From Brenneria bubanii (GTDB lineage: Bacteria; Pseudomonadota; Gammaproteobacteria; Enterobacterales; Enterobacteriaceae), in assembly GCA_022378355.1 (NCBI GenBank), contig JAKMAJ010000010.1, positions 105,719 through 169,718 of the forward strand: a stretch of DNA of 64,000 nucleotides. The letters are read 5' to 3'. Positions 1-64,000 of the stretch are shown here, one piece after another. The notes under the pieces were generated by a model. That model saw only the letters and a program-made list of their open reading frames with translations, had not been told where the DNA came from and did not search any database. The position numbers and the translations under genes were made by a program. The stretch's first letter is position 1. Each line of letters begins with the position of its first letter.

Positions 1-1482
1 GACTTCCTGCATGATTTACCGCCGGTCAACGCTCCAACCGTTTCCATGATCGACCACCCGGACAACCCGTATATCAAACTGCTGTTGGTACAGGGGCGGG
101 ATGACAACGATCTGATCACCGCGGTGAAAGGCATCGTACAAGGCAATATCCTGTTTCGCGGAGCAAGCGTCACCGTGGATAAGGTTGAGCAACTGACGCC
201 GCGTCAGCCTTACGACGCGCCGAACTGGGTACGGACCGACCGTCCGATGACCTTTTCCGATCTTCAGCAATACGAAGGCCAACTTCAGACCAGCGGTACC
301 GTGCCCTACCCCATTGCGCTGAACCTGAACCTGCCGCCCGACCTGTTCCTGATCCGCAGCCAGGGTATCGATATGAAGCTGAAATATCGTTATACCGCGC
401 CGCAGCTTAAGGACGGTTCGCGTCTGAGCGTGCGGTTGAATAATCAGTTTGTTCAGGCGTACTCGCTGGTGCCGGAGCACGATCAGGATTCGCTGCTGCT
501 GCGTCTGCCGATAACGCAGGGATTATGGGATTCGGATAAGAACCTGAAAATTCCGGCGCTGAAGCTGGGCACCACCAATCAGCTGCGCTTTGATTTCGAC
601 TACACGACGCTGCTTGCCAGCGGCGCGGCCGGACGATGCGAAACCTATAGCCCCATCATCAACCATGCCGTGATCGACGGCGGTTCGACAATCAACTTTT
701 CCGGCTATCGTCACTTTATGCCCATGCCGGATCTGCGCGCCTTTGTGAATGCGGGCTACCCTTTCAGCCGGTGGGCCGACTTGTCGCAAACGCTGGTGCT
801 CATCAACAAGCAACCCACGCCCTCACAGGTCAGCACGCTGCTGAATGCGTTGGGAAGCATCGGCGCACGCGTCGGCTACCCGGCGTTAGCCATGCAGCTG
901 AGCGATGACTGGGTACAGGCCAGCAAGCAGGACGTTGATATTTTGATGATCGGCGCCATCCCTCCCGAGCTGCGTAATGATGAAAAAATCAACCTGCTGG
1001 TGAATGCCGCCCAGAGCTGGGTAAAACAGCCGACCCGCCAGGCCTCAATCGTCGATGACAGCACGCTGGATGATGACGCCAAGCCAGACACGAAAACGAC
1101 CATCAGTTCTGAAGCGCCGATGTCCGCCATTATCGGCATTCAATCGCCCTATCACGATCAGCGCAGTATTGTGGCGCTGCTGGCGGATAGCCCGCAGGGC
1201 TACGTATTGTTGAATAATGCGCTGACCGATGACGGCAAACGCGCGGCGCTGTTCGGCTCGGCGGCGGTTATCCGCGATTCCGGCGTCAATAGCCTGATGG
1301 TCGGCGATATTTATTATGTCGGTCATCTGCCCTGGTGGGAGCGTATCTGGCATGCGCTGGCGACGCATCCGGTACTGCTGGCGGTCATTTCCACGCTGAC
1401 CGTTATCATCGTTGCCTGGTTGCTGTGGCGCGCGCTGAAAATAGTCAGCCGTAGCCGCCTGTCTCCTGCTGAAAAAGATTAA
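1..1482 (+). CDS. bcsB: Cellulose synthase periplasmic subunit BcsB (cyclic di-GMP-binding regulatory subunit), 3' portion; the reading frame is open from base 1, so the gene starts upstream of the window
   Basis: Frame 1 is open from position 1. There is a C-terminal TM anchor (VLLAVISTLTVIIVAWLLW) and the gene lies immediately upstream of bcsC, both typical of BcsB. Confidence 0.8.
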   Translation, partial: DFLHDLPPVNAPTVSMIDHPDNPYIKLLLVQGRDDNDLITAVKGIVQGNILFRGASVTVDKVEQLTPRQPYDAPNWVRTDRPMTFSDLQQYEGQLQTSGTVPYPIALNLNLPPDLFLIRSQGIDMKLKYRYTAPQLKDGSRLSVRLNNQFVQAYSLVPEHDQDSLLLRLPITQGLWDSDKNLKIPALKLGTTNQLRFDFDYTTLLASGAAGRCETYSPIINHAVIDGGSTINFSGYRHFMPMPDLRAFVNAGYPFSRWADLSQTLVLINKQPTPSQVSTLLNALGSIGARVGYPALAMQLSDDWVQASKQDVDILMIGAIPPELRNDEKINLLVNAAQSWVKQPTRQASIVDDSTLDDDAKPDTKTTISSEAPMSAIIGIQSPYHDQRSIVALLADSPQGYVLLNNALTDDGKRAALFGSAAVIRDSGVNSLMVGDIYYVGHLPWWERIWHALATHPVLLAVISTLTVIIVAWLLWRALKIVSRSRLSPAEKD

Positions 1483-1553
1483 GCCTCATGAGGATACTGG
1501 AATACTTCATTGCCAGCCGCCGCCGTCCTTTGTTGGCCGCTCAGGAGCGGCTA

Positions 1554-4500
1554 ATGAACGGCAGTCAACTGCGCTGGCTCAGCCTGTTACCGCTATGCCT
1601 GGCTGCGGTTCCGATAGCGCAGAGCGCGGAGGCGGTTCCCCCCAAACAGTTTCTGATAGAACAGATACGTCTGGGAGAAGCCCGCTACAAAGACGATCTG
1701 GTGCGTCAGTCGCTTTATCGTCTGGAGCTGATCGATCCGAATAATCCGGAGATACTGGCGGCGCGGATACGCCTGGCGCTGCGTCAGGGCGATCAATCGC
1801 AAGCGCGTCAGCAGTTGGAAAGGCTGAAAGCGCTGGCGCCGAACTCGCCTTTTTATCGTCAGGCGGAAATGAACCTGGCGCTGACGCAACAAGACGTACG
1901 GCAAAAATTACAGCAGGCCCGTTTGCTCTCCACCGCCGGCCGTTACGCCGAAGCCAAAGCTCAGTACGACGCGCTGTTTCACGGCGAACCGCCGACGATT
2001 GAACTTGGCGTGGAATACTGGCGTCTGGTGGCGAGGTTGCCCAACCAGGAGCCGGTGGCCATTAAACAGCTGCAGGCGCTGGATCAGCGTTATCCCGGCA
2101 ATGTATCGCTACGCATCATGCTGGCGCGTCTGTTGTTTAGCCAGCATCTTAACGAACAGGCTTACGGGATATTGCAGCAGTTGGCCACGGATCCCTCCGG
2201 CGCCGGCTCCGCATCCTCATTATGGCTGGAAATCGTCGGAAGAATGGACGTCACGCCGCAAAGCGTCGACGCATTACAGCGCTATATGACCGTGTTTGGC
2301 GAAGCCAATCAGGGTGAGTCCGGGCGCAGAATGCTCGATAAACAGCTGGCGATGCTGGCCGATCCGTCATATCAAGCCCGACTCCGCGGCCTGGAGAAAA
2401 TCGACAGAGGCGATGGCGGCGCCGCCGTTATCGGCGAGCTAAATAAAGCCCTGGCCGCATCGCCAAACGATCCGGAACTTATCGGCGCCATTGGCGTCGC
2501 CTACCTGCGCGCCGGCGAGCGGGAGAAAGCGTTAACCCAGTTTCAGCTGGCGCTGAATGCCGATACCAATCACCTTAACTCCGACAAATGGGAAAGGCTG
2601 ATAAAGAGCACGCGTTACTGGCAACTGCTCAACGAAGGCGACAAAGCGTTAAAAAACAACCGCCCAATGGTTGCGCTGCTCAAATATAATCAGGCCCGGG
2701 CATTGGATGACACCGATGCTTTCGCCCTTATCGGCCTGGGCGATGTCGCCGTCGCCACCCAAAACGACGCGGCCGCCGAAACGGCCTATCAGCAGGCGCT
2801 GCGCCTCTCGCCCAACAACACCAGCGCGTTGCGCGGACTGGTGAACATCCATCTGCGCCAATCGCCGGAGAACGCGCTGGCCTATATCAACGGCCTGCCG
2901 CGCGCTCAGCAAAATATGCTGCGCACGACGCTCAACGGTTTGCGGCGCGACATTGTCAAACAGCAGGCGGACCGGCTTTTCGAACAGCAGCAGTGGATGC
3001 AGGCCGCCGACAAATATCGTCAGGCGCAGCAGCTCGACCCCGACGATATCTGGATGGACTATCGCTATGCCCTGACCTTGCGCCGTCTCGGGCAGGCCGA
3101 TCAAGCGGATAGCATGTTGCAACGCGCCGCCGCGCAGCCCCCCGCCAATGCGGAGAAAAACTATGCCTACGCGCTTTATCTCTCCTCGACCGATCGAGAT
3201 ACCCAGGCGTTGGCATACCTTGATACGTTGCCCACCGCGCAGTGGAACAGCAACATGCATGAGCTTTCACAGCGTCTGACGCTGCAACGGGCGCTGGCTC
3301 AGGCGCAAGCGATGCGTGATGCGGGGGATGAGCGCGGCGCGATAGCCTATCTGCGCCAACAGCCGTCGAATCCGCGCCTTGATCTTGAACTGGCGGACTG
3401 GGCGCTGGCGCGTGGCGAATACGATGAAGCGCTGGCGGCCTATCAACAGGTCAGCATAAAGGAACCGCAAAATCCCGATGCGCAGCTGGGCGAAGTCGAG
3501 GCGTTTATCGCGCAGGGAAACGAGGATGAAGCGCGCCAGCGCTTACAGCAGCCCGTCGCTCAAACCGACAACACGCTCAACAGCCGGCGCAGGATCGCCA
3601 ACGCCTGGCAGGCGGTCGGCAATACTGAACAGGCGGCGACGCTGTTTCAGCGGCTGAGAATCGACGCGGGCAAAGCCGCCCCCGGCCCGGATCAGGCGTT
3701 GGTTTACCGCGATACGGCCCGATTTGAACGTCAGCGGCTACAGCCTGATCAGGCGGCGCAAGATTACCGTCAGGCCATGGTGGCCAGCGGCATCACGCCG
3801 GTTTTGCCGCAGGATAACGACGCCTATACCCGACTGACGCGTAATCATCCCTCGGATGACTGGCTGAAACGCAGCATTCGCGCCGAAGCCGCCGATACCT
3901 ACCGCCAGCAGGATATTAACGTCACTCTCGACCATGATTATTGGCAATCCAGCGGTACCGGCGGCATTTCCAATCTGAAAGCGCACGACACCATGTTACA
4001 GGTGGATATGCCCCGGAACGACGGACGCGCATTTCTGCGCACCGATACCATTGAGATGAATGCCGGGTCGTTTTCAACCAATAACGCCGGCGCCTACAGC
4101 AATGTATTCGGCACCTGCTCAGGGCAGCCGAATGGATGCGTTAATGGCAAATCGCAGAAAGCCACCGGCACCAGCGTTGCCGCAGGCTGGAAAAACGACC
4201 GCTGGGCGGTGGACGTCGGCACCACGCCGATCGGTTTTGAAGTGGTCGATGTGGTCGGCGGCATTAGCTACAGCGGCGACTGGAAGAACATCGGCTGGAC
4301 CACTACCGCCTCACGCCGCCCGATATCCAGCTCATTACTGGCATTCGGCGGCGCCAAAGATCCGGGTACAGACACCACCTGGGGCGGCGTTCGAGCAAAC
4401 GGCGCCGCTCTGGCACTGAGCTACGACCAGGGGAAAGCACATGGGGTTTGGGGGGATTTCAGCGCTTATCAGATCAGCGGGAAAAATGTCGCCGATAACC

Positions 4501-5036
4501 GCCGTCTGCGCGCCATGGGCGGCTACTACTACAAAATCGTCAATCAGGACAACCGACGGGTTACCATCGGCGTCAATAGCATGCTGTGGCATTATCAAAA
4601 GGATCTGAGCAGCTACTCGCTGGGCCAGGGCGGTTATTACAGCCCGCAACGGTATTTCTCGCTAGGCGTGCCGGTTAACTACCGGGAACGCACGGAAAAT
4701 TGGTCGTGGGAACTGGCCGGCTCGGTGTCTTTATCGCACTCGACCACCCAAAATCAGCGGCGTTATCCGGTATACAACCTGGTCGACAACGCAATCAGCG
4801 ACAGCGGCGATATCGAACAGGGCAGCAGCAGCCACGGCGTCGGCTACACCGTGCAGGCGATCATCGAGCGCCGGCTCAGCTCACACTGGACGTTGGGGGC
4901 CGGCATCGATATTCAACAGGCAAAAGACTATACCCCCAGCCACGGTATGCTATACCTACGCTACTCCGCCTCCGGCTGGCAGGGCGATCTGGACAGCCCG
5001 CCTCAACCGCTGACGCCCTATGCCGATTTTAAATAG
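1554..5036 (+). CDS. bcsC: Cellulose synthase operon protein C (BcsC): TPR-repeat periplasmic scaffold plus C-terminal outer-membrane beta-barrel
   Basis: Long TPR-like N-terminal region and a C-terminal beta-barrel-like region ending in an aromatic residue (…YADFK). Start placed at M23 (MNGSQLRWLSLLPLCLAAVPIAQSAEA), which has an AGGAG Shine-Dalgarno and a classical signal peptide. The track ORF begins at 1488 with no Shine-Dalgarno. Confidence 0.85.
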   Translation: MNGSQLRWLSLLPLCLAAVPIAQSAEAVPPKQFLIEQIRLGEARYKDDLVRQSLYRLELIDPNNPEILAARIRLALRQGDQSQARQQLERLKALAPNSPFYRQAEMNLALTQQDVRQKLQQARLLSTAGRYAEAKAQYDALFHGEPPTIELGVEYWRLVARLPNQEPVAIKQLQALDQRYPGNVSLRIMLARLLFSQHLNEQAYGILQQLATDPSGAGSASSLWLEIVGRMDVTPQSVDALQRYMTVFGEANQGESGRRMLDKQLAMLADPSYQARLRGLEKIDRGDGGAAVIGELNKALAASPNDPELIGAIGVAYLRAGEREKALTQFQLALNADTNHLNSDKWERLIKSTRYWQLLNEGDKALKNNRPMVALLKYNQARALDDTDAFALIGLGDVAVATQNDAAAETAYQQALRLSPNNTSALRGLVNIHLRQSPENALAYINGLPRAQQNMLRTTLNGLRRDIVKQQADRLFEQQQWMQAADKYRQAQQLDPDDIWMDYRYALTLRRLGQADQADSMLQRAAAQPPANAEKNYAYALYLSSTDRDTQALAYLDTLPTAQWNSNMHELSQRLTLQRALAQAQAMRDAGDERGAIAYLRQQPSNPRLDLELADWALARGEYDEALAAYQQVSIKEPQNPDAQLGEVEAFIAQGNEDEARQRLQQPVAQTDNTLNSRRRIANAWQAVGNTEQAATLFQRLRIDAGKAAPGPDQALVYRDTARFERQRLQPDQAAQDYRQAMVASGITPVLPQDNDAYTRLTRNHPSDDWLKRSIRAEAADTYRQQDINVTLDHDYWQSSGTGGISNLKAHDTMLQVDMPRNDGRAFLRTDTIEMNAGSFSTNNAGAYSNVFGTCSGQPNGCVNGKSQKATGTSVAAGWKNDRWAVDVGTTPIGFEVVDVVGGISYSGDWKNIGWTTTASRRPISSSLLAFGGAKDPGTDTTWGGVRANGAALALSYDQGKAHGVWGDFSAYQISGKNVADNRRLRAMGGYYYKIVNQDNRRVTIGVNSMLWHYQKDLSSYSLGQGGYYSPQRYFSLGVPVNYRERTENWSWELAGSVSLSHSTTQNQRRYPVYNLVDNAISDSGDIEQGSSSHGVGYTVQAIIERRLSSHWTLGAGIDIQQAKDYTPSHGMLYLRYSASGWQGDLDSPPQPLTPYADFK

Positions 5037-5308
5037 CGCTATTCGGCTCGGCTGATGCGCCGCTTCGGGGGTCCCCCCGGCAAGGGGAACCCCGGCCTGT
5101 CCGAGCAGCGGTTTATTCGGCCATCCTGACGCAGAAGACGACGGCGCCGCGCTGGAAACGGAAACGGCCGATGCCGGGCGACGGCGACTGGAGCAAGGTC
5201 GCGCCAGGCGAAATTTTCTCCTTCGCTGGCTCAAAAGACAACAAAAATGTTGCGTTAAACAACTTTAACGCTATTCTTTTATCGATTTCAATAACTCGAA
5301 GGTGTTAT

Positions 5309-5743
5309 ATGTTCAATTACCCGGTATCAGTGAGTTTTAATGAAGAGTCAGGAGAGTATGAAATTCTTTATCGGGATTTCAAAAAGTTAACCTCCGCTGC
5401 ATTCACAGAAGAAGATATTGTTCTGGAAGCGGCCCATTGGTTAACCGACATGATTAGAGAATACATTGATGCAAGGATACCGATTCCGAAGCCGTCGACG
5501 TTGCAGCGCGATGAAATACGTATTCACCTTCCCGTCCTGGTCAACCTGAAAGCGGCGTTACATAACGCAATGATCCAGACCGGTACGCGAAAAGCGGATT
5601 TGGCGCGAAAACTGAATCAGAAAGGGCCGCAGATAGACCGTCTGCTGGATGTGAAGCATGCGTCAAAAATTGAAACATTAGAGCAGGCGTTATATTTACT
5701 CGGCTACGAAGTTTGCGTTTCCATTATGGAATTAGATTCTTAA
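5309..5743 (+). CDS. hicB: HicB-family antitoxin (UPF0150/RNase-H-like N-domain plus C-terminal HTH), apparently orphan
   Basis: The 144-aa product MFNYPVSVSFNEESGEYEILYRDFKKL…QIDRLLDVKHASKIETLEQALYLLGYEVCVSIMELDS aligns along its whole length with E. coli HicB (MRYPVTLTPAPEGGYMVSFVDIPEAL…ITRLFNLHHATKIDAVQLAAKALGKELSLVMV). The track ORF 5171-5743 carries an upstream in-frame extension with no homology. Confidence 0.75.
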   Translation: MFNYPVSVSFNEESGEYEILYRDFKKLTSAAFTEEDIVLEAAHWLTDMIREYIDARIPIPKPSTLQRDEIRIHLPVLVNLKAALHNAMIQTGTRKADLARKLNQKGPQIDRLLDVKHASKIETLEQALYLLGYEVCVSIMELDS

Positions 5744-6187
5744 TTCATTGGATAATCGCAATAAAATAAATTTCGCCGGCTAAATTACCTATTGTTTTAG
5801 GCATTACCGTACCTTCTCTTTCTCATGATCGATATTTTTTACTTTGCGCGTTGCAGGCATGTCGGCGACCTGAACGCCACGTTACAAGGCGCACTAATGC
5901 GCCTTGTCGCTGTACGCGCGGGCCTCTCGGCGGATTGGCCTGCCGCCATAGGTTTTATTGGCTATATTATAAACATGATTGATTTTATATATAAAATACC
6001 GCGTTATAAAGGCCGCAATCCGTGAATCGCCCTTTGTTCACGCTTTATAGTCCACCGATAAACGGCTCTCTTTCAAAATGGCTTTCATGGCTTGAGTCAC
6101 AAAATAAAATACCCCCGCCTCGCTATACTGCTCGAATATGAAAAATAAATTAAACGCTTTTTGCTTAACATAACTGGAGCAAATATC

Positions 6188-8119
6188 ATGTTTAAAACTT
6201 TATTTGAGCCTAAGAAAATAAATCAGTGCGTTATTCCCAACCGATTGATTGTTACCGCCATGGTGGCCAACTATTGTCATGCCGACGGCACCGCCTCCGA
6301 TCGGTATATCGCCTATCACGAGGAGAAGGCGAAAGGCGGCTGGGGATTAATTATCACCGAAGACTATGCGGTCAACGAACATGCCATGGGATATCAATAT
6401 ATTGCCGGCTTATGGCACGACGGTCAGGTAGCGAGCCACAAAAAATTAACGGATACCGTGCATCGCTATGACAGCAAGATTTTCGCCCAAATCTATCATG
6501 CGGGCCGCCAGAGTTGCCGCGCCGTCAACGGCGGAATGCAGCCGGTCGCCCCTTCCGCCATTCCCTGTCCCTGGTTAAAAGAGATGCCGCGCGCACTGTC
6601 GGCGGCGGAGATTGAACAGTTGGTCAGGGATTTCGGCCAGTGCGCGCGGCGGGTCAGGCTGGCGGGGTTTGACGGCGTCGAAATTCACGCGGCTCACGGC
6701 TATCTGATCGCCGAATTTCTCTCCCCCTATGCCAATAAACGCGTCGATAAATACGGCGGCTGTCTGGAAAATCGGGTGCGGTTTTTAAAGGAAATCTATC
6801 AGGAGGTTCGACGGAACGTCGGCGCGGATTTTCCGGTGATCGTGCGCTTTTCCGCGGACGAGGGCTTCATCGGCGGTCGCGATATCGCCGAAGCGCGGGT
6901 GCTGGCGCAGCTATTTGCAGAGTGGGGACTGGATGCGCTGGACGTGTCCGTCGGCGCCTATGGCGATCACAATAAATACGGCACCGTGGCCCCCATGTAC
7001 GTCGGCCATGCCTGGACGACGCCGCTGGCGGAAGAGATAAAAAAACTGGTGAACATTCCGGTAATTACCGCAAACCGCATCAACGATCCACGGATGGCGG
7101 ATACCCTGCTGACGATGGGGAAAGCCGACTTTGTCGGTATGGGGCGGGGTTCGCTGGCCGACCCGCATTTACCCCGCAAGGCGCAAGCCGGCGAGCTGAC
7201 CTCGATTCGCTACTGCATTGGATGTATGCAGGGCTGTACCGGCAGTTTATATCTGGGCGAGCCGCTGAAATGTCTGGTCAATCCGTCGCTGGGAAGGGAA
7301 GGCGTACTGGACTACGGCCAAACCGCGACGCCCAAAACCCTTTATATCGCCGGCGGCGGACCGGGCGGCATGGAGGCGGCAAGGGCGGCGGCGATGCGCG
7401 GGCACCGCGTAACGCTGTTTGAGAAGCGCAGCCAGCCGGGCGGACAATTTCTTTCCGCGGCCTATCCGCCCGGTAAAGGCGAACTGGCGACCTATACCTC
7501 ATGGATGATTCAGGAGTTGGCAAAGCTGAACGTGGTCATCAAGTGCAATACCGAGCTGACAACAGAGATGATCCGCCAGGAAAAACCCGACGCGGTGATT
7601 GTATCGACCGGCGGCAGACCGGCTATTCCGCCGATTAAAGGCGCCAATCTGCCTCACGTTGTTTTAGCCGAGGAGGTGCTATTAGGCAACGTGACCACCG
7701 GAAATCATGTCGTCATCGCCGGCGGCGGCGAAGTGGGCGGAGAGACGGCGGCGCACCTTGCCATGCAGCAAAAGCACGTCACCATTATTGAAATGCGGGA
7801 GAGTCTCCTACAAGAGCTGGACGGCGTGAGTAAATTGCATGTCTTAAAGCTGCTCGACGAATTCAGCGTTAAGCAATACCTGAATACCAAGCTGGTCGAA
7901 ATCGCCGAACGGCATGTGGTGGTGGAAAATCAACAAGGACGCATGCATATCGCCGCGGATACCGTGGTGCTGGCGCTGGGCTATATTCCCGTCAATCAAC
8001 TGGCGAAACAGCTGGATGAATACGGTGAAAACCTGGCGGTAATTGGCGGGGCGGTGAAGACCAGCAATGCGCTGGTGGCTATCCGCGAAGGATTTGACGC
8101 CGGAATGGCGGTGGTTTGA
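6188..8119 (+). CDS. NADH:flavin oxidoreductase / 2,4-dienoyl-CoA reductase-like enzyme (old-yellow-enzyme TIM barrel plus C-terminal FAD/NAD(P)-binding domains)
   Basis: N-terminal OYE-family motifs (…GWGLIITE…HAGRQ…HAAHGYLIAEFLSP…) and a C-terminal GGGPGG Rossmann dinucleotide motif. GGAG Shine-Dalgarno 9 nt upstream of the ATG at 6188. Confidence 0.8.
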   Translation: MFKTLFEPKKINQCVIPNRLIVTAMVANYCHADGTASDRYIAYHEEKAKGGWGLIITEDYAVNEHAMGYQYIAGLWHDGQVASHKKLTDTVHRYDSKIFAQIYHAGRQSCRAVNGGMQPVAPSAIPCPWLKEMPRALSAAEIEQLVRDFGQCARRVRLAGFDGVEIHAAHGYLIAEFLSPYANKRVDKYGGCLENRVRFLKEIYQEVRRNVGADFPVIVRFSADEGFIGGRDIAEARVLAQLFAEWGLDALDVSVGAYGDHNKYGTVAPMYVGHAWTTPLAEEIKKLVNIPVITANRINDPRMADTLLTMGKADFVGMGRGSLADPHLPRKAQAGELTSIRYCIGCMQGCTGSLYLGEPLKCLVNPSLGREGVLDYGQTATPKTLYIAGGGPGGMEAARAAAMRGHRVTLFEKRSQPGGQFLSAAYPPGKGELATYTSWMIQELAKLNVVIKCNTELTTEMIRQEKPDAVIVSTGGRPAIPPIKGANLPHVVLAEEVLLGNVTTGNHVVIAGGGEVGGETAAHLAMQQKHVTIIEMRESLLQELDGVSKLHVLKLLDEFSVKQYLNTKLVEIAERHVVVENQQGRMHIAADTVVLALGYIPVNQLAKQLDEYGENLAVIGGAVKTSNALVAIREGFDAGMAVV

Positions 8120-8245
8120 CGTCGCGCGTCAACCTCCCGGCAATCATAACGGGGCGAACCGCCGTACGCCCCGCCGCCGTAGCGTCAGACGACGGCCTGC
8201 TCATGAAACGAACAATCCGCCAGGGACAGGCCGCCTTGTCGCTTA

Positions 8246-9187
8246 TCAGGCGGCGCGCCAGCAGCGAACCTCGATGGCCTGCGCCGTCGGCCGCATCGCC
8301 TGACGCTGCTCGCAGCCGGCCGTCGCCTGCGGGCAGCGCTCGCGGAAAAAACAGCCCTGCGGCAACACGCGATTGCCCGGCAGTTCGCCTTTCCGGTCCT
8401 CAACATCGCCGTCCAGCGAACGATCCACGCGCGGCACCGAATCGAGCAACAGCCGGGTATAAGGGTGTTGCGGCGCAGTGAGAACCTGTTGCGCGTTACC
8501 CAATTCGACGATTTGCCCCAGATACATTACCGCCACCCGGTCGCTCATATGACGCACCACCGACACGTTGTGCGAAATCAGCACATAGGTCAGTTGGCGC
8601 TGCCGTTGCAGTTGCACCAGCAGATTGAGAATTTGCGCCTGAACGGAAATGTCCAACGCCGACGTAGGTTCATCCAGCACGATGATATCGGGCTGCGACG
8701 AGAGCGCGCGGGCGATGGAAATTCGCTGCCGCTGTCCGCCGGAAAAAGCATGCGGCAACCGATCCAGATATTCCGGACGAATGCCGACCAGTTCCGCCAG
8801 CTCCACCGCCAGTTTACGGCGCTCACGCTCGCTATTGTGTTTCTGCAGCCAGACCGGTTCGGTAATAATGCGCCACACCGGTAAACGCGGATCCAGCGAT
8901 GACAGCGGATCCTGAAACACCATCTGCATCCCGCTGCCCAGCCATGAGGTCGGGATGCGGGCGCGAACGCACTCGCCCGCCGCCGGTTTTAGCATGCCCA
9001 TCAGTAACTGAGCCAGCGTGCTTTTCCCGCAGCCGGACTCGCCCACAATCCCCAACGTTTCGCCACGGGCGATTTGCAAATCCAGACCATTTAGCGCGTG
9101 CACCTGTTCAGTGACTTTTCCCCGCCAGTTTTTGCGGGCGGGAAAGTTGACATGCACATCCTGTAGTTCAAGCAAAATATCAGACAT
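8246..9187 (-). CDS. ddpF: D-Ala-D-Ala/dipeptide ABC transporter ATP-binding protein (DppF/OppF type)
   Basis: Walker A GESGCGKST, ABC signature LSGGQRQR and a C-terminal oligopeptide-ABC extension. It is the last gene of the ddpXABCDF-type operon. Start at MSDILLELQD overlaps the ddpD stop. Confidence 0.85.
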   Translation of the reverse strand: MSDILLELQDVHVNFPARKNWRGKVTEQVHALNGLDLQIARGETLGIVGESGCGKSTLAQLLMGMLKPAAGECVRARIPTSWLGSGMQMVFQDPLSSLDPRLPVWRIITEPVWLQKHNSERERRKLAVELAELVGIRPEYLDRLPHAFSGGQRQRISIARALSSQPDIIVLDEPTSALDISVQAQILNLLVQLQRQRQLTYVLISHNVSVVRHMSDRVAVMYLGQIVELGNAQQVLTAPQHPYTRLLLDSVPRVDRSLDGDVEDRKGELPGNRVLPQGCFFRERCPQATAGCEQRQAMRPTAQAIEVRCWRAA

Positions 9188-10166
9188 GTTCTGCCTCCAG
9201 TTGCGGATGCCAGCAGGCGGCGTACTGTTCACCGGCCCCGCAGGGCGTTAGGGCGGGCTGCTGCCGACAACGCTCGTCGGCGGCAAAACAGCGTTCACGG
9301 AACGCGCAGCCAACCGGCAGCGACGCCAGATTGGGCACGGTGCCGGGTATCGCGGGCAGCGGCGCGCGCGGTTCCGCTTCTTCCGGCGCGCAGCGCAGCA
9401 GTCCGATGGAGTAAGGGTGGACGGGATGGGCAATCACATCCCGCGTCGCGCCGTTTTCAATCACCGTTCCGGCGTACATCACATACAAACGGTCGCAAAG
9501 CTGCGACACCACCGCCATATCGTGGCTGATAAACAGCACCGACGTGCCGCTGGCGCGCGCTTTGCGCTGCAGCAGTCGCAATACCTGCCGCTGCACGGTG
9601 ACATCCAGCGCCGTGGTCGGCTCATCGGCAATAATCAGCGCCGGGTCGCAGGAAAAAGCCAGCGCAATCACCACCCGCTGACGCATACCGCCCGACAGTT
9701 CAAACGGGTAGCGATCCATCACCCTGGCGGCGTCGGAAATCTGCATTTCATTCAGCAGGCCGATGGCTTTCTGAATGGCCGCTTTGCGCGAGATCGGCTG
9801 GTGCTGGCGGATCACGTCGGTCATCTGCTGTCCGATACGCCGCGTGGGGTTGAGCGCGGTCATCGGCTCCTGGAAGATCATCGCCACTTTCGCGCCGCGC
9901 AGTTGCCGCATCTGTTTTTCGCTGGCATTCAGCACATCCTGACCCAGCACGGAAAGGCTGCCGCCGTTGATGCGATAACTGCCGGGGGGCAGCAAACGCA
10001 TCGCCAGCATGGCGGTAACCGACTTGCCGGAGCCGGATTCCCCCACCACCCCGACAATTTCGCCGCGTTTTACCCGCAGCGACACGTGATTAAGCGCGCT
10101 GACTTCGCCGTTATAGATGGGAAAACTCAGCTGTAAATTATCGATATTCAGAACGTCGTCGTGCAT
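9180..10166 (-). CDS. ddpD: D-Ala-D-Ala/dipeptide ABC transporter ATP-binding protein (DppD type)
   Basis: Walker A GESGSGKS, signature LSGGMRQR and a C-terminal oligopeptide-type extension. GGGAGG Shine-Dalgarno. Confidence 0.85.
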   Translation of the reverse strand: MHDDVLNIDNLQLSFPIYNGEVSALNHVSLRVKRGEIVGVVGESGSGKSVTAMLAMRLLPPGSYRINGGSLSVLGQDVLNASEKQMRQLRGAKVAMIFQEPMTALNPTRRIGQQMTDVIRQHQPISRKAAIQKAIGLLNEMQISDAARVMDRYPFELSGGMRQRVVIALAFSCDPALIIADEPTTALDVTVQRQVLRLLQRKARASGTSVLFISHDMAVVSQLCDRLYVMYAGTVIENGATRDVIAHPVHPYSIGLLRCAPEEAEPRAPLPAIPGTVPNLASLPVGCAFRERCFAADERCRQQPALTPCGAGEQYAACWHPQLEAEHV

Positions 10167-11056
10167 TAGTGCCTCCCTCCGCTTTTCGGGTCGAGCAAGT
10201 CACGCAGCCCATCGCCAAACAGGTTAAATCCAACGGCGGTAATTAAAATCGCCAGGCCGGGAAAGGTGCAGTACCACCACTGGTCGAGCACGTAGTTACG
10301 GCCGTTGGCCACCATCGCGCCCCACTCCGCCGTCGGCTGCTGTGCGCCAAGGCCGATAAATCCCAGCGTGGCGGCCATCAGGATGGCGGTGCCGATATCC
10401 AGCGACGCCTGCACAATCAGCGGCGGCAGCGCGTTGCGCAAAACATGCCAGCTAATCAGATGCCAGCGGGTGGCGCCAAAAATTTTCGCCGCATGGATAT
10501 AGGCCCACTGACGCACCACCAGGGTTTGTCCGCGCGCCAGACGCACGTAAAAAGGAATGCGCACGATGGCGATCGCCAGCATGGCGTTAAACAGACTCGG
10601 CCCCAGCGCCGCCGCCAGCGCCATGGTCAAAACCAGCGAGGGAATCGACAGCATGATGTCCATGATGCGCATAATCAACGCATCGGCCCAGCCGCCCAGC
10701 ACGCCGGAAAAACAGCCAAGCAGCGAACCAATAATGCCGGAGAACAGCACCACCGCCAGTCCGGCGGCCACCGACTGCTGGCTGCCGATCAAGACGCGGC
10801 TAAACAGATCGCGCCCCACTTCATCGGTGCCGAACCAATGCTGCGCCGAAGGCGCCTGCAAACGGGCGGCCAGATCGATGGCGTTGGGATCCTGCGGCGT
10901 TAACCACGGCGAGAAGGCCATCAGCAACAGCATGACCAGCATAATGACGCCGCCTATCAGCGTCAGCGGACTGCTTTTCAACAGCCAGAAACGCTTCCCC
11001 CAGCGCTGCCGCCCTTCGCTTTTGCGCGGCGCGGCAAGAGTTTCGTTGATTGACAT
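10166..11056 (-). CDS. ddpC: ABC transporter permease (DppC type)
   Basis: BPD_transp_1 permease with multiple TM helices. Translationally coupled with neighbours (ATG/TAA overlap). Confidence 0.85.
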   Translation of the reverse strand: MSINETLAAPRKSEGRQRWGKRFWLLKSSPLTLIGGVIMLVMLLLMAFSPWLTPQDPNAIDLAARLQAPSAQHWFGTDEVGRDLFSRVLIGSQQSVAAGLAVVLFSGIIGSLLGCFSGVLGGWADALIMRIMDIMLSIPSLVLTMALAAALGPSLFNAMLAIAIVRIPFYVRLARGQTLVVRQWAYIHAAKIFGATRWHLISWHVLRNALPPLIVQASLDIGTAILMAATLGFIGLGAQQPTAEWGAMVANGRNYVLDQWWYCTFPGLAILITAVGFNLFGDGLRDLLDPKSGGRH

Positions 11057-12078
11057 TATTCAGTCCCTCCACGTCCAATACGCGGGTCGATCCACAAATA
11101 GAGCAGATCCACCGCCAGATTCACCACCACATACGCCAGCGACACCACCACCGCAAAGCCCATAACCGCCGGGAAATCAAGCGACTGAATCGACGACACC
11201 ACGTAAGCGCCCATGCCGGGCCAGGAAAAAACGGTTTCCGTCAGCACCGCGCCATACAGCAGATCGCCCAAAGCCAGCCCCAGAACGGTAACGGACGGGA
11301 TCAGCGCATTGGGCAACGCATAGCACAGGATGACGCGCCAGCCGGGCAAGCCGCTGGCGCGCGCGGTGCGAATATAATCTTCGCTAAGCTGCTCCAGCAT
11401 GGCGGAGCGAATTTGGCGCGCCACAATGCCCAGATGCACGAAGGCCAGCGTCAGCGCCGGCAAAATCAAATGTTGCAGGCTATTCCAGAACGCTTCCCAG
11501 TCCCCCGCCAGCAATGAGTCGATGGTATAAAAGCCGGTAACATGGCGCGGCGGGTCAAGCCAGTCATCAAGGCGTCCGCCGCCGGGCAGCAGATTAAGGT
11601 ATCCGTAAAACAGCACGATAACGCCCAATCCCAGCCAGAACGCCGGGGTGGAGATACCGGTGATCGCCAGTAAACGCACCAGATGATCGAGCCAGCGGTT
11701 GCGGTACACCGCCGACAATACGCCGAGCGGCACGCCCAGCATCAGCGCCAGCATCAGCGCGAAAAAGGCCAGCTCCAGCGTGGCGGGAAAGAAGGTGCGC
11801 AAATCATCCAGCACCAGACGACCAGTGCGAATGGACGTCCCCAGGTTGCCATGCAGCAGCTCGCCGACGTAGTGATAAAACTGGATATACAGCGGCCGAT
11901 CCAGCCCCAGTTGCTGTCGAATGTGCTGTACGATCTCGTCGCTGGCGCGATCGCCCGCCAGCAACCGCGCCGGATCGCCGGGGATCAGGTGGGAGATAAT
12001 AAAGGTGATGACGCAAACCCCGGCCACCACCAGAATTAATCCCCAACAGCGCTGCCGTAAAATACTCCAGAAGGTCAT
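11056..12078 (-). CDS. ddpB: ABC transporter permease (DppB type)
   Basis: DppB/OppB-like permease (MTFWSILRQRCWGLILVVAGVCVITFIISHLIPGDPARLLAG…). Confidence 0.85.
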   Translation of the reverse strand: MTFWSILRQRCWGLILVVAGVCVITFIISHLIPGDPARLLAGDRASDEIVQHIRQQLGLDRPLYIQFYHYVGELLHGNLGTSIRTGRLVLDDLRTFFPATLELAFFALMLALMLGVPLGVLSAVYRNRWLDHLVRLLAITGISTPAFWLGLGVIVLFYGYLNLLPGGGRLDDWLDPPRHVTGFYTIDSLLAGDWEAFWNSLQHLILPALTLAFVHLGIVARQIRSAMLEQLSEDYIRTARASGLPGWRVILCYALPNALIPSVTVLGLALGDLLYGAVLTETVFSWPGMGAYVVSSIQSLDFPAVMGFAVVVSLAYVVVNLAVDLLYLWIDPRIGRGGTE

Positions 12079-12237
12079 GTTAAAGCCCCCAGTTAAAAAA
12101 GGGCCAGCGGCCTGACCCTGTCTAAAAATCTTGCTTCAGTTCATTAACCAAGCGCGTTATCAGAGCGCGCGAAATTTCGGGCCGTCGCGGCGTCGGCCGC
12201 CGTTATGCCCGAGCTGTCGGCAATCTCGCGCTTTTTG

Positions 12238-13800
12238 TTATTTACTCATGTTCGCGACGTTAAACACCTGCTCCAGCATCGGATTGAAAACAAAGCCTTT
12301 CACTTCTTTGTTCATCGCGACCTGATAGTTTTTCTGGAACAGATAAACGTAGGCGGCTTCATCGATAACGATCTTCTGCGCCGCCTGATAATCTTTGGTT
12401 CGCTCGGCCTGATCCGAGGTCGCAACGGCTTTTTTCAGCAAGTCATCGACGGTTTTGTTGTCATAAAAAGAACGGTTGCCCGGCAGGCCTTTTTTATCCG
12501 ACTCGAACCAGTAGTTCATAAACATATAGGGATCGGCAAAGTCCGGGCTCCAGTTGCCGATGGCGATGTCGTAGTCCCCTTTGCCGACGCGGTCGCGCAT
12601 GGTGGCGTTGGCCAGCTTTTCCAACCTGACGTTAATGCCCAGACTTTTCAGGCTCGCCTGGGTGGAAATGGCGATCGGCTCCCAGCTGGGGTCGCTGTCC
12701 GAATAGAGGAACGTCAGGCCCTGCGGCTTGTCGGTAACCTTGTCGTAAGCGGCTTTCGCCTGCGCCGGATCCAGCCGGTACTGCATGGCCTGCGCGTCGT
12801 AGCCCCACATTCCTTCCGGGATCGGACCGCGCATCTGTTTGCCGTTGCCGCCGAGAATACCGCTCACCATGCCCTGATAATCGGTTGACCAGGAGAGGGC
12901 GCGCCGCAGATCGACCTGATTCATCGGCGCTTTGCCGTTGTTGAGGTAGAGGTAGGTCACGCGCAGCGACGGATATTCATCAATGGCGACCGCCCCCTCT
13001 TTTTTCAGCGCCGCCAGCTGATCGACAGGCAAAGATTCGGCAATATCAATGTCGCCGCGGGAAAGCTGCAAACGGCGGGACGCGCTCTCGCCGATGATCT
13101 TGATGGACACTCGCTTGAAGGCCGGTTTGGCGCCGCTGTAGTGCGGGTTGGGAACCAGCACCAGCTGCTGCCCTTTCTGCCAGCGCTGCAGCATGTAGGG
13201 GCCGGAACCGGCGGTGTTTTCCGCCAGCCAGCCTTTGGCATCATCGGCGCCGTGCGCTTTCATCACCTCGGGGTTAATAATCGCGGCGCCGTCGTTAGCC
13301 AGCGTATACAGGAACGGCGCGAAAGGCGTGCCGAGGGTAAAGCGAACCGTCAGGGGATCGACGACGTCGACTTTTAAATCTTTCGGATAGGCTTCCGACG
13401 GCCCTTGCCCGATTTTTAGCAAACGCTCAAACGAGAATTTCACCGCGTCGGCGCTGACCGGCGTACCGTCGGCAAACTTGACGCCGCTTTTTAGCTTAAA
13501 GGTCCAGACTTTCCCATCGTCGGAAGCCTGCCAGCTTTCGGCCAAATCGCCTTCCACGCCCGTCGAGCCTTTGCCATTTTCCGTTTTATACTGCACCAGA
13601 CGCTGGTAGGCGGGATAGGTAACCGTCCAGTCGTTATTATCGATGGTAACGGCCGGATCGAGCGTCTGTGGATCGGCGGCTTTACCGATCACTAACATAT
13701 CTTTCGGCACCGCCGCCAGCGCGGGAGCGATACTGATGGCGATCGCCGCGGCGATCAACGCCGGTCGAAACAATGAAACTGCGCTAGTAGTTATCTTCAT
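12238..13800 (-). CDS. ddpA: Periplasmic substrate-binding protein, family 5 (D-Ala-D-Ala/dipeptide binding)
   Basis: Signal peptide followed by an SBP_bac_5 fold (520 aa), placed between the ddpX-like and ddpB-like genes. Confidence 0.85.
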   Translation of the reverse strand: MKITTSAVSLFRPALIAAAIAISIAPALAAVPKDMLVIGKAADPQTLDPAVTIDNNDWTVTYPAYQRLVQYKTENGKGSTGVEGDLAESWQASDDGKVWTFKLKSGVKFADGTPVSADAVKFSFERLLKIGQGPSEAYPKDLKVDVVDPLTVRFTLGTPFAPFLYTLANDGAAIINPEVMKAHGADDAKGWLAENTAGSGPYMLQRWQKGQQLVLVPNPHYSGAKPAFKRVSIKIIGESASRRLQLSRGDIDIAESLPVDQLAALKKEGAVAIDEYPSLRVTYLYLNNGKAPMNQVDLRRALSWSTDYQGMVSGILGGNGKQMRGPIPEGMWGYDAQAMQYRLDPAQAKAAYDKVTDKPQGLTFLYSDSDPSWEPIAISTQASLKSLGINVRLEKLANATMRDRVGKGDYDIAIGNWSPDFADPYMFMNYWFESDKKGLPGNRSFYDNKTVDDLLKKAVATSDQAERTKDYQAAQKIVIDEAAYVYLFQKNYQVAMNKEVKGFVFNPMLEQVFNVANMSK

Positions 13801-14417
13801 GACAGTGCTCCTGGTTTCAAAGTGGGGCTGTGGTGTACGTCGGGTGTCTTGATGTTTTGCGGTGCGATGCAGTCAAACCGGTCGCTCAATAGCGGATAGT
13901 CGGAGGAAGCGGGCAATTCAAAGTGCCACCATTCACTGGCGATGCCGATAAAACCGCCGCCAAACATGATGGCGTTCAGCAACAGACGGTTACGCTGCGC
14001 CGCAAGCGGCACATCGGGGTGGTAAGGATGCGAGCGTTCATTCATCTCATCAAAGCCGGTGCCCATATCCAGAACCTGACCCGTCGCGTCGATCAGCGTG
14101 ACGTCCACCGCGGTGCCGCGGCTGTGATTGGAACCCAGCGAGACGGCCATCACATACTTCGGGTCTGGACAGGCCAGCCACAGATACTCTTGCGCTTTCT
14201 TTGGCCGATAGGCGTCGTAAATCAGCAGCGTAAAGCCGGCCAGCGCGGCGATCTCCACGCTGCGCGTCAGGGCGTTGGCTGCGTCCGGGTGCAGTAAACA
14301 GCGATTTTCGCTGTAGATGCTCTGGCCCGTAATGTTATCCGGCGTGGCATATTTCATGTCGATGCCCACCTGCGGCAAAATGGCGGCAACATCAACCAAT
14401 TCAATCTCTTGATTCAT
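13797..14417 (-). CDS. ddpX: D-alanyl-D-alanine dipeptidase (VanX family, zinc peptidase M15D)
   Basis: VanX/DdpX-like sequence (…SNHSRGTAVDVTLID…WWHFEL…). It is the first structural gene of a ddpXABCDF-type operon, as in E. coli. Confidence 0.85.
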   Translation of the reverse strand: MNQEIELVDVAAILPQVGIDMKYATPDNITGQSIYSENRCLLHPDAANALTRSVEIAALAGFTLLIYDAYRPKKAQEYLWLACPDPKYVMAVSLGSNHSRGTAVDVTLIDATGQVLDMGTGFDEMNERSHPYHPDVPLAAQRNRLLLNAIMFGGGFIGIASEWWHFELPASSDYPLLSDRFDCIAPQNIKTPDVHHSPTLKPGALS

Positions 14418-14431
14418 ATAACCAATCCTGT

Positions 14432-15298
14432 TTAACGTTCAAATTGTCCAAATTCCTGTTGCAGTTGGCGGTTTAATGCCAGGCGGGGTCCCAAACGCTC
14501 GCCGAGCTGCTCCACGACGGCTGAAAGCAGCAGGTTGAACAGGCAACTGAGCGGCGCCAGTGAATCCCAAAAATGGCCGGTATCGGTGTGTACCTGCAAT
14601 AAATCCATCGGATAATCGCGCGCCCACGGACACCAGATGTCGGTAACCAGCGCCAGCGGCAGATTGCGTTCGCTGGCGGCGCGGCAATACTGTCGGGCGA
14701 CGGCGGAATATGCGCGAGTGTCGGTCACCACCAGATAGGGCCGTTCAAACTCCGAGTTGAGCGACTCCACCCAGGTGCCCGATAGACCGTCGACATAGCT
14801 GACGCGCGGGCGCAGATACTCCAGGTGGCTAAAAAATGCGTTGGCGATACCGCGCGTGGACTGAATGCCCAACACAAATACCGCCTCCGCTTCCGCTAGC
14901 TGCCGGCTGACCCGGGCAAAGGTTTCACTGCGCGCCAGCTGGTAAACCCTGGTGATGGCATCCACCTCAAGCTGAAGCGACTGAGCAAGACGGTCGGGGA
15001 GAGCATGTTGCTGCTGCCATGAATCAAGACGGTCGATAACGCCCCAGGGTTTGTAAGGAATCTCCGATGCCGTGCGCAAACAGCTTTTGGCATCTTCCAG
15101 ATTGCGATAGCCGAGCTTACGTAAATAGCGCCCCACGGTAATACCGCTGGTGCCCGTCGCTTTGGCGATGCTATCCGCGGTTTCAAACGGAACCTGATTG
15201 ATATGGGTGAGCAACCAGCCGGCAATACGCTTGCCGCTGGGCGTTTGCTGGCTAAAGCTCGCTTCAATCTTCGCGATTAATTCCGTTTTCTCCGCCAT
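14432..15298 (-). CDS. RpiR/MurR-family transcriptional regulator (N-terminal HTH plus SIS sugar-phosphate-binding domain)
   Basis: HTH_6 region (…ADSIAKATGTSGITVGRYLRKLGY…) followed by a SIS domain. Start placed at MAEKTELIAK, downstream of a sigma54 promoter. Only 14 bp separate it from ddpX, which implies co-transcription. Confidence 0.75.
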   Translation of the reverse strand: MAEKTELIAKIEASFSQQTPSGKRIAGWLLTHINQVPFETADSIAKATGTSGITVGRYLRKLGYRNLEDAKSCLRTASEIPYKPWGVIDRLDSWQQQHALPDRLAQSLQLEVDAITRVYQLARSETFARVSRQLAEAEAVFVLGIQSTRGIANAFFSHLEYLRPRVSYVDGLSGTWVESLNSEFERPYLVVTDTRAYSAVARQYCRAASERNLPLALVTDIWCPWARDYPMDLLQVHTDTGHFWDSLAPLSCLFNLLLSAVVEQLGERLGPRLALNRQLQQEFGQFER

Positions 15299-15356
15299 TT
15301 TTCGCCCCAATGTTATCTCTCTGTCATTTAGATAAATGATGTTATGAAAATAACAA

Positions 15357-15372
15357 TGCAGGGGTCGTGCCA
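15357..15372 (-). promoter_or_regulatory. Sigma54 (RpoN) -24/-12 promoter for the rpiR-ddpXABCDF operon
   Basis: The minus strand reads TGGCACgacccCTGCA, with GG and GC at the canonical 10-nt spacing, about 45-60 nt upstream of the regulator start codon. The E. coli ddp operon is known to be nitrogen (NtrC) regulated. Confidence 0.55.
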
Positions 15373-15590
15373 AGTTTTATCAGCGGTAGAAAGCGTTATC
15401 TGGCGGGGTTGGTGAGGAAAAGCGGGAAGATAAATGGAGATAAAAGCGCAAAAATCGTGCGCGGACGATCAATTACAGTGCAAATCAATAACTGGTTAAG
15501 TATTTCTGCCGCTGCTGCATCTTCATCCACCAGGAGCGGACAGGGCGCGGAACATTCCTGTCCCGCGCAACGTCAAGCGCGGCGAATGGG

Positions 15591-16211
15591 TCACGCCTGC
15601 GCCAGTTTCTCCGCGAGTTGCGTTTTATTCAAGGGCACGCAATAACAGGGCGTTCCGCGCTCAAAACGCCAGCCTTGCGCCAGCGCGCCGGCATCTACGC
15701 AATCAAAACCCAGCTGATCCAACAGCTCGGCCACCTGCTGCCTGGCCTGCGCGTCGTCGCCGGCAATCGGCAACGCCCGGCGATCTGCCGCTCCCGCCGC
15801 TCTGGCGTCACTCAACAGATCGCGGGCATAGATGGCATTGAAGGCTTTCACCACCTTGGCCTCGGGCAGCATACCCGCGAACATTTCACTGGTCGTCGTT
15901 TCATGGTTGTCGAGCTGAGGATAGCGCCCGTCCCGATCCGGATAATAGTTGTTGGCGTCCATCACTACTTTCCCTTTCAGGATATCGCCTGGTATCTTCG
16001 CCAACTGGTTGAATGGTATCGCCACCAGCACCAGCTCGCCAAATGCGGCGGCCTGCTCTACCGTCCCTCCCTCGCACTTCAAGGCGCTCAGCGTGCTGAA
16101 AATACTGTTCGGCCCGCGAGAGTTGCTCAGCATCACCTTATGCCCGGCTTTTATCGCCAGCTCCGCCACGCCGCGACCAATAAATCCAGCGCCAATTATT
16201 CCGATGTTCAT
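15591..16211 (-). CDS. NADP-dependent oxidoreductase, F420-dependent NADP reductase-like Rossmann protein
   Basis: N-terminal GxGxxG motif (MNIGIIGAGFIGRG). 206 aa. Divergent from a LysR regulator. Confidence 0.7.
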   Translation of the reverse strand: MNIGIIGAGFIGRGVAELAIKAGHKVMLSNSRGPNSIFSTLSALKCEGGTVEQAAAFGELVLVAIPFNQLAKIPGDILKGKVVMDANNYYPDRDGRYPQLDNHETTTSEMFAGMLPEAKVVKAFNAIYARDLLSDARAAGAADRRALPIAGDDAQARQQVAELLDQLGFDCVDAGALAQGWRFERGTPCYCVPLNKTQLAEKLAQA

Positions 16212-16346
16212 TTCTCACCTCTGATAAATAGGTTCTGATTGAGTGTAATAACAATATTTGATTACGAATCATGAATAAATAGACCTTTATTTACGACAGT
16301 AGAAACGATAAGTTTCTAATCGCATATCGTTAGCAGAGGAAACGAA

Positions 16347-17249
16347 ATGGATAGGCTCACCAGCATGGCGGTCTTCATTAAGGCCGTCGACTGCGGTTCG
16401 TTTGCCGCGGCGGGTAACGTACTTAATCTCTCGCCGCAAATGGTGGGTAAACATGTATTGGCGCTGGAAACGCAGGTCGGCAGCACGTTACTGCACCGCA
16501 CCACCCGCCGCCAGAATCTGACCGAGGCCGGACGCCTTTACTATCAGAGCTGTAAACGGGTGTTGCAGGAAGCCGAGGAGGCCGACCGGCTGATGGAATC
16601 CATTCATGCCGAACCTGCCGGGCTGCTGCGGGTCAATGCGCCCGTCACTTTCGGTTCCTGTAGCCTGATGCCAGCCATCACCCGCTATATGCATCGCTAT
16701 CCGCAGGTTCAGGTGGAGTTGACGCTCTCGGACCAGTTTGTCGATTTGCTGGAAGAGGGTTATGAAGCGGTATTCCGTATTGGTCAACTCAGCGACTCTT
16801 CGCTGATTGCGCGCGCATTGGCGCCTTATCGCTGCGTGACCTGCGCTGCGCCGGCTTATCTCGCCGAACGCGGCATACCGGCCAAACCTGCGGATCTGTT
16901 GGAACATGAATGCCTGGGATTTACCTACTGGGCATGTAAGCCGACCGGAAACTGGGTCTTCGCCAAAGACGGCAAAACCGAGCATGTGAATATCAACAGC
17001 CGCCTGCAGATTAACGATAGCAAAGCCATGCTCAGCGCGGCGTTGGAAGGCTTCGGCATTGTATTGGGCGCGGAAGTACTGCTCAACGAGGCGCTGGCGC
17101 GGGGAGATTTGGTGCGCATATTGCCGGACTATGAAACGCCCTCACGTCCGATGCATCTGCTGTTTCACGGCGATCGCCATTTGTCGCCGCGTCTGCGCAC
17201 TTTTGTTGATTTCATGGTGCGGGAATTCGGCCCTCATCCACAGGCATAA
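16347..17249 (+). CDS. LysR-family transcriptional regulator
   Basis: Canonical LysR HTH (MDRLTSMAVFIKAVDCGSFAAAGNVLNLSPQMVGKHVLALE…) plus a substrate-binding domain. Confidence 0.85.
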   Translation: MDRLTSMAVFIKAVDCGSFAAAGNVLNLSPQMVGKHVLALETQVGSTLLHRTTRRQNLTEAGRLYYQSCKRVLQEAEEADRLMESIHAEPAGLLRVNAPVTFGSCSLMPAITRYMHRYPQVQVELTLSDQFVDLLEEGYEAVFRIGQLSDSSLIARALAPYRCVTCAAPAYLAERGIPAKPADLLEHECLGFTYWACKPTGNWVFAKDGKTEHVNINSRLQINDSKAMLSAALEGFGIVLGAEVLLNEALARGDLVRILPDYETPSRPMHLLFHGDRHLSPRLRTFVDFMVREFGPHPQA

Positions 17250-17451
17250 TCGATAACATCCTCTTGCGCTTTACCCTCGGATCAGATTCTTTTTGCCGCA
17301 CAATAAAAGTGCAATGGTGCACTACTATCCGACAAAAAGATCGCCTTTCCTTTCCCGCATCGCCTTTCCCCGTCGCAGCAGTAGCACTGAAAATCTTAAT
17401 AATCAATTTAATAACAATAAGATAGTTATTATTCCCCTCAAAGCGACAGAC

Positions 17452-17467
17452 TGGCACGGTTCATGCT
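17452..17467 (+). promoter_or_regulatory. Sigma54 -24/-12 promoter upstream of the amino-acid ABC transporter operon
   Basis: Reads TGGCACggttcaTGCT with GG/GC correctly spaced, about 60 nt upstream of the substrate-binding-protein ATG. An AT-rich region lies upstream. Confidence 0.55.
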
Positions 17468-17527
17468 TTTGTAATTTCATGCAAGTTACTTGAATAATAT
17501 GAATACTTCTTTCACCAGGGGAATACC

Positions 17528-18385
17528 ATGATACGACGCAAGTTCACCACCGCCTTTTGCGCATCCGCCTTGTGTGTCGCCAGCGCCTTTGCCTTTCCCG
17601 CTCACAGCGCCGACCTGCTGGACAGGATCAGCGCAGATAAGACCATTACCATCGCCACCGAAGCCCGCTACGCACCGTTTGAGTTCGTGCAGGATGGAAA
17701 AATCATCGGTTACGACGTCGATCTGATGAACCATATTCTGCAAAAACAGCTGCCGGGCGTGAAGGTGAAACAGCTGGATCTGCCGTTCCAGGGCATTCTG
17801 CCGGGGCTGGACGCGAAAAAGTTTGATTTTGTGGTGACCGCCGTCACCGTTAACAAACAGCGCATCGCCCATTTTTCATTTACGGTGCCGATAGCCGAAT
17901 CCACCGTCGCCCTGCTTAAACGCAAAAGCGATACGACCATCACCTCGCTGGACGATCTTAATGGCAAAGTGGTCGGTTCTCAGGCCGGCTCCGGTCAGCT
18001 GCAGATTTTGCAGTCGTTCAACGAGCAGTTGAAAGCCGGCGGCAAACCCGGCATCAAAGAAATCAAGCAGTACGTTTCTTTTGACGAAGCCTATGCGGAT
18101 TTGGCGAACCGCCGTCTGGACGGCGTCGCACAGTCGCTGGCGAATCTTGGCCCGCTGATTAAAAGCCGCCCCGGCGTCTTCAGCACGCTTGAACCCATGG
18201 TTGGCCCCACCACCTACTTTGGTTGGGTTGGGCGTAAAGATAAGGACAGCGCCAGAGTGGTGAAAATGTTCAGCGACGGCATTGCCGAAGCCAACCGCGA
18301 CGGCACAATGAAAGCGCTGCAAGAGAAATGGTTTGGTTTCTCGATGAGCGTGCCGGCGGATCAGATGCCTGTACCCAGTCTGTAA
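17528..18385 (+). CDS. Polar amino-acid ABC transporter substrate-binding protein (family 3)
   Basis: Signal peptide plus SBP_bac_3-like sequence. First gene of an SBP-permease-permease-ATPase operon. Confidence 0.85.
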   Translation: MIRRKFTTAFCASALCVASAFAFPAHSADLLDRISADKTITIATEARYAPFEFVQDGKIIGYDVDLMNHILQKQLPGVKVKQLDLPFQGILPGLDAKKFDFVVTAVTVNKQRIAHFSFTVPIAESTVALLKRKSDTTITSLDDLNGKVVGSQAGSGQLQILQSFNEQLKAGGKPGIKEIKQYVSFDEAYADLANRRLDGVAQSLANLGPLIKSRPGVFSTLEPMVGPTTYFGWVGRKDKDSARVVKMFSDGIAEANRDGTMKALQEKWFGFSMSVPADQMPVPSL

Positions 18386-18394
18386 GGAAGGCGT

Positions 18395-19054
18395 ATGGCG
18401 GACTTTTTCGCACAGTTCCTCTCCTGGTTGCCCGCTCTGCTCCACGGCGCCGTCACCACGGCATCGCTGTGCCTGACCGCTATCGTCGCCGGCTTTTTCG
18501 TTGGCGTGGGAATCCATCTGATGGAGCGAAGCCGACAGCGCTTCTGCCGGGGGATCGCCCGCGCCTGGATCAGCCTGTTTCGCGGCACGCCGGTACTGGC
18601 GCAGATGCTGCTGTGCTTTTATTTACCGGGCGAGCTGGGGCTGGAGATCTCCGGCTATCTGGCCGCCGTTTTAGCGCTGACGTTAAACACCGCCGCCTAT
18701 CAGTCGCAAATCCTGCGCAGCGGTTTCGCCGCCATTCCGCCCGGTCAGTTGGAGGCGGCGGCAATCTGCGGTCTGAGCGCCCGTCAAAGCCTGTGGCGCA
18801 TTCAGGTGCCGCAGGTGTTGCGTCTGACCCTGCCGTCGCTGATCTCCGAACTGATCGACGTGGTGAAGGCCTCCGCCGTGGTGTCGATCATCGCGATTAC
18901 CGATCTGATGCGCGTCGGTCAGCAGCTAGCGTCGTCAACCTATCAGCCGCTGCAGGTTTATATCGCCACGGCGCTGGTCTACCTGCTGTTAACCAGCCTG
19001 CTGGCGCTGGCGGGACGCTATTTTGAACAACGCTGGGTCAAGGAAAGCGCATGA
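18395..19054 (+). CDS. Amino-acid ABC transporter permease (HisQ/GlnP family)
   Basis: Polar amino-acid permease with the EAA-like motif region. Confidence 0.85.
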   Translation: MADFFAQFLSWLPALLHGAVTTASLCLTAIVAGFFVGVGIHLMERSRQRFCRGIARAWISLFRGTPVLAQMLLCFYLPGELGLEISGYLAAVLALTLNTAAYQSQILRSGFAAIPPGQLEAAAICGLSARQSLWRIQVPQVLRLTLPSLISELIDVVKASAVVSIIAITDLMRVGQQLASSTYQPLQVYIATALVYLLLTSLLALAGRYFEQRWVKESA

Positions 19055-19692
19055 ACGAATTGCTTCTCTACCTGCCCGACTACCTGCGCGCGATGGGCGT
19101 CACGCTGTGGATCAGCGCCTGCTCGGCCATATTCGGCGCACTGCTTGGTTTTATTCTGCACGGGATAAGCCGCAAACAGCCGGGGCTTTATGCGGCGTGG
19201 CGCGGCTATGTCTGGGTGATTAGAGGCACGCCCTACCTGGCGCAGTTGGCGGTCATCTATTTCGGCCTGCCGTCGGTCGGCATCATGCTCAGCGCCGTCG
19301 AAGCCACCATTTTATCACTGACGTTATACAGCGCCGCCTACTTCAGCGAAATCTTCCGCGCCAGTTGGCAGAGCATTACCCGCGGTCAGTTGGAGGCGGC
19401 GGCGGCGCATAATATTTCGCCATGGCGGAGTTTCTGGCATATCCAAACGCCGCAGGCGCTACGCTTCAGCCTGCCGATGCTCGGCAATCAGTTCATTCTG
19501 ACCATTAAAGAGAGCGCGGTGGCATCGGTGATCACCGTCCCCGAACTCACCATGACGACGGGACAGATTGTCGCGAATACCTATACCTATGTCCTGCCCT
19601 ATGCATTGCTGATCCTGAGCTACTGGCTGCTGGCGCAGGGCGTCAGCCTGAGCGTGAGCCTGCTCGGTCGCAGGCAAACCTCGAAAGGATAA
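19051..19692 (+). CDS. Amino-acid ABC transporter permease (HisM/GlnP family)
   Basis: Second permease. Overlaps the previous gene by 4 bp. Confidence 0.85.
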   Translation: MNELLLYLPDYLRAMGVTLWISACSAIFGALLGFILHGISRKQPGLYAAWRGYVWVIRGTPYLAQLAVIYFGLPSVGIMLSAVEATILSLTLYSAAYFSEIFRASWQSITRGQLEAAAAHNISPWRSFWHIQTPQALRFSLPMLGNQFILTIKESAVASVITVPELTMTTGQIVANTYTYVLPYALLILSYWLLAQGVSLSVSLLGRRQTSKG

Positions 19693-19696
19693 CCCT

Positions 19697-20509
19697 ATGG
19701 CAGAAACGCTTATCGAACTACGCGGCGTCGGCAAATCATTTGACGGCAATCAGGTGCTGAAAAATATCAACCTGACCGTCAAGACGGGCGAAATCGTCAC
19801 GCTGATCGGCCCGTCAGGCTCCGGAAAAACCACCGCCTTACGCTGCATGAACTTTCTCGAAGCCTATGACGAAGGCGAAATATGGATTAAAGGTCAGCTG
19901 CTGGGCTACAGCGGCCCGGGACGCGAACCGCGCCACCGCGACAGCCCGGCGCTGATCGCCGAAGTCCGCCGCCCGCTGGCCATGGTATTTCAGCAGTTCA
20001 ATCTGTGGCCGCATATGACCGTGCTGGAGAACGTGACCGCGCCGCTGGTGCTGGGGAAAAAATTACCGCGTCAGGAAGCGCGCCGCCGCGCCGCCGCCGC
20101 GCTGGCGCAGGTGGGAATGGGCGAAAAAGCCGATGCCTGGCCGTCACGGCTCTCCGGGGGACAGCAGCAGCGTGTAGGCATTGCCCGCGCGCTGGCGCTG
20201 GAGCCGGAACTGCTATTGCTGGACGAGCCGACGTCGGCGCTCGACCCCGAACGGGTGGAAGAGGTGCTGGATGTCATAAAAGCGCTGGCGCAAAGGGGGA
20301 TAACCATGGTGATGGTTACCCATGAAATGTCGTTTGCCGCGCATATCTCGTCACGCATCGTGTTTATGGCCGACGGCGGCGTGGTGGAAAGCGGCGCGCC
20401 CGGCACGCTGTTCCGCGCCCCGCAAACCGAACGTCTGCGCGCCTTTTTGGCGCCCTGGTTTCAGCGTCCCTTACAACTTGATGAGCCAGGGTGCGCCGAT
20501 GGTCAGTGA
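19697..20509 (+). CDS. Amino-acid ABC transporter ATP-binding protein
   Basis: Walker A GPSGSGKTT, signature LSGGQQQRVGIARAL and Walker B LLLDEPTSALD. Confidence 0.9.
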   Translation: MAETLIELRGVGKSFDGNQVLKNINLTVKTGEIVTLIGPSGSGKTTALRCMNFLEAYDEGEIWIKGQLLGYSGPGREPRHRDSPALIAEVRRPLAMVFQQFNLWPHMTVLENVTAPLVLGKKLPRQEARRRAAAALAQVGMGEKADAWPSRLSGGQQQRVGIARALALEPELLLLDEPTSALDPERVEEVLDVIKALAQRGITMVMVTHEMSFAAHISSRIVFMADGGVVESGAPGTLFRAPQTERLRAFLAPWFQRPLQLDEPGCADGQ

Positions 20510-21755
20510 ACAAGGAAAACGGGCCGCCGACGGCGTCAGTCAGGCGCATTTGCTCGACAATCTGGCAGCGCTGTCGCGCTTCGGCGCGCTGCCGGACGGC
20601 GGGGTAAACCGTCAGGCGCTCTCCAGCGACGATCTTGACGCGCGCGCCTGGCTGATCGAGCTGGCGCGATCGCTGGGCTGCGAGGTCGCCACCGATGCGT
20701 GCGCCAATCTGTTTATCCGCCGCCCGGGGCTGCAGGATCTGCCGCCGGTGGTGACCGGCAGCCACATCGATACCCAACCGTGCGGCGGTAATCTGGACGG
20801 TTGCTACGGCGTCATGGCGGGCATCGAATGCCTGCGCGCGCTCAATGAGGCCGGAATAGCCACCCAGCGGCCGCTGGAGGTGGTGGTCTGGACCAACGAA
20901 GAAGGCAGCCGTTTCGCCCCCGGCGCGATGGGCTCCAGCGCTTTCGTCAATCCAGAACGTTTGGCCGGCTATCTGGATAGTCGGGACCGCGATGGCGTTA
21001 CGGTCGGCGCGGCGCTGGCCGACTGCCACCGTCGCTTCGCCGATCTGCCGCGCCGCGACAGATACCCGATGGCGGCCTTTATCGAGCTGCATATCGAACA
21101 GGGGCCGGTACTGGAGCAGGCCGGACTGTCTCTGGCCAGGGTAGCCGGCATTCAGGGCGTCAGATGGTATCAGATTCGCTGCATCGGCCGGAGCGCCCAC
21201 GCCGGCACCACGCCGATGAATCGCCGCGCGGACGCCATGACGCTGGCGCGCCGTTTGGCGGACCGCATCGAACAGGCGGTGGCCGATGTGCCCGCCGACC
21301 AGTTGCGCTTAACCTTTGGCTGCTGGCAGGTGACGCCCAACGCCGTCAACACCGTGGCGGCCGAAGTCAGCTTCACCATTGATTTCCGCTACCCCGACGC
21401 CGAGGTGCTGACCCGCTTTGATGCGGCGATAGCCGGGCTCGCCGCGGATAATGTGCTGATTACCCCATCATTGCGTCAACCGCCAATCGAGTTCGATGCG
21501 CGCCTGCTGGCGCAACAGCAGGCATGCTGCGACGCGTTGGATATCCCGACCGCCAACCTGGTTTCCGGCGCGTTTCACGACGCGATGTATCTGGCCCGGC
21601 ATTGCCCGACCAGCATGTTTTTCGTTCCCAGCCGTCACGGCATCAGCCATAACCCGGCTGAATATACCGACCCTCATTCGCTCTGGCTTGGCGCCAGAGC
21701 TCTCGCCTGCTGTCTGACAGAACTGGCAAACCCATTAACAGGAGTCCATTCATGA
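20499..21755 (+). CDS. M20-family Zn-dependent amidohydrolase (N-carbamoyl-L-amino-acid hydrolase / allantoate amidohydrolase type)
   Basis: AllC/HyuC-like sequence. The start is ambiguous: M at 20481 or 20499, and both overlap the end of the upstream ATPase gene. Confidence 0.75.
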   Translation: MVSEQGKRAADGVSQAHLLDNLAALSRFGALPDGGVNRQALSSDDLDARAWLIELARSLGCEVATDACANLFIRRPGLQDLPPVVTGSHIDTQPCGGNLDGCYGVMAGIECLRALNEAGIATQRPLEVVVWTNEEGSRFAPGAMGSSAFVNPERLAGYLDSRDRDGVTVGAALADCHRRFADLPRRDRYPMAAFIELHIEQGPVLEQAGLSLARVAGIQGVRWYQIRCIGRSAHAGTTPMNRRADAMTLARRLADRIEQAVADVPADQLRLTFGCWQVTPNAVNTVAAEVSFTIDFRYPDAEVLTRFDAAIAGLAADNVLITPSLRQPPIEFDARLLAQQQACCDALDIPTANLVSGAFHDAMYLARHCPTSMFFVPSRHGISHNPAEYTDPHSLWLGARALACCLTELANPLTGVHS

Positions 21756-22450
21756 GCACAATCAACTACCCGGCCAGCTGTGAAAAAGATAACGGTACCG
21801 CGCTGGGCACCAATGCCACCGCCACGTCGCCGATTTCCGCCGACGGCACGCCGACGTTCGGCGAGCTGTATACCGTACCGGCCCGCTGCGGCCGCGCCGT
21901 ACGTCTGCAAAAAGGGCAGGTTATCCGCATAATCAACACGCCGGGAAGCCAGGTGTGCGATACCTGGCTGTTCAACAGCGATGATCTGAGCGAGTTCTCC
22001 TCCATGGAACACACGCGCGCGTTCATCGACAAAATCATCCCCAAGCCGGGCGACGTCTTGGTTACCAACCATCGCCGCCCTATCGGCACGCTGCTGACCG
22101 ATACCTCGCCGGGCGTTCACGACACCATGATCGCCGCCTGCGATCTGTTCCGCTACAGCAACATGGGGATCACCGAATACCATGACAGCTGCGCCGACAA
22201 TATGCGCATGGCGCTTAACGCCATCGGCCTGCGCGCCCGCGAAGTGCCGCAGCCGCTGAACCTGTGGATGAATACCCCGGTCAACCCCGATTACACCATC
22301 TCCTGGCTGCCGACCGTCAGCAAGGCAGGGGATTATGTAGAGATTCGTGCCGAATTGGACTGCGTCGTGGTAATGTCTGCCTGCCCGCAGGACATTGTGC
22401 CAATCAACGGTTGTGATCCTCAGGCTATTCATTTTAGTGTAACCCAATAA
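21752..22450 (+). CDS. DUF1989 / urea-carboxylase-associated family protein (the family that includes carboxyguanidine deiminase subunits)
   Basis: 232-aa protein with the characteristic …GDYVEIRAELDCVVVMSACPQD…NG… C-terminal region recalled for DUF1989 proteins. 4-bp overlap with the amidohydrolase gene. Confidence 0.6.
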   Translation: MSTINYPASCEKDNGTALGTNATATSPISADGTPTFGELYTVPARCGRAVRLQKGQVIRIINTPGSQVCDTWLFNSDDLSEFSSMEHTRAFIDKIIPKPGDVLVTNHRRPIGTLLTDTSPGVHDTMIAACDLFRYSNMGITEYHDSCADNMRMALNAIGLRAREVPQPLNLWMNTPVNPDYTISWLPTVSKAGDYVEIRAELDCVVVMSACPQDIVPINGCDPQAIHFSVTQ

Positions 22451-22516
22451 CCAGCCATGCTGCCCGCGGTCAGGCGGATAACGGGCAGCGCTTACTTTCA
22501 GCATCGATAACTCGTT

Positions 22517-23107
22517 ATGAAAAAAAACGGCGATACCGGCAATACTGTATTATCCAATCTGGGCATGCGGCTACGGCATGCCCGCCTGGCGCAGGAAATG
22601 ACCTTAAAACAACTGGCGGGCAAGGTGAAATGTTCTGAGAGCCTGCTATCCAAACTGGAAAACGAAGTGGCGGCGCCGTCTCTGGCCATGCTGCACCGTT
22701 TGGCTCACGCGTTGGAGACCAACATTTCTGACCTGATGGCTGAGAACTGGGTGGCGGACTCGCCGGTGCTTAAGCCCGAACAGCGGCGGCGAAAACGTTT
22801 CCTGCACCGTAATAAGCAAGGCGGCATCGAGCTGGAAAACCTGACGCACAATCATAAGGGCGGTCTGCTGCAGGGCAATATCCATATTATTGAGCCAGGC
22901 GTCGCCAGCGATGGTCTGATTGAGCACCACGGTGAAGAAATGGGGTATGTGTTATCCGGCGATATCGAATTGTATCTGGGCGAAATGACCCATCGTTTGA
23001 CCGTCGGGGACTCTTTCTATTTTCCCAGCCACATCCCCCACGGTTATTGCAACGTTGGCAAAACGCCGGCGCACGTGCTGTGGGTCAATACGCCGGTCAC
23101 CTTCTGA
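22517..23107 (+). CDS. XRE-family HTH transcriptional regulator with C-terminal cupin domain
   Basis: HTH_3 (…LRHARLAQEMTLKQLAGKVKCSESLLSKLENE…) followed by a cupin_2-like C-terminal half. Confidence 0.8.
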   Translation: MKKNGDTGNTVLSNLGMRLRHARLAQEMTLKQLAGKVKCSESLLSKLENEVAAPSLAMLHRLAHALETNISDLMAENWVADSPVLKPEQRRRKRFLHRNKQGGIELENLTHNHKGGLLQGNIHIIEPGVASDGLIEHHGEEMGYVLSGDIELYLGEMTHRLTVGDSFYFPSHIPHGYCNVGKTPAHVLWVNTPVTF

Positions 23108-23185
23108 GTCGTTGAGCGCGTTTCACGGCGCCCTCCGTCTGACGGCCGGCAAGAGCGACGCCGGCTTGAGGCTTCACATTTAAGA

Positions 23186-24948
23186 TCAATAGCCGACAGC
23201 GGCGCCGGCCGGGCGACGGATATCGTTAGCGCCGTACAGATAGCCTTCGCGTACTTTACCGGATACGGCGGCGTCATTGCCGGAGCTCGACGCCGTCACG
23301 CCGGCCGCGCCCGGCAAGCCGACCATAATCAGTTCCGCCGCCCCCCAGGGGGTTTGTTCAACCATCCGGTATCCGCGCTGTTTCAGCAACGCCAGCGTAT
23401 CCGCGGAAAGCCCGCGCTGTTCATAATAAACCGCGTCCGGCAGCCACTGATGATGGATACGCGGCGCATCCACCGCTTCCTGCGGCGCCATGCCGTGATC
23501 GATGACGTTAAGCGCCGTTTGCAGCGTAATGGTGATAATGCGCGAACCGCCCGGCGATCCCAACACCATGAATATTTTTCCGTCTTTGGTCACCAGCGAC
23601 GGGCTCATTGACGATAGCGGGCGCTTACCGGGGGCAATGACGTTACGTTCTCCCTGAACCAGTCCATACAGGTTTTTTTCCCCGACTTTAGCCGTGAAGT
23701 CATCCATTTCGTCGTTGAGGAAAAAACCGGTGCCCGGCGCAATCACCACCGCGCCAAAGCGCCCATTCACCGTATAGGTGGTGGAAACGGCATTACCCTG
23801 ATTATCCACAATCGAGTAGTGGGTGGTTTCCGGCTTTTCATGCGGACCGACGCCCGGCTGCACCTGCTGCGACGGCGTGGCGTTTTCCGGCGCTATTTTA
23901 CCGCGGATCTCAGCGGCATAATCTTACTCAACAATCGATTCAACGGGTTATCGACAAACTCCGGATCGCCAAGATAGGTGTTGCGATCCATATAGGCGTG
24001 ACGCATGGCTTCCGTCAACACATGTACGGACGCCGCGGAGTTAAATCCCATCGCTTTGATATCGTAGCCTTCGATGATATTCAGGATTTCGCACAGAGTT
24101 ACCCCGCCGGAGCTGGGCGGCGGTGAAGAAACAAATTTATAGCCGCGATAATCACAGCTTACCGGCGCCGTTTCGCTGACCCGGTAATTGGCAAAATCAG
24201 CCGCCGTCAAAATACCGCCGCCCTGTTTTGCCGCCCGCGCCACCGCCTGAGGAATATTCCCTTTATAAAACGCATCCGGCCCCTTATCGGCAATGGCCTG
24301 CAAGGTCTGCGCCAGGTCGTGCTGCACCAGCTTATCGCCGGGCTGCAGCGGGCTACCGTCGGGACGCAGGAAAATGCGGGCCGCCTCAGGATCGTCTTTG
24401 AAACGCTTGACGGTGGTGTCCAGAATATCGGTATCCGCCCGCGTCAGTTCAAAACCATTGCGCGCCAGCCCGATCGCGGGCGCCATGACCTGTTCGCGGC
24501 TCAACTTGCCGTACTTTTTCTGCGCCGTATCCAGCCCCAGTACGGTTCCCGGTACGCCCGCAGCCAGATAACCATACAGGCTGGCCCCTTTTTTCACGTT
24601 GCCTTGCGCATCAAGATACATGTTGGCGCTGGCGGCGGCCGGCGCGGTTTCACGAAAATTGATAAAGGTATCTTTACCGTTGGCCAGATGGATAGTCATA
24701 AACCCGCCGCCGCCGATATTGCCGCAGCAGGGATTAACCACCGCCTGGGCATATCCCACCGCGACTGCGGCATCAACGGCGTTGCCGCCCATCTTCATGA
24801 TATCGACCCCAATCTGCGAGGCCAGATATTGTGAGCTGACTACCATGCCCTGTTTCGCTTCCACCGCCGGTGCCGAGGCGGCCTGCGCCGACCCCACGAC
24901 CAGTAACGCCGCCGCGCTCAAACACCTAAGCCATTTTCCTTTTGTCAT
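23186..24948 (-). pseudogene. ggt: Gamma-glutamyltranspeptidase gene disrupted by a 1-nt frameshift near position 23922
   Basis: ORF 23893-24948 encodes the signal peptide and large subunit up to …DPEFVDNPLNRLLSK. ORF 23186-23863 encodes the rest, including the autoprocessing threonine region (…ETTHYSIVD…) and the small subunit. Shifting frame at TTGAGTAAGATTATGCC restores …LLSKDYAAEIRGKIAPENATPSQQVQPGVGPHEK…, which is colinear with E. coli GGT. This looks like a single missing A in an AAA run. Confidence 0.75.
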
Positions 24949-25185
24949 AATAATGCCTTTAATGCTGTTGATTTAATTTGAAAAGCCGTGGGGTTTTCAT
25001 TGCAAGGTTCACGCCAGAAATGCACTGCACAGGAAGTGCGCGTTTTATTGGGCAAGTAATGGTAATCAGGTGGAAAAGAGCCGGTGAATGGCCAAGAGGC
25101 GGTTGATTTTTGTCTGGCCGCACAATAAAAGCGCCCCGTTTAAGAGCAAAAACCCGGATAAACCGCCTCTCAGGCCAGCGTCATA

Positions 25186-26115
25186 CTAGGCATGTCTTAG
25201 CGGACGCAGCGCCCACAGGCGGGCGCCAAACATATTGATTAACAGCCCCAGCATAATCATCAAGGCGCCCGTTATCTGTAATACAGAAAGGGATTCATCA
25301 AGGAGCAGCGCGGCGCTGATTAGCCCGACCACCGGCACCAGCAGGGAAAGCGGAGCGACGCGCCAGGTTTCGTAACGCGCCAGCAGGCTGCCCCAAATGC
25401 CATAACCGACAATCGTTGCGGCGAACGCCAGATAGAGCAGCGACAAAATGGTGGAAAGCCGAATATTCACCAGACTGGAAATAATCTGCGTTTCGCCCTC
25501 GAACAGCCATGAACAGACGAAAAAAGGCAAAATAGGAACCAGCGCGCTCCATACCACCAGCGACATAATTTTCACGTCGCCGTTCCGATTCATAATCAGC
25601 TTGTTGCTGATATTGCCGAGCGCCCACGACAGCGCGCCGGCCAACGTAAGCAGCAGCGTAGTCAACGTCATGCCTGAAGCCGTCTGCGTATCCAGCCGCC
25701 CCTCAGCCAGCACGACGATCCCCGCCGCCGCCGCCAACATACCGACGATGTGGTTCCAACGGAGTTTTTCCGCCAGCAGCATCGCGCCGACCAGCAGCGT
25801 AAAAAACGCCTGCGCCTGAAGAACCAGCGACGCGATGCCCGCCGGCATGCCCAGCTTGATGGCGCTGAACAGAAAAGCGAACTGGCCAAAGCTGATGGTC
25901 ATACCGTAGGCCAGCAACCAGCGAAAAGGAATACGCGGCACGGGCACAAAAAAAATCGCCGGTAGCGCCACCAGGGAAAAACGCAGCCCGGCGAGCAGGA
26001 ACGGCGGCATATCATGCAGCCCGACTTTAATCACCACGAAATTCACGCCCCATAAAATCACGACGCAGAGGGCCAGCAGCCTATCTTTTACCAACACGAT
26101 GATTTCCTTACTCAA
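25186..26115 (-). CDS. eamA: Cysteine/O-acetylserine exporter, EamA (DMT superfamily)
   Basis: Near full-length colinearity with E. coli EamA/YdeD (…WGLNFVVIKVGLH.MPP..LAGLRF…ARYETWRVAPLSLLVPVVGL.SAALLLDE…). Confidence 0.8.
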   Translation of the reverse strand: MSKEIIVLVKDRLLALCVVILWGVNFVVIKVGLHDMPPFLLAGLRFSLVALPAIFFVPVPRIPFRWLLAYGMTISFGQFAFLFSAIKLGMPAGIASLVLQAQAFFTLLVGAMLLAEKLRWNHIVGMLAAAAGIVVLAEGRLDTQTASGMTLTTLLLTLAGALSWALGNISNKLIMNRNGDVKIMSLVVWSALVPILPFFVCSWLFEGETQIISSLVNIRLSTILSLLYLAFAATIVGYGIWGSLLARYETWRVAPLSLLVPVVGLISAALLLDESLSVLQITGALMIMLGLLINMFGARLWALRPLRHA

Positions 26116-26630
26116 TTACTGAAGGCGGCGTCATCCCCCATCCGACAGAATCGCGGGCGATAACCCAAGAGTCATCAGGCTACGCGCAACAGAACAGGAT
26201 GGATATAAACAGTTCGGCGCGATTTGAGGTGCGACAGATCGCTTCAGGGGCTTTCAACAGCCGGTCATTCGGGCGCGTGGACTGAGGGGTAAACAGCGCG
26301 TTAACGCATCCTTTTCGGATCGATCTTGATAGCTGCCAGCTATCACAATATTAATATTATTCGATTTTACCTATAACAAAACAGGCTCTAGGATGATTAC
26401 AGTTAGCAAACGCATCGACCGGCAGCTGATCCGCCTTGACGCCGCCCGGATATGCCGTTCGATGAAGAATAACGCGGCGGCTCTGCTGACCAGACGCAGG
26501 CTGCCAGAGCGTATAGCCCATATTATAGCCGAGTGACAGGCCGGTGATAAAAAACAGAGGCATCACGCAGCGTCGTCAACAAAAACATTGTCGTGCCCGG
26601 CACCAGGGAACCGACAACCCGGATAGCTGA

Positions 26631-28841
<2,211 letters not shown>

Positions 28842-28869
28842 CACATCAGGCTAGGACGCGCCTCCCCTC

Positions 28870-28900
28870 GCCCGGTGTGGTTTCACACCGGGCGTTTTTG
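28870..28900 (+). terminator. Rho-independent terminator of katG
   Basis: Hairpin GCCCGGTGTG-gtttc-ACACCGGGC followed by a GTTTTTG run, 28 nt after the katG stop. Confidence 0.7.
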
Positions 28901-28991
28901 TTACCCGCCGAAGCGCGCCGCTAGTTGGCCGCCAATCGACGATAGCCTACGCAAACCGCGCCCGTCACCGGCCCTACATTAGCCTCCCAAT

Positions 28992-29032
28992 AAAAAAGCG
29001 CCCTGATAACCATATCATCAGGACGCTTTTCT
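28992..29032. terminator. Probable bidirectional terminator between convergent katG and gor
   Basis: AAAAAAGCGCCCTGAT-aaccatat-CATCAGGACGCTTTTCT, a 10-bp stem with one mismatch flanked by A-rich and T-rich runs, just downstream of the gor stop on the minus strand. Confidence 0.5.
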
Positions 29033-29075
29033 GCCACGGGTACGTTAAAAACCCTTTTACATCACATCACGCGCA

Positions 29076-30428
29076 TCAACGCATGGTAACGAACTCTTCC
29101 GATGCCGTCGGGTGGATGGCCACCGTGTTGTCGAAATCCTTTTTGGTGGCGCCCATCTTCAGCGCCACCGCAAAGCCCTGCAGCATTTCGTCCATACCAA
29201 AGCCGATACCATGGATGCCGACAATCTTCTCTTCCTTGCCGACGCAGACCAGCTTCATACGACACGGCTGGCGATGCTGCGTCACGGCGGTGTACATGGC
29301 GGTGAAAGAAGAGGTATAAACCTTCACCTTATCCTCGCCATACTGTTCACGCGCCTGCGGTTCGGTCAGCCCAACGGTGCCGATGGGCGGATGGCTGAAC
29401 ACCACGGTGGGAATATTGCTGTAATCCAGATGTTCATCAGGTTTGTTATTGAACAGACGCTCTGACAAACGGCGGCCTGCGGCGACGGCGACCGGGGTCA
29501 ACTCCACCGCGCCGGTGTTGTCGCCCACGGCGTAAATGCCCGGCACATTGGTGTTTTGGAAGCGATCGACCCGGATATAGCCTTTGTCGTCCAGCGTCAC
29601 ATCGACGGCGCTCAGGTTCAGCTTATCCGTTGCCGGCTCGCGGCCGATGGCCCAGATCAGGCAATCAACGGTGTGTTCTTTGCCGTTTTCCAACTGCAGC
29701 GTCAGGCTGCCGTCGGCATTTTTCACCACCGCTTTAGGAATCGACTCGGTATGCAGCGTCGGCCCTTCGTTGTTCATCACCTCAACCAGCGTCTCGACAA
29801 TCAGCGGATCGAAGCTGCGCAGCGGCGACTGTTTGCGCACAAACAGGTGCGTTTGCGAACCCAGCGCGTTTACCACGCCGGCAATCTCGACGGCGATATA
29901 GCCGGCGCCGACGATAGCGGTGCGTTTCGGCAGCGCGTCCAGTTCAAAGAAGCCGTCGGAATCAATACCGAATTCGGCGCCGGGAACGTCAGGCCGTACC
30001 GGGCGGCCGCCGGTGGCGATCAGAATATGATCGGCGGTAATTTTTTCGCCGTTGACCTCCACCATGCGCGCATCGACAAAGCGGGCGAATCCGCGAATGA
30101 CATCCACCTTGTTTTTGCCCAGCACGTTATCGTAAGACTGGTGAATTCGGTCAATATAGGCGCTACGATTTTTAATCAGCGTCCCCCAGTCAAACCGGTT
30201 GACCGTGGTATCAAAACCGTAATCCGGACCATATTGGTGAATCGCTTCGGCGATCTGCGCCGCATGCCACATCACTTTTTTCGGCACGCAGCCAACGTTG
30301 ACACAGGTACCGCCCAGATATTTGGCTTCGATCAACGCACATTTCTTGCCGTACATGGCGGCACGGTTAATGGAGGCAATGCCGCCGCTGCCGCCGCCAA
30401 TGGCGAGATAGTCATAATGTTTAGTCAT
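29076..30428 (-). CDS. gor: Glutathione reductase
   Basis: Near-identity along its length to E. coli Gor ([27 protein letters not shown]…[13 protein letters not shown]…[12 protein letters not shown]). Confidence 0.95.
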
Positions 30429-30594
30429 TGGGAGATCCAGCTTGTGTGAATAAAAAGTTATATAGAGTGTAACGCCAGATATCTTATTCCGGCAAAGATC
30501 GTAGCCCGATTGTAGTCCGAAATGCTAAGCGCCCTGCGGCGATTTTTGAAATCAATTCAATAGGCGAGGCCGCTTTACCGGGCCTCGCGCAACG

Positions 30595-31389
30595 TCAAAC
30601 GCCGGTCAGCACGGTCTCATACAGCAGCCGATCCAACGCGGCGTCGAGGCGTTCGTCCTTTGCCGGTGGTGAGATGGCTATCGCGGTTTCCAGCGACTGC
30701 GCGATAAACGCGTGGATATGCGGTTGCCGCGCCACCACATCGGCCTCTATCGCGCTGCATTTCATTTTCAGCAGCGCCCGAACCTCTGCCAGCAGGGCGG
30801 GATCCGTCACCATCGCGTTCAGCAACACCTCGAACTGCATAGGCGGCGCTCCCCTCCCTTCGGCAATCCACTGCATCGCCAGCAGCGAGCGCAGCACGTA
30901 AAAATACTTTTTCAGCCGCACGCGCTCATCCTGCAAATAGCTGCGAAAGTTTTTACGCGCGATGGAGAGGTAATGATGACTCGCCTTGAGCGCGGAAAAA
31001 CAGCCGGGGATCAACTGGCGCAGCCGGTCCGTCGCGATATCGTCCTGCCGGTAGACCACCGGTGAGTCCAGCCATTCGATAAGCGTGGGGTTGCCCCGGT
31101 TCAATAGCGCCAACGCTTTGCGCAATTCCCAGCCGCAGACGTCCAACGCCGCCGTCAGCGGACGTTCGATCACGTCAGGCTGCGGTTCAACCCGCAGATA
31201 CCACTGCGGCGGATGAACGTAGATGAATCGGACATCATAATCACTGTCCGGCGAGGCGAATCCCCAGCCGCGGCTGCCGGACTCGCAGGCGTACAGAATG
31301 CGGACATCGAACGCCTGTTCCACTTCGTCCAGCGCCGCGTTGATCTGCTGTTTCATTACTTCGCTGACGCCCTGAGATGCCTGTGTCAT
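30595..31389 (-). CDS. Pol-beta-superfamily nucleotidyltransferase with a C-terminal alpha-helical domain, function unknown; second gene of the putative RtcR-controlled sigma54 operon
   Basis: Minimal-NTase motif GS-x9-DxD (ESGSRGWGFASPDSDYDVRFIYV) and a third acidic residue in …ALDVCGWEL…, followed by about 150 aa of helical sequence. GGGAGGGAAAGGA Shine-Dalgarno. Lies 43 bp downstream of the SPFH gene on the same strand. Confidence 0.65.
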   Translation of the reverse strand: MTQASQGVSEVMKQQINAALDEVEQAFDVRILYACESGSRGWGFASPDSDYDVRFIYVHPPQWYLRVEPQPDVIERPLTAALDVCGWELRKALALLNRGNPTLIEWLDSPVVYRQDDIATDRLRQLIPGCFSALKASHHYLSIARKNFRSYLQDERVRLKKYFYVLRSLLAMQWIAEGRGAPPMQFEVLLNAMVTDPALLAEVRALLKMKCSAIEADVVARQPHIHAFIAQSLETAIAISPPAKDERLDAALDRLLYETVLTGV

Positions 31390-31432
31390 ATCCTTTCCCT
31401 CCCGTTCGGTGCGTCGCCGCTGCCTGCAGCAG

Positions 31433-32569
31433 TTACGCCCCCTTTAAATTCACTAATCCGTTCAACACCTGATCCAACCCGCCGAACACGGAAATTTTAT
31501 CGATGCGTTCCGCCACGCGCTCCAACGTTTCCAGCTCCTTCAAGCGCAGCGCGACCGGGTTGTTTTCCATCACTTTGGCGGTATTCAGCAGGGAACGCGT
31601 CGCCGACGTTTCTTCCCGACGTCGTATCACGTTGGCCTGCGCCGCCTTTTCCGCCTCCACCACCTGAGACAGGATGGTTTTCATATCGCCCGGCAGCACG
31701 ATATCCTTCACCCCCAGAGAAACCACGTCGATGCCGTAACCGGCTATTTTTTCACGAACCTGCGCGTTGACCCGTTCATCGATGAACTGCTTGTTTTCCA
31801 GCAGTTCATCCAGCGTGCGGGTTCCCACGGCTTCACGCAACGCGAACTGCAGCTCGCGGTACAACGAATCCACCGGTTTGGTTAACTGGCCGAAGGCCGT
31901 TAAAACGTCGTTATAGCGCCAGTTGGCCACCAGATTGAGCCGCAGGTTGACCTTATCGCGCGTCAAAATTTCCTGCCCGCTTACTTCCAGCGCCTGCTGA
32001 CGAGTGTCCACCATTTCCAGCTCTACGCTGTGGTTAAAACGCCAGTAGCCGCTGACGCCGGGCGGCAACAGCTCCCGCGCCGCGCCATCGACCTTCAAGA
32101 GGCCCAGATGCCATGCCGGCACCTGCGCCAGCAGGACGCCGGCATGTCCGATCACCTGTCGCTGACGCAGCTTCGGCTGCAGCAGTGCCGACACCAGCGC
32201 GTCCGGCACCCGGATGTCCTCGGTTTTCACCTGTTCGACGCGCTGATGTTCATCCTTACGCCAGTAAAGTCGACGCGTGGCGGGCGGCAGAATTTCCTGC
32301 AGCACATCATGATCGTAGCGAAGCCCGATCGTCTCTTCCGGCAATACCACATCCAGACAAAACTGCTTTACCCATTCCGGATGGTACTGGCGCAGGTAGT
32401 CGTCCAAAGGCGCCAGCACTTCAGAACCATCCAGAGACACGACTTCAATTTTTTGTCGATTAAACCAACGGGAAATACGGTGCCGACCCGCTTCCAATAC
32501 CTGCAGGTAGTCGCCGTCTTTGCTCACCAAACCCAGCTGACCTTTACGAATTGTTATGAACTTAAACAT
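31433..32569 (-). CDS. SPFH/band-7 (stomatin/slipin-like) domain protein with no TM segment, carrying a roughly 190-aa N-terminal domain of unknown function; first gene of the sigma54 operon divergent from rtcR
   Basis: The C-terminal half matches the stomatin SPFH core (…TRDKVNLRLNLVANWRY…GIDVVSLGVKDIVLPGDMKTILSQVVEAEKAAQANVIRRREETSATRSL…NPVALRLKELETLERVAERIDKISVF). Start placed at MFKFITIRKG (AGGAGA Shine-Dalgarno 9 nt upstream), not at the upstream in-frame Met at 32665. Confidence 0.75.
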   Translation of the reverse strand: MFKFITIRKGQLGLVSKDGDYLQVLEAGRHRISRWFNRQKIEVVSLDGSEVLAPLDDYLRQYHPEWVKQFCLDVVLPEETIGLRYDHDVLQEILPPATRRLYWRKDEHQRVEQVKTEDIRVPDALVSALLQPKLRQRQVIGHAGVLLAQVPAWHLGLLKVDGAARELLPPGVSGYWRFNHSVELEMVDTRQQALEVSGQEILTRDKVNLRLNLVANWRYNDVLTAFGQLTKPVDSLYRELQFALREAVGTRTLDELLENKQFIDERVNAQVREKIAGYGIDVVSLGVKDIVLPGDMKTILSQVVEAEKAAQANVIRRREETSATRSLLNTAKVMENNPVALRLKELETLERVAERIDKISVFGGLDQVLNGLVNLKGA

Positions 32570-32764
32570 TAATCTTTTTCTCCTGATGACCCCTCCGGCA
32601 CACGAGGAGACGAACGTCGGGGCGAAGCCGCAGGGGGAAAGCTCAGGGTTCCTGATGGAACGCATCAGCCTTCTGCCTGCCGCCCGGCGCGTCGGTCAGT
32701 CTCTCGTGAGGCAATCGTCAACTTCCCGGTTGCGGGAGGGTTATTTTTTCATTACCAATATCAA

Positions 32765-32791
32765 GGTGCGATGTTCGGGATTCGAACCCGA
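32765..32791 (-). other. tRNA 3'-fragment-like element (T-stem-loop plus acceptor 3' strand) within the 5' leader of the SPFH/NTase operon
   Basis: The minus strand reads TCGGG-TTCGAAT-CCCGA-ACATCGC-A-CCt. This is a perfect 5-bp T-stem with the canonical 7-nt TTCGAAT loop, a 7-nt acceptor 3' strand, a discriminator and CC. No matching 5' half (GCGATGT…) is found nearby, so it is not a complete tRNA gene. Confidence 0.5.
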
Positions 32792-32916
32792 ATTAACCGG
32801 TTATCAAGTGTTCGACGCCTGACGGAACATTCACAGGAAAGCGGCGACAGGCCGCTCCTGGAATGCCGGCGTGGTGCTGAATCACAGCAAAACCAACGCG
32901 TCGACGAGAGAGGTAA

Positions 32917-32932
32917 TGCGAAAGGCGTGCCA
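32917..32932 (-). promoter_or_regulatory. Sigma54 -24/-12 promoter, the putative RtcR target, driving the SPFH/NTase operon
   Basis: The minus strand reads TGGCACGccttTCGCA, one mismatch from TGGCACG-N4-TTGCA. It sits in the intergenic region shared with rtcR, about 335 nt upstream of the SPFH ATG. A candidate IHF-like site (tATCAgtgaaTTAt) and direct repeats lie just upstream. Confidence 0.6.
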
Positions 32933-32961
32933 GCAGCAAGAAAACCACGAATAAAAATTAT

Positions 32962-33000
32962 AATTCACTGATAATTAATATATTTTACTGAATTCACTTA
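32962..33000. repeat. Direct repeats AATTCACTGA / AATTCACTTA, 29 bp apart, in the rtcR/sigma54-operon intergenic region; candidate enhancer (UAS) for RtcR
   Basis: Two 10-mer copies sharing 9 of 10 bases at 32962-32971 and 32991-33000. The second copy is embedded in the palindrome TGAATTCA. Confidence 0.35.
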
Positions 33001-33069
33001 AAGCTATACTGTTCAGGCCCGCATGAATAAACTATCTTTAAAGATAAGAATTTATAAATTAGGATAAAC

Positions 33070-34653
33070 ATGAAACGCAGAGTGGTGATTGGCGCGCTGG
33101 GCACCGTCCTGGATAAACGCGGCAAACGGGCCAACCGCTGGAATAAATGGCGGCCGACGGTCGCACTATGCCAACAGCCGGAGATGCCGGTGAGCCGGCT
33201 TGAATTACTGTACCAATCGCGCCACATCGGTCTGGCGGAACAGGTTCGCGCGGACATCGCCGCGCTGTCGCCCGCAACCGAAGTACGTCTGCATGCCGTC
33301 GATTTGTTGGATGCCTGGGATTTTGAGGAGGTCTACACCGCGTTTCTCGACTTCGCCACCCGCTACACGTTCGACACCGAGAACGAAGAATATCTGGTAC
33401 ACATCACCACCGGCACCCACGTCGCGCAGATCTGTTGGTTTCTGCTGACGGAGGCGCGCTACCTGCCGGCCTGCCTGCTGCAAACCAGTCCGTCCCCCCG
33501 GCATGAAGACGCCCCGACTCCAGCCGGCGTCTATTCGATTATCGACCTGGACCTCAGCCGCTACGCGACGCTGACGAGCCGCTTTCAACAGGAGCAGCAG
33601 GCGTCGGCCTCGTTTTTGAAAGCCGGCATTGCGACGCGCAACACGGCGTACAATGCCTTGATTGACCAAATCGAGCGCGTCGCGCTGCGCTCCGCCGCGC
33701 CGTTGTTGCTCACCGGGCCGACCGGCGCGGGAAAATCCTTTCTGGCGCGGCGGATCTACGAATTAAAAGCCGCTCGCCATCAGGTTTCAGGCCGCTTCGT
33801 CGCCGTCAACTGCGCGACGCTGCGAGGAGACAATGCGATGTCGACGCTGTTCGGGCACGCCCGGGGCGCGTTTACCGGCGCGCAGCAGGCGCGAACCGGA
33901 CTGCTGAGGGAAGCGGACGGCGGCATTCTGTTCCTGGATGAAGTCGGCGAACTGGGTCTGGATGAACAGGCTATGTTGCTGAAAGCGATTGAAGAAAAAA
34001 CCTTTTTTCCCTTCGGCTCAGATAAGGAAGTCAGCAGCGATTTTCAACTGATCGCCGGTACGCATCGCGATATGCCGCGCTGGGTCGCGGCCGGCCATTT
34101 CCGTGACGATCTCTACGCGCGCATCAATATGTGGACCTTTCCCCTCCCCGGCTTGGCGGCGCGGCGTGAAGATATCGAGCCCAATATCGACTTTGAGCTA
34201 CAGCGTTTTGCCGAGACGCAGCTGCTGCAAGTCCGCTTTGACCGCGAAGCGCGCCAGCGATTCCTGGGATTCGCCTGCTCGCCGCAGGCGCCGTGGCACG
34301 GCAATTTCAGAGAATTAAGCGCCAGCGTCGTCAGAATGGCGACATTGGCCGATAATGGCCGCATTACCCTCGCGCTGGTCGACGAAGAGATTTGGCGCCT
34401 GCAGCGGCAGTGGGCGCCCGGCGACGCCGAGCAAGCGCCTCTACCGGAGCGCGTCGGCGACTGCGATCTGTTCGACCGCCTCCAGTTGGAAAGCGTGCTG
34501 AACCTGTGCCGTCAGGCCGGCAGCCTGTCGGAAGCGGGCCGCCGGCTATTCGCCGTCTCACGCCTGCAGAAAAAAAACCCGAACGACGCCGACCGGCTGC
34601 GCAAGTATCTGGCGCGGTTCGATCTCAGATGGGATGACGTCAAACACCATTAA
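33070..34653 (+). CDS. rtcR: Sigma54-dependent transcriptional activator RtcR (N-terminal CARF domain, AAA+ sigma54-interaction domain, C-terminal HTH)
   Basis: Colinear with E. coli RtcR over its full length, including MK…GALGTVLDKRGKRANRWNKWRPTVALCQQ…, the Walker A LLTGPTGAGKSFLARRI, the GAFTGA-type loop (GHARGAFTGAQQ) and the end DADRLRKYLARFDLRWDDVK. Confidence 0.9.
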   Translation: MKRRVVIGALGTVLDKRGKRANRWNKWRPTVALCQQPEMPVSRLELLYQSRHIGLAEQVRADIAALSPATEVRLHAVDLLDAWDFEEVYTAFLDFATRYTFDTENEEYLVHITTGTHVAQICWFLLTEARYLPACLLQTSPSPRHEDAPTPAGVYSIIDLDLSRYATLTSRFQQEQQASASFLKAGIATRNTAYNALIDQIERVALRSAAPLLLTGPTGAGKSFLARRIYELKAARHQVSGRFVAVNCATLRGDNAMSTLFGHARGAFTGAQQARTGLLREADGGILFLDEVGELGLDEQAMLLKAIEEKTFFPFGSDKEVSSDFQLIAGTHRDMPRWVAAGHFRDDLYARINMWTFPLPGLAARREDIEPNIDFELQRFAETQLLQVRFDREARQRFLGFACSPQAPWHGNFRELSASVVRMATLADNGRITLALVDEEIWRLQRQWAPGDAEQAPLPERVGDCDLFDRLQLESVLNLCRQAGSLSEAGRRLFAVSRLQKKNPNDADRLRKYLARFDLRWDDVKHH

Positions 34654-34672
34654 TTGATCGGAGCGTTTCACC

Positions 34673-35587
34673 ATGGAACTGATTTTTTTAGGCACCAGCG
34701 CGGGCATCCCGACGAAAGAACGCAACGTGACCAGCCTGGCGCTGAACCTGCATAACCCGCATCCCGCCTTTTGGCTGTTCGACTGCGGTGAAGGTACGCA
34801 GCATCAGATGCTGCACACGCGTTTAAGCGCCAGCAAGATCGAGAAAATCTTCATCACGCACCTCCATGGCGATCATCTGTTTGGCCTGCCCGGCCTGCTG
34901 TGCTCCCGCTCGATGGCCGGTTGTCAGGCGCCGCTGACGCTCTACGGTCCTGCCGGGCTGAAAACGTTTATCGATAACGCGCTGAGCCTGAGCGGCTCTT
35001 ATCTCACCTACCCCCTGGAGGTGATCGAAGTCACCTCCGGACCGGTTTGCGAAGACGAGCGCCGTGTGGTGACGGCCTATCCGATGTCGCACACGCTGAC
35101 CTGCGTCGGCTATCGCATCGAAGAGCGGCCTAAACCCGGCGCGCTGGACGTCGCGCGGCTAACGAACGAGAGCATTCGCCCCGGCCCCTGGTTTCAGCAA
35201 TTAAAACGCGGCGAATCCGTCACGCTGGAGGATGGGCGTACCCTAAACGGCGCCGACTACCTCGGACCGTCCACGCCGGGCCGATCGCTCGCGATATTCG
35301 GCGATACCCGCCCGTCGGAAGCGGGACGTATGCTGGCCGCCGGGGTGGATGTAATGGTGCACGAAGCGACGATGGAGGCCAATATGGCCGAGAGCGCCAA
35401 CGCGCGCGGCCATTCCACGACGGAACAGGCGGCGACGCTGGCTCGGGAAGCGGGGGCGGGACGTTTGATTATCACCCACGTCAGCGCGCGATATGGTCAG
35501 GAAGACAGCAAGCGGCTGCTGGCGGAGTGCCGGGCCATTTTCCCGGCCACGAACATGGCTACCGATCTGGCCACCTTCAGGGTGTAG
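34673..35587 (+). CDS. rbn: Ribonuclease BN / RNase Z (metallo-beta-lactamase tRNA 3'-processing endonuclease)
   Basis: Near-colinear with E. coli RNase BN (ElaC): [14 protein letters not shown]…NVT…[12 protein letters not shown]…[19 protein letters not shown]…[15 protein letters not shown]…LIITHVS. Lies 19 bp after the rtcR stop with its own GGAG Shine-Dalgarno. Confidence 0.9.
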
Positions 35588-35632
35588 CGCGCTCCCAGTG
35601 CCCTGCGCCGCAGGGCACGAGCGCCGCCGAAG

Positions 35633-36475
35633 TTACTCCGGCACAATCTGTTCAACGCTGATGTGCCCGGTGCCTGCCGGAACCAGCGCCTGATGCAGCC
35701 AGGGCAGCACGCTTTCCATCTGCGCTTTCAGCTTCCACGGCGGGTTGATCACCACCATGCCGGAAGCCGTCATGCCGTGCCGATCGCTGTCCGGCAATAC
35801 CGCCAGCTCGATCTGCAAAATATTACGGATGCCGGTAGCGTCCAAATCTTTCAGTAGCCGTTTGATTTGCTGGCGCAGCACGACCGGATACCACAGCGCA
35901 TAGACGCCTGTCGCGAAGCGGCGGTAACCTTCGTGAATCCCCTTCACCACCGCCTGGTAATCCGTTTTCAATTCATACGGCGGATCGATCAGCACAAAAC
36001 CGCGACGCGACAGCGGCGGCAGCTGCGACTTCAGCTGCTGGTAGCCGTCTTCGCGTAAGACTTTAGCGCGGGCATCTTTCTGAAATTCATTGCGCAACAG
36101 CGGAAAATCGCTCGGATGCAGCTCCGTCAGGTGTAATTTATCCTGCTCGCGCAACAGCTGACGGGCAATCAGCGGCGAACCGGGGTAATAGCGCAGTTGA
36201 GCGTTGTGATTATAGGTGCGAACCGCCTGCATATAAGGCTCAAGCTCGGCAGGGATATCATCGCGCTGCCAGATTTTAGCGATGCCGTCCAGATACTCGC
36301 CGGTGCGTTCCGCATGCTCGCCGCTCAATTGATAGCGCCCGGCTCCCGCATGGGTGTCCAGATACAGGAAGGGTTTTTCTTTTTCTTTCAGCGCGGTGAT
36401 GATCAGGCTCTGAACGGTGTGTTTCACCACATCGGCATGGTTGCCGGCGTGAAAACTATGGCGGTAACTTAGCAT
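35633..36475 (-). CDS. rlmJ: 23S rRNA (adenine2030-N6)-methyltransferase
   Basis: Near-identical to E. coli RlmJ/YhiR (MLSYRHSFHAGNHADV.KHTVQSLII…DPPYE…). Confidence 0.9.
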   Translation of the reverse strand: MLSYRHSFHAGNHADVVKHTVQSLIITALKEKEKPFLYLDTHAGAGRYQLSGEHAERTGEYLDGIAKIWQRDDIPAELEPYMQAVRTYNHNAQLRYYPGSPLIARQLLREQDKLHLTELHPSDFPLLRNEFQKDARAKVLREDGYQQLKSQLPPLSRRGFVLIDPPYELKTDYQAVVKGIHEGYRRFATGVYALWYPVVLRQQIKRLLKDLDATGIRNILQIELAVLPDSDRHGMTASGMVVINPPWKLKAQMESVLPWLHQALVPAGTGHISVEQIVPE

Positions 36476-36805
36476 AGCGACTCTTGCTTTCCGGTGAGAT
36501 ATTTTATGAGAAAAATCAGTTAATGCTTTTTATTCCCCCATGTCGGCCCGTAGCGACCTCAACGCGCCGGAAAACACAGTAAACAGGAAAGAAAAGCCAT
36601 AGCGCACAGTATAAACGGTCTGCCGGTAAAAATATCCTCACAATGCGGCCTCCGTGCCCTACCGAGGGTAAACCACCGGCTTCAATATGATTTTTATTAC
36701 TTTTATTTTAAACATTGCCGCTTTTAACGTATAGAAAGCTACCGATATTCATCAACATGAAGTACGCTTTTCCTCCACAAGCGATGAAATGGAACATTAA
36801 CTGAC

Positions 36806-37510
36806 ATGTTACCTGAAAATGAGCGTTGGTTACTGGCGCTTTCCGCACCGATGGTCGCGCTTAATATCCAGTGTGGCGCCAATTACCGCGACCATTCCTT
36901 TTACCCGCCCGGAATGGATGCTGAGATTGACCGCTCCTGGGGGATCGATAACCGCGAGGCGTTGATCGCCATGATCAACCGCATGACCGATAACGGTCAT
37001 GCTGAGCATCTGGCTTACCACTATTTTCTGTGGCATCACATTTCACTGGCCGACTGGCAGGATTACTGCGCTCATCAATCGGCGGAAGAACAGGCGGTGA
37101 TGACGCTGGTAGGCGAGACGGCGGCGCTGTGCGGCGAAGGCGGCATACGCGCCTGGGATTTGGGCAGGATGAGCTTTCTAAGCCGAGTCGGCCTGTTAAA
37201 CGGATGGTTGAACGAAACGGAAAGCCTGTGGATCCATACCCGGTTGGCCGACCGCGCCCGCTACTACTACCGCAGTTGGCAGAACTATTTCGCCGCCTTT
37301 TTCGTTGGACGCACCTTCTGGATGGCCTCGGATGAAGAGGATCCAACGCTACAACGTTATGCCCATAGCCATTACACCGAGATGCCCAGATACATCGAGC
37401 AATTCTGTTCGCTTTACACCCATCCCGACAGCCCGGTGCATAACCTCGAGTGGGATATGGATATCTTACAAATAGACAAACCTGAGTCGCTATCGGGAGC
37501 AGAAATATAA
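36806..37510 (+). CDS. DUF1266-family protein (YbeU/YbeR-like), partner of the J-protein/HscC module
   Basis: 234 aa with a YbeU-like sequence. Immediately upstream of, and overlapping, the J-domain gene. Confidence 0.6.
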   Translation: MLPENERWLLALSAPMVALNIQCGANYRDHSFYPPGMDAEIDRSWGIDNREALIAMINRMTDNGHAEHLAYHYFLWHHISLADWQDYCAHQSAEEQAVMTLVGETAALCGEGGIRAWDLGRMSFLSRVGLLNGWLNETESLWIHTRLADRARYYYRSWQNYFAAFFVGRTFWMASDEEDPTLQRYAHSHYTEMPRYIEQFCSLYTHPDSPVHNLEWDMDILQIDKPESLSGAEI

Positions 37511-40149
37511 TGGATACCCAGTGCTGGCAATTATTAGGCATTGAGCCAACGCAAGACCTGGACATTATTCGTCAGGCTTATCGGCAAAAAGTGCCGCAAT
37601 TTCACCCGGAAACCGACCCTGAAGGCTTCAAACGGCTGCGTCAGGCCTACGATACCGCCAGCAGGCTGGCGCAAACCCCGCCCGACGAAAATCGCGCGGA
37701 AGAGGCAGCGAAGCCCGCGGAAGAGGATAGCGAATTAACGCCGCTACAGACCGCCTTCGACCAGTTGCTGAGCAATCCGGCGCAGCGGTGCGACCCGCAA
37801 CATTGGCAACGTTATATTCACTTACTGAACCAGCACAGCGTAGACGTTATTGACCGTATTCGCTGGCCCCTGCTGCAACGTCTTTCTCAGGAACCCGGTC
37901 TCGCAAACCGCTGCGCGCAAATGCTGGCCGAGCGTATGCGTTGGCAACAGCGTCTGGACGAGCTGGCCGATGCCCCGAGGGAGGAAATCAGAGACTTTCT
38001 GGACTCGCTTGAACAAGACGACCTGTTCGATTTTTCACTCTTATCGCACCTGAGCCTGCCGGCGCAATTGCAAACGATTTTCTACTTTCAGCAAGCCAAT
38101 GGGCTGTTCTGGAACCGTCCGTGGTTTGCGCTGAAAGCCCATCTGTGCATCGCTACCACCATTTACTGGCCCGATACCCCAGACTTGATGCGACGGTTAG
38201 TCCGCTGGCACAGCCATGCGGAACAGCCCTGCGCGCAGTTGCGGGATTACTGTCTGCAACAGATGGCGGAAAAACCGGAAGATGATGACTGGCTGTATCT
38301 CGCCGCCCGCCACTGTTCGCTGTGCGATGATCAACAGCAGGCATTCGCGCTCTGGTTCAGACTTTATCAGCGTAACCGCCATCCTCAGGCCGAACAGTGG
38401 ATTCTAGACTGGTGCGCCGCTCATCAGGACGATCTGCTGCCTTTGCTGATTCAGTCACTCAATCATACGCCGGCGCCGGATCTGTCCGGGCTGCCGGTTG
38501 AGGCGCCGCAACAATCCTTTTTTATCTCGCAACACAATACGCAAATGATGGCGCGCTGGGGAATGGCGCTACGGCAGTCGCTTCTCCCGCAGGCGCAAGA
38601 TTTTATCCTGTGGCGACTGGGTAAACAGGACATATCGGTCATCTACCGCCACCTGTTGCAAAATCACGGCGGCAGCGCTCACCAGATGCTCTATTGGCAC
38701 GCCTGCATGCTGACGCTGGGCGATGAGCGCCTGTTGCAGGACATACTCGACCAGCCTCAACCGGAAGATCCGCTGCACGCGCTGATCCTTCAGGGGTTAC
38801 AAACGCAGGCGGCGCAACGTCTGTCATGGCTGGCCTCATCGGCGATTATTCAGGTTTTCACCCAATGGCTGGCGGACCCGGCATCGCCGCTGCCCGAGGC
38901 GTTCACTCAGGAAGACTCCGCGAGTTGGCATCAGGCTCAGGCCTGGCTGCGGCAATTTCGCGCCTTGCCGCCGGACAGCTTGCGGAAACTCTATGACGCC
39001 GGATTGCCGCAGCAGCGGATTGAACCGATAAAAGATTGTCTGGCCGATCTGTTGCCCGATATCACGCTTGATCTGTCCCTGAACGAAGACAATACCAGCG
39101 CCCGTGACGCGCTACGGCAAGCCATACTGCTGGCCGTGATGCTGGACGATCCGCTGGATGACCTGATCACCACCGCCCGGTCGACGCTGCCGCCGCCGAC
39201 GTCGGCGCACCCGGCTCATTCGCTCTTCGCGCTATTCGATGGGGCGGATGCCTGGCAGGAGGATACCGCCACGGCATTGAAACAGCGCTTGACGTTGAGC
39301 GACCCGCTGCATTACCGCCACTGGCTGAAGCTGCCGGTATCGATAGAAGAGTACGTCGATAATACGCAAAGCGTCAGCTTTTTAGCCGCCGACGAATTCT
39401 ACCGTCGTAATCGGCGTTGGCGAGTAACGCTGGCGCAATCTCCGGCTATTTACCAGTTGTTCTTCCATGCCTTTTACGCATTACTGAGCGCGGGGGAGCC
39501 GGCCGAGCGGCATCGTCATCACCTCGAACAGCTGGAGGTTAATACTGAACTCGAGGAGCAAATCAGACATGAGCTGCTTAACGGGCCGTCGGAAGCATTA
39601 CCGAAGCTGTTAACACAGCTTTCCAGCGATAAGCGGATCACCGAGACGGGCTGCATCATTAATGATTTAGCCAAAAAAGACAGTAATTTGCCCGATACCA
39701 GCGAAGGGGATTTTCTGCTCGAATACGTCAACTATCCGCATGAAAATATCACCCTGCGGCTGATAGCGAAAACCTTACTGCAACTGGCCGAGCAACGGGA
39801 AAGTCATTTCAGAACGACGGCTCCGGCCAAGGCAAGCCACGTATGGCAGTTCTGGCGCCTCAATAGCCGCATTAACCGCGTTGGCTACCTGCTTCAGGCG
39901 GGACTGGGCAGCATGATCATCCACTACGCAAGCCACGGCATCCCTGCGTCCATACCCTATCACCACCTCATACCGCTGTTGCTGATAGTAGCCAATGTCT
40001 TTATCGCCACGCGCCGACGATTTAATGATATGGGGCATAGCGCGCCGCAAAAAGGGGCGATCATCACCATGCTGTTGCCGATATTGCTGCTGTTGCCGTT
40101 AATCGGGCCGGGCTCAAAGGGCTGGAACAAATTCGGGCCGCCGCAATAA
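37510..40149 (+). CDS. Membrane-anchored J-domain co-chaperone (DjlB/DjlC-like) with a C-terminal DUF805-like TM region; unusually long at 879 aa
   Basis: N-terminal J-domain-like segment (WQLLGIEPTQDLDIIRQAYRQKVPQFHPETDPEGFKRLRQAYD) carrying HPE instead of HPD. The C-terminus has TM helices and an RRRFNDMGHS motif reminiscent of DUF805. Convergent with hscC. Confidence 0.65.
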   Translation: MDTQCWQLLGIEPTQDLDIIRQAYRQKVPQFHPETDPEGFKRLRQAYDTASRLAQTPPDENRAEEAAKPAEEDSELTPLQTAFDQLLSNPAQRCDPQHWQRYIHLLNQHSVDVIDRIRWPLLQRLSQEPGLANRCAQMLAERMRWQQRLDELADAPREEIRDFLDSLEQDDLFDFSLLSHLSLPAQLQTIFYFQQANGLFWNRPWFALKAHLCIATTIYWPDTPDLMRRLVRWHSHAEQPCAQLRDYCLQQMAEKPEDDDWLYLAARHCSLCDDQQQAFALWFRLYQRNRHPQAEQWILDWCAAHQDDLLPLLIQSLNHTPAPDLSGLPVEAPQQSFFISQHNTQMMARWGMALRQSLLPQAQDFILWRLGKQDISVIYRHLLQNHGGSAHQMLYWHACMLTLGDERLLQDILDQPQPEDPLHALILQGLQTQAAQRLSWLASSAIIQVFTQWLADPASPLPEAFTQEDSASWHQAQAWLRQFRALPPDSLRKLYDAGLPQQRIEPIKDCLADLLPDITLDLSLNEDNTSARDALRQAILLAVMLDDPLDDLITTARSTLPPPTSAHPAHSLFALFDGADAWQEDTATALKQRLTLSDPLHYRHWLKLPVSIEEYVDNTQSVSFLAADEFYRRNRRWRVTLAQSPAIYQLFFHAFYALLSAGEPAERHRHHLEQLEVNTELEEQIRHELLNGPSEALPKLLTQLSSDKRITETGCIINDLAKKDSNLPDTSEGDFLLEYVNYPHENITLRLIAKTLLQLAEQRESHFRTTAPAKASHVWQFWRLNSRINRVGYLLQAGLGSMIIHYASHGIPASIPYHHLIPLLLIVANVFIATRRRFNDMGHSAPQKGAIITMLLPILLLLPLIGPGSKGWNKFGPPQ

Positions 40150-40203
40150 CCGGCAAACCGTAAAACATCCGCAAGCGGTACAGCCATGTACCGCTTTACC
40201 GCA

Positions 40204-41895
40204 TCACCGCTGTACTTCATCCAGGCGCTGTTCAATACGCCGGCGCGTCTCTTCGATGGCCGGCGTGTTCTGCGCCGCTAGCGTCTGCTCGAACTCACGC
40301 AGCCAGTCGCCGATCAACGCCCGCTCATCCGAGCGGGATTGCGCCCAGGCCTTCTCCAGTCGGGCCAGCAGGTTACGGTTGACCAAATTGTCTCTGGGAT
40401 GAATTTTCAACGCCCTTAAGCGCTGACGGCTGGTCTCCCGCTGCTGCTGACTGAGTCCGTTAGGGCTGCGATCAATCACTTTGCTGAACGCGTCTCCGCT
40501 ATCGGGCAGGCTGACGTCCACTTCAAGCAATCCGTTGATGTCATAGCTAAAGCGAACATCAATAGACTGTTGATAATCCTGTGGTTTTATCGACATATCA
40601 AATTCATCAATAAAAACATTATTGGCGACGTAGGGGCTTTCCCCCTGATAGATGGCGATACAGATACTGTCCTGACCGGGTGAAGAGGTGCTGAAGGTCT
40701 CTATCCGAGACGTCGGCACTACCGTATTTCGCTCTAATATCGGCGAGAAAAGGCCGTTCCGCGTATCGTTTGCCGTTCTGATGCCGAGGGTATACGGGCA
40801 GACATCGGTCAGGATCACTTCCTCAATATCCTGTTCACGCAACCGACAGGCGGCCTGCGCCGCGGCGCCCTGGGCAACCACCGTGTCGGCATTCAGATGT
40901 TGATACGGCAGCTTGCCGAAGAGCCTGACGACCAGCTTCTGAATAACGGACATTTTCGACGCCCCGCCCACCAGCACCACGTGATCCAGCTGTTCGGGCT
41001 TCAAACGCGCATCATGCAACGCTTGTTCAATCGGCGCGCGTATTCGGTTCAGCAGCGGCAACCAGGCCGTCTCTATCGATTGCTCATCCGCCGCCATAGG
41101 CCAGTCTTGCTCTCGCCAGCGCCAAAGCATGGCGTTCGCGGCGGCAGGATACCCCGGCTGGCACTTCAGGGCTTCGGCATGACTGTACAGTCCCGCCAGA
41201 TCCTGCGCCGGAATATCTCGCTCATCCAGTTTCCACTGCTGCAAACAGGCTTTTACTATCGCCTGAGTAAAATCCTCGCCGCCGAGGTAATTGTCTCCCG
41301 CCGAGCTATGCACCTCAATCAGGGGAAACGCGTATTCCAGCACCGTAACGTCAAAGGTTCCGCCGCCCAGATCGAATACCAGAGTCCGCCCCAGATCCTG
41401 GGTGTGCAGACCGTAGGCCATCGAGGCGGCGGTCGGTTCGTTAATCAGCCGTACCGCATTCAGCTCAGCCAGTTCCGCCGCAAAACGCGTCTGCTTGCGC
41501 TGCTCATCGCTAAAATAAGCCGGAACGGAAATCACCACATCCTTGACGGCGCAGCCAAGAAAACTTTCGGCGTCCGCCTTGAGTGATTTTAATACCATGG
41601 CCGAAAGCTCGGTGGGGGAAAACGTCTGCTCGCCCAGCCGGAACGACTTTTGACTGCCCATATAGCGTTTGAACAGCGACGCCGACAGCTGGGGATGCGT
41701 CGTCAGGCGAGACACCGCAGGTTTGCCGACCAGAATGCTGCCGTCGTCGTCAATACTGATCGCTGACGGCGTGGCGTATTCCCCCAACGCGTTTGGGATC
41801 AGCTCGGCTTTCCCGTTCCGCCAGACGCAAATCAGGCTATTGGTGGTTCCCAGATCGATACCGATGGCCAGAGAGGCCTGCTGGGAATGAGTCAT
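40204..41895 (-). CDS. hscC: Hsp70-family chaperone HscC
   Basis: Colinear with E. coli HscC/YbeW (…LAIGIDLGTTNSLI.VW…GEY.TPS.IS.D…LVGKPAVSR…DVVISVPAYFSDEQRK.TR.AAELA.LNAVRLINEPTAA.MAYGLH…FDLGGGTFDVTVLEYA.P.IEVH.SAGDN.LGGEDFT…). Start at MTHSQQ with a GAGGAA Shine-Dalgarno. Confidence 0.85.
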   Translation of the reverse strand: MTHSQQASLAIGIDLGTTNSLICVWRNGKAELIPNALGEYATPSAISIDDDGSILVGKPAVSRLTTHPQLSASLFKRYMGSQKSFRLGEQTFSPTELSAMVLKSLKADAESFLGCAVKDVVISVPAYFSDEQRKQTRFAAELAELNAVRLINEPTAASMAYGLHTQDLGRTLVFDLGGGTFDVTVLEYAFPLIEVHSSAGDNYLGGEDFTQAIVKACLQQWKLDERDIPAQDLAGLYSHAEALKCQPGYPAAANAMLWRWREQDWPMAADEQSIETAWLPLLNRIRAPIEQALHDARLKPEQLDHVVLVGGASKMSVIQKLVVRLFGKLPYQHLNADTVVAQGAAAQAACRLREQDIEEVILTDVCPYTLGIRTANDTRNGLFSPILERNTVVPTSRIETFSTSSPGQDSICIAIYQGESPYVANNVFIDEFDMSIKPQDYQQSIDVRFSYDINGLLEVDVSLPDSGDAFSKVIDRSPNGLSQQQRETSRQRLRALKIHPRDNLVNRNLLARLEKAWAQSRSDERALIGDWLREFEQTLAAQNTPAIEETRRRIEQRLDEVQR

Positions 41896-42184
41896 GCTGT
41901 AGTTCCTCTCTTTTCTTCCATTAAACCGATACGCAGAAATAGGTCGACACCGGAGCAGCAACATTGAAGATTGCCCTGACCTCGTCTGGCGACAGGCCGG
42001 CATTATAAACCACCGAATCATGAAAGCGATCGTTGTGCTTATTTTTACTCGGTTATGGCCGTTTATGCGGGGTCGAATCGGGGGACAAGAACAGAAGTGA
42101 TAACGCGTGGCGGCGACGGGCGTCGGTGGCGCAAGACGCAGAAGGCGACAATATTCGCCGCCTTCTGCGGATCAGGTTAACGCG

Positions 42185-43369
42185 TTAACCCCAAACCTGG
42201 TCGGCGATGGCCTTCACCAGCGCGATTTTCGCCCACTGTTGCTCTTCCGACAGAATGTTGCCCTCTTCCGTGGAGGCAAAACCACACTGGGTACTGAGGC
42301 ACAGGCGCTCAAGCGGGATATAGCGTGTCGCTTCGTTGATACGATTAATCACCGCCTGCTTATCTTCCAGTTCGCCCAGCTTCGAGGAGATCAGCCCCAG
42401 CACTACCTGCTTATTGCCGGAAACCTGCGCCAGCGGCGAAAAATCGCCGGCCCGTTCGGTATCAAACTCAAGGTAGTAGGCAGAAACATTTTCACGGGCA
42501 AACAGGATATCGGCCACCGGCTGATAGCCGCCGCTGGCGGCCCAGGATGAGTGGTAGTTGCCGCGGCAAACGTGGGTAGTCAGCGCCAGATCCGCGGGCG
42601 CGCCTTCAATCGCGGCATTGTTGACCTTTAAATACAACTCGGCCAGCGTATCAACTTTGCTATTCTTCGGCACTTCGCCGTGGGAATGACCACAGCCGCA
42701 GCCGCCATCGGTGGATTTCGGCGTATCCGCCGCGCCCGCGCCGGCAAATTTCGGATCGACCAGCATGCCCCAGGTACAATCATCCAGTTGAAGATTGCGA
42801 CAACCGGCGGCATAAATTTCTTTGATAAAGGTCTGGTATGCGCTGGCGATATCCGCCACCAGCTCGTCTTGCGTCGGGTAGACCTCACTCGTCAGCGCCT
42901 TATTGTCCGGACGTTGAAGTTCAGCCAGAAACTGAGCCGGCGAGGGAACCGTCATGCGCGGCACGATGCCCGGTTCGGCAAACTGGAGCAGGAATTTGAA
43001 ATGTTCGACAAACGCATGGTTCCCGCCGGAAATTTTTCCGGTCAGACGGGCGGTTTCCGCGCGCGTCTCTTTGTCGGCAAAGACGTATCCCTTGGAGATA
43101 GCCGCTTTTTCAACGCCGTTCAACGCCCACATGAAGTCCAGATGCCACCAGCTGCGACGAAACTCGCCGTCGGTGATCACCTGTAATCCAGCGCGTTTTT
43201 GTTTCTCAACCAGTTCGCTAATCGCCTGGTCTTCAACCAGCGTCAGCTGCTCGGCGGACAGTTCGCCTTTGGCAAACTGCGTGCGCGCATCGTGAAGATA
43301 CTGGGGACGAAGGTAGCTGCCGACAACGTCGGCACGAAAAGGAGGGATTTGCTGTTGTGGTGCGCCCAT
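42185..43369 (-). CDS. Cobalamin-independent methionine-synthase-like protein (MetE C-terminal-domain family, YxjG/YxjH-like 5-methyltetrahydropteroyltriglutamate-homocysteine methyltransferase)
   Basis: MetE C-terminal UroD-like fold motifs (…LQVITDGEFRR…WHLDF…HVCRGN…CGF…). Start at M18 (MGAPQQQ). Confidence 0.7.
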   Translation of the reverse strand: MGAPQQQIPPFRADVVGSYLRPQYLHDARTQFAKGELSAEQLTLVEDQAISELVEKQKRAGLQVITDGEFRRSWWHLDFMWALNGVEKAAISKGYVFADKETRAETARLTGKISGGNHAFVEHFKFLLQFAEPGIVPRMTVPSPAQFLAELQRPDNKALTSEVYPTQDELVADIASAYQTFIKEIYAAGCRNLQLDDCTWGMLVDPKFAGAGAADTPKSTDGGCGCGHSHGEVPKNSKVDTLAELYLKVNNAAIEGAPADLALTTHVCRGNYHSSWAASGGYQPVADILFARENVSAYYLEFDTERAGDFSPLAQVSGNKQVVLGLISSKLGELEDKQAVINRINEATRYIPLERLCLSTQCGFASTEEGNILSEEQQWAKIALVKAIADQVWG

Positions 43370-43697
43370 ATTGATTCGGTCTCTGTTTTTCATTTTAAGA
43401 TGATGAAAAGAGACTATCACGTAACATTCGCTCGCTGAGCTGAAAACTCTTCACCCGGCGAGCTCAACTTGAATTTTTTTCATCATGCCGCATAAGGCGT
43501 CGTCGGGAAACCCTATCCATCGCGGCGGATTATTCATCGACTCAAACAGGCGCTAGCACGGGTATGCGATGATGAATTCACGCCTATCGCGCCTGCCGCC
43601 ATTGATTTTAACTATAATTGACCTCATCTTAACGGTTAATCAGCTATTTATATCAGCCTTGTCGGTCGATTCGGCCCCACAACATCAGGACTGCGCC

Positions 43698-45740
43698 ATG
43701 ACGAATCCATTACTGTCTCCATTTACCCTTCCCCCTTTTTCCAAAATTAAAACCGCAGACATCGTCCCGGCGGTAAAAGCCGCGCTGGAAACGTGCCGTC
43801 AGACCGTTGAGAATGTGGTGGCGCAGCCCGGCCCCTTTACCTGGGATAATCTCTGCCAGCCCCTGGCCGACAGCGGCGACCGCCTCAGCCGTATCTTTTC
43901 GCCGGTCGGCCACCTGAATGCGGTAAAAAACAGTCCGGAGCTGCGCGGCGTCTACGAGCAATGTCTGCCGTTGCTGTCCGAATACGGCACCTGGGTCGGT
44001 CAGCATGCCGGACTGTATCAGGCATATCGTAGTCTGAAAGACGGAGAACATTACGCCGCCTTGAGCGTGGCGCAGAAGAAATCCGTCGACAATGCGCTGC
44101 GTGATTTTGAACTGTCCGGCATTGGCCTGACGCCCGAAAAACAGAAGCGCTATGGTGAAATTTCCGCCCGCCTGTCCGAACTGAGTTCGCTGTTCAGCAA
44201 CAATGTGCTGGATGCCACCATGGGCTGGAGCAAAACCATTGCCGACGTTTCCGAGCTGGAAGGCATGCCGGAAAGCGCCTTGGCCGCCGCCAAAGCGCTG
44301 GCGGAAGCCAAAGGACAGGAAGGCTGGCTGCTGACGCTGGATATGCCGAGCTATCTGCCGGTAATGACCTACTGCGCCAATCAGGCGCTGCGCGAAGAGA
44401 TGTATCGCGCCTACACCACGCGCGCTTCCGACCAGGGGCCAAACGCCGGCAAATGGGATAACAGCGAAATAATGACCGAGAAGATGACGCTGCGTCATGA
44501 ACAGGCGCAACTGCTCGGTTTCAAGAGCTATGCCCATAAGTCCCTGGCGACTAAAATGGCGGAAAATCCGCAACAGGTGATTGATTTTCTAACCGATCTG
44601 GCCAAACGCGCCCGTCCGCAGGCGGAAGAAGAGCTGGCGCAACTGCGCGCCTTCGCCAAAAAACATTACGGCGTTGAGGCATTGCAGCCGTGGGATATCA
44701 GCTACTACAGCGAACAGCAGAAACAGCATCTTTATTCCATCAGCGATGAGCAACTCCGCCCCTATTTCCCGGAACAACGTGTCGTCGAGGGGCTGTTCGA
44801 AGTGGTCAAGCGCATCTATGGCGTTACCGCCAAAGAGCGCAAGGATGTGGACGTATGGCATCCGGAAGTGCGTTTCTTCGATCTGTTTGACGAAAACGGC
44901 GAACTGCGCGGCAGTTTCTACCTCGATCTCTACGCGCGCGAACATAAACGCGGCGGCGCCTGGATGGACGACTGCGTCGATAACCTGCGCAAAGGCGATG
45001 GCGAGCTGCAAAAACCGGTCGCCTACCTGACCTGCAACTTCAACCGTCCGGTCAGCGGTAAGCCGGCGTTGTTCACCCATGATGAAGTCACCACGCTGTT
45101 CCACGAGTTCGGCCACGGTCTGCACCACATGCTGACCAGAATTGATACCGCTGGCGTCTCCGGCATTAGCGGCGTGCCGTGGGACGCCGTCGAACTGCCG
45201 AGCCAGTTTATGGAAAACTGGTGCTGGGAGCCGCAAGCACTGGCCTTTATCTCCGGGCATTATGAAACCGGCGAGCCGCTGCCGCAGACCATGCTGGACA
45301 AAATGCTGGCGGCGAAAAATTACCAGGCGGCGCTGTTTATCCTGCGTCAGCTTGAGTTCGGCCTGTTTGATTTCCGTCTGCATGCCGAGTTCGACCCGGC
45401 CAAAGGCGCGCAAATTCTGCCGACGCTGGCCGAAGTCAAAGCGCAGGTGGCCGTGGTGCCAAGCCCAAGCTGGGGACGCTTCCCGCACGCCTTTAGTCAT
45501 GTCTTCGCCGGCGGTTATGCGGCGGGCTATTACAGCTATCTGTGGGCTGACGTGCTGGCGGCGGATGCCTATTCCCGTTTCCAGGAGGAAGGGATTTTCA
45601 ATCGCGCCACCGGCCAGTCGTTTCTGGAGAATATCCTGTCGCGCGGCGGCTCTGAAGAACCGATGACGTTGTTCAAACGCTTCCGGGGCCGTGAGCCGCA
45701 GTTGGATGCCATGCTTCACCACTATGGCATTAAGGGATAA
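43698..45740 (+). CDS. prlC: Oligopeptidase A (M3 zinc metallopeptidase)
   Basis: Starts MTNPLLSPFTLPPFSKIK as in E. coli PrlC (MTNPLL.PF.LPPFSKI) and has the HEFGH zinc motif. The track ORF begins at 43569 with an unsupported 43-aa extension. Confidence 0.9.
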   Translation: MTNPLLSPFTLPPFSKIKTADIVPAVKAALETCRQTVENVVAQPGPFTWDNLCQPLADSGDRLSRIFSPVGHLNAVKNSPELRGVYEQCLPLLSEYGTWVGQHAGLYQAYRSLKDGEHYAALSVAQKKSVDNALRDFELSGIGLTPEKQKRYGEISARLSELSSLFSNNVLDATMGWSKTIADVSELEGMPESALAAAKALAEAKGQEGWLLTLDMPSYLPVMTYCANQALREEMYRAYTTRASDQGPNAGKWDNSEIMTEKMTLRHEQAQLLGFKSYAHKSLATKMAENPQQVIDFLTDLAKRARPQAEEELAQLRAFAKKHYGVEALQPWDISYYSEQQKQHLYSISDEQLRPYFPEQRVVEGLFEVVKRIYGVTAKERKDVDVWHPEVRFFDLFDENGELRGSFYLDLYAREHKRGGAWMDDCVDNLRKGDGELQKPVAYLTCNFNRPVSGKPALFTHDEVTTLFHEFGHGLHHMLTRIDTAGVSGISGVPWDAVELPSQFMENWCWEPQALAFISGHYETGEPLPQTMLDKMLAAKNYQAALFILRQLEFGLFDFRLHAEFDPAKGAQILPTLAEVKAQVAVVPSPSWGRFPHAFSHVFAGGYAAGYYSYLWADVLAADAYSRFQEEGIFNRATGQSFLENILSRGGSEEPMTLFKRFRGREPQLDAMLHHYGIKG

Positions 45741-45753
45741 TTGGCGCTAAAGG

Positions 45754-46509
45754 ATGAAGATCAGCCTATTAGCGGAGGAAGGGGCCGATAGCGCCGCGCT
45801 GGCCTCGCTCGCCGCGCGCTGGGGATTGACAGCCGATCCTCAGGCGGTCATGGCGCTGGCGCTGACGCCGGCGCGTCTGGAACTGCGTAAACAGGATGAG
45901 CCGCGCCTGGGCGCCATCTATGTCGATTTCGTTTCGGGGCCGATGGCGCATCGTCGCCGTTTCGGCGGCGGGCGTGGTGAAGCCGTAGCCAAAGCGGTGG
46001 GAATTAAAAAAGATTACCTGCCTGACGTGGTCGATGCCACCGCCGGGCTGGGACGCGATGCGTTTGTCCTCGCCTCACTGGGGTGCCGGGTACGTATGCT
46101 GGAGAGGAATCCTGTCGTGGCGGCGCTGCTGGATGACGGACTGCGGCGCGGCTATCAGGATGCGGAGATCGGACCGTGGCTGCGCGAACGACTGACGCTG
46201 CTGCATGCCTCCAGCCTGCACGCATTGTGCGATATATCTCCGGCGCCGGACGTGGTGTATCTCGACCCCATGTTTCCGCATCGGCAAAAAAGCGCCTTGG
46301 TGAAAAAAGAGATGCGCGTATTTCAGTCATTGGTGGGAGAGGATGACGATGCCGACGCATTGCTGGCTCCCGCCCGACGGCTGGCCAAAAAACGCGTGGT
46401 GGTGAAACGGCCGGACTACGCGCCGCCGCTGGCTGGCGTGCCTGCGCAGTCGATGCTTGAAACCAAAAGTCATCGCTTCGATTTCTACCTGCCGCAACCT
46501 CAGGAATAA
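45754..46509 (+). CDS. rsmJ: 16S rRNA (guanine1516-N2)-methyltransferase
   Basis: RsmJ/YhiQ-like sequence. Syntenic position immediately after prlC, as in E. coli. Confidence 0.85.
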
Positions 46510-46582
46510 CGCGTAAGCGAGGATTGACTCGCCATGGCGACAAGCCGGCACAACCTGCCGACCTGTCGCCATTAATCGCATT

Positions 46583-47035
46583 TTACTTCTCTTCGTCCTC
46601 GACCTCGTCGTCATCGCGCAACGGTACAATCAGCATATCGATGTGTACCGTATTAATCAGTTGACGGGCGGATGACATCAGCTTGCTCCAGAAATCCTGA
46701 TGGTGGCCGCACAACACTAAATCCATATCGTATTTCTTGATGGCATCAACCAGAATTTGCCCTAAATCGCCGCTGCCGCTCAACGTCTGCGTAATGGGAT
46801 AACCGGCGTTTTGAGAAAGCTCAAGCAGCGCATGCTGGGTTTCCTCGGAGATTCGTTGCTGCATGTCACCCAGGTTGACATCGATAAGCCCGGTGTACAG
46901 ATCGGAGTAATTCACATCAACATGAATCAACGACACTTTCGCGTTGTAGGGTTTGGCCATAGAGACCGCTTTTTCCACTAACACTTTGCTTTCCGGGGAA
47001 AGGTCGACAGCAATAAGAATATGTTTGTAAGCCAT
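46583..47035 (-). CDS. uspA: Universal stress protein A
   Basis: Near-identical to E. coli UspA ([58 protein letters not shown]…). Confidence 0.95.
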
Positions 47036-47581
47036 AATAAGACTCCTTCCATAAAGGCCAAGATTAGGTCAGCAGATTTTCTCCTGCCAATCTAACACTT
47101 AATAGTGATTTATATGATAGCACTTCGCCGCGTCACGGTATGTTCAGCAGATCACAACGACATATTTCGACAAAAAGACATAGGAAATAATCGGTTCAAC
47201 GGATAGCTAACATCTTGATTCTTCCATTAAAGACCTATTTTAAATCCTGTCAATATTATGAGCTAGTTTAGTATAAATCGCTTAAATTCACGGATGGCAT
47301 GCATGGTTTATGCTTCTAATGAGGCCATTAAGATAGAGAAAGTCGTCTAATGCGTCGATTTCACTGAATCTGTAGAAAAAAGCAGCGTTCCTCTTCTACA
47401 ATGGAAATCAGGGAGTCGGTGGGTCAGACGCCCTGGGGAGAAGGAACAATAGGGTTAACCGTGATGCATTGGTGTCATCCGGCCACACGATAAAATCACC
47501 TGAAAAGCGTGTGGCATCACTATTCTCAGCTGCACGATGGGTTTTACCACTGACGAATATGACACTTAGCGGGAGGGGAGC

Positions 47582-47917
47582 ATGATCAGTACATTTGCGC
47601 TTTTCTGGGCTTTATGTGTTGTCTGCATCATCAATATGGCGAGATATTATTCCTCATTACGTGTATTACTTCTGATATTACGTAATTGCGATCCCTTGCT
47701 TTATCAGTACGTGGACGGCGGAGGATTTTTCACAGCACATGGTCAGCCAAGTAAACAAATAAGGCTGGTACGCTATATCTATGCTCAGCGCTATCTTGAT
47801 CACCATGATCCTGAATTTATGCGCCGCTGTGAAAGGGTGCGGGGTCAGTTCCTGCTGACGACCGCCTTGTGCGGATTGGTGCTTATCAGCCTGATAGCGA
47901 TGTTGATTTGGTATTGA
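47582..47917 (+). CDS. uspB: Universal stress protein B (small inner-membrane protein)
   Basis: 111 aa, [30 protein letters not shown]…, divergent from uspA as in E. coli. Confidence 0.9.
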
Positions 47918-48044
47918 ACAAATGAATGGCGATAAAAATTAAAAAGGCGATCCGTCAAGAATCGCCTTTTTTATGTTGCCCCGGTTGCCGTTTACGGTCG
48001 CGAATGCCTTGTTAAGCATTCGTCATCAACCGGCCTTACAGGCA

Positions 48045-49556
48045 CTAAATCAACTTTAATGCCAGCCAGTACAGCGAACCCGACAACACCAACGAAACCG
48101 GCAACGTCAGCACCCAGGCCAACAGGATATTTTTTACCGTCTTACCCTGAACGCCGCCGCCATCGACAATCATTGTCCCGGCTACCGCGGACGACAACAC
48201 ATGCGTGGTGGAAACCGGCATGCCGGTATAACTGGCGACGCCAATCGACAACGCGGCGGTAACCTGCGCCGATACGCCCTGCGCGTAAGTCATTCCTCGT
48301 TTACCGATTTTCTCGCCAATGGTGGTCGCCACACGTTTCCAACCCACCATGGTTCCCAAGGAAAGCGCCAGCGCCACGGCAATGATGATCCAAATCGGCG
48401 CATACTCGACGGTCTGCAACAGATCCTTACGCAAGTTGCTCAGGTAGCGTTTGTCCTCTGTCTGGGTTTCCGGCAGCTTGATAATCCGATCCATGGTATC
48501 GGCGATACACATCAGCAACCGGCGAACTTTGCCGCGATCGTCCGCATTCAACTGTTCGTAGCTTTTCAGGTTATTGAGCAAACCCAGCGTCTGATCAATG
48601 GCCACCATCACGCGGGAGCTATCGCAGTAGAATTCCGTCGCGCCGTTCTCATCCGCCGGAATGGTTTTTTCCGCCGTCGGCACCAACGGCGGCGACAGAT
48701 CGATAACATGTCCCAGCGCCGCGCCATGCTGGTGATAATATTCCTGCAGGTTCACCACCGAATCGCGGGTACGGCTAATGTCATAACCGGACGCGTTCAT
48801 GTTGACGATAAACCCGGCCGGCGCCACGCCGATCAAGACCAGCATAATCAAACCGATGCCTTTCTGGCCGTCATTGGCGCCATGAGAAAAGCTGACGCCA
48901 ATAGCGGATAAAATCAGCGCGGTTCGCGTCCAGAACGGCGGCTTGCGTTTGCCGTCCTGCTTTTCACGATCGTTGGGCGTAAGGTGTACGCGTTTACGTT
49001 TTTTACTGTTGCTCCAGAAACGGCGTAGTAAAAAAACCATGACGCCCGCAATAATCATCCCCACGATCGGCGACAGAATCAACGACAGGAAAATACTGAC
49101 CATTTTGGGAATGTTAAGCGCATCCACCACCGAAGTGTCCGTCAGCAAGGCATTGGTTAAGCCAATACCGATGATGGCGCCAATCAGCGTGTGCGAGCTT
49201 GAAGCGGGGAGCCCGAAATACCAGGTGCCAAGGTTCCAGATGATGGCGGCAAGCAGCATGGAAAACACCATTGCCAGACCATGCGCTGAACTGACATTCA
49301 GCAATAGATCGGTAGGAAGCAGATGGACAATGGCGTAAGCAACGCTTAGCCCGCCCAGCAGCACCCCCAGAAAGTTAAATATGCCCGCCATAACAACAGC
49401 GAACTGCGCTTTCATTGCACGGGTATAAATAACGGTAGCGACGGCATTGGCTGTATCGTGAAAGCCATTAATGGCTTCATAGAACAATACAAACAACAAA
49501 GCCAGTATCAACATCAGGCCGGTGTAATAATCCAGTCCGGCAAATAAATGTAGCAT
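48045..49556 (-). CDS. pitA: Low-affinity inorganic phosphate transporter
   Basis: Near-colinear with E. coli PitA (MLHLFAGLD…[22 protein letters not shown]…[11 protein letters not shown]…). Confidence 0.95.
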
Positions 49557-49831
49557 AAGCGTTAGGCCATTTAGTGGTCATGAACGCGGCGCATTATCTG
49601 CGACAAGCAGGGGCGGGGAAAAGCGAAATATGACATTTTTTTGACTTAGCGTATTAGCCAACCTAACACAAACAACGATTAATCTATAATAATCAAATAA
49701 TTATAAATATTTACCAAAGCGAGTAAATTGTTACGCTAGTATCTCATTGAAACGAACACTACAATTTGCCTCCCTAAGGCCGCCGGCCCTGCGCATCAGA
49801 GTAGAAAAAAACCATAACCGGAGAATTCATT

Positions 49832-51040
49832 GTGGAACAGTTTGACGTTGTCATCATTGGCGCCGGCGCGGCGGGGTTATTCTGCGCCGCACAGGCTGGG
49901 CAACGCGGGCTGCGCGTTCTGCTGCTTGATAACGGCAAGAAACCCGGACGTAAAATTTTGATGTCTGGCGGCGGGCGCTGCAACTTCACCAATATGTATG
50001 CCGAACCCGCGGCGTATTTATCCGAGAATCCTCATTTTTGCAAATCCGCTCTGGCGCGATATACCCAGTGGGATTTCATCAGCCTGGTGAATAGCCACCA
50101 TATCGCTTACCACGAAAAAACCCTCGGTCAGTTGTTCTGCGATGATTCGGCCCAACAGATCGTCGATATGCTGATTAAAGAGTGCGAGCAGGCTAACGTC
50201 ACGATGCGGTTACGCAGTGAAGTGACGATGGTGGAGAAATCGAACGGCGTATTTACCCTGCAATTAGCCCATGGCCAAACGCTGCGCAGCGCCGCGCTGG
50301 TGATTGCCAGCGGCGGCCTCTCCATGCCGGGTTTGGGCGCGACGCCTTTCGGTTATCACATCGCCCGGCAATTTGGGCTGAATGTATTGCCCACGCGCGC
50401 CGCACTGGTGCCCTTTACCCTGCATAAACCGCTGCTGGATCATGTGCAAACGCTCTCCGGCGTATCGGTGCCGGCGACCATCACCGCTGAAAGTGGCGTA
50501 ACCTTTCGTGAAAACATACTGTTCACCCACCGGGGTCTTTCTGGTCCTGCGGTGCTCCAGTTATCCAGCTACTGGCAGGCCGGTGAATTCGTGACGCTCA
50601 ATTTGCTGCCGGATCAGGATATTGCATCGCTGATTAATGATGAACGCTTGGCTCACCCCAATCAGAGCCTGAAAAACACGCTGGCGCAGTGGCTGCCCAA
50701 ACGGCTGGTAGAATGCCTGCAAACCTTAGGGCAGATACCCGATGTCACGTTGAAGCAGCTCAATAGCGCGCAACAGCAACAGGTCGAGAAGAATATAGGG
50801 CAATGGCGGGTTCAGCCGAACGGCACCGAAGGCTACCGCACCGCGGAAGTCACCCTGGGCGGCGTGGACACACGCGAGTTGTCGTCAAAAACCATGGAAG
50901 CCAGCAAGGCGCCGGGGCTATATTTCATCGGCGAAGTGGTGGATGTGACCGGCTGGCTTGGCGGTTATAACTTCCAGTGGGCCTGGAGTTCCGCCTGGGC
51001 CTGCGCGCAGGCGCTGCCCGCGGCGAAACGGATCGGATAA
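49832..51040 (+). CDS. yhiN: NAD(P)/FAD-dependent oxidoreductase YhiN (HI0933/BaiN family flavoprotein)
   Basis: MEQFDVVIIGAGAAGLFCAA… with a GxGxxG FAD motif. Syntenic with E. coli yhiN next to pitA. Confidence 0.85.
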   Translation: MEQFDVVIIGAGAAGLFCAAQAGQRGLRVLLLDNGKKPGRKILMSGGGRCNFTNMYAEPAAYLSENPHFCKSALARYTQWDFISLVNSHHIAYHEKTLGQLFCDDSAQQIVDMLIKECEQANVTMRLRSEVTMVEKSNGVFTLQLAHGQTLRSAALVIASGGLSMPGLGATPFGYHIARQFGLNVLPTRAALVPFTLHKPLLDHVQTLSGVSVPATITAESGVTFRENILFTHRGLSGPAVLQLSSYWQAGEFVTLNLLPDQDIASLINDERLAHPNQSLKNTLAQWLPKRLVECLQTLGQIPDVTLKQLNSAQQQQVEKNIGQWRVQPNGTEGYRTAEVTLGGVDTRELSSKTMEASKAPGLYFIGEVVDVTGWLGGYNFQWAWSSAWACAQALPAAKRIG

Positions 51041-51227
51041 TGGCGATGGATTGATAATATGCCCCGCCATGATTGGGGAAGATAACCGTCTGCGCGGGCG
51101 ACGGATTGGTAGCGGACGATAAATTAGCAGTAAAAACAGTATTTTTTAAAGGTTATACAGGCTTGCCACCGCTGGCGACTCACGTATTCTCATCCAAGGT
51201 ATTGGATCCGCGAAAAAGGAGATGCGG

Positions 51228-52826
51228 ATGATTTCCAGACATGGCAAGAAGCACAAACGTCATTGGTCTCTATTACTGACCGCCAGTATGTTGCCACTAC
51301 TGCTTGGGTTGCTGTTTACCTTCATCGAATCCCGGTTGATGGTAAAGCGAGACCTTGAATCTACTGCTCAAATCGTCATGTTTCACGCAGAACACATTGC
51401 CGCGCAGGCATGGTCGATGGTGGCCGAGCTTAATTATTTAGCCGGTCAGCCATGCAGCGCAATCAGCAATGACCTACAGCATCTGGGGTCGGTGTTCTCC
51501 TATTTTCGCACCATAGGCGTCATGCGAAACGGCAGGATTTACTGTTCATCGACACCGGGTCATATCGTAATACCAATGGATATGGCGGCGTCAGCGCCAG
51601 AACAATGGAGCCGGTCGGTTAACGAGGTTTCCAGCGCGAAAACCTGGCCGGCCATCCTCTTCGTGCAAACGCAGTCCCGGGGTTACGGATCTTATGTCGC
51701 CATCGATGCCCGCCATCTGACTGATCTGATGAATGCCGTCGGTCAGATGCGCAAATATCTGCTGACGCTGACCGTCAACCAGGGGTATCCCATTCAGGTT
51801 GGCCGTCCGATCTTCCCGGTATCTGGGATCTTCCCCACGATGGATTTAATTCTGAAATCAAATCGGTATCCGATCGTGATACGCGTGATGGCGCCGACTT
51901 CAGAGTCGATAAGGATTTGGAAAAAAACCTGTGTGACCTTCCTCCCTCTCGCCGTCATACTGTCGCTGATCTTCACCGTCATCATATGGCGCAAACAAAA
52001 ACGCAAGCGCCTGCGGCAGGATGAAATCCGCAAGGGCATCGCGAAAGGCGAGTTTTCCGTTTACTACCAGCCGATTTATGACACCCGGTCACAAAGCTGC
52101 ATAGGCGCGGAAGCGCTGTTGCGCTGGCGCCGCAGCAACGGGCAATGGATCAAGCCGGATATCTTTATCGCGACGGCGGAAACGGAAGGCATGATTATCC
52201 CCCTCACCTTACACCTGTTCGATCTTGTCGCGTCGGACATCGCCGGCTGGAAAGTCAGGCCGGGATTCCGCCTCGGCCTCAATGTCGCCGCAGATCATTT
52301 ACAGCATCCGAACTTCGTGACGGATGTCCGCAACTTTGCGGAAAGGGTCGTTTCGCATCAGTTGAACATCACGCTGGAGCTCACGGAGCGTACGCTGATA
52401 AGCAATGGGTCAGACGTGATACGGCGCTTGCAGCTGGTGCGTAGGGATGGAATCTCGATCTCTATTGACGATTTCGGCACCGGTCATTGCTCCCTCTCCT
52501 ACCTGCAAAATTTTCCGGTGGACTTTCTGAAGATCGATCGAGGTTTCATCCGTACCCTTTCATCGCCGGATGAAGAAGCGCCCATCCTTGACGCCATCAT
52601 TAACCTTAGCCACCGCATGAAGCTGGGAATGGTGTCGGAAGGCGTTGAAACCAAGGAACAACTGACTTATTTAGAACAGCGAGGCGTTATTTTTATTCAA
52701 GGATTTCTTTACGCCAAACCCATGAGCAGCGAATCTTTCATCGTCTGGTTTCACTACAACGGCGACCGATCGCTGGCGAGCGTTGCGCGCAAGCATGATT
52801 GCGCCGAGCCGCGACTGATAACCTAA
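51228..52826 (+). CDS. Membrane c-di-GMP phosphodiesterase: periplasmic CSS-motif sensor domain plus cytoplasmic EAL domain
   Basis: Two TM helices flank a periplasmic domain with Cys residues, followed by an EAL domain (…[20 protein letters not shown]…ELTER…DDFGTG…). Start chosen at the second Met for Shine-Dalgarno spacing (AAGGAG-N6-ATG). Confidence 0.8.
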
Positions 52827-52879
52827 TGTAACCACGATTGATCTGAAACTGAAAAAAGAGAGAAAAACAGGAAAGGAAT

Positions 52880-52956
<77 letters not shown>

Positions 52957-53197
52957 AATGCGGGGCGCATATTACTGCTAGCCCATTGAAGCGTCAATCC
53001 CTTTTTAGAAAAAGGCTGATGGCTGGTGGTAAAGTATCCAGCCGCCGATTTTACGCCCTCTTCCTATTCCGCACCACGTTGCGTCTGGCGGATTAGGGTC
53101 TGAAACCGCGTGTTAATACGGAACCGGCGAACAAGACTTGAACGACACAACCAGTGACGTTAAGGTACTCGCTTATTATATATCCCGGTTCATCCCC

Positions 53198-53791
53198 ATG
53201 ATCACTATAGCTCTCGTTGACGATCACCTTATCGTTCGTTCTGGTTTTGCCCAACTGCTGGCGCTTGAGCCGGATATGCAGGTGGTCGGCGAATTTGGCT
53301 CCGGCCGCGAGGCGCTGGCCAGTCTGCCGGGACGCTCGGTGCAGGTCTGCATATGCGACATATCCATGCCCGATATTTCCGGTCTCGAACTGTTAAGCCA
53401 GTTGCCGACAGGGATGGCGGTGGTGATGCTGTCGGTTCACGATAGCCCGGCGCTGATTGAACAAGCGCTGCATGCTGGCGCGCGCGGATTTCTCTCCAAG
53501 CGTTGCAGTCCGGACGAACTCATTGCCGCGGTTCGCACGGTGGCGTCCGGCGGCAGCTACCTGACCCCGGACGTCGCGCTGAAGCTGGCCTCTTGCCGGC
53601 AGGATCCGCTGACTCGCCGCGAACATCAGGTGGCGGAAAAACTCGTACAGGGAATGGCGGTAAAAGAGATCGCCGCCGAACTCGGGCTATCGCCCAAGAC
53701 GGTACATGTCCACCGCGCCAATCTGATGGAAAAACTCGGCATCAATAATGATGTCGAGTTGGCCCGCCGACTGTTTGATGGTTGGCAATGA
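53198..53791 (+). CDS. uhpA: Response regulator UhpA (NarL/FixJ family)
   Basis: [21 protein letters not shown]… receiver domain plus a LuxR-type HTH. Followed by uhpB, uhpC and uhpT. Confidence 0.9.
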
Positions 53792-55290
53792 ACCCGTTAC
53801 TTACCCGCTTGCTCTCGATTGTCGCCAGCTGTTTTATCTTCTCCGCCGCATGGTTCTGCCTGTGGGGCATCAGTTTGCATCTGGTGGAGCGCCCGGAGCT
53901 GGCCGCCTTGCTCTTCCCATTTGGCCTGCGTCTGGGGTTGATGCTGCAATGTCCGCGCGCTTACTGGCCAGTATTGCAGGGCAGCGAATGGCTGCTGCTG
54001 GTTTGGCTATCGCGGGAGGTCGCCCTGCTTCATCTGCCCTTATTGATGATCGGAAGCCTGCTGTCGCTGCTGCCCGTCGCGTTGATCAGCCGCCAGCATC
54101 GTCAAAATGACTGGCACATCCTGTTATTACAGGGCGGCGCCCTGATTGCGGCTGCGCTTTTACAGTCGCTGCCATGGATTGGCGACGGGGAAAATACGCT
54201 TACCGTTCTGTTGCTGACGCTGACCGGCGGCCTGACGCTGGCGCCAACCTGTCTGGTCATCTGGCACTATCTGACCAGCGCGACCTGGCTGCCGCTTGGT
54301 CCGGCGCTGGTTTCACAACCGATCAACTGGCGTACCCGACATCTGGTCTGGTATCTGCTGTTGTTTGTGGTCAGTCTGTGGCTACAGCTGGGGCTGCCTA
54401 ACGAGCTGGCGCGCTTTACGCCGTTTTGTCTGGCGCTGCCGATTATCGCTCTCGCCTGGCATTATGGCTGGCAAGGCGCGCTGATCGCGACGCTGATGAA
54501 CGCCATCGCGCTGATAGCCAGCCAGACCTGGCACGATCATCCTATGGATTTGCTGCTCTCGTTGCTGGCGCAAAGTCTGACGGGACTGCTGCTGGGCGCG
54601 GGAATTCAGCGATTGAGAGAACTTAACCTGTCGTTGCAAAATCAGCTGGCCCGCAACCACCGCCTGGCGGAACGCTTGCTGGAAACCGAAGAGAGTGTGC
54701 GACGAGAGGTGGCGCGCGAACTGCACGACGATATCGGCCAGACCATTACCGCCATTCGTACGCAAGCCGGCATCCTGCAACGTCTTGCGCCGGACAACGC
54801 CGGCGTGAGGCAGAGCGGCGCGTTAATTGAAACGCTGTCTCTCGGCGTGTATGACTCGGTGCGCCGCCTGCTGGGCCGTCTGCGTCCACGCCAGCTAGAC
54901 GATCTCGCCCTTGAACAGGCGGTGCGTTCTCTGATGCGTGAAATGGAGTTGGAATCATACGGCATCGTAAGCCGGCTTAGCTGGAAAATCGATGAAGTGC
55001 GGCTCAGTGAAAGCCAGCGAGTCACGCTATTCCGCGTCTGTCAGGAAGGCCTGAACAACATCATCAAACACGCCAATGCCAATACGGTAATACTGCAATG
55101 CGGATATCACCATGGCCAACTGAGACTGGTGATTGAAGATGACGGCTGCGGACTGCCGCCGAATTCGGGACAGTTGGGCCTGGGTCTGGCCGGCATGCGC
55201 GAACGCGTCTCGGCTCTCGGTGGTTCGCTGCATATTTCCTGTACCCACGGCACTCGAGTCACCGTCAATCTGCCGCTGCGTAATCAATAA
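53788..55290 (+). CDS. uhpB: Sensor histidine kinase UhpB
   Basis: Colinear with E. coli UhpB (…[20 protein letters not shown]…[21 protein letters not shown]…). The ATG at 53788 overlaps the uhpA stop; an alternative ATG lies at 53782. Confidence 0.9.
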
Positions 55291-55298
55291 GGATCGTC

Positions 55299-56639
55299 AT
55301 GTTTGGTTTTCTGAAAATCCCCCCCGGGATGCCGCCGCTTACCGACCGGCAAACCATTGACGATACGTATCGCTACTGGCGACGGCATATTCTGCTCTCT
55401 ATCTACCTGGGCTATGCGCTGTTTTACTTTACGCGCAAAAGTTTTAACGCCGCCGTGCCGGATATCCTCGCTAACGGGATTCTGACGCGTACCGACATCG
55501 GCCTGCTGGCGACGCTGTTTTACGTGACCTACGGGCTGTCGAAGTTCTTTTCCGGTATCGTCAGCGACCAGTCTAATGCGCGCTACTTTATGGGGCTGGG
55601 ACTGATTGCCAGCGGGGTGGTGAACATTCTATTCGGCTTTTCGTCATCGCTGTGGGTGTTTATTGTGCTGTGGATTGCCAACGCCGTCTTTCAGGGCTGG
55701 GGGTCGCCGGTGTGCGCGCGCTTACTCACAACCTGGTATTCGCGAACCGAGCGCGGCGGCTGGTGGGCGATCTGGAATACCGCGCATAACGTGGGCGGCG
55801 CGTTGATCCCCATGGTGGTGGGGGCGGCGGCGCTGCATTACGGCTGGCGAGCCGGACTGATGATCGCCGGCGCGCTGGCCATGCTGGTAGGGCTGATTTT
55901 ATGCTGGCGGCTACGCGATCGCCCGCAAACACTCGGCTTGCCAAGCGTAGGCGAATGGCGCCGCGATGCGCTGGAAATCGCTCAACAGCATGAAGGCGTA
56001 GGGCTGTCGCACCGGGAAATTTTGCATAAGTACGTGCTCACCAACCCTTATATCTGGCTGCTGGCGCTGTGCTACGTATTGGTTTACGTCGTGCGGGCCG
56101 CCATCAACGATTGGGGCAATCTGTACATGTCAGAAACGCTCGACGTCGACCTGGTTACCGCCAATTCGGCGGTAACCATGTTCGAGCTGGGCGGATTTAT
56201 CGGCGCGTTGGTCGCTGGCTGGGGATCGGACAAGCTGTTCAATGGCAACCGCGGACCGATGAACCTGATTTTCGCCGCCGGCATCCTGCTTTCCGTCGGT
56301 TCGCTTTGGCTGATGCCGTTCGCCAGCTATGTCATGCAGGCAGCCTGCTTCTTTACCACCGGATTTTTTGTGTTCGGTCCGCAAATGTTGATTGGCATGG
56401 CGGCGGCGGAATGCTCGCACAAAGAGGCTGCCGGCGCCGCGACCGGTTTCGTCGGGCTATTTGCCTATCTGGGCGCGTCGCTCTCCGGTTGGCCGCTGGC
56501 GCAGATTATGGATATCTGGCACTGGACCGGTTTCTTTGCGGTGATTGCTGTCGCGGCCGGCGTTTCTGCGCTGCTGCTGCTGCCGTTTTTGAATGCGCAG
56601 GCGCCGCGCGATAAAAAAAATCGGCCTTCAGAAGCGTGA
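55299..56639 (+). CDS. uhpC: Glucose-6-phosphate sensor/transporter-like protein UhpC (MFS)
   Basis: Near-colinear with E. coli UhpC (…RYRYWRRHILL.I.LGYALFYFTRKSFNAAVP.ILANG…). Confidence 0.9.
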   Translation: MFGFLKIPPGMPPLTDRQTIDDTYRYWRRHILLSIYLGYALFYFTRKSFNAAVPDILANGILTRTDIGLLATLFYVTYGLSKFFSGIVSDQSNARYFMGLGLIASGVVNILFGFSSSLWVFIVLWIANAVFQGWGSPVCARLLTTWYSRTERGGWWAIWNTAHNVGGALIPMVVGAAALHYGWRAGLMIAGALAMLVGLILCWRLRDRPQTLGLPSVGEWRRDALEIAQQHEGVGLSHREILHKYVLTNPYIWLLALCYVLVYVVRAAINDWGNLYMSETLDVDLVTANSAVTMFELGGFIGALVAGWGSDKLFNGNRGPMNLIFAAGILLSVGSLWLMPFASYVMQAACFFTTGFFVFGPQMLIGMAAAECSHKEAAGAATGFVGLFAYLGASLSGWPLAQIMDIWHWTGFFAVIAVAAGVSALLLLPFLNAQAPRDKKNRPSEA

Positions 56640-56780
56640 CCCGCTTCACCTTTTTCCACCGAAAAGCCTAAAACCGAGAAAATTTCTTAGTTCTGACTGG
56701 ATGATATCCTAGGCCAGCAGCGGCCTTACTTCCTTACAATGCAGCCATTTTCCAGCGTTCGCAAGTAAGAGGAGATAACC
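56640..56780 (+). promoter_or_regulatory. uhpT promoter region, expected to carry UhpA and CRP binding sites
   Basis: 141-bp intergenic region between uhpC and uhpT. By analogy with E. coli, this is where the UhpA-dependent promoter resides. No motif was confidently assigned. Confidence 0.3.
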
Positions 56781-58172
56781 ATGCTGGCCTTTCTTAATCA
56801 GGTGCGCAAACCGACCCTGAACCTGCCGCTCGAAGAGCGGCGTAAAATGTGGTTCAAGCCCTTTATGCAGTCCTATCTGGTGGTCTTTATCGGCTACCTG
56901 ACGATGTATCTGATCCGCAAGAACTTTAATATCGCTCAAAACGATATGATCTCCACCTACGGCTTGAGCATGACTCAACTGGGGATGATTGGCCTGGGAT
57001 TCTCCATCACCTACGGCGTAGGAAAAACCCTGGTTTCCTACTACGCCGATGGAAAAAACACCAAACAATTCCTGCCGTTTATGCTGATTCTGTCCGCCAT
57101 CTGTATGCTGGGCTTCAGCGCCAGCATGGGGGCCGGTTCCGTCAGCCTATTTCTGATGATTGCCTTCTATGCGTTGAGCGGATTCTTCCAGAGCACCGGC
57201 GGGTCATGCAGCTATTCCACCATCACCAAGTGGACGCCGCGCCGTAAGCGCGGAACCTATCTCGGCATGTGGAATATCTCCCATAACCTCGGCGGCGCAG
57301 GTGCGGCAGGCGTAGCGCTGTTCGGCGCCAACTACCTGTTCAACGGCCACGTAATCGGCATGTTCATCGTGCCCTCGATTATAGCGCTGGTTGTCGGCTT
57401 TATCGGCCTGCGTTATGGCAATGACTCGCCGGAAGCCTATGGTCTGGGTAAAGCGGAAGAGTTGTTCGGCGAAGTAATCAGCGATGAGGACAAAGAAACA
57501 GAAGAAAATTCGATGACCAAATGGCAAATCTTTGTCGAGTACGTGCTGAAAAACAAGGTCATCTGGTTATTGTGTTTCTCCAACGTCTTCCTGTACGTGG
57601 TGCGTATTGGTATCGACCAGTGGTCCACCGTATACGCCTTCCAGGAGCTAAAGCTGTCGAAAGAGGTTGCTATTCAGGGCTTTACCCTGTTTGAGGCCGG
57701 CGCGTTGGTCGGTACCCTGCTGTGGGGATATCTATCCGACCTGGCCAATGGTCGCCGCGCGTTGGTTGCCTGTATCGCGCTGGCGCTGATCATCGCCACG
57801 CTGGGCGTTTACCAACATGCCAGCAACCCATACATCTACCTCTCCTCATTATTTGCGCTTGGCTTCCTGGTCTTTGGTCCGCAATTGCTGATTGGCGTCG
57901 CCGCCGTAGGCTTTGTTCCGAAAAAAGCGATCAGCGCCGCTGACGGCATCAAAGGCACCTTCGCCTATCTGATTGGCGACAGCTTCGCAAAACTGGGGCT
58001 GGGAATGATTGCCGACGGTACGCCGATCTTCGGTCTGACCGGTTGGGCGGGCACCTTCGCCGCGCTGGATACCGCCGCTATCTGCTGTATCTGCCTGATG
58101 GCGATGGTCGCCGTGATGGAGGAACGTAAAATCCGCCGCGAAAATCGTATTCGCAAACAAAAAACTGCGTAA
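56781..58172 (+). CDS. uhpT: Hexose-6-phosphate:phosphate antiporter UhpT (MFS)
   Basis: Nearly identical to E. coli UhpT over its whole length ([115 protein letters not shown]…). Confidence 0.95.
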
Positions 58173-58215
58173 CGAATTGACAAAAAGCGCCCGGCGCATA
58201 CGCCGGGCCTCTCCA

Positions 58216-59892
58216 TCAGCTTCCCTTGTTGCACCAGTTGTTTTTAGGATTGATGCCGCCGTCCGGCGAGGTATAGCCAAGACATCCCAATATCGAGTCA
58301 AACAGCTCCTCATGACGGTGCGTGTTTCCTATCCGCTGTTGGGCCTTGAGCCGATCGAAAGCATCCAGGTTATCGGCGTCCGTCAGGAATTTATCCGATG
58401 CCCATACCATCATCGGCGCGCGAAACTGTTCCGCCGGCGCCATTTCGCGCGGCGTACCGTGCAGATGAGAGTTTTCGCCAATGGATTCGCCGTGATCGGA
58501 GGCGTAAAACACCAAAGCCTTCTTATCGCGCACTTGGTTAATCACGTTGTCGATGAAGCTGTCGGTATACAATACGCTGTTATCGAATGCGTTAATCAAC
58601 TGCTCGCGCGAACAGGAGGCGTCCACGCCCATACATTCCGGCTGATAACGCGCGTAGCTGCGGGGATAGCGCATGGAATAGAGATAGTGAGACCCCTTGG
58701 TATGCAGCACAATCAGATGCTTGCCTTTAGGATAGCGCGCCAGAGATTCTTTCACTTCGTCCACCAACAGCATGTCGTCTACGGATTTGCCATCGTTGCT
58801 TTTTTCCGACGCGATCATTTCACGAAAAGAGTAGTTATTCGCCTCAATGCTGTTATAAAACCAGACTTCACTCTGCATCGCGAATAGCTCCGACGTGAAC
58901 CCCAGTTCCTTTAATACCGCAAAGATATTCTGCTCTTTCAACGTCCGTTGCGGGTTGTCTTCCGTTCCGCCTTCCCGAACAAACATGCAGCGCATGGAAA
59001 GTTTGGTCGAGGTATCGCAGGATTGTCCGCGGAAAGCCACCAGATTCTTTTCTTTCGACAGTTTCGGCGTGGTATCGCGTTCATAGCCAAGCAGACCCAT
59101 ATGATCCCAGCGGGTGGTTTCGCCAATGATGAATACCACATAGGTATCATCAATCCCTTTTGGCGGAAGATAAGTGAAATGCTTGCCGGGATCGAAAAGA
59201 TTATCCGCATCCTGATTTTCGTCATATTTGGTATAAGCGAACAGCCCCAACGCAGACAGCCAGTTTGACGGCAGATAAGAGTGGGCGACCACCCCGCCAT
59301 AGCTGGGTAAATCAACGTTAGAAGACTTCTCAGAGATTGACTGGGCTTCACCCATATAGCGAATAGGTAACCAGACCAGGGCAACCACCGCCAGCAACAC
59401 CAGTATCGACGACAGGCGTTTTCCCGGCGACTTCAGCTGTTCAATCAGGGTATGGCGTAATGCGCTTTTCCAAATCAGCAGCAGGGGCAGAGCGCTCACC
59501 AGCACCATCCACAGAATAAACCGGAAACCAATCACCTCTTTGGACAGATCGATATCCGTGGTCATCACCGCGGCGATAATGCCGTAGCCAATAACGACAT
59601 TAAAAAAGGTCATGTAGTAGCTGGCTGCCACTGAAATAAGCACCAGCAGCGAGGCGATAATCCGGTAAAAAAGCCGTCCACCCAGCGAAATAATACGCAT
59701 CAGGAAAAAGGTAAAAAAGATACAGGCGCTCAGCTCAATCATCATGGGTATGAACTTTGATATCTGCGTACCTGCCAGCATCGAAAAAGAATCAAAACGG
59801 CGATGAAAAACAGAAAGATTAAGAAAAAACCCTATATATATTGCCAGTATGAACGATAACTTGGTTTGTGAAAAAGAAGGGCTAAACTTCAT
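58216..59892 (-). CDS. eptB: Kdo2-lipid A phosphoethanolamine transferase EptB
   Basis: Colinear with E. coli EptB (…QKLSF.LAIYIG.F.N..VF.RRF…YYMTF.NVVIGYGIIA.VMTTDIDLSKEV.G…VDLPSYGGVVA.SYLPSNWLSALGL…TYVVFIIGETTRWDHMG…CLGYTSPDGGIN). Confidence 0.9.
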   Translation of the reverse strand: MKFSPSFSQTKLSFILAIYIGFFLNLSVFHRRFDSFSMLAGTQISKFIPMMIELSACIFFTFFLMRIISLGGRLFYRIIASLLVLISVAASYYMTFFNVVIGYGIIAAVMTTDIDLSKEVIGFRFILWMVLVSALPLLLIWKSALRHTLIEQLKSPGKRLSSILVLLAVVALVWLPIRYMGEAQSISEKSSNVDLPSYGGVVAHSYLPSNWLSALGLFAYTKYDENQDADNLFDPGKHFTYLPPKGIDDTYVVFIIGETTRWDHMGLLGYERDTTPKLSKEKNLVAFRGQSCDTSTKLSMRCMFVREGGTEDNPQRTLKEQNIFAVLKELGFTSELFAMQSEVWFYNSIEANNYSFREMIASEKSNDGKSVDDMLLVDEVKESLARYPKGKHLIVLHTKGSHYLYSMRYPRSYARYQPECMGVDASCSREQLINAFDNSVLYTDSFIDNVINQVRDKKALVFYASDHGESIGENSHLHGTPREMAPAEQFRAPMMVWASDKFLTDADNLDAFDRLKAQQRIGNTHRHEELFDSILGCLGYTSPDGGINPKNNWCNKGS

Positions 59893-60378
59893 TGCGACGA
59901 ATGCTCCGACAAAACTTTATTTATTATCTGAAGCTATAGGACAACAACGTCATGCCAGAGTTCAGACTCGGAAAATAAGTCGTTATCTTTGTAAAAAGAA
60001 GTATTGGGCCATTTGTCCGTTTAAAAAACGCGTTAACGTCACCAGCCGAATCAGCGAAAGGAAAAAGATATTTATACTTAAACATCAAAAACTTAAAAAA
60101 TTTATTCAGAACAGGCACGACTGCCGCCTGTTTTTGGGTTAATTAAACCACGCTTTATTTGTGGATATATGTGGTTAATCAGTCAATACGTTAAATAATT
60201 AAATTTATTTTCCTTAGCCTGGCTCGATTATTTCACGATACTCATGTTCGGAGCTATTATGCCTCTTGTTTACGTACCAATACATAACCTGTTGATTATT
60301 TAGAATATGGATCTAACACCTATCCCTTCGACATCTTTGTTTCTAATCCTATTAAGCAGCCCAGGGACCGCATGAAAA

Positions 60379-62178
<1,800 letters not shown>

Positions 62179-62383
62179 TCATTTGCAATCTGCATGAAAA
62201 ATAAAGGGAATCCGTTGCGCAACACACAATTATGCGGCGGGCGGCGCGCATTTATGCTGGCATAACAATAAAACATTCAACGATGATATTTATCGCAACG
62301 CGACTGATGGCGTATCGCCGTGTATAATGTGAGGAAATGCACGCTCGGCGGCATCTATACCAATAATCAATCGCAATTAATAA

Positions 62384-63022
<639 letters not shown>

Positions 63023-63076
63023 CGGCTCTTTCAGTATGATGCCCAGTCATTTTATTTCCCTGTGGAGTAGCACATT

Positions 63077-63352
63077 ATGGCACGCGTAACTGTTCAAGAC
63101 GCTGTAGAGAAAATTGGTAATCGTTTTGACCTGGTGTTGGTCGCTGCTCGTCGCGCCCGCCAAATCCAAACCGGCGGCAAAGACCCGTTGGTTGCGGAAG
63201 AGAACGATAAATACACCGTGATCGCGTTACGCGAGATCGAAGAAGGTCTGATCAACGCCCAAATTCTGGACGTTCGTGACCGTCAGGAGCAGCAAGAGCA
63301 AGAAGCCGCTGAAATTCAAGCGGTTAGCGCGATTGCTGAAGGCCGCCGTTAA
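63077..63352 (+). CDS. rpoZ: DNA-directed RNA polymerase subunit omega
   Basis: [29 protein letters not shown]… 91 aa. Confidence 0.95.
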
Positions 63353-63370
63353 GTAGACTATGAGTCGCCC

Positions 63371-64000
63371 TTGTATCTTTTTGAAAGCCTGAATCTGCTG
63401 ATACAACGTTATCTGCCGGAAGAGCAGATTAAACGTTTACGGCAAGCTTACCTTGTTGCACGTGACGCTCACGAGGGGCAGTCGCGCTCCAGTGGTGAAC
63501 CTTATATTACTCACCCTGTCGCCGTGGCCTGTATCCTGGCCGAGATGCGTCTCGATTATGAGACGCTGATGGCGGCCTTGCTGCACGATGTGATCGAGGA
63601 TACGCCCACCACCTACCAGGATATAGAACAGCTTTTCGGCAAGAGCGTGGCCGAACTGGTGGAAGGCGTCTCCAAGCTGGATAAGCTGAAATTTCGCGAT
63701 AAGAAAGAAGCGCAGGCTGAAAACTTTCGCAAAATGATTATGGCGATGGTGCAAGATATCCGCGTCATTCTGATTAAACTGGCCGACCGTACCCACAATA
63801 TGCGCACGCTGGGCGCGCTTCGCCCGGACAAGCGTCGCCGCATCGCGCGCGAAACGCTGGAAATATATAGCCCTCTGGCGCATCGTCTGGGTATCCATAA
63901 TCTGAAAACCGAGCTTGAAGAGCTGGGTTTCGAAGCCCTTTATCCTAATCGTTACCGCGTGATTAAAGAGGTGGTTAAGGCCGCCCGCGGCAACAGAAAG
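63371..64000 (+). CDS. spoT: Bifunctional (p)ppGpp synthetase/hydrolase SpoT, N-terminal portion (TTG start); continues beyond the window
   Basis: From TTG at 63371 it reads LYLFESLNLLIQRYLPEEQIKRLRQAYLVARDAHEGQSRSSGEPYITHPVAVA…HD domain…, matching E. coli SpoT, which also uses a TTG start. The reading frame is still open at base 64000. Confidence 0.9.
   Translation, partial: MYLFESLNLLIQRYLPEEQIKRLRQAYLVARDAHEGQSRSSGEPYITHPVAVACILAEMRLDYETLMAALLHDVIEDTPTTYQDIEQLFGKSVAELVEGVSKLDKLKFRDKKEAQAENFRKMIMAMVQDIRVILIKLADRTHNMRTLGALRPDKRRRIARETLEIYSPLAHRLGIHNLKTELEELGFEALYPNRYRVIKEVVKAARGNRK

Follow-up and report, generated by a model that had tools for sequence, protein, structure and literature searches.

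What does an RtcR regulator control at a locus that encodes neither an RNA ligase nor an RNA cyclase? This question is raised by a stretch of 64,000 nucleotides from Brenneria bubanii (hereafter the window), in which rtcR (33070-34653, plus strand) stands opposite a sigma54-type -24/-12 motif heading a two-gene minus-strand unit, SPFH-rlaP; the encoded proteins are identical to MCG8709586, 587 and 589 (Brenneria sp. 4F2 / B. bubanii). A preliminary description of this DNA, whose gene calls proved correct and whose features were all recovered at the same coordinates, had proposed an uncharacterised module with a possible anti-phage role. We consider it probable, if by no means certain, that the locus descends from the RtcR-controlled 'Band-7 / tRNA-like RNA / RtcB / RlaP' RNA-repair operon, has lost the ligase, and works by the mechanism proposed below. 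The description of a Band-7 protein without a transmembrane segment, encoded next to RtcB together with a tRNA-like RNA, goes back to Burroughs and Aravind (2016), in the part of their work quoted in bioRxiv 10.1101/312249; as far as that quotation goes, the combination of SPFH protein, RlaP and RtcR with a tRNA-like RNA was predicted then, and the module as such cannot be called uncharacterised. It is the ligase-less form that looks new. A search with PADLOC 2.0 matched RtcR only, leaving the SPFH protein, RlaP and Rbn without a match, and thus lends the anti-phage suggestion no support in the form of a known defence system.

The regulator was rightly called an unmistakable RtcR homologue: with 828.9 bits it clears the cut-off of 650 set for the NCBIfam equivalog NF038308, it matches the Pfam families RtcR (E 5.7e-82) and Sigma54_activat (E 6.7e-49), and over its full length (residues 1-526) it shares 63% identity with E. 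coli RtcR, combining CARF, sigma54-interaction AAA+ and HTH parts in one activator. The motif TGGCACGCCTTTCGCA (32917-32932, minus strand) is the sole match of its type in the window; since 0.44 matches are expected by chance, it is not significant on its own. In about 45 related loci of Gamma- and Betaproteobacteria, however, the same motif precedes the SPFH start by 310-700 nt, at the corresponding place. The earlier claim of a divergent unit with a putative sigma54 promoter holds. A candidate RtcR enhancer site is the palindrome CTTATCTTTAAAGATAG (33032-33048, no strand assigned), some 110 bp upstream of the -24 element; its GATA/TATC blocks are invariant when the intergenic regions of the window, Citrobacter, Hafnia and Xenorhabdus are aligned. 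The CARF domain of RtcR binds 5' tRNA halves with cyclic phosphate ends, and induction in Salmonella needs RtcA (PMC7790460); in E. coli, both RtcA and RtcB are needed for RtcR activation and bind the CARF domain (PMC9650030). This dependence of the E. coli and Salmonella regulators counts against our preferred explanation, neither gene lying nearby here.

The first gene of the divergent unit (31433-32569, minus strand) encodes a protein of 378 aa starting with MFKF, preceded by an AGGAG ribosome-binding site. Pfam Band_7 matches its C-terminal half (E 7.7e-29), while its N-terminus is not hydrophobic and carries no membrane anchor, in agreement with the TM-less SPFH/band-7 protein described before. 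The N-terminal part, which had been left unassigned, repeats the SPFH domain's first beta unit twice more, and the whole is a soluble stomatin-like protein with three homologous beta units, an SPFH core and a C-terminal helical region. The family comprises 547 cluster representatives at E<=1e-30, mostly of about 375 aa and aligned over their full length; it is not mainly phage-borne, since a scan of viral contigs yielded just 4 relatives. Homologues are encoded within or beside arrays of 28-36 tRNA genes in one MAG and one viral contig, and the same SPFH protein (PaFlo8) is located in the rtc locus of P. aeruginosa (PMC13086221). Membrane SPFH cages (stomatin, HflK/C, QmcA, prohibitin, flotillin) are among the closest known systems, as is the eukaryotic vault, whose major protein (MVP) is recognised by MVP-type N-terminal beta repeats followed by an SPFH-like shoulder and then a cap helix.

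Between the promoter and the SPFH gene lies a conserved structured leader of about 340 nt (32570-32907, minus strand, the transcript start being placed from the promoter), which the preliminary description had overlooked. Its MFE z-score is -3.3, and RNAalifold predicts for 10 enterobacterial leaders 59 pairs, 36 of them with compensatory changes; 92.4% of the alignment cells are paired, compared with 38-48% when the partners are slid, and none of 500 shuffles equalled the observed score. The 5' domain (32818-32897, minus strand) is a predicted three-way junction of helices 1-3 (26 pairs, 18 changed on both sides), and the 3' domain (32601-32736, minus strand) a hairpin with a long-range helix (helices 5-7; 29 pairs, 17 changed on both sides). 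A model of the 3' domain detected Providencia, which was outside its training set, at the correct place with 40.7 bits, and gave no detection outside Enterobacterales. The spacers of other lineages measure 230-330 nt, and their global MAFFT alignment is uninformative. The leader matched no Rfam family, searches with Rfam (E<=1) and ARAGORN being null for the window, Citrobacter, Hafnia and Xenorhabdus leaders; this covariation-supported RNA has no entry in Rfam and appears to be annotated as a hypothetical ORF.

Within the leader, a degenerate b7a-tRNA-like element (32767-32842, minus strand) matches, over the full model length, a covariance model built from 36 units of other lineages, weakly so with 20.5 bits (E ~7e-4), and includes a perfect canonical T-arm, UCGGG-UUCGAAU-CCCGA (32775-32791, minus strand). 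Neither ARAGORN nor the Rfam tRNA model RF00005 calls this element; the real tRNA-Pro of the window, serving as positive control, was found. The D-arm-like part of the b7a-tRNA-like element shares positions with helices 1 and 3, and covariation favours the helices. Both the weakness of the match and this partial conflict with covarying helices count against our preferred explanation. The reading that ACAUCGC-A-CC, after the T-arm, forms an acceptor strand ending in a CCA-like sequence was rejected, because compensatory changes preserve a hairpin at this place in Lonsdalea and Affinibrenneria. Tandem tRNA-like units precede nearly all genes for SPFH homologues, other lineages having one or two clear units, of which unit 2 is without an encoded CCA; many of the units carry stable tetraloops in place of anticodon loops and therefore do not decode.

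The second gene of the unit (30595-31389, minus strand) had been described as a 264-aa Pol-beta-type nucleotidyltransferase, and the Pfam profile identifies it as RlaP (PF10127; 309.6 bits, E 2.3e-92, profile positions 1-248 of 249). It shows the catalytic GS...DSDYD motif, with ESGSRGWGFASPDSDYD read from the sequence as Pol-beta GS ... DxD, and is 51-55% identical to RlaP of Pseudomonas rtcB-rlaP-rtcA operons; a PDB sequence search gave no match. The family of this transferase has been studied biochemically (PMC12776372): as shown in 2025 for two Pseudomonas enzymes, PfRlaP and PaRlaP, RlaP adds 1-2 NMP to RNA 3'-OH ends with a preference for damaged RNA, and its products, which keep 3'-OH ends, were proposed to be prepared in this way for ligation (PMC12776372). 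The Brenneria protein resembles PfRlaP and PaRlaP in family, full-length match and its identity to the Pseudomonas operon proteins, whereas these two are encoded between rtcB and rtcA and the Brenneria gene directly follows that of the SPFH protein, with no ligase. The name RlaP itself derives from an association with RNA ligases. The proposed role ahead of ligation counts against a function that is free of ligase.

No match to RtcB, RtcA or KptA was found within the 64 kb, even at E values up to 10, in tblastn searches whose queries were RtcB and RtcA of E. coli, RtcB of Citrobacter and KptA of Xenorhabdus, and the absence of rtcBA claimed earlier therefore stands for the window. The same holds for Ro/Rsr: a TROVE/Ro domain was not found among the 21 window ORFs of at least 400 aa (17 of them checked by Pfam, while the remaining four, katG, the SPFH gene, RtcR and a BcsC-like ORF, were identified or assessed by other means), and Rfam found no Y RNA in the window.

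The closest relatives of the locus are the Band-7/b7a-tRNA operons of Citrobacter, Xenorhabdus, two Pseudomonas loci and the P. aeruginosa PaFlo8 locus, which share with it an orthologous RtcR, the sigma54 promoter, a tRNA-like leader, a TM-less SPFH protein and RlaP in like order and orientation. In Citrobacter, rtcR is divergent from SPFH-rtcB-rlaP, and the same arrangement is joined by KptA in Xenorhabdus. An adjoining RNA ligase (RtcB or ATP-grasp), by which such operons are recognised, is absent from the Brenneria locus, where neither the operon nor the rest of the 64 kb contains rtcB, rtcA or kptA, and where a single degenerate unit in a remodelled leader is what is left of the tRNA-like RNA. 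E. coli rtcR-rtcBA has divergent sigma54-dependent transcription in common with it besides the regulator, but possesses ligase and cyclase, lacks the SPFH protein, RlaP and a long structured leader, and requires RtcAB for activation (PMC9650030). Salmonella rsr-yrlBA-rtcBA, with Ro60 and Y RNAs bearing a tRNA-like domain, likewise places a ring or scaffold protein and a tRNA-mimicking non-coding RNA under RtcR, and Burroughs and Aravind, as quoted in bioRxiv 10.1101/312249, proposed the Ro/Y-RNA and the Band-7/tRNA-like types to be analogous. In Brenneria, however, SPFH takes the place of TROVE/Ro as the scaffold, a 5' leader that of the intergenic Y RNA, and there is no ligase.

The reduced arrangement, rtcR divergent from SPFH-rlaP, also occurs in Hafnia, Lonsdalea, Klebsiella oxytoca, Klebsiella sp. 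and Superficieibacter, so that this gene set is kept in at least four genera. Since the two genes accompany rtcR elsewhere too, the doubt expressed beforehand that the two might not co-occur falls away. Investigating 37 species-representative loci with rtcR next to an SPFH gene and sufficient downstream sequence, we found rtcB in 33; the four without it are all from Enterobacterales, and so are the loci of Hafnia and Lonsdalea quercina that likewise lack the ligase and were found separately from this count. RtcA is encoded at 19 non-enterobacterial loci. Neighbour-joining trees of SPFH, RtcR and RlaP, calculated without support values, agree with one another and nest the rtcB-containing Citrobacter in a clade devoid of rtcB, the outgroups again containing rtcB, which suggests several independent losses of rtcB in Enterobacterales. 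The dN/dS values of the module genes, 0.06-0.19 (rtcR 0.12 in comparison to Lonsdalea quercina, rlaP 0.19), are like that of the housekeeping gene rbn (0.17), and the remaining genes are thus maintained by purifying selection. In Affinibrenneria salicis, rtcR and rlaP are deleted from the same site, so that at least one relative can do without the module, which counts against our preferred explanation. Comparative analysis establishes RtcR, the conserved predicted sigma54 promoter, the leader with its degenerate tRNA-like element, the SPFH protein and RlaP as one putative unit; with rtcB lost and the rest kept by selection, it would therefore be a natural stripped-down version rather than a new system.

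In the mechanism that we propose for this ligase-less derivative, RtcR would oligomerise and open the sigma54 promoter, and the transcript would yield the two proteins and the structured leader mimicking tRNA, which might be processed into a stable RNA. By analogy with other SPFH proteins, the SPFH protein may form a soluble ring or cage, which with the leader RNA would serve as a scaffold for damaged RNAs, whose 3'-OH ends RlaP would extend by 1-2 nucleotides. A ligase gene at another genomic site would then provide for the sealing of breaks, or sealing may lie outside the task of this variant, which would in that case only heal the ends of 3'-trimmed RNAs.

Other readings have to be weighed against this one. 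The preliminary description had drawn rbn (34673-35587, plus strand) into the module, with RNase Z and the transferase jointly remodelling tRNA 3' ends under RtcR. The adjacency stands, rbn beginning 19 nt past the rtcR stop, and in Xenorhabdus it follows rtcR by 1 nt in a different chromosomal neighbourhood; in addition, the missing CCA of tRNA-like unit 2 leaves the kind of 3' end that RNase Z processes. The membership does not stand: Rbn reaches 507.9 bits with the NCBIfam model for ribonuclease Z (NF000800, cut-off 398) and is an orthologue, of single-copy type, of E. coli RNase BN (61-63% identity, the identities tracking the species tree), rbn lies beside rlmJ in Dickeya and Erwinia where there are no rtc genes, it keeps its ancestral place in Affinibrenneria despite the deletion of rtcR, and it adjoins rtcR in only two lineages among about 45 rtcR-linked loci. 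It is a resident housekeeping gene at its ancestral site beside rlmJ and no component of the module, and we regard its involvement as very improbable. That the locus is a decaying, non-functional remnant of an Rtc operon after ligase loss, as the missing rtcB and the further losses in Affinibrenneria might imply, is scarcely credible and was already disfavoured, given that all reading frames are intact, that dN/dS is low throughout, that compensatory changes preserve the RNA helices, and that the reduced set persists in several genera.

A possible, though rather unlikely, reading makes the locus the accessory half of a divided system, with RtcB and perhaps RtcA at another locus and ligation in trans as in the Citrobacter and Pseudomonas version; RtcR would then control two unlinked promoters, or the ligase would be expressed independently. 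The proposal that RlaP readies ends for a ligase (PMC12776372), the requirement of E. coli RtcR for RtcAB (PMC9650030) and the widely varying locations of Rtc genes among Enterobacterales speak for it, whereas RtcB and RtcA are found neither in the window nor within 8 kb in Hafnia, Klebsiella and Superficieibacter, and the sigma54 motif is single in the window. We think it improbable, too, that the SPFH protein forms a soluble vault-like cage which, with the tRNA-mimic leader, shields tRNAs from anticodon nucleases or soaks up these enzymes, with RlaP in a side role and ligation unneeded because damage is prevented or contained instead of repaired. The tetraloops that keep many tRNA-like units from decoding, the homologues at tRNA arrays, the repeated loss of rtcB while the rest is retained, and the nuclease-inhibitor role raised by Hughes et al. 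for the analogous tRNA-like domain of YrlA (PMC7790460) are consistent with it. In a wider and similarly doubtful form, the SPFH protein and leader would be a ligase-independent, vault-like RNP cage, induced through RtcR by broken tRNAs, which captures or shields tRNAs or acts as a nuclease decoy, while RlaP rebuilds trimmed 3' ends. If this were true, repeated rtcB loss and the SPFH genes in phage-like tRNA arrays would point to tRNA protection, a role undescribed for any SPFH protein.

Under the preferred reading of a ligase-less derivative, the significance of the locus lies in what it isolates. The SPFH protein, the tRNA-like RNA and RlaP were previously always seen beside a ligase, and a natural version without ligase and cyclase sets these three parts apart. 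It makes two questions testable, namely how the scaffold and its RNA act alone, and how RtcR may be activated without RtcA and RtcB, both of which the E. coli regulator requires.

The genes gor (29076-30428) and rlmJ (35633-36475), both on the minus strand, enclose four others, and what the preliminary description reported of these four and their promoter was borne out by Pfam, NCBIfam, motif search and tblastn. The minus strand carries the genes for a 264-aa RlaP nucleotidyltransferase (30595-31389; full-length match to Pfam PF10127, E 2.3e-92) and for an SPFH protein (31433-32569; Pfam Band_7 over its C-terminal half), the plus strand rtcR (33070-34653; 828.9 bits against an NCBIfam equivalog cut-off of 650) and rbn (34673-35587; above the NCBIfam ribonuclease Z cut-off). 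RtcR is colinear with E. coli RtcR, as had been stated, sharing 63% identity over its whole length. The proteins of the window match those of Brenneria sp. 4F2 / B. bubanii (MCG8709586, 587 and 589) without a difference. The sole match to a putative sigma54 promoter motif within the 64-kb window, TGGCACGCCTTTCGCA, is found at 32917-32932 on the minus strand. A candidate RtcR enhancer site is the palindrome CTTATCTTTAAAGATAG (33032-33048), which sits upstream of the -24 element, at a distance of about 110 bp, inside blocks invariant in four genera. At its longest (410 aa, from an ATG at 32665) the SPFH reading frame overlaps by 96 nt (32570-32665) the covariation-supported 3' domain of a leader RNA; SPFH homologues begin at the MFKF position, which makes 32569 the likely start and 378 aa the likely length.

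In its main features the module had been described before, and it is not the uncharacterised system that had been suggested. RlaP was named by Burroughs and Aravind after its linkage to RNA ligases, and their 2016 analysis is summarised in a 2018 preprint (bioRxiv 10.1101/312249). According to a 2025 preprint, the RlaPs of two Pseudomonas operons, whose genes lie between rtcB and rtcA, extend RNA 3'-OH ends by one or two NMPs and favour damaged RNA, and the enzyme was proposed to act ahead of a ligase (PMC12776372). In P. aeruginosa, the SPFH protein PaFlo8 is embedded in the rtc locus (2026 paper, PMC13086221). In PADLOC nothing points to a known defence system at the locus.

No RtcB ligase gene accompanies the module in the window: tblastn with RtcB, RtcA and KptA queries gave no match within the 64 kb, no TROVE domain was found in ORFs of at least 400 aa and no Y RNA by Rfam, in agreement with the absence of RtcB, RtcA and Ro/Rsr noted before. 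The sole ligase-like gene seen (60379-62169, minus strand) encodes a LigB-type NAD-dependent enzyme with adenylation and OB domains only, a DNA and not an RNA ligase. Activation of RtcR in E. coli depends on RtcAB (PMC9650030), whereas neither protein is encoded within the window.

A threshold of E<=1e-30 collects 547 cluster representatives into the large SPFH family, the majority with a length of about 375 aa and an alignment that begins at residue 1. Arrangements were derived from gene neighbourhoods and from a scan in which each species was represented by one genome, annotated by tblastn. With <> denoting divergent transcription, the order is rtcR<>SPFH-rtcB-rlaP in Citrobacter, rbn-rtcR<>SPFH-rtcB-rlaP-kptA in Xenorhabdus and rtcR<>SPFH-rtcB(-rlaP)(-rtcA) in Pseudomonas and many Betaproteobacteria. 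Only rtcR<>SPFH-rlaP is found in the window, Lonsdalea quercina, L. iberica, Hafnia, Klebsiella oxytoca, Klebsiella sp. and Superficieibacter, so the pair without rtcBA that the preliminary description proposed to look for does recur beside rtcR. Where rtcR neighbours the SPFH gene and the downstream sequence is sufficiently long (37 species loci), rtcB is present in 33, and all four lacking it belong to Enterobacterales. Parts, linkage, conservation and loss of rtcB are matters of observation. Neighbour-joining trees of SPFH, RtcR and RlaP, which are rough and carry no support values, agree with each other and nest rtcB-containing Citrobacter in an rtcB-less Klebsiella/Superficieibacter clade with rtcB-containing outgroups, which suggests three or four independent losses of rtcB. 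The retained genes are under purifying selection, judging from dN/dS against L. quercina (SPFH 0.07, RlaP 0.19, RtcR 0.12; 0.17 for the neighbouring housekeeping gene rbn).

At the same chromosomal site in Affinibrenneria salicis (locus L009:9334-11378) rtcR and rlaP have been cleanly deleted; what is kept between rbn and gor is the sigma54 promoter together with the structured leader and an SPFH gene that is intact and 84% identical. In the operon of Xenorhabdus miraniensis (locus L005:4933-16812) the SPFH protein has 524 aa, with additional repeats at its N-terminus, and is encoded together with RtcB, RlaP and KptA; an AAA_21 and RloB gene pair follows.

Regarding rbn, its proposed membership in the module did not stand. 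The protein shares 61-63% identity with E. coli RNase BN, and its identities track the species tree (Lonsdalea 89-92%, Affinibrenneria 75%, Dickeya 70%); rbn adjoins rlmJ in Dickeya poaceiphila and Erwinia tasmaniensis without rtc genes, so that rbn-rlmJ is the ancestral order, with the rtc module on the upstream side of rbn. An rtcR-adjacent rbn occurs in just one further lineage, Xenorhabdus, in another neighbourhood, a recurrence too thin to make it a module component; in X. miraniensis (L005) rbn follows rtcR after a 1-nt gap, the two set between two OTCase-fold genes. Beside rlmJ, at 36806-42021, the window carries genes for a DUF1266 protein, an 879-aa protein without Pfam match, whose N-terminus by eye resembles a J domain, and a convergent Hsp70-family gene; this trio is missing at the corresponding place in L. 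quercina.

The structured leader RNA, overlooked in the preliminary description, is well supported. It extends about 340 nt from the promoter to the SPFH start codon, is conserved from Lonsdalea to Xenorhabdus, folds better than shuffled sequences (z = -3.3) and matches no Rfam family. RNAalifold on ten enterobacterial leaders gave 59 pairs in seven helices, 36 of the pairs with compensatory changes; paired cells make up 92.4%, compared with 38-48% for slid partners, and none of 500 shuffles matched the observed covariation. A perfect T-arm (UCGGG-UUCGAAU-CCCGA) is located at 32775-32791. Between the records for SPFH and RtcR the accession MCG8709588 is skipped, which suggests annotation of a spurious ORF at this place.

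Outside Enterobacterales, nearly every SPFH homologue is preceded by one tRNA-like unit or by two in tandem, spaced by about 72 nt (in loci L014-L089, 260-400 nt upstream of each start and mostly as tandem pairs). ARAGORN often scores them as tRNAs with odd anticodons; many carry a GNRA or UUCG tetraloop where the anticodon loop would be, have an acceptor stem of 5 bp and lack CCA. The first unit in many Betaproteobacteria closes with ...ACCA, and the second starts immediately after it. A covariance model of this b7a-tRNA, the tRNA-like RNA of the Band-7 module (Burroughs and Aravind 2016, as quoted in bioRxiv 10.1101/312249), was built from 36 units and scored 20.5 bits (E about 7e-4) at 32767-32842, compared with 63.7 bits for a Gilliamella unit and 57.3 bits for the real tRNA-Pro of the window, so that a degenerate b7a-tRNA seems to persist within the remodelled leader structure. 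A second model, of the 3' domain (32601-32736), finds a Providencia copy outside its training set and none outside Enterobacterales. Providencia also has an extra tRNA-like element downstream of rtcB on the opposite strand (L018:11723-11799, minus; 21.7 bits with the b7a-tRNA model), for which ARAGORN left the anticodon call undetermined. Elsewhere, SPFH-family genes are found next to or within very large arrays of tRNA genes: 36 directly upstream of the SPFH gene in a 94-kb viral contig (L094:902-7098; IMG/VR UViG_3300007072_000340), and 28 flanking it in a gammaproteobacterial MAG chromosome (L076:4671-12017; OZ244928.1), with a distant RtcB-like gene nearby.

The SPFH protein gave an AlphaFold2 model with pLDDT 85, and residues 145-355 align with stomatin in the family profile. 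Its N-terminal 190 aa, previously left unassigned, hold no new domain. By hhalign (probability 98.4-98.6%), homologous repeats span residues 1-70, 71-141 and 142-215, and the third is the beginning of the SPFH domain itself. The first 144 residues folded alone (pLDDT 89.6) produced weak structural matches only, which leaves a vault-like architecture possible at most.

Following the literature, tRNA 5' halves with cyclic phosphate ends, which activate RtcR (PMC7790460), would switch on the regulator, and sigma54-dependent transcription would then yield the leader, the SPFH protein and RlaP. By analogy with its relatives the SPFH protein may oligomerise and form a scaffold with the RNA, and damaged 3' ends would be extended by RlaP, as in Pseudomonas (PMC12776372). 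The locus is a known kind of system, present here in a ligase-less, recurrent and selected variant that appears to be undescribed.

Follow-up and report, generated by a model that had tools for sequence, protein, structure and literature searches.

A probable reduced tRNA-mimic module in the conserved structured leader of a band-7 operon of Brenneria bubanii

Our analysis of a 64-kb stretch of the Brenneria bubanii genome (64,000 nucleotides; hereafter the window) suggests that a 27-nucleotide element in an operon leader is, very probably, a reduced form of the tRNA-mimic modules that precede band-7 genes in many bacteria: a T-arm followed by what used to be the 3' strand of an acceptor stem. 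We demonstrate the sequence, conservation, covariation, positional homology and genomic association of this module, and we tentatively propose that it works as a protein handle by mimicking the tRNA elbow or a minihelix. Identity and mechanism taken together, this is the explanation that we favour, with somewhat better than even confidence.

The minus strand of the window from 32791 to 32765 reads TCGGG-TTCGAAT-CCCGA-ACATCGC-A-CC: a T-arm at 32791..32775, with a 5-bp stem, the canonical T-loop U54 U55 C56 R57 A58 and the closing pair G53-C61, is followed by ACATCGC (32774..32768), A (32767) and CC (32766..32765). The 27-mer thus exists as described in the first-pass annotation, which called it a mimic of the 3' half of a tRNA. 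Its T-arm is more than chance; the pattern G-TTCRANY-C with a 5-bp stem finds two perfect T-arms on both strands of the window, the element and a tRNA-Pro at 52907 that has a different T-arm, against a first-order Markov expectation of 0.19. The accompanying statement that no 5' half lies nearby also holds: ARAGORN on the whole window reports the tRNA-Pro only and no tRNA at the leader; Rfam, searched with the 7-kb neighbourhood and then with the leader alone at E<=10, returns no tRNA (RF00005), Y RNA or other credible family; and ACATCGC has no transcribed 7-mer partner, at six or more of seven positions, in the 200 nt to either side. At E<=10 the leader gives chance plastid and miRNA matches only, which pick up the T-loop, and the sole 6/7 complement of ACATCGC, at -157, is upstream of the promoter. 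The 5' acceptor strand, D arm and anticodon arm of a genuine tRNA gene or pseudogene are missing at the window element, where the vestigial 5' strand can still form only 4 bp (UGAU/AUCG).

Much is known about RtcR-controlled RNA-repair operons from E. coli and Salmonella. In the window, RtcR (CARF plus σ54 AAA+ activator; Pfam PF06956 6e-82, PF00158 7e-49) is encoded at 33070..34653 on the plus strand, divergent from the leader, and a σ54 promoter, TGGCACGCCTTTCGCA (−24 GG, −12 GC), lies at 32917..32932 on the minus strand; its TGGCAC-N5-T(C/G)GC element can be aligned across every enteric leader and most of the non-enteric ones. The first gene starts with the ATG at 32569, preceded by AGGAG at 32584..32580. 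Given the positions of promoter and ATG, the leader is ~337 nt long; the element, ~115 nt into the leader and 206 nt upstream of the start codon, does lie between promoter and first gene, as annotated. The gene content is another matter: the operon is neither rtcBA nor rsr-rtcBA, and it encodes a Band-7/SPFH (slipin-family) protein of 378 aa (31433..32569, minus strand; Pfam PF01145, 5e-29) and then the nucleotidyltransferase RlaP (30595..31389, minus strand; PF10127, 2e-92), with no RtcB found by tblastn across the whole 64-kb window. The Band-7 protein is 93-94% identical to Lonsdalea proteins and has an extra N-terminal domain of ~145 aa, the AF2 model of which gives weak structural matches only, all to SPFH proteins. 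The RlaP family is reported in a preprint to add 1-2 NMP to RNA 3'-OH ends (PMC12776372). From this arrangement we infer that the leader is transcribed from the RtcR/σ54 promoter along with band-7 and rlaP. Orthologous loci, including one with the same synteny (L086), carry band-7, rtcB and rlaP in that order; rtcB is missing from the Lonsdalea, Klebsiella, Citrobacter and Hafnia versions, and an Affinibrenneria locus (L081) has also lost rtcR and rlaP, keeping the leader and band-7 only.

We compared 91 loci, which span Enterobacterales, Pseudomonas, Burkholderiales, Rhodocyclales and Neisseriales. A strict motif finds the T-arm in a constant position before the band-7 gene at 79 of 80 genome loci; with stem scoring, the T-arm (UCGGG-UUCGAAU-CCCGA at 32775..32791 of the minus strand in the window) is kept in 86 of the 91, and its stem pairs 49:65, 50:64 and 51:63 covary. 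The first-pass annotation had made a functional role depend on presence of the element in orthologous leaders of relatives, and a canonical T-arm is what those leaders contain. The T-loop invariants and G53-C61 are intact in every enteric leader, while the Band-7 proteins have diverged to ~60% identity. Presence of the tRNA-like modules goes with the band-7 gene rather than with rtcR: the modules also occur at loci whose fetched upstream flank revealed no rtcR (L028, L032, L040, L058, L062 and L066 among them).

Leaders outside the enterics have two T-arms, 70-78 nt apart, which belong to two modules spaced 3-6 nt apart, as are genes in tRNA operons. Module 1 is usually a “mini-tRNA” of ~45-55 nt, made of a covarying 7-bp acceptor stem, a GG-containing linker and the T-arm and devoid of an anticodon arm; module 2 is a full cloverleaf with arbitrary anticodon loops. 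ARAGORN predicts tRNA-like genes in 45 of the 91 leaders, with ~30 different “anticodons” and many loops of 6 or 8 nt, and the Rfam tRNA model matches three non-enteric modules at 48-58 bits. In 29 non-enteric sequences, compensatory changes occur in 7/7 pairs of the mini-tRNA acceptor; 93% of the acceptor cells are paired, versus 35-55% with a slid partner; and the stem is followed by N-CCA in 8/29 and by N-CC in 12/29.

Homology of the window element to these modules is supported by colinear leaders, by the top match of one model, by the transfer of another and by a locus that holds both modules. Enteric and non-enteric leaders are colinear in our alignments. Model R2, trained on non-enteric mini-tRNAs only, has its best match in the whole window (filters off) at 32764..32821 of the minus strand (19.0 bits, E=0.043), anchored by the T-arm; T-arm and 3' strand align, and the 5' strand is unpaired. 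On group-A enteric leaders the same model aligns full-length at 20-30 bits. In Hafnia its alignment pairs the 3' strand with a GAUGU that lies within the conserved GUUCYG segment; we judged this pairing spurious, as the covarying P3 helix of the leader's 5' domain occupies the segment. Model R3, trained on enteric sequences only, locates this 5' domain immediately before the tRNA-like modules of 13 non-enteric leaders (E<0.01). Locus L089 contains both the mini module and the full cloverleaf, and the single enteric T-arm therefore corresponds to module 1; in the window only module 1 survives, the second module having been lost.

The surviving module has changed on both sides of its T-arm. Upstream, the linker UUGAUAA-CCGGUUAAU (32792..32807, minus strand) lines up with UGCGAAA-AGUCGGUUAAC in enteric mini-tRNAs of group A and comprises a decayed 5' acceptor strand and a conserved GG. 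In the Lonsdalea clade and group A this GG keeps its place 5-9 nt before the T-stem, and non-enteric linkers show GG(U)G; the motif is a putative D-loop mimic and could sit in a UAA-CCGG-UUA mini-hairpin. A GG motif also occurs 3' of the hairpin described next in some enteric lineages. Downstream, an acceptor-like hairpin (ACAUCG, loop CACCU, UGAUAU; 32758..32774, minus strand) with one C.A mismatch and one G.U pair stacks directly on the T-stem. Such a hairpin begins 0-2 nt past the T-stem in 14/14 leaders (Lonsdalea clade, group B and L005), with compensatory changes among them: AUAUCG/CGAUAU, AUAUCA/UGAUAU, CAUCA/UGAUG, UUCACU/AGUGAA and UCACC/GGUGA. These hairpins were located and counted by a script with a shuffle control, because the MAFFT alignment of the hairpin region (A4) was out of register. 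Upstream pairing of the 3' strand in the Lonsdalea clade, which would be the normal tRNA topology, was rejected, because L081 and L084, which have a G->A change at position 71 of the 3' strand, show a compensating change in the downstream partner and none in the upstream one. The annotated label of “acceptor 3' strand plus discriminator-CC” is therefore right as to ancestry and probably wrong for the present-day structure, because in this clade these bases form the 5' strand and loop of the hairpin. MFE structures of L001 and L081 contain both the T-arm and the downstream hairpin, that of the window contains the T-arm only, and locally the window element does not exceed shuffled sequences in stability (z −0.25). 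Within its clade the window copy is the weakest, with a C.A mismatch, a G.U pair, a hairpin absent from the MFE structure and a marginal R2 match.

The whole leader (32570..32906, minus strand, ~337 nt) is a conserved structured RNA without an Rfam family. Folded at full length, as the first-pass annotation had proposed, it gives an MFE z-score of −4.1, and it probably folds in vivo as predicted. RNAalifold on 23 enteric leaders yields 49 pairs, 37 of them with compensatory changes, and in three comparisons the leader has a higher identity than third codon positions in the gene next to it (0.853 vs 0.763, 0.690 vs 0.607 and 0.633 vs 0.427). The 5' domain (32818..32897, minus strand) is a three-way junction of covarying pairs: P1 (32897-32893/32822-32818), a hairpin (32888-32869) and P3 (32868-32863/32830-32823) with an inner hairpin. 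On the other side of the module, a hairpin with an 11-nt loop (GGGAAGUUGAC, consensus ..GCAGUYAGC; 32712..32732, minus strand; RNAalifold columns 221-241) shows two-sided changes in 4-9 sequences per pair with 3-8 broken or gapped, weaker support than for the other leader helices. It is followed by a long 3' helix domain (GACC..GCCGGGCGGCAGGCAGAA ... UUCCCCCUGCGGCUUCGCCCC..GUC; 32606..32704, minus strand; columns 250-283 with 325-357), most pairs of which covary and the motifs of which are also visible in non-enteric leaders. Leader length is ~340 nt in Enterobacterales and ~500 nt elsewhere; blastn in distant mode finds no counterpart of the window leader among complete E. coli genomes or PLSDB plasmids.

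We propose that the ancestral first module was a mini-tRNA, with a 7-bp acceptor stem, a short GG-containing substitute for the D-loop, a T-arm and, often, a discriminator and CCA, and that its leader would have been expressed with band-7, rtcB (lost in the window) and rlaP from the RtcR/σ54 promoter. Three changes may have followed in the Lonsdalea lineage: loss of the second, cloverleaf module; decay of the 5' acceptor strand; and re-pairing of the 3' strand with a downstream segment, which would leave the T-arm coaxially stacked on a closed hairpin. The resulting module may present the shape of a tRNA “top half” or “elbow”—a T-loop with adjacent GG plus an acceptor-like helix—and serve as a recognition handle for tRNA-binding proteins. 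Candidate binders would be the operon's own products Band-7 and RlaP, RtcB at other loci, and/or enzymes that process or modify tRNA; most likely, the module is neither a decoder nor a ligand of RtcR. A broader and speculative extension is that the larger uncatalogued RNA (5' three-way junction, one or two tRNA mimics and long 3' helix) might be the RNA partner of Band-7 (SPFH) in a ribonucleoprotein like that of Ro and Y RNA, in which case leader and band-7, as in L081, could be the minimal functional pair, even without RtcB, and the enteric re-wiring into T-arm plus closed helix, with a 3' shift of the GG motif in some lineages, would independently reproduce the architecture of YrlA.

Two rival readings, a scar and a relic, have to be weighed. 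A tRNA 3' portion without a 5' half is also the hallmark of an att-site remnant, and the first-pass annotation had raised the possibility of an integration scar, i.e. a duplicated tRNA 3' end left as attL or attR; such a scar would call for a host tRNA with a 3' end identical to GGTTCGAATCCCGAACATCGCACCA. Relaxed pattern searches indeed show genuine tRNA-Gly and tRNA-Leu genes elsewhere that end in ...TCGCACC, the matches being mostly such genes and att-like tRNA-Leu fragments, with only 3 band-7 leaders and no further close relatives. This reading is nevertheless extremely improbable: orthologous leaders of at least four orders, Enterobacterales to Burkholderiales, have the element in the same position, and its stems covary rather than being identical; an exact search with its 24-nt core (T-loop to CACC, three degenerate positions) finds nothing among 2.9 M viral contigs or 241 M metagenome records; the att-like tRNA-Leu 3' fragments keep ~50 nt identical to the real tRNA, an identity tract of a length that the element lacks; and the T-arm of the window tRNA-Pro differs. 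It is also improbable that the element is a non-functional relic, a T-arm slowly eroding from a once-functional mini-tRNA in a decaying Lonsdalea operon, given that T-loop invariants and G53-C61 are untouched in all enteric leaders despite ~60% Band-7 identity, that the hairpin has accumulated compensatory substitutions within the clade, that the leader is more conserved than synonymous-like sites in the three comparisons above, and that both the T-arm and the 6-bp hairpin are still perfect in L081, a locus reduced to leader and band-7. What speaks for decay is the state of the window copy itself, with an imperfect hairpin, a weak R2 score and a local fold that is not unusually stable, together with the loss of rtcB, which the same-synteny L086 keeps, and the further loss of rtcR and rlaP in L081; with rtcB and the second module both gone from the operon, the element could itself be in the process of being lost.

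Two other functions have been considered beside that of a protein handle. The tRNA-like fold might act in cis as a processing or stability signal by drawing RNase P, RNase Z/BN or RNase E to the leader for cleavage, as happens in co-transcripts of tRNA and mRNA; this would set the 5' end and half-life of the band-7/rlaP mRNA without yielding a functional small RNA. An acceptor stem, a discriminator and CCA are what RNase P and 3' trimming enzymes recognise; the ancestral module has all of these (the stem with 7 bp), the two tandem modules lie 3-6 nt apart, the element is in a 5' leader, and an RNase Z/BN gene (rbn) adjoins rtcR in the window, at 34673..35587, and in L081, L083, L086 and L090. 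In addition, YrlA of M. smegmatis is cleaved by RNase P and receives CCA (PMC4201824). The window form, on the other hand, has no 5' acceptor strand and holds its ACC in a hairpin loop, and would therefore be a poor canonical substrate of RNase P or RNase Z; nor would processing alone explain two conserved modules, the GG linker and the large covarying 5' and 3' domains. We consider such a role unlikely as an explanation of the element, and compatible with a protein handle rather than exclusive of it. The remaining suggestion of the first-pass annotation, a cis element related to the ligand sensed by RtcR, finds no support in our data: that the element is a source or mimic of this ligand, which would bind the CARF domain and close a positive feedback loop, is highly improbable. 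Feedback is topologically possible, since the leader is under RtcR/σ54 control, and the CARF domain of RtcR binds tRNA fragments, according to Hughes et al. 2020 as reported in PMC9650030; yet the modules follow band-7 and persist at the loci without a detected rtcR in the upstream sequence fetched, and the anticodon loops of the cloverleaves are arbitrary and often non-canonical, so that anticodon nucleases would hardly be expected to act on them. Both an anticodon arm and a 5' half are missing from the window copy; tRNA fragments failed to activate E. coli RtcR in vitro (PMC9650030); and Salmonella YrlA is left uncleaved by the damage-induced nuclease (PMC7790460).

A reduced tRNA mimic in a band-7 leader is of use beyond this locus, because the locus family amounts to a natural deletion series, from full cloverleaf to mini-tRNA with CCA to T-arm plus closed hairpin. 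Every form has a T-arm with a stacked helix and a nearby GG, which points to the tRNA elbow or top half as the functional core; the series, the rtcB-less enterics and the locus reduced to leader and band-7 together argue for an association with Band-7, not with RtcB or RtcR. The binding partner of the mimic is thereby a directly testable question in tractable enterics, and the family flags a large covarying leader RNA that Rfam does not catalogue.

Among known tRNA-like systems, tRNA minihelices and the tRNA-like domain of tmRNA resemble the element in stacking an acceptor helix on a T-arm and in having the canonical T-loop invariants, and the ancestral forms share a discriminator and CCA as well; the helix in the window, however, has no free 3' end. 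YrlA is more similar in setting: it too is an RtcR/σ54-controlled, non-coding tRNA mimic of an RNA-repair operon, with a tRNA-like domain, modified by TruB and DusA (PMC4201824), in which a canonical T-arm is followed by a closed acceptor-like stem-loop; enteric group-B leaders with a GG motif (ACUGGUUGU) 3' of the hairpin follow its order T, AS, D. In contrast to YrlA operons, the operon in the window encodes only Band-7 and RlaP and no rsr (Ro60) gene; the element lies in a 5' leader rather than between rsr and rtcB; its GG is 5' of the T-arm, with no D-arm 3' of the hairpin; and for the Ro-binding strand GNCGAAN(0-1)G, GNCGAANG is absent from the minus strand within 32570..32906 (N=1 form), and the single GNCGAA of the leader, read for the N=0 form, is GUCGAA followed by C. 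The resemblance to YrlA, which is partial in the window, appears to be a convergent re-wiring of a mini-tRNA. Thus, of the three readings in the first-pass annotation, that of a Y-RNA-like tRNA mimic came closest, in that the element is a positional homologue of modules in almost all band-7 leaders and joins a T-arm to a closed hairpin, though the element is not itself a YrlA.

[quoted passage not shown] 2018 (bioRxiv 10.1101/312249), who state that it was never validated. According to the latter account, b7a-tRNA adjoins Band-7 and RtcB, and YrlA occasionally adjoins Band-7. Unlike that class, said to “strongly resemble an authentic tRNA”, the window copy is recognised neither by ARAGORN nor by the Rfam tRNA model, lacks a D-arm, an anticodon arm, a 5' acceptor strand and an RtcB neighbour, and has an acceptor-like helix closed by a loop; its non-enteric homologues, however, do resemble an authentic cloverleaf tRNA. 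The loci described here may also differ from the class, as secondarily described, in that two unlike modules, a mini-tRNA and a cloverleaf, are usual and lie inside a larger structured leader. In common with b7a-tRNA, the window element is a non-coding tRNA-like element by a Band-7 gene in an RNA-repair neighbourhood, and it is the positional homologue of the modules in the band-7/rtcB leaders of Pseudomonas, Burkholderia and others. It is very probably a new and reduced form of the predicted b7a-tRNA type.

The element on the minus strand at 32791..32765 reads TCGGG-TTCGAAT-CCCGA-ACATCGC-A-CC, and direct reading of the sequence bears out the first-pass annotation, which described a T-arm followed by an acceptor-like 3' strand and a discriminator-CC. 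The T-arm is canonical, with the loop U54 U55 C56 G57 A58 A59 U60 closed by a G53-C61 pair, and the seven bases plus ACC that follow it resemble an acceptor 3' strand and discriminator. Perfect T-arms of this form occur twice on the two strands of the window (the element, and tRNA-Pro at 52907), against 0.19 expected from a first-order Markov model. The claim that no 5' half lies nearby also holds: ARAGORN called tRNA-Pro alone in the window and not the element; an Rfam scan of the leader at E<=10 matched no family; and no transcribed 7-mer within 200 nt pairs with ACATCGC at six or more of seven positions. It is a genuine, conserved element and not a chance occurrence.

The transcribed leader (~337 nt) extends from a sigma54 promoter (TGGCACGCCTTTCGCA, 32932..32917, minus strand), divergent from rtcR (33070..34653, plus strand; Pfam RtcR and Sigma54_activat), to the ATG at 32569, just before which lies AGGAG. 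Below it lies not rtcBA but an operon for a Band-7/SPFH protein of 378 aa (PF01145) and an RlaP nucleotidyltransferase (PF10127); gor comes next, and no RtcB coding sequence was found anywhere in the 64-kb window. At 93-94% identity to Lonsdalea proteins, the Band-7 protein assigns the window to a Lonsdalea-like enterobacterium. Band-7 and rlaP (30595..32569, minus strand) constitute the whole RtcR-controlled operon, with rtcA absent from the window as well. Directly after rtcR lies a gene for ribonuclease Z/RNase BN, the tRNA 3'-end endonuclease (34673..35587, plus strand; NCBIfam NF000800, 507.9 bits vs. a cutoff of 398). An RNase Z gene also adjoins rtcR or the leader in four loci from other genomes (L081, L083 of Xenorhabdus, L086 and L090); the adjacency may reflect mere synteny, or it may tie RNase Z functionally to the CCA-less tRNA mimic. 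Antisense to the leader, the plus strand at 32722..32739 holds a terminator-like hairpin and then a T-run, which the transcribed strand shows as an A-run ahead of the hairpin. A weak Spot 42-like Rfam match at 28787..28901 (plus strand; 23.8 bits vs. a gathering score of 80, E 0.32) spans the katG 3' end (stop codon at 28841); most likely it reflects no more than the terminator hairpin of that gene.

An alignment search for Band-7 homologues at one genome per species gave 80 loci, and ten more were added by exact-protein look-ups. A strict motif search found a T-loop and its complementary stem upstream of band-7 in 79/80 loci, and stem scoring places a T-arm there in 86/91, with covariation at pairs 49:65, 50:64 and 51:63; the element is thus present in orthologous leaders, and it was absence from them that the first-pass annotation had named as refuting a function. 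The canonical gene order is rtcR <- / sigma54 leader / band-7 -> rtcB -> (x) -> rlaP. Several enterics lack rtcB (the window, L001, Klebsiella, Citrobacter sp., Hafnia and Mangrovibacter); L086 has the synteny of the window (RNase Z, rtcR, leader, band-7, rtcB, rlaP, gor) with rtcB kept; and L081 (Affinibrenneria) has lost rtcR and rlaP too, retaining band-7 and a leader with a perfect T-arm and hairpin. Because the tRNA-like modules persist where the fetched upstream flank shows no rtcR, in operons without rtcB, and in L081 with leader and band-7 only, they associate with band-7 and not with rtcR or rtcB. Four of the upstream flanks with no rtcR detected hold genuine tRNA genes: six in L032 (2145..2705; Asp, Phe, Arg, Pro, His and Glu, alongside a gene for an HNH endonuclease), five in L066 (153..2031), two in L040 (2494..2756) and one in L028 (1630..1704). 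L032 also carries an FtsH-like AAA+/M41 protease gene after rtcB, and the Xenorhabdus operon of L083 (band-7, rtcB, rlaP) ends with a KptA-type RNA 2'-phosphotransferase gene (6718..7263, PF01885).

Leaders outside the enterics contain two T-arms, 70-78 nt apart. The second module is a 70-73-nt cloverleaf with acceptor stem, UAGCUCA...GAGC D-arm, anticodon arm and T-arm; in many loci ARAGORN reports it as a tRNA, its "anticodons" number about 30, and its anticodon loops often have 6 or 8 nt. As for the first module, some Pseudomonas have a full cloverleaf, and Burkholderia, Rhodocyclales and other Betaproteobacteria have a 43-57-nt mini-tRNA built of a 7-bp acceptor stem, a 12-24-nt linker, the T-arm and the 3' acceptor strand; the linker has a conserved GG(U)G, often within the loop of a 3-bp hairpin. 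Three leader modules, of either type, score 48-58 bits with the Rfam tRNA model. In a structural realignment of 29 non-enteric mini-tRNAs, compensatory changes occur at all seven acceptor pairs, 93% of acceptor cells are paired (35-55% with the partner slid), and the stem is followed by N-CCA in eight copies and by N-CC in 12.

Enteric leaders are mutually alignable end to end, and the lone enteric T-arm corresponds to the first module, since in L089 a mini module (GCGAAA ... T-arm ... UUUCGC-G-CC) is accompanied by a cloverleaf downstream of it. A first group of enterics, group A (L002, L005, L007, L012, L085, L086, L090 and L083), keeps the mini-tRNA as UGCGAAG, a 12-14-nt linker, the T-arm and CUUCGCA-CC. 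In the window, ...UCGCACCU aligns to the 3' strand and ACC of this group, and UUGAUAA to the 5' strand UGCGAAA, with only UGAU/AUCG left of the pairing. A covariance model trained on non-enteric mini-tRNAs matched group A over its full length (20-30 bits) and group B (Klebsiella, Citrobacter, Phytobacter) only locally at the T-arm; its best match in the whole window with filters off is 32764..32821 on the minus strand (19.0 bits, E=0.043), with T-arm and 3' strand aligned and the 5' strand flagged as unpaired.

The same 3' strand now most likely pairs downstream. A hairpin begins 0-2 nt past the T-stem in 14/14 leaders of the Lonsdalea clade, group B and L005: ACAUCG/UGAUAU in the window (loop CACCU, one C.A and one G.U), AAUAUCG/CGAUAUU in L001, AUAUCA/UGAUAU in L081 and L084, CAUCA/UGAUG in L082, UUCGCC/GGUGAA in L005, and UUUCA/UGAAA, UUCAUU/AAUGAA, UUCACU/AGUGAA and UCACC/GGUGA in group B. 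Its stem has at least 5 bp in 13/14 leaders, against 21% of shuffled trials. L081 and L084 carry G->A in the 3' strand, and it is the downstream partner (C/U to U), not the upstream remnant, that compensates for this change. The ViennaRNA minimum-free-energy structure contains the T-arm and stacked hairpin for L001 and L081, and the T-arm alone for the window. The "acceptor 3' strand plus A-CC" is therefore correctly named as to ancestry, but today its bases most likely supply the 5' side and the loop of an acceptor-like helix that is closed. The Lonsdalea clade and group A alike keep a GG located 5-9 nt upstream of the T-stem (CCGGUUAA in the window; AAGGUUAA, AUGGCUAU, UUGGUUUA and CUGGUUAA in relatives), whereas in group B the motif (ACUGGUUGU) lies 3' of the hairpin. 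L005 (Superficieibacter, 3774..3850) has GG motifs on either side of the T-arm, and its strand AUUCGCC has a partner on each side, GCGAA 5' and GGUGAA 3'; this leader may be an evolutionary intermediate or may adopt two alternative structures.

The element sits in a large covarying leader RNA, uncatalogued in Rfam, no family of which matched it. RNAalifold predicted 49 pairs from 23 enteric leaders, 37 with compensatory changes; they define a three-way junction in the 5' part, the T-arm, a hairpin whose 11-nt loop is conserved and, in the 3' part, a long helix. When a covariance model of the 5' domain was trained on enteric sequences alone, it matched 13 non-enteric leaders (E<0.01) directly upstream of the tRNA-like modules. 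Identity is higher in the leader than at third-codon positions of the adjacent band-7 gene (L001, 0.853 vs. 0.763; L081, 0.690 vs. 0.607; L084, 0.633 vs. 0.427), and the window leader folds more stably than 100/100 shuffles (z -4.1). A search of complete E. coli genomes and PLSDB plasmids found no similar DNA.

These observations exclude the suggestion that the element is a tRNA 3' end left by an integrative element: its position is conserved in orthologous leaders, its stems covary, and its 24-nt core has no exact match in viral and metagenome collections. True att-like tRNA-Leu fragments, retrieved by a relaxed-pattern search, keep ~50 nt identical to the tRNA. Four such metagenome contigs (L100, L101, L137 and L138) carry ~50-nt 3' fragments of tRNA-Leu(TAG), from anticodon stem to acceptor end with no 5' half, and are typical att-type duplications, in contrast to the window element. 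That the window copy is the weakest of its clade would suit a pure relic, but the intact T-loop invariants, the compensatory changes and the conserved leader argue against one. A role as ligand or feedback element of RtcR is unlikely (the first-pass annotation had suggested a cis element related to the ligand that RtcR senses), given that the modules persist at loci whose fetched upstream flank showed no rtcR; moreover, E. coli RtcR was not activated by tRNA fragments in vitro (PMC9650030), and the damage-induced nuclease of Salmonella does not cleave the bacterial Y RNA YrlA (PMC7790460).

Every variant keeps a canonical T-arm with a stacked helix and a GG close by, which would together make up the top half, or elbow, of a tRNA. 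Given that the anticodon arm is dispensable, and unconstrained where present, we infer that the RNA is not a decoder. RNase P, 3' trimming and CCA-dependent enzymes use a 7-bp acceptor stem, discriminator and CCA, exactly the determinants that the ancestral mini-tRNA would carry. Because these are present and the spacing of the two modules resembles that of genes in a tRNA operon, the mini-tRNA lineages are likely to excise discrete tRNA-like RNAs. The closed helix of the window form makes canonical end-processing unlikely, and the module probably acts inside the leader or a larger fragment. [quoted passage not shown] Candidate binders would be the co-encoded Band-7, RlaP and/or TruB/TrmA-type enzymes; RlaP is reported in a preprint (PMC12776372) to add 1-2 nucleotides at damaged RNA 3' ends and to aid in restoring repaired tRNA.

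Wang et al. [quoted passage not shown] The tandem tRNA-like modules of band-7 leaders match the prediction as given there. The window element shares this lineage but does not look like a real tRNA, the defining trait of that class. The module order of YrlA, T-arm, closed stem and GG element (PMC4201824), is the same in group B leaders. The Y-RNA-like mimic suggested in the first-pass annotation is upheld in part, as a tRNA-mimic module with partial likeness to YrlA, and corrected as to lineage: the window element is a reduced, re-wired variant of the b7a-tRNA lineage, and its resemblance to YrlA is apparently convergent.

Follow-up and report, generated by a model that had tools for sequence, protein, structure and literature searches.

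The rtcR–rbn gene pair of Brenneria bubanii and a possible role for RNase BN/Z in the tRNA-damage response

Enzymes of the RNase Z/BN family are zinc-dependent hydrolases that cut at the acceptor end of tRNA and leave a 3'-OH, and tRNAs that end in CCA are poor substrates for RNase BN. RtcR is, to our knowledge, the only known CARF-domain sensor that responds to broken tRNAs. Its CARF domain binds 5' tRNA halves that end in a 2',3'-cyclic phosphate and are attributed to metal-independent endonucleases (PMC7790460). [quoted passage not shown] In eukaryotes, ELAC1 and TMS5, which are RNase Z enzymes of the short form, are described as stripping CCA-less tRNA of its 2',3'-cyclic phosphate ahead of the renewed addition of CCA (PMC10275265; PMC11897441).

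The literature that we searched contained no paper interpreting a link between rtcR and rbn, and the only relevant report on RtcR together with RNase Z was one in which an rtcR-rnz arrangement from Acinetobacter (island G51) is mentioned in passing (PMC3224125). Neither rbn, elaC nor RNase BN is mentioned by Hughes et al. 2020, and RNase Z does not appear as a neighbour in the 2025 RlaP preprint or in the available papers citing Burroughs and Aravind 2016.

The rtcR–rbn junction and its surroundings in B. bubanii

The window (the whole stretch of 64,000 nucleotides that was analysed) contains a locus that shares with the rtcR/rtcBA system of Escherichia coli both a regulator of the same family (the RtcR equivalog) and a divergent sigma-54 promoter that points away from rtcR. 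Unlike the E. coli operon, however, the one in B. bubanii carries a tRNA-like leader, an SPFH/Band-7 gene and a gene for RlaP in place of rtcB and rtcA. The sigma-54 promoter (TGGCACGCCTTTCGCA, 32917–32932, minus strand) departs from the consensus by one mismatch, and aligns at a conserved position with TGGCAC-N5-T(C/G)GCA in all related loci. It is followed on the same strand by the SPFH/Band-7 gene (31433–32665; PF01145), with which the RtcR-dependent operon begins, and by the RlaP nucleotidyltransferase gene (30595–31389; PF10127, 309.6 bits), the second and last gene of that operon. Only these two genes lie between the promoter and gor, which forms the left chromosomal flank (29076–30428, minus strand; NF004776, 783 bits); the locus thus has neither rtcB nor rtcA, and lacks the pairing of RtcB and RtcA in the regulated operon that defines a canonical Rtc operon. 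Gene-order maps place an RtcB gene between those for SPFH and RlaP in relatives.

Between the promoter and the SPFH gene lies a structured leader RNA (32666–32905, minus strand), which contains an invariant tRNA T-arm (GGGTTCGAATCCC). Homologues of the leader were found by nhmmer in 38 loci, and the RNAalifold fold consists of 26 pairs, 15 of which show compensatory changes. On the basis of its position, its T-arm and its covarying helices, this leader appears to correspond to the predicted b7a-tRNA, although a full cloverleaf was not recovered. A search of Rfam at E <= 1 across positions 30000–37000 gave no match, and ARAGORN called no tRNA at the leader (its only call being a tRNA-Pro at 52880), so that the element is neither a catalogued RNA nor a callable tRNA. 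Its acceptor-like strand is followed by A-CC-U, and not by CCA, in Lonsdalea and in many relatives. Relative to the Band-7/b7a-tRNA/RtcB/RlaP neighbourhoods, the locus has in common a tRNA-like RNA ahead of the Band-7 gene, RlaP downstream and a divergent RtcR, and differs in the absence of RtcB.

On the opposite strand, an AT-rich region (32933–33069, plus strand) is the likely site of the rtcR promoter, and hence of that of rbn, as well as of the RtcR enhancer sites; a consensus scan of that region returned no sigma-70 match. The rtcR gene itself (33070–34653, plus strand) encodes a sigma-54-dependent activator of 527 residues with an RtcR/CARF-like N-terminal domain. Its product exceeds the cut-off of the NCBIfam RtcR equivalog NF038308 (828.9 bits against 650), and its Pfam matches, PF06956 (274 bits) and PF00158, correspond to the RtcR N-domain and the sigma-54 AAA+ domain.

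The first-pass annotation had described rbn as lying 19 bp past the rtcR stop on the same strand, with a Shine-Dalgarno sequence of its own and with no terminator-like hairpin in between, and had regarded this layout as suited to co-transcription; each of these points was borne out. The sequence and the open reading frame list agree in placing the TAA stop of rtcR at 34651–34653 and the ATG of rbn at 34673, leaving a spacer of 19 nucleotides (34654–34672, plus strand, read directly from the sequence). A GGAG Shine-Dalgarno sequence occupies positions 34660–34663, nine nucleotides 5' of the rbn start, and a scan of the plus strand from 32739 to the end of rbn found no terminator-like site. A search for promoters gave one weak sigma-70-like match within rtcR (34328–34356, TCGTCA-17-GATAAT, 9 of 12 positions), as compared with 2.6 such matches expected by chance, and this site was dropped as an rbn promoter for not rising above chance. 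A sigma-54-like site facing rbn (34294–34309) was also set aside: it codes for a conserved WRGNFRE motif, and its TGGCAC arises from an arginine-to-histidine codon that is specific to this window and missing in all other loci with the adjacency. The two genes therefore share a strand and a short spacer, with no terminator between them and with a sole promoter-like match that is at chance level. Given the 19-nucleotide gap, the Shine-Dalgarno sequence and the lack of a terminator-like site, rtcR and rbn are very likely co-transcribed.

A GC-rich hairpin (35589–35624, -27 kcal/mol, not assigned to a strand) lies between rbn and the convergent gene rlmJ, which forms the right chromosomal flank (35633–36475, minus strand; PF04378, 383.6 bits). 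Its inner portion, at 35598–35618, has a nine-base-pair stem that extends outward to the full element, which is the strongest 36-nucleotide fold within 33000–35660 and is unique in the window. The initial reading that this was the only strong hairpin, and that it lay after rbn, held in that the hairpin is real and is the strongest, but not in its claim of exclusivity, because a second one of comparable strength (34515–34550, -24.8 kcal/mol) is found inside rtcR. Both lack a U tract, which in the case of the hairpin after rbn is absent on either strand, and that element is thus not a canonical intrinsic terminator. Most of the relatives examined have a hairpin at the equivalent position, with differing sequences, and the element is probably a 3'-end or terminator element.

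The product of rbn (rnz/elaC; 34673–35587, plus strand; 304 residues) was assigned to RNase BN/Z by profile and structure-sequence matches. It exceeds the cut-offs of two family models, NF000800 for the RNase Z equivalog (507.9 against 398) and TIGR02651 (345.8 against 292.95), and it scores below that of the narrower, exception-level 'true RNase BN' model TIGR02649 (448.8 against 563.7); despite this last score, a tree places it among the enterobacterial rbn orthologues. The protein is colinear from end to end with E. coli RNase Z (ZiPD, 2CBN; 426 bits), its HLHGDH sequence (the metallo-beta-lactamase HxHxDH zinc motif, residues 64–69) aligns with 2CBN at H, D and H, and it is 92% identical to RNase Z of Lonsdalea britannica and 61–63% identical to E. 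coli RNase BN. It is accordingly predicted, from sequence, to be an RNase BN/Z with endo- and exonuclease activity on tRNA 3' ends.

Distribution and inheritance of the arrangement

The conservation of the pair was assessed using gene-order maps of 80 species-level RtcR loci. The rbn gene is found immediately 3' of rtcR and on the same strand in 17 of these, with gaps of 9–75 nucleotides, and in two further loci the pair is interrupted by an insertion. The adjacency extends across three families (Lonsdalea, Erwinia/Pantoea, Providencia, Proteus and Xenorhabdus) and at least four flanking contexts: the pair is placed between gor and rlmJ in Lonsdalea and the Erwiniaceae, and among unrelated genes in Providencia, in Proteus and in Xenorhabdus. 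The spacer is near-identical across seven loci of the Lonsdalea group; in other lineages the equivalent gap spans 9–22 nucleotides, measuring 9 in Proteus, 12 in Xenorhabdus and 19 in Erwinia, and the Shine-Dalgarno sequence of rbn falls within the end of rtcR in Proteus and overlaps its stop codon in Xenorhabdus.

The adjacency occurs in none of the approximately 38 loci from the Enterobacteriaceae, almost every one of which contains SPFH and RlaP genes, and Pectobacterium, Serratia and Morganella have kept rtcR with no rbn next to it. Conversely, Xenorhabdus, Pantoea coffeiphila and the metagenome-assembled genome L047 have rtcR followed by rbn with no SPFH gene. The gene-order maps thus contradict the idea that the adjacency tracks the SPFH gene or its b7a leader: of the suggestion that it might be conserved in genomes carrying the SPFH/nucleotidyltransferase pair, the conservation was upheld, but it follows lineage and not the presence of that pair. 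The linkage looks ancestral, with losses in the Enterobacteriaceae, Pectobacterium, Serratia and Morganella. E. coli was correctly said to lack the arrangement; rbn follows rtcR in B. bubanii, whereas in the one E. coli genome examined for this purpose its neighbours are elaA and elaD. The gene was matched in 5421 of 5426 complete E. coli genomes, typically at a single position (median one per genome).

Several genomes preserve what remains after the pair is disrupted. In Affinibrenneria, rtcR has been deleted, and rbn is now directly preceded by what is left of that gene, namely the promoter region, a degenerate copy of the 5' end and the final ~10 nucleotides together with the Shine-Dalgarno sequence; in Erwinia tasmaniensis, the module has been replaced by hsdMSR, such that the last ~8 codons of rtcR are fused to hsdR and the 19-nucleotide junction before rbn is kept; and in Pantoea BAV 3049, rbn stands alone, 179 nucleotides from gor. 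The first two of these cases fit a reliance of rbn on transcription entering from upstream. Since rbn persists without rtcR, and rtcR without an adjacent rbn, the link is not obligatory. Neighbour-joining trees of RtcR and of Rbn both match the family taxonomy, and the rbn genes linked to rtcR group with the unlinked rbn genes of the same family, which together indicate that rbn is an ordinary, vertically inherited RNase BN and rule out a specialised, horizontally acquired paralogue.

Outside the Enterobacterales, where the sample was drawn from a plasmid and chromid tblastn search with rtcR, an RNase Z gene was found beside rtcR in four of the five Acinetobacter genomes examined. In A. baumannii, A. 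haemolyticus and A. venetianus, the rnz gene is divergent from rtcR at a distance of 67 bp and has rtcB on its other side; the order in A. wuhouensis is identical, except that an IS element separates rnz from rtcR. The operon in these genomes includes rtcB, DUF7684, DUF6847, rtcA and sometimes KptA, with no Band-7 gene, and a sigma-54 promoter was read between rnz and rtcB in the A. baumannii sequence. This association is independent of the one in the Enterobacterales. No rnz gene was found near rtcR in Burkholderia, Ralstonia, Shinella, Xanthomonas, Photobacterium, a Pseudomonas megaplasmid, Variovorax or Methylosinus.

Possible reasons for the pairing

Taken together, we propose that rtcR and rbn would form an old two-gene transcription unit that runs from a constitutive rtcR promoter to the hairpin after rbn, and that the RtcR-activated sigma-54 promoter would fire in the opposite direction, into the tRNA-like leader and the SPFH and RlaP genes. 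As a normal RNase BN/Z gene within the constitutive rtcR unit, rbn would have its expression tied to the sensor and not to the induced effectors. From the retention of the pair through rearranged flanks in three families, and from the presence of a gene of a different RNase Z lineage by rtcR in Acinetobacter, we infer that the nuclease participates in the tRNA-damage pathway. Most likely, it would serve as a standing 'end-healing' enzyme for tRNA 3' ends that are broken or aberrant: by taking off a 2',3'-cyclic phosphate or incorrect 3' residues, it would allow a CCA-adding enzyme, RlaP or a ligase to complete the repair, and it would incidentally reduce the supply of cyclic-phosphate-ended tRNA pieces by which RtcR is activated. 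The gene identities, geometry, conservation and vertical descent are established by the comparisons described above, and beyond them a functional coupling of RNase BN/Z to the Rtc tRNA-damage response is plausible, with moderate support from gene order, while the biochemical step assigned to the enzyme is proposed by analogy and is weakly inferred. We lean, with moderate confidence, toward the reading as a whole, that is, toward an old rtcR-rbn operon in which a housekeeping RNase BN/Z serves the tRNA-damage pathway by end healing.

It is possible, if in our judgement doubtful, that the pair instead represents frozen synteny, in which an ancient loss of its own promoter left rbn co-transcribed with rtcR without any shared function; a break between the two would then silence rbn, and the pair would persist for that reason. 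Such an account agrees with the trees, in which rbn is a housekeeping orthologue, with the survival of rbn where rtcR has been deleted or replaced (including its position behind hsdR, with an unchanged junction, in E. tasmaniensis) or where it stands alone, as in Pantoea BAV 3049, with the unlinked state of the two genes throughout the Enterobacteriaceae, and with the absence of rnz from most of the non-enterobacterial rtcR loci examined. It is less easily reconciled with the linkage having survived a change of both flanks in the Morganellaceae, or with a non-orthologous RNase Z being placed by rtcR, in another geometry, in most of the Acinetobacter genomes. That rbn is expressed mainly from a promoter of its own in the 3' part of rtcR, and is adjacent to but regulated independently of it, is unlikely: the ordinary upstream region of rbn in the Pantoea strain that lacks rtcR and the weak sigma-70-like match would both be compatible with this idea, but that match is at chance level, its sigma-54-like companion is a window-specific by-product of a protein motif, and the short gaps of 9–22 nucleotides, with ribosome-binding sites within the end of rtcR in Proteus and over its stop codon in Xenorhabdus, point to coupling.

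The remaining alternatives assign RNase BN/Z a more specific substrate. It is unlikely, although conceivable by analogy with type III CRISPR systems, in which ring nucleases inactivate CARF effectors, that RNase BN/Z acts as a reset enzyme of RtcR, opening or removing the 2',3'-cyclic phosphate on its tRNA ligands or degrading them so as to turn the CARF domain off; if it did, it would be a design feature that both the Enterobacterales and Acinetobacter have an RNase Z gene on the constitutive, sensor side of the sigma-54 promoter. Still less probable is maturation of the b7a-tRNA leader, in which the enzyme would cleave 3' to the tRNA-like fold as it does for CCA-less precursors. The conserved, covarying leader with its invariant T-arm, located ahead of the SPFH gene and behind the sigma-54 promoter, its A-CC-U in place of CCA and the naming of RNase Z in the literature among candidates for opening tRNA-like and permuted RNAs all fit that notion. 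However, the three SPFH-less loci with rtcR and rbn have an intergenic region too short for a leader of ~250 nucleotides, and no homologue was found in them by nhmmer; Acinetobacter has rnz and no Band-7 gene; the leader is not called as a tRNA by ARAGORN or Rfam; and the C74–C75 pair, an anti-determinant for RNase Z, counts against such cleavage. The placement of the nuclease gene with the sensor, and not with the induced effectors, in both groups of bacteria might also suggest that RNase BN/Z generates the fragments that activate RtcR, as had been suggested at the outset. This is chemically disfavoured and appears very unlikely, since the ligands are 5' halves that arise by cleavage in the anticodon loop and end in a 2',3'-cyclic phosphate (PMC7790460), whereas RNase Z cuts at the acceptor end and leaves a 3'-OH.

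If the pair is merely frozen synteny, its description amounts to an ordinary observation on operon structure. Otherwise, the rtcR-rbn unit and its echo in Acinetobacter lead to a hypothesis that is cheap to test, namely that RNase BN/Z takes part in the bacterial tRNA-damage response, whether by healing ends or by clearing the ligand.

Relationship to described RNase Z systems

Relative to E. coli RNase BN/Z (rbn/elaC, ZiPD, 2CBN), the B. bubanii enzyme is alike in its full-length colinearity, its zinc motif and a vertical descent that tracks the bacterial families; it differs in scoring under the TIGR02649 cut-off and in being encoded behind rtcR and not monocistronically. The rtcR-rnz-rtcB...rtcA arrangement of Acinetobacter (G51) likewise has an RNase Z gene that adjoins rtcR outside the induced operon and on its constitutive side, as judged from the promoter located in A. 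baumannii; in those genomes, however, rnz is divergent and is situated between rtcR and rtcB, and its product is only 30% identical to B. bubanii Rbn. Bacterial RNase BN is not known to act as a cyclic phosphatase or on tRNA halves, and we know of no link between tRNA recycling by ELAC1 or TMS5 and a transcriptional sensor. An end-healing or ligand-clearing role for RNase BN/Z, if true, would parallel those eukaryotic enzymes. Human ELAC1 (3ZWF, E = 6e-57) and rice TMS5 share with the B. bubanii protein both their enzyme family and the theme of repairing tRNA ends that carry a cyclic phosphate, and differ in that they operate in eukaryotic pathways downstream of ANKZF1/Vms1.

Gene identities and the rtcR-rbn junction

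The rtcR gene (33070-34653, plus strand) is followed on the same strand by rbn (34673-35587), and profile searches identify both products: the RtcR protein scores 828.9 bits against the NCBIfam RtcR equivalog (cut-off 650), and the Rbn protein scores 507.9 against the RNase Z equivalog NF000800 (cut-off 398), falling below the cut-off of a narrower 'true RNase BN' model (448.8 versus 563.7). The alignment of Rbn with E. coli RNase Z/ZiPD (2CBN; 426 bits) spans the full length, with the zinc motif HLHGDH conserved; Rbn displays 61-63% identity to E. coli RNase BN, and its best database matches are RNase Z proteins of Lonsdalea (89-92% identity), which points to a Lonsdalea-like member of the Pectobacteriaceae as the source of the window. 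On one side of the pair lie katG (26658-28841, plus) and, on the minus strand, gor (29076-30428), the RlaP nucleotidyltransferase gene (30595-31389) and an SPFH/Band-7 gene (31433-32665); on the other, rlmJ (35633-36475, minus) is convergent with rbn. Just past rlmJ, a DUF1266 gene overlaps by 1 nt the gene that follows it, which encodes an 879-residue protein with nothing recognisable beyond a weak N-terminal DnaJ domain (36806-40149).

The rtcR stop codon (34651-34653) and the rbn ATG (34673) are separated by 19 nt, within which a GGAG (34660-34663) lies 9 nt 5' of the start codon. A consensus scan found no terminator-like site on the plus strand from 32739 to the end of rbn, and its sole sigma-70-like match is weak, at chance level, and inside rtcR (34328-34356); the same-strand arrangement, short gap, separate Shine-Dalgarno sequence and lack of an intervening terminator-like hairpin described in the first-pass annotation are thus confirmed. 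The hairpin at 35598-35618, described there as the only strong one, is real and, when extended to 35589-35624 (-27 kcal/mol), is the strongest 36-nt fold within 33000-35660, but another strong hairpin lies inside rtcR (34515-34550, -24.8 kcal/mol). Both are without a U tract, which at 35589-35624 is missing on either strand. GC-rich hairpins of unrelated sequence occupy the rbn/rlmJ gap in most relatives, a pattern that fits a putative 3'-end element common to both convergent genes. The sigma-54-like match at 34294, within rtcR, was rejected as a by-product of coding sequence.

Upstream of rtcR, a divergent sigma-54 promoter (TGGCACGCCTTTCGCA; 32932-32917, minus strand) lies approximately 250 nt 5' of the SPFH start codon, and is followed by a structured leader of approximately 240 nt (32666-32905, minus). 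The leader, which is recognised neither by Rfam nor by ARAGORN, has homologues in 38 related loci; it carries an invariant tRNA T-arm (GGGTTCGAATCCC) and a conserved fold of 26 predicted pairs, 15 of which display compensatory changes. The acceptor-like strand is followed 3' by TTCGC/ATCGC-A-CC, with A76 not encoded in many species. [quoted passage not shown] The RtcR-controlled operon (30595-32932) consists of the SPFH and RlaP genes alone, with rtcB and rtcA missing; in relatives, rtcB lies between the SPFH and RlaP genes. Both rtcB and rtcA are also missing from Klebsiella loci and some Citrobacter loci (L040, L044, L056, L063 and L071).

Distribution and history of the linkage

A scan for RtcR among GTDB representatives, with one genome per species, yielded 80 loci, the neighbours of which were mapped by tblastn and ORF clustering. 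The rbn gene lies directly 3' of rtcR, on the same strand, in 17 of them: five in the Lonsdalea group (representatives of L. britannica, L. quercina and L. iberica, and 'Brenneria sp. L3-3Z'), those of Erwinia persicina (two representatives), Erwinia sp. Eh17-17 and Pantoea coffeiphila within the Erwiniaceae, three in Providencia, two in Proteus, and two in Xenorhabdus together with a related MAG. Spacers measure 19 nt in Lonsdalea and Erwinia, 12 in Xenorhabdus, 9 in Proteus, 22 in the MAG, 60 in Pantoea and 44-75 in Providencia; the rbn ribosome-binding site overlaps the rtcR stop codon in Xenorhabdus and falls within the rtcR 3' end in Proteus. In Lonsdalea and the Erwiniaceae the locus is flanked by gor and rlmJ; its flanks in Providencia, Proteus and Xenorhabdus are unrelated to these, and different in each case. 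Insertions of repeated small genes, 2.2-2.9 kb long, separate rtcR from rbn in Erwinia rhapontici and Erwinia sp. AnSW2-5 (L051 9585-12440; L069 9585-11823). Such arrays also occur past RlaP in these two species; their genes encode proteins of approximately 159 residues, with a signal-peptide-like N-terminus, and approximately 282 residues, and may be immunity- or toxin-cassette-like.

None of the Enterobacteriaceae loci in the set has the adjacency; there the Rtc module lies between lysC and rluF, with a transporter gene 3' of rtcR. Among the 80 loci it is likewise absent from Pectobacterium, Serratia, Morganella, Enterobacillus and Leminorella. The adjacency, which the first-pass annotation had considered in relation to the SPFH/nucleotidyltransferase pair, is conserved but does not track that pair: nearly all Enterobacteriaceae loci having the pair are without it, and it is present at the Xenorhabdus and P. 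coffeiphila loci, which contain no SPFH gene.

The neighbour-joining trees of RtcR and Rbn each agree with taxonomy at the level of families, and rtcR-linked rbn genes cluster with unlinked ones of the same family (E. tasmaniensis, Pantoea BAV 3049, Affinibrenneria and Dickeya poaceiphila), relationships which indicate that the rbn of the window is an ordinary and vertically inherited RNase BN/Z gene. The simplest history would be an ancestral linkage later lost in several lineages; decayed sites support it, and show rbn outliving rtcR. Affinibrenneria salicis (L003 8660-9000) has lost the rtcR coding region and RlaP, and keeps the sigma-54 promoter together with the leader and an SPFH reading frame, which is intact but without its activator; 5' of rbn there remain the promoter region of rtcR, a degenerate version of its 5' end (ATG changed to CTG), and the last ~10 nt with the Shine-Dalgarno sequence. 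In Erwinia tasmaniensis (L085 3931-7001), a type I restriction system (hsdMSR) has taken the place of the rtc module, such that the hsdR frame ends with approximately the last eight rtcR codons and the identical 19-nt junction to rbn is kept. Elsewhere the order is gor, 179 nt, rbn (Pantoea BAV 3049), glmS-rbn-rlmJ (D. poaceiphila) or elaA-rbn (Cronobacter and E. coli). The statement that E. coli does not have the rtcR-rbn arrangement is borne out: elaA and elaD are the neighbours of rbn in the one E. coli genome examined, and rbn matched 5421 of 5426 complete E. coli genomes, at a median of one place per genome.

Co-transcription of rtcR and rbn is very likely, because the spacers are too short for a promoter or terminator, because the pair outlasts the change of both flanks, as operon pairs do, and because rbn, once rtcR is lost, retains any transcription coming from upstream.

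Possible roles of RNase BN

A functional link between the two genes is less certain than their co-transcription. In the favoured model, a standing RNase BN activity, expressed together with the RtcR sensor, would trim or dephosphorylate damaged tRNA 3' ends, and would by such treatment also reduce the RtcR-inducing signal. A healing or clearing role of this kind has precedent in eukaryotes, where the short-form RNase Z enzymes ELAC1 and TMS5 take the 2',3'-cyclic phosphate off CCA-less tRNA, after which CCA is re-added (PMC10275265; PMC11897441). RlaP, which the window also encodes, extends damaged RNA 3'-OH ends by one or two nucleotides (PMC12776372). The stepwise biochemistry of RNase BN in such a scheme is inferred.

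RNase Z, a zinc hydrolase, leaves a 3'-OH, and CC at the 3' end of its substrate (C74-C75) is an anti-determinant for its action. That RNase BN matures the tRNA-like leader is improbable: the A-CC motif of the leader should inhibit the enzyme, and the adjacency does not track the leader. Least probable is the signal-generation suggestion of the first-pass annotation, by which RNase BN would produce the fragments that activate RtcR; it conflicts with the 3'-OH chemistry of RNase Z and with published data in which the ligands are 5' tRNA halves with 2',3'-cyclic phosphate ends, for which metal-independent endonucleases are held responsible (PMC7790460). Expression of rbn from its own promoter inside rtcR, which would be compatible with any of these readings, appears unlikely. 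A more credible alternative, although itself doubtful, is that the pair is frozen synteny without shared function; both genes are clearly functional when unlinked, and an RNase Z gene is missing from most of the rtcR loci examined beyond the Enterobacterales and Acinetobacter. Set against it is the independent association in Acinetobacter, which argues against pure accident.

The Acinetobacter association

That association emerged from a non-enterobacterial sample, obtained by tblastn for rtcR in plasmid and chromid records, in which no RNase Z gene was found near rtcR in Burkholderia, Ralstonia, Shinella, Xanthomonas, Photobacterium, a Pseudomonas megaplasmid, Variovorax or Methylosinus, and in which Acinetobacter was the exception. 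(A Shinella plasmid, pShin-02, carries two RtcB paralogues and prfH under one RtcR, beside a VapBC pair [L091 1103-4574]; an RtcB paralogue with prfH constitutes the RtcB2-PrfH ribosome-repair module.) In A. baumannii, A. haemolyticus and A. venetianus, rnz lies between rtcR and rtcB, on the strand opposite to rtcR and with its start 67 bp away from that gene, and in A. baumannii, where the sequence was read, a sigma-54 promoter (TGGCACACTCAGTGCA) lies between rnz and rtcB. The order is the same in A. wuhouensis, apart from an IS element inserted between rtcR and rnz, and Acinetobacter sp. MB5 retains rnz beside rtcA only. Acinetobacter rtc operons (L096, L097 and L099) also contain DUF7684 and DUF6847 genes between rtcB and rtcA, and that of A. 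venetianus (L099 11443-12012) an RNA 2'-phosphotransferase gene (KptA, PF01885) 3' of rtcA.

No paper in the literature searched linked RtcR to RNase BN, and the one relevant mention of RNase Z near rtcR was a passing remark in a 2011 genome paper that Acinetobacter rtcBA and rtcR are 'separated by rntZ', with rntZ alone left in island-free strains (PMC3224125). The individual genes and the Rtc system are already known; the linkage of RNase Z to rtcR as a recurrent feature of Rtc loci is new. The Acinetobacter RNase Z shares only 30% identity with the Rbn of the window, as against 54% for RtcR and 67% for RtcB, and Rbn scores higher against Bacillus RNase Z (322.6 bits) than against that of Acinetobacter (140); the RNase Z lineage beside Acinetobacter rtcR is therefore a different one, in another geometry. 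Unlike the window, Acinetobacter has rnz divergent from rtcR and adjoining the rtcB side, but in Acinetobacter and the Enterobacterales alike the RNase Z gene lies on the constitutive sensor side of the promoter, outside the induced operon.
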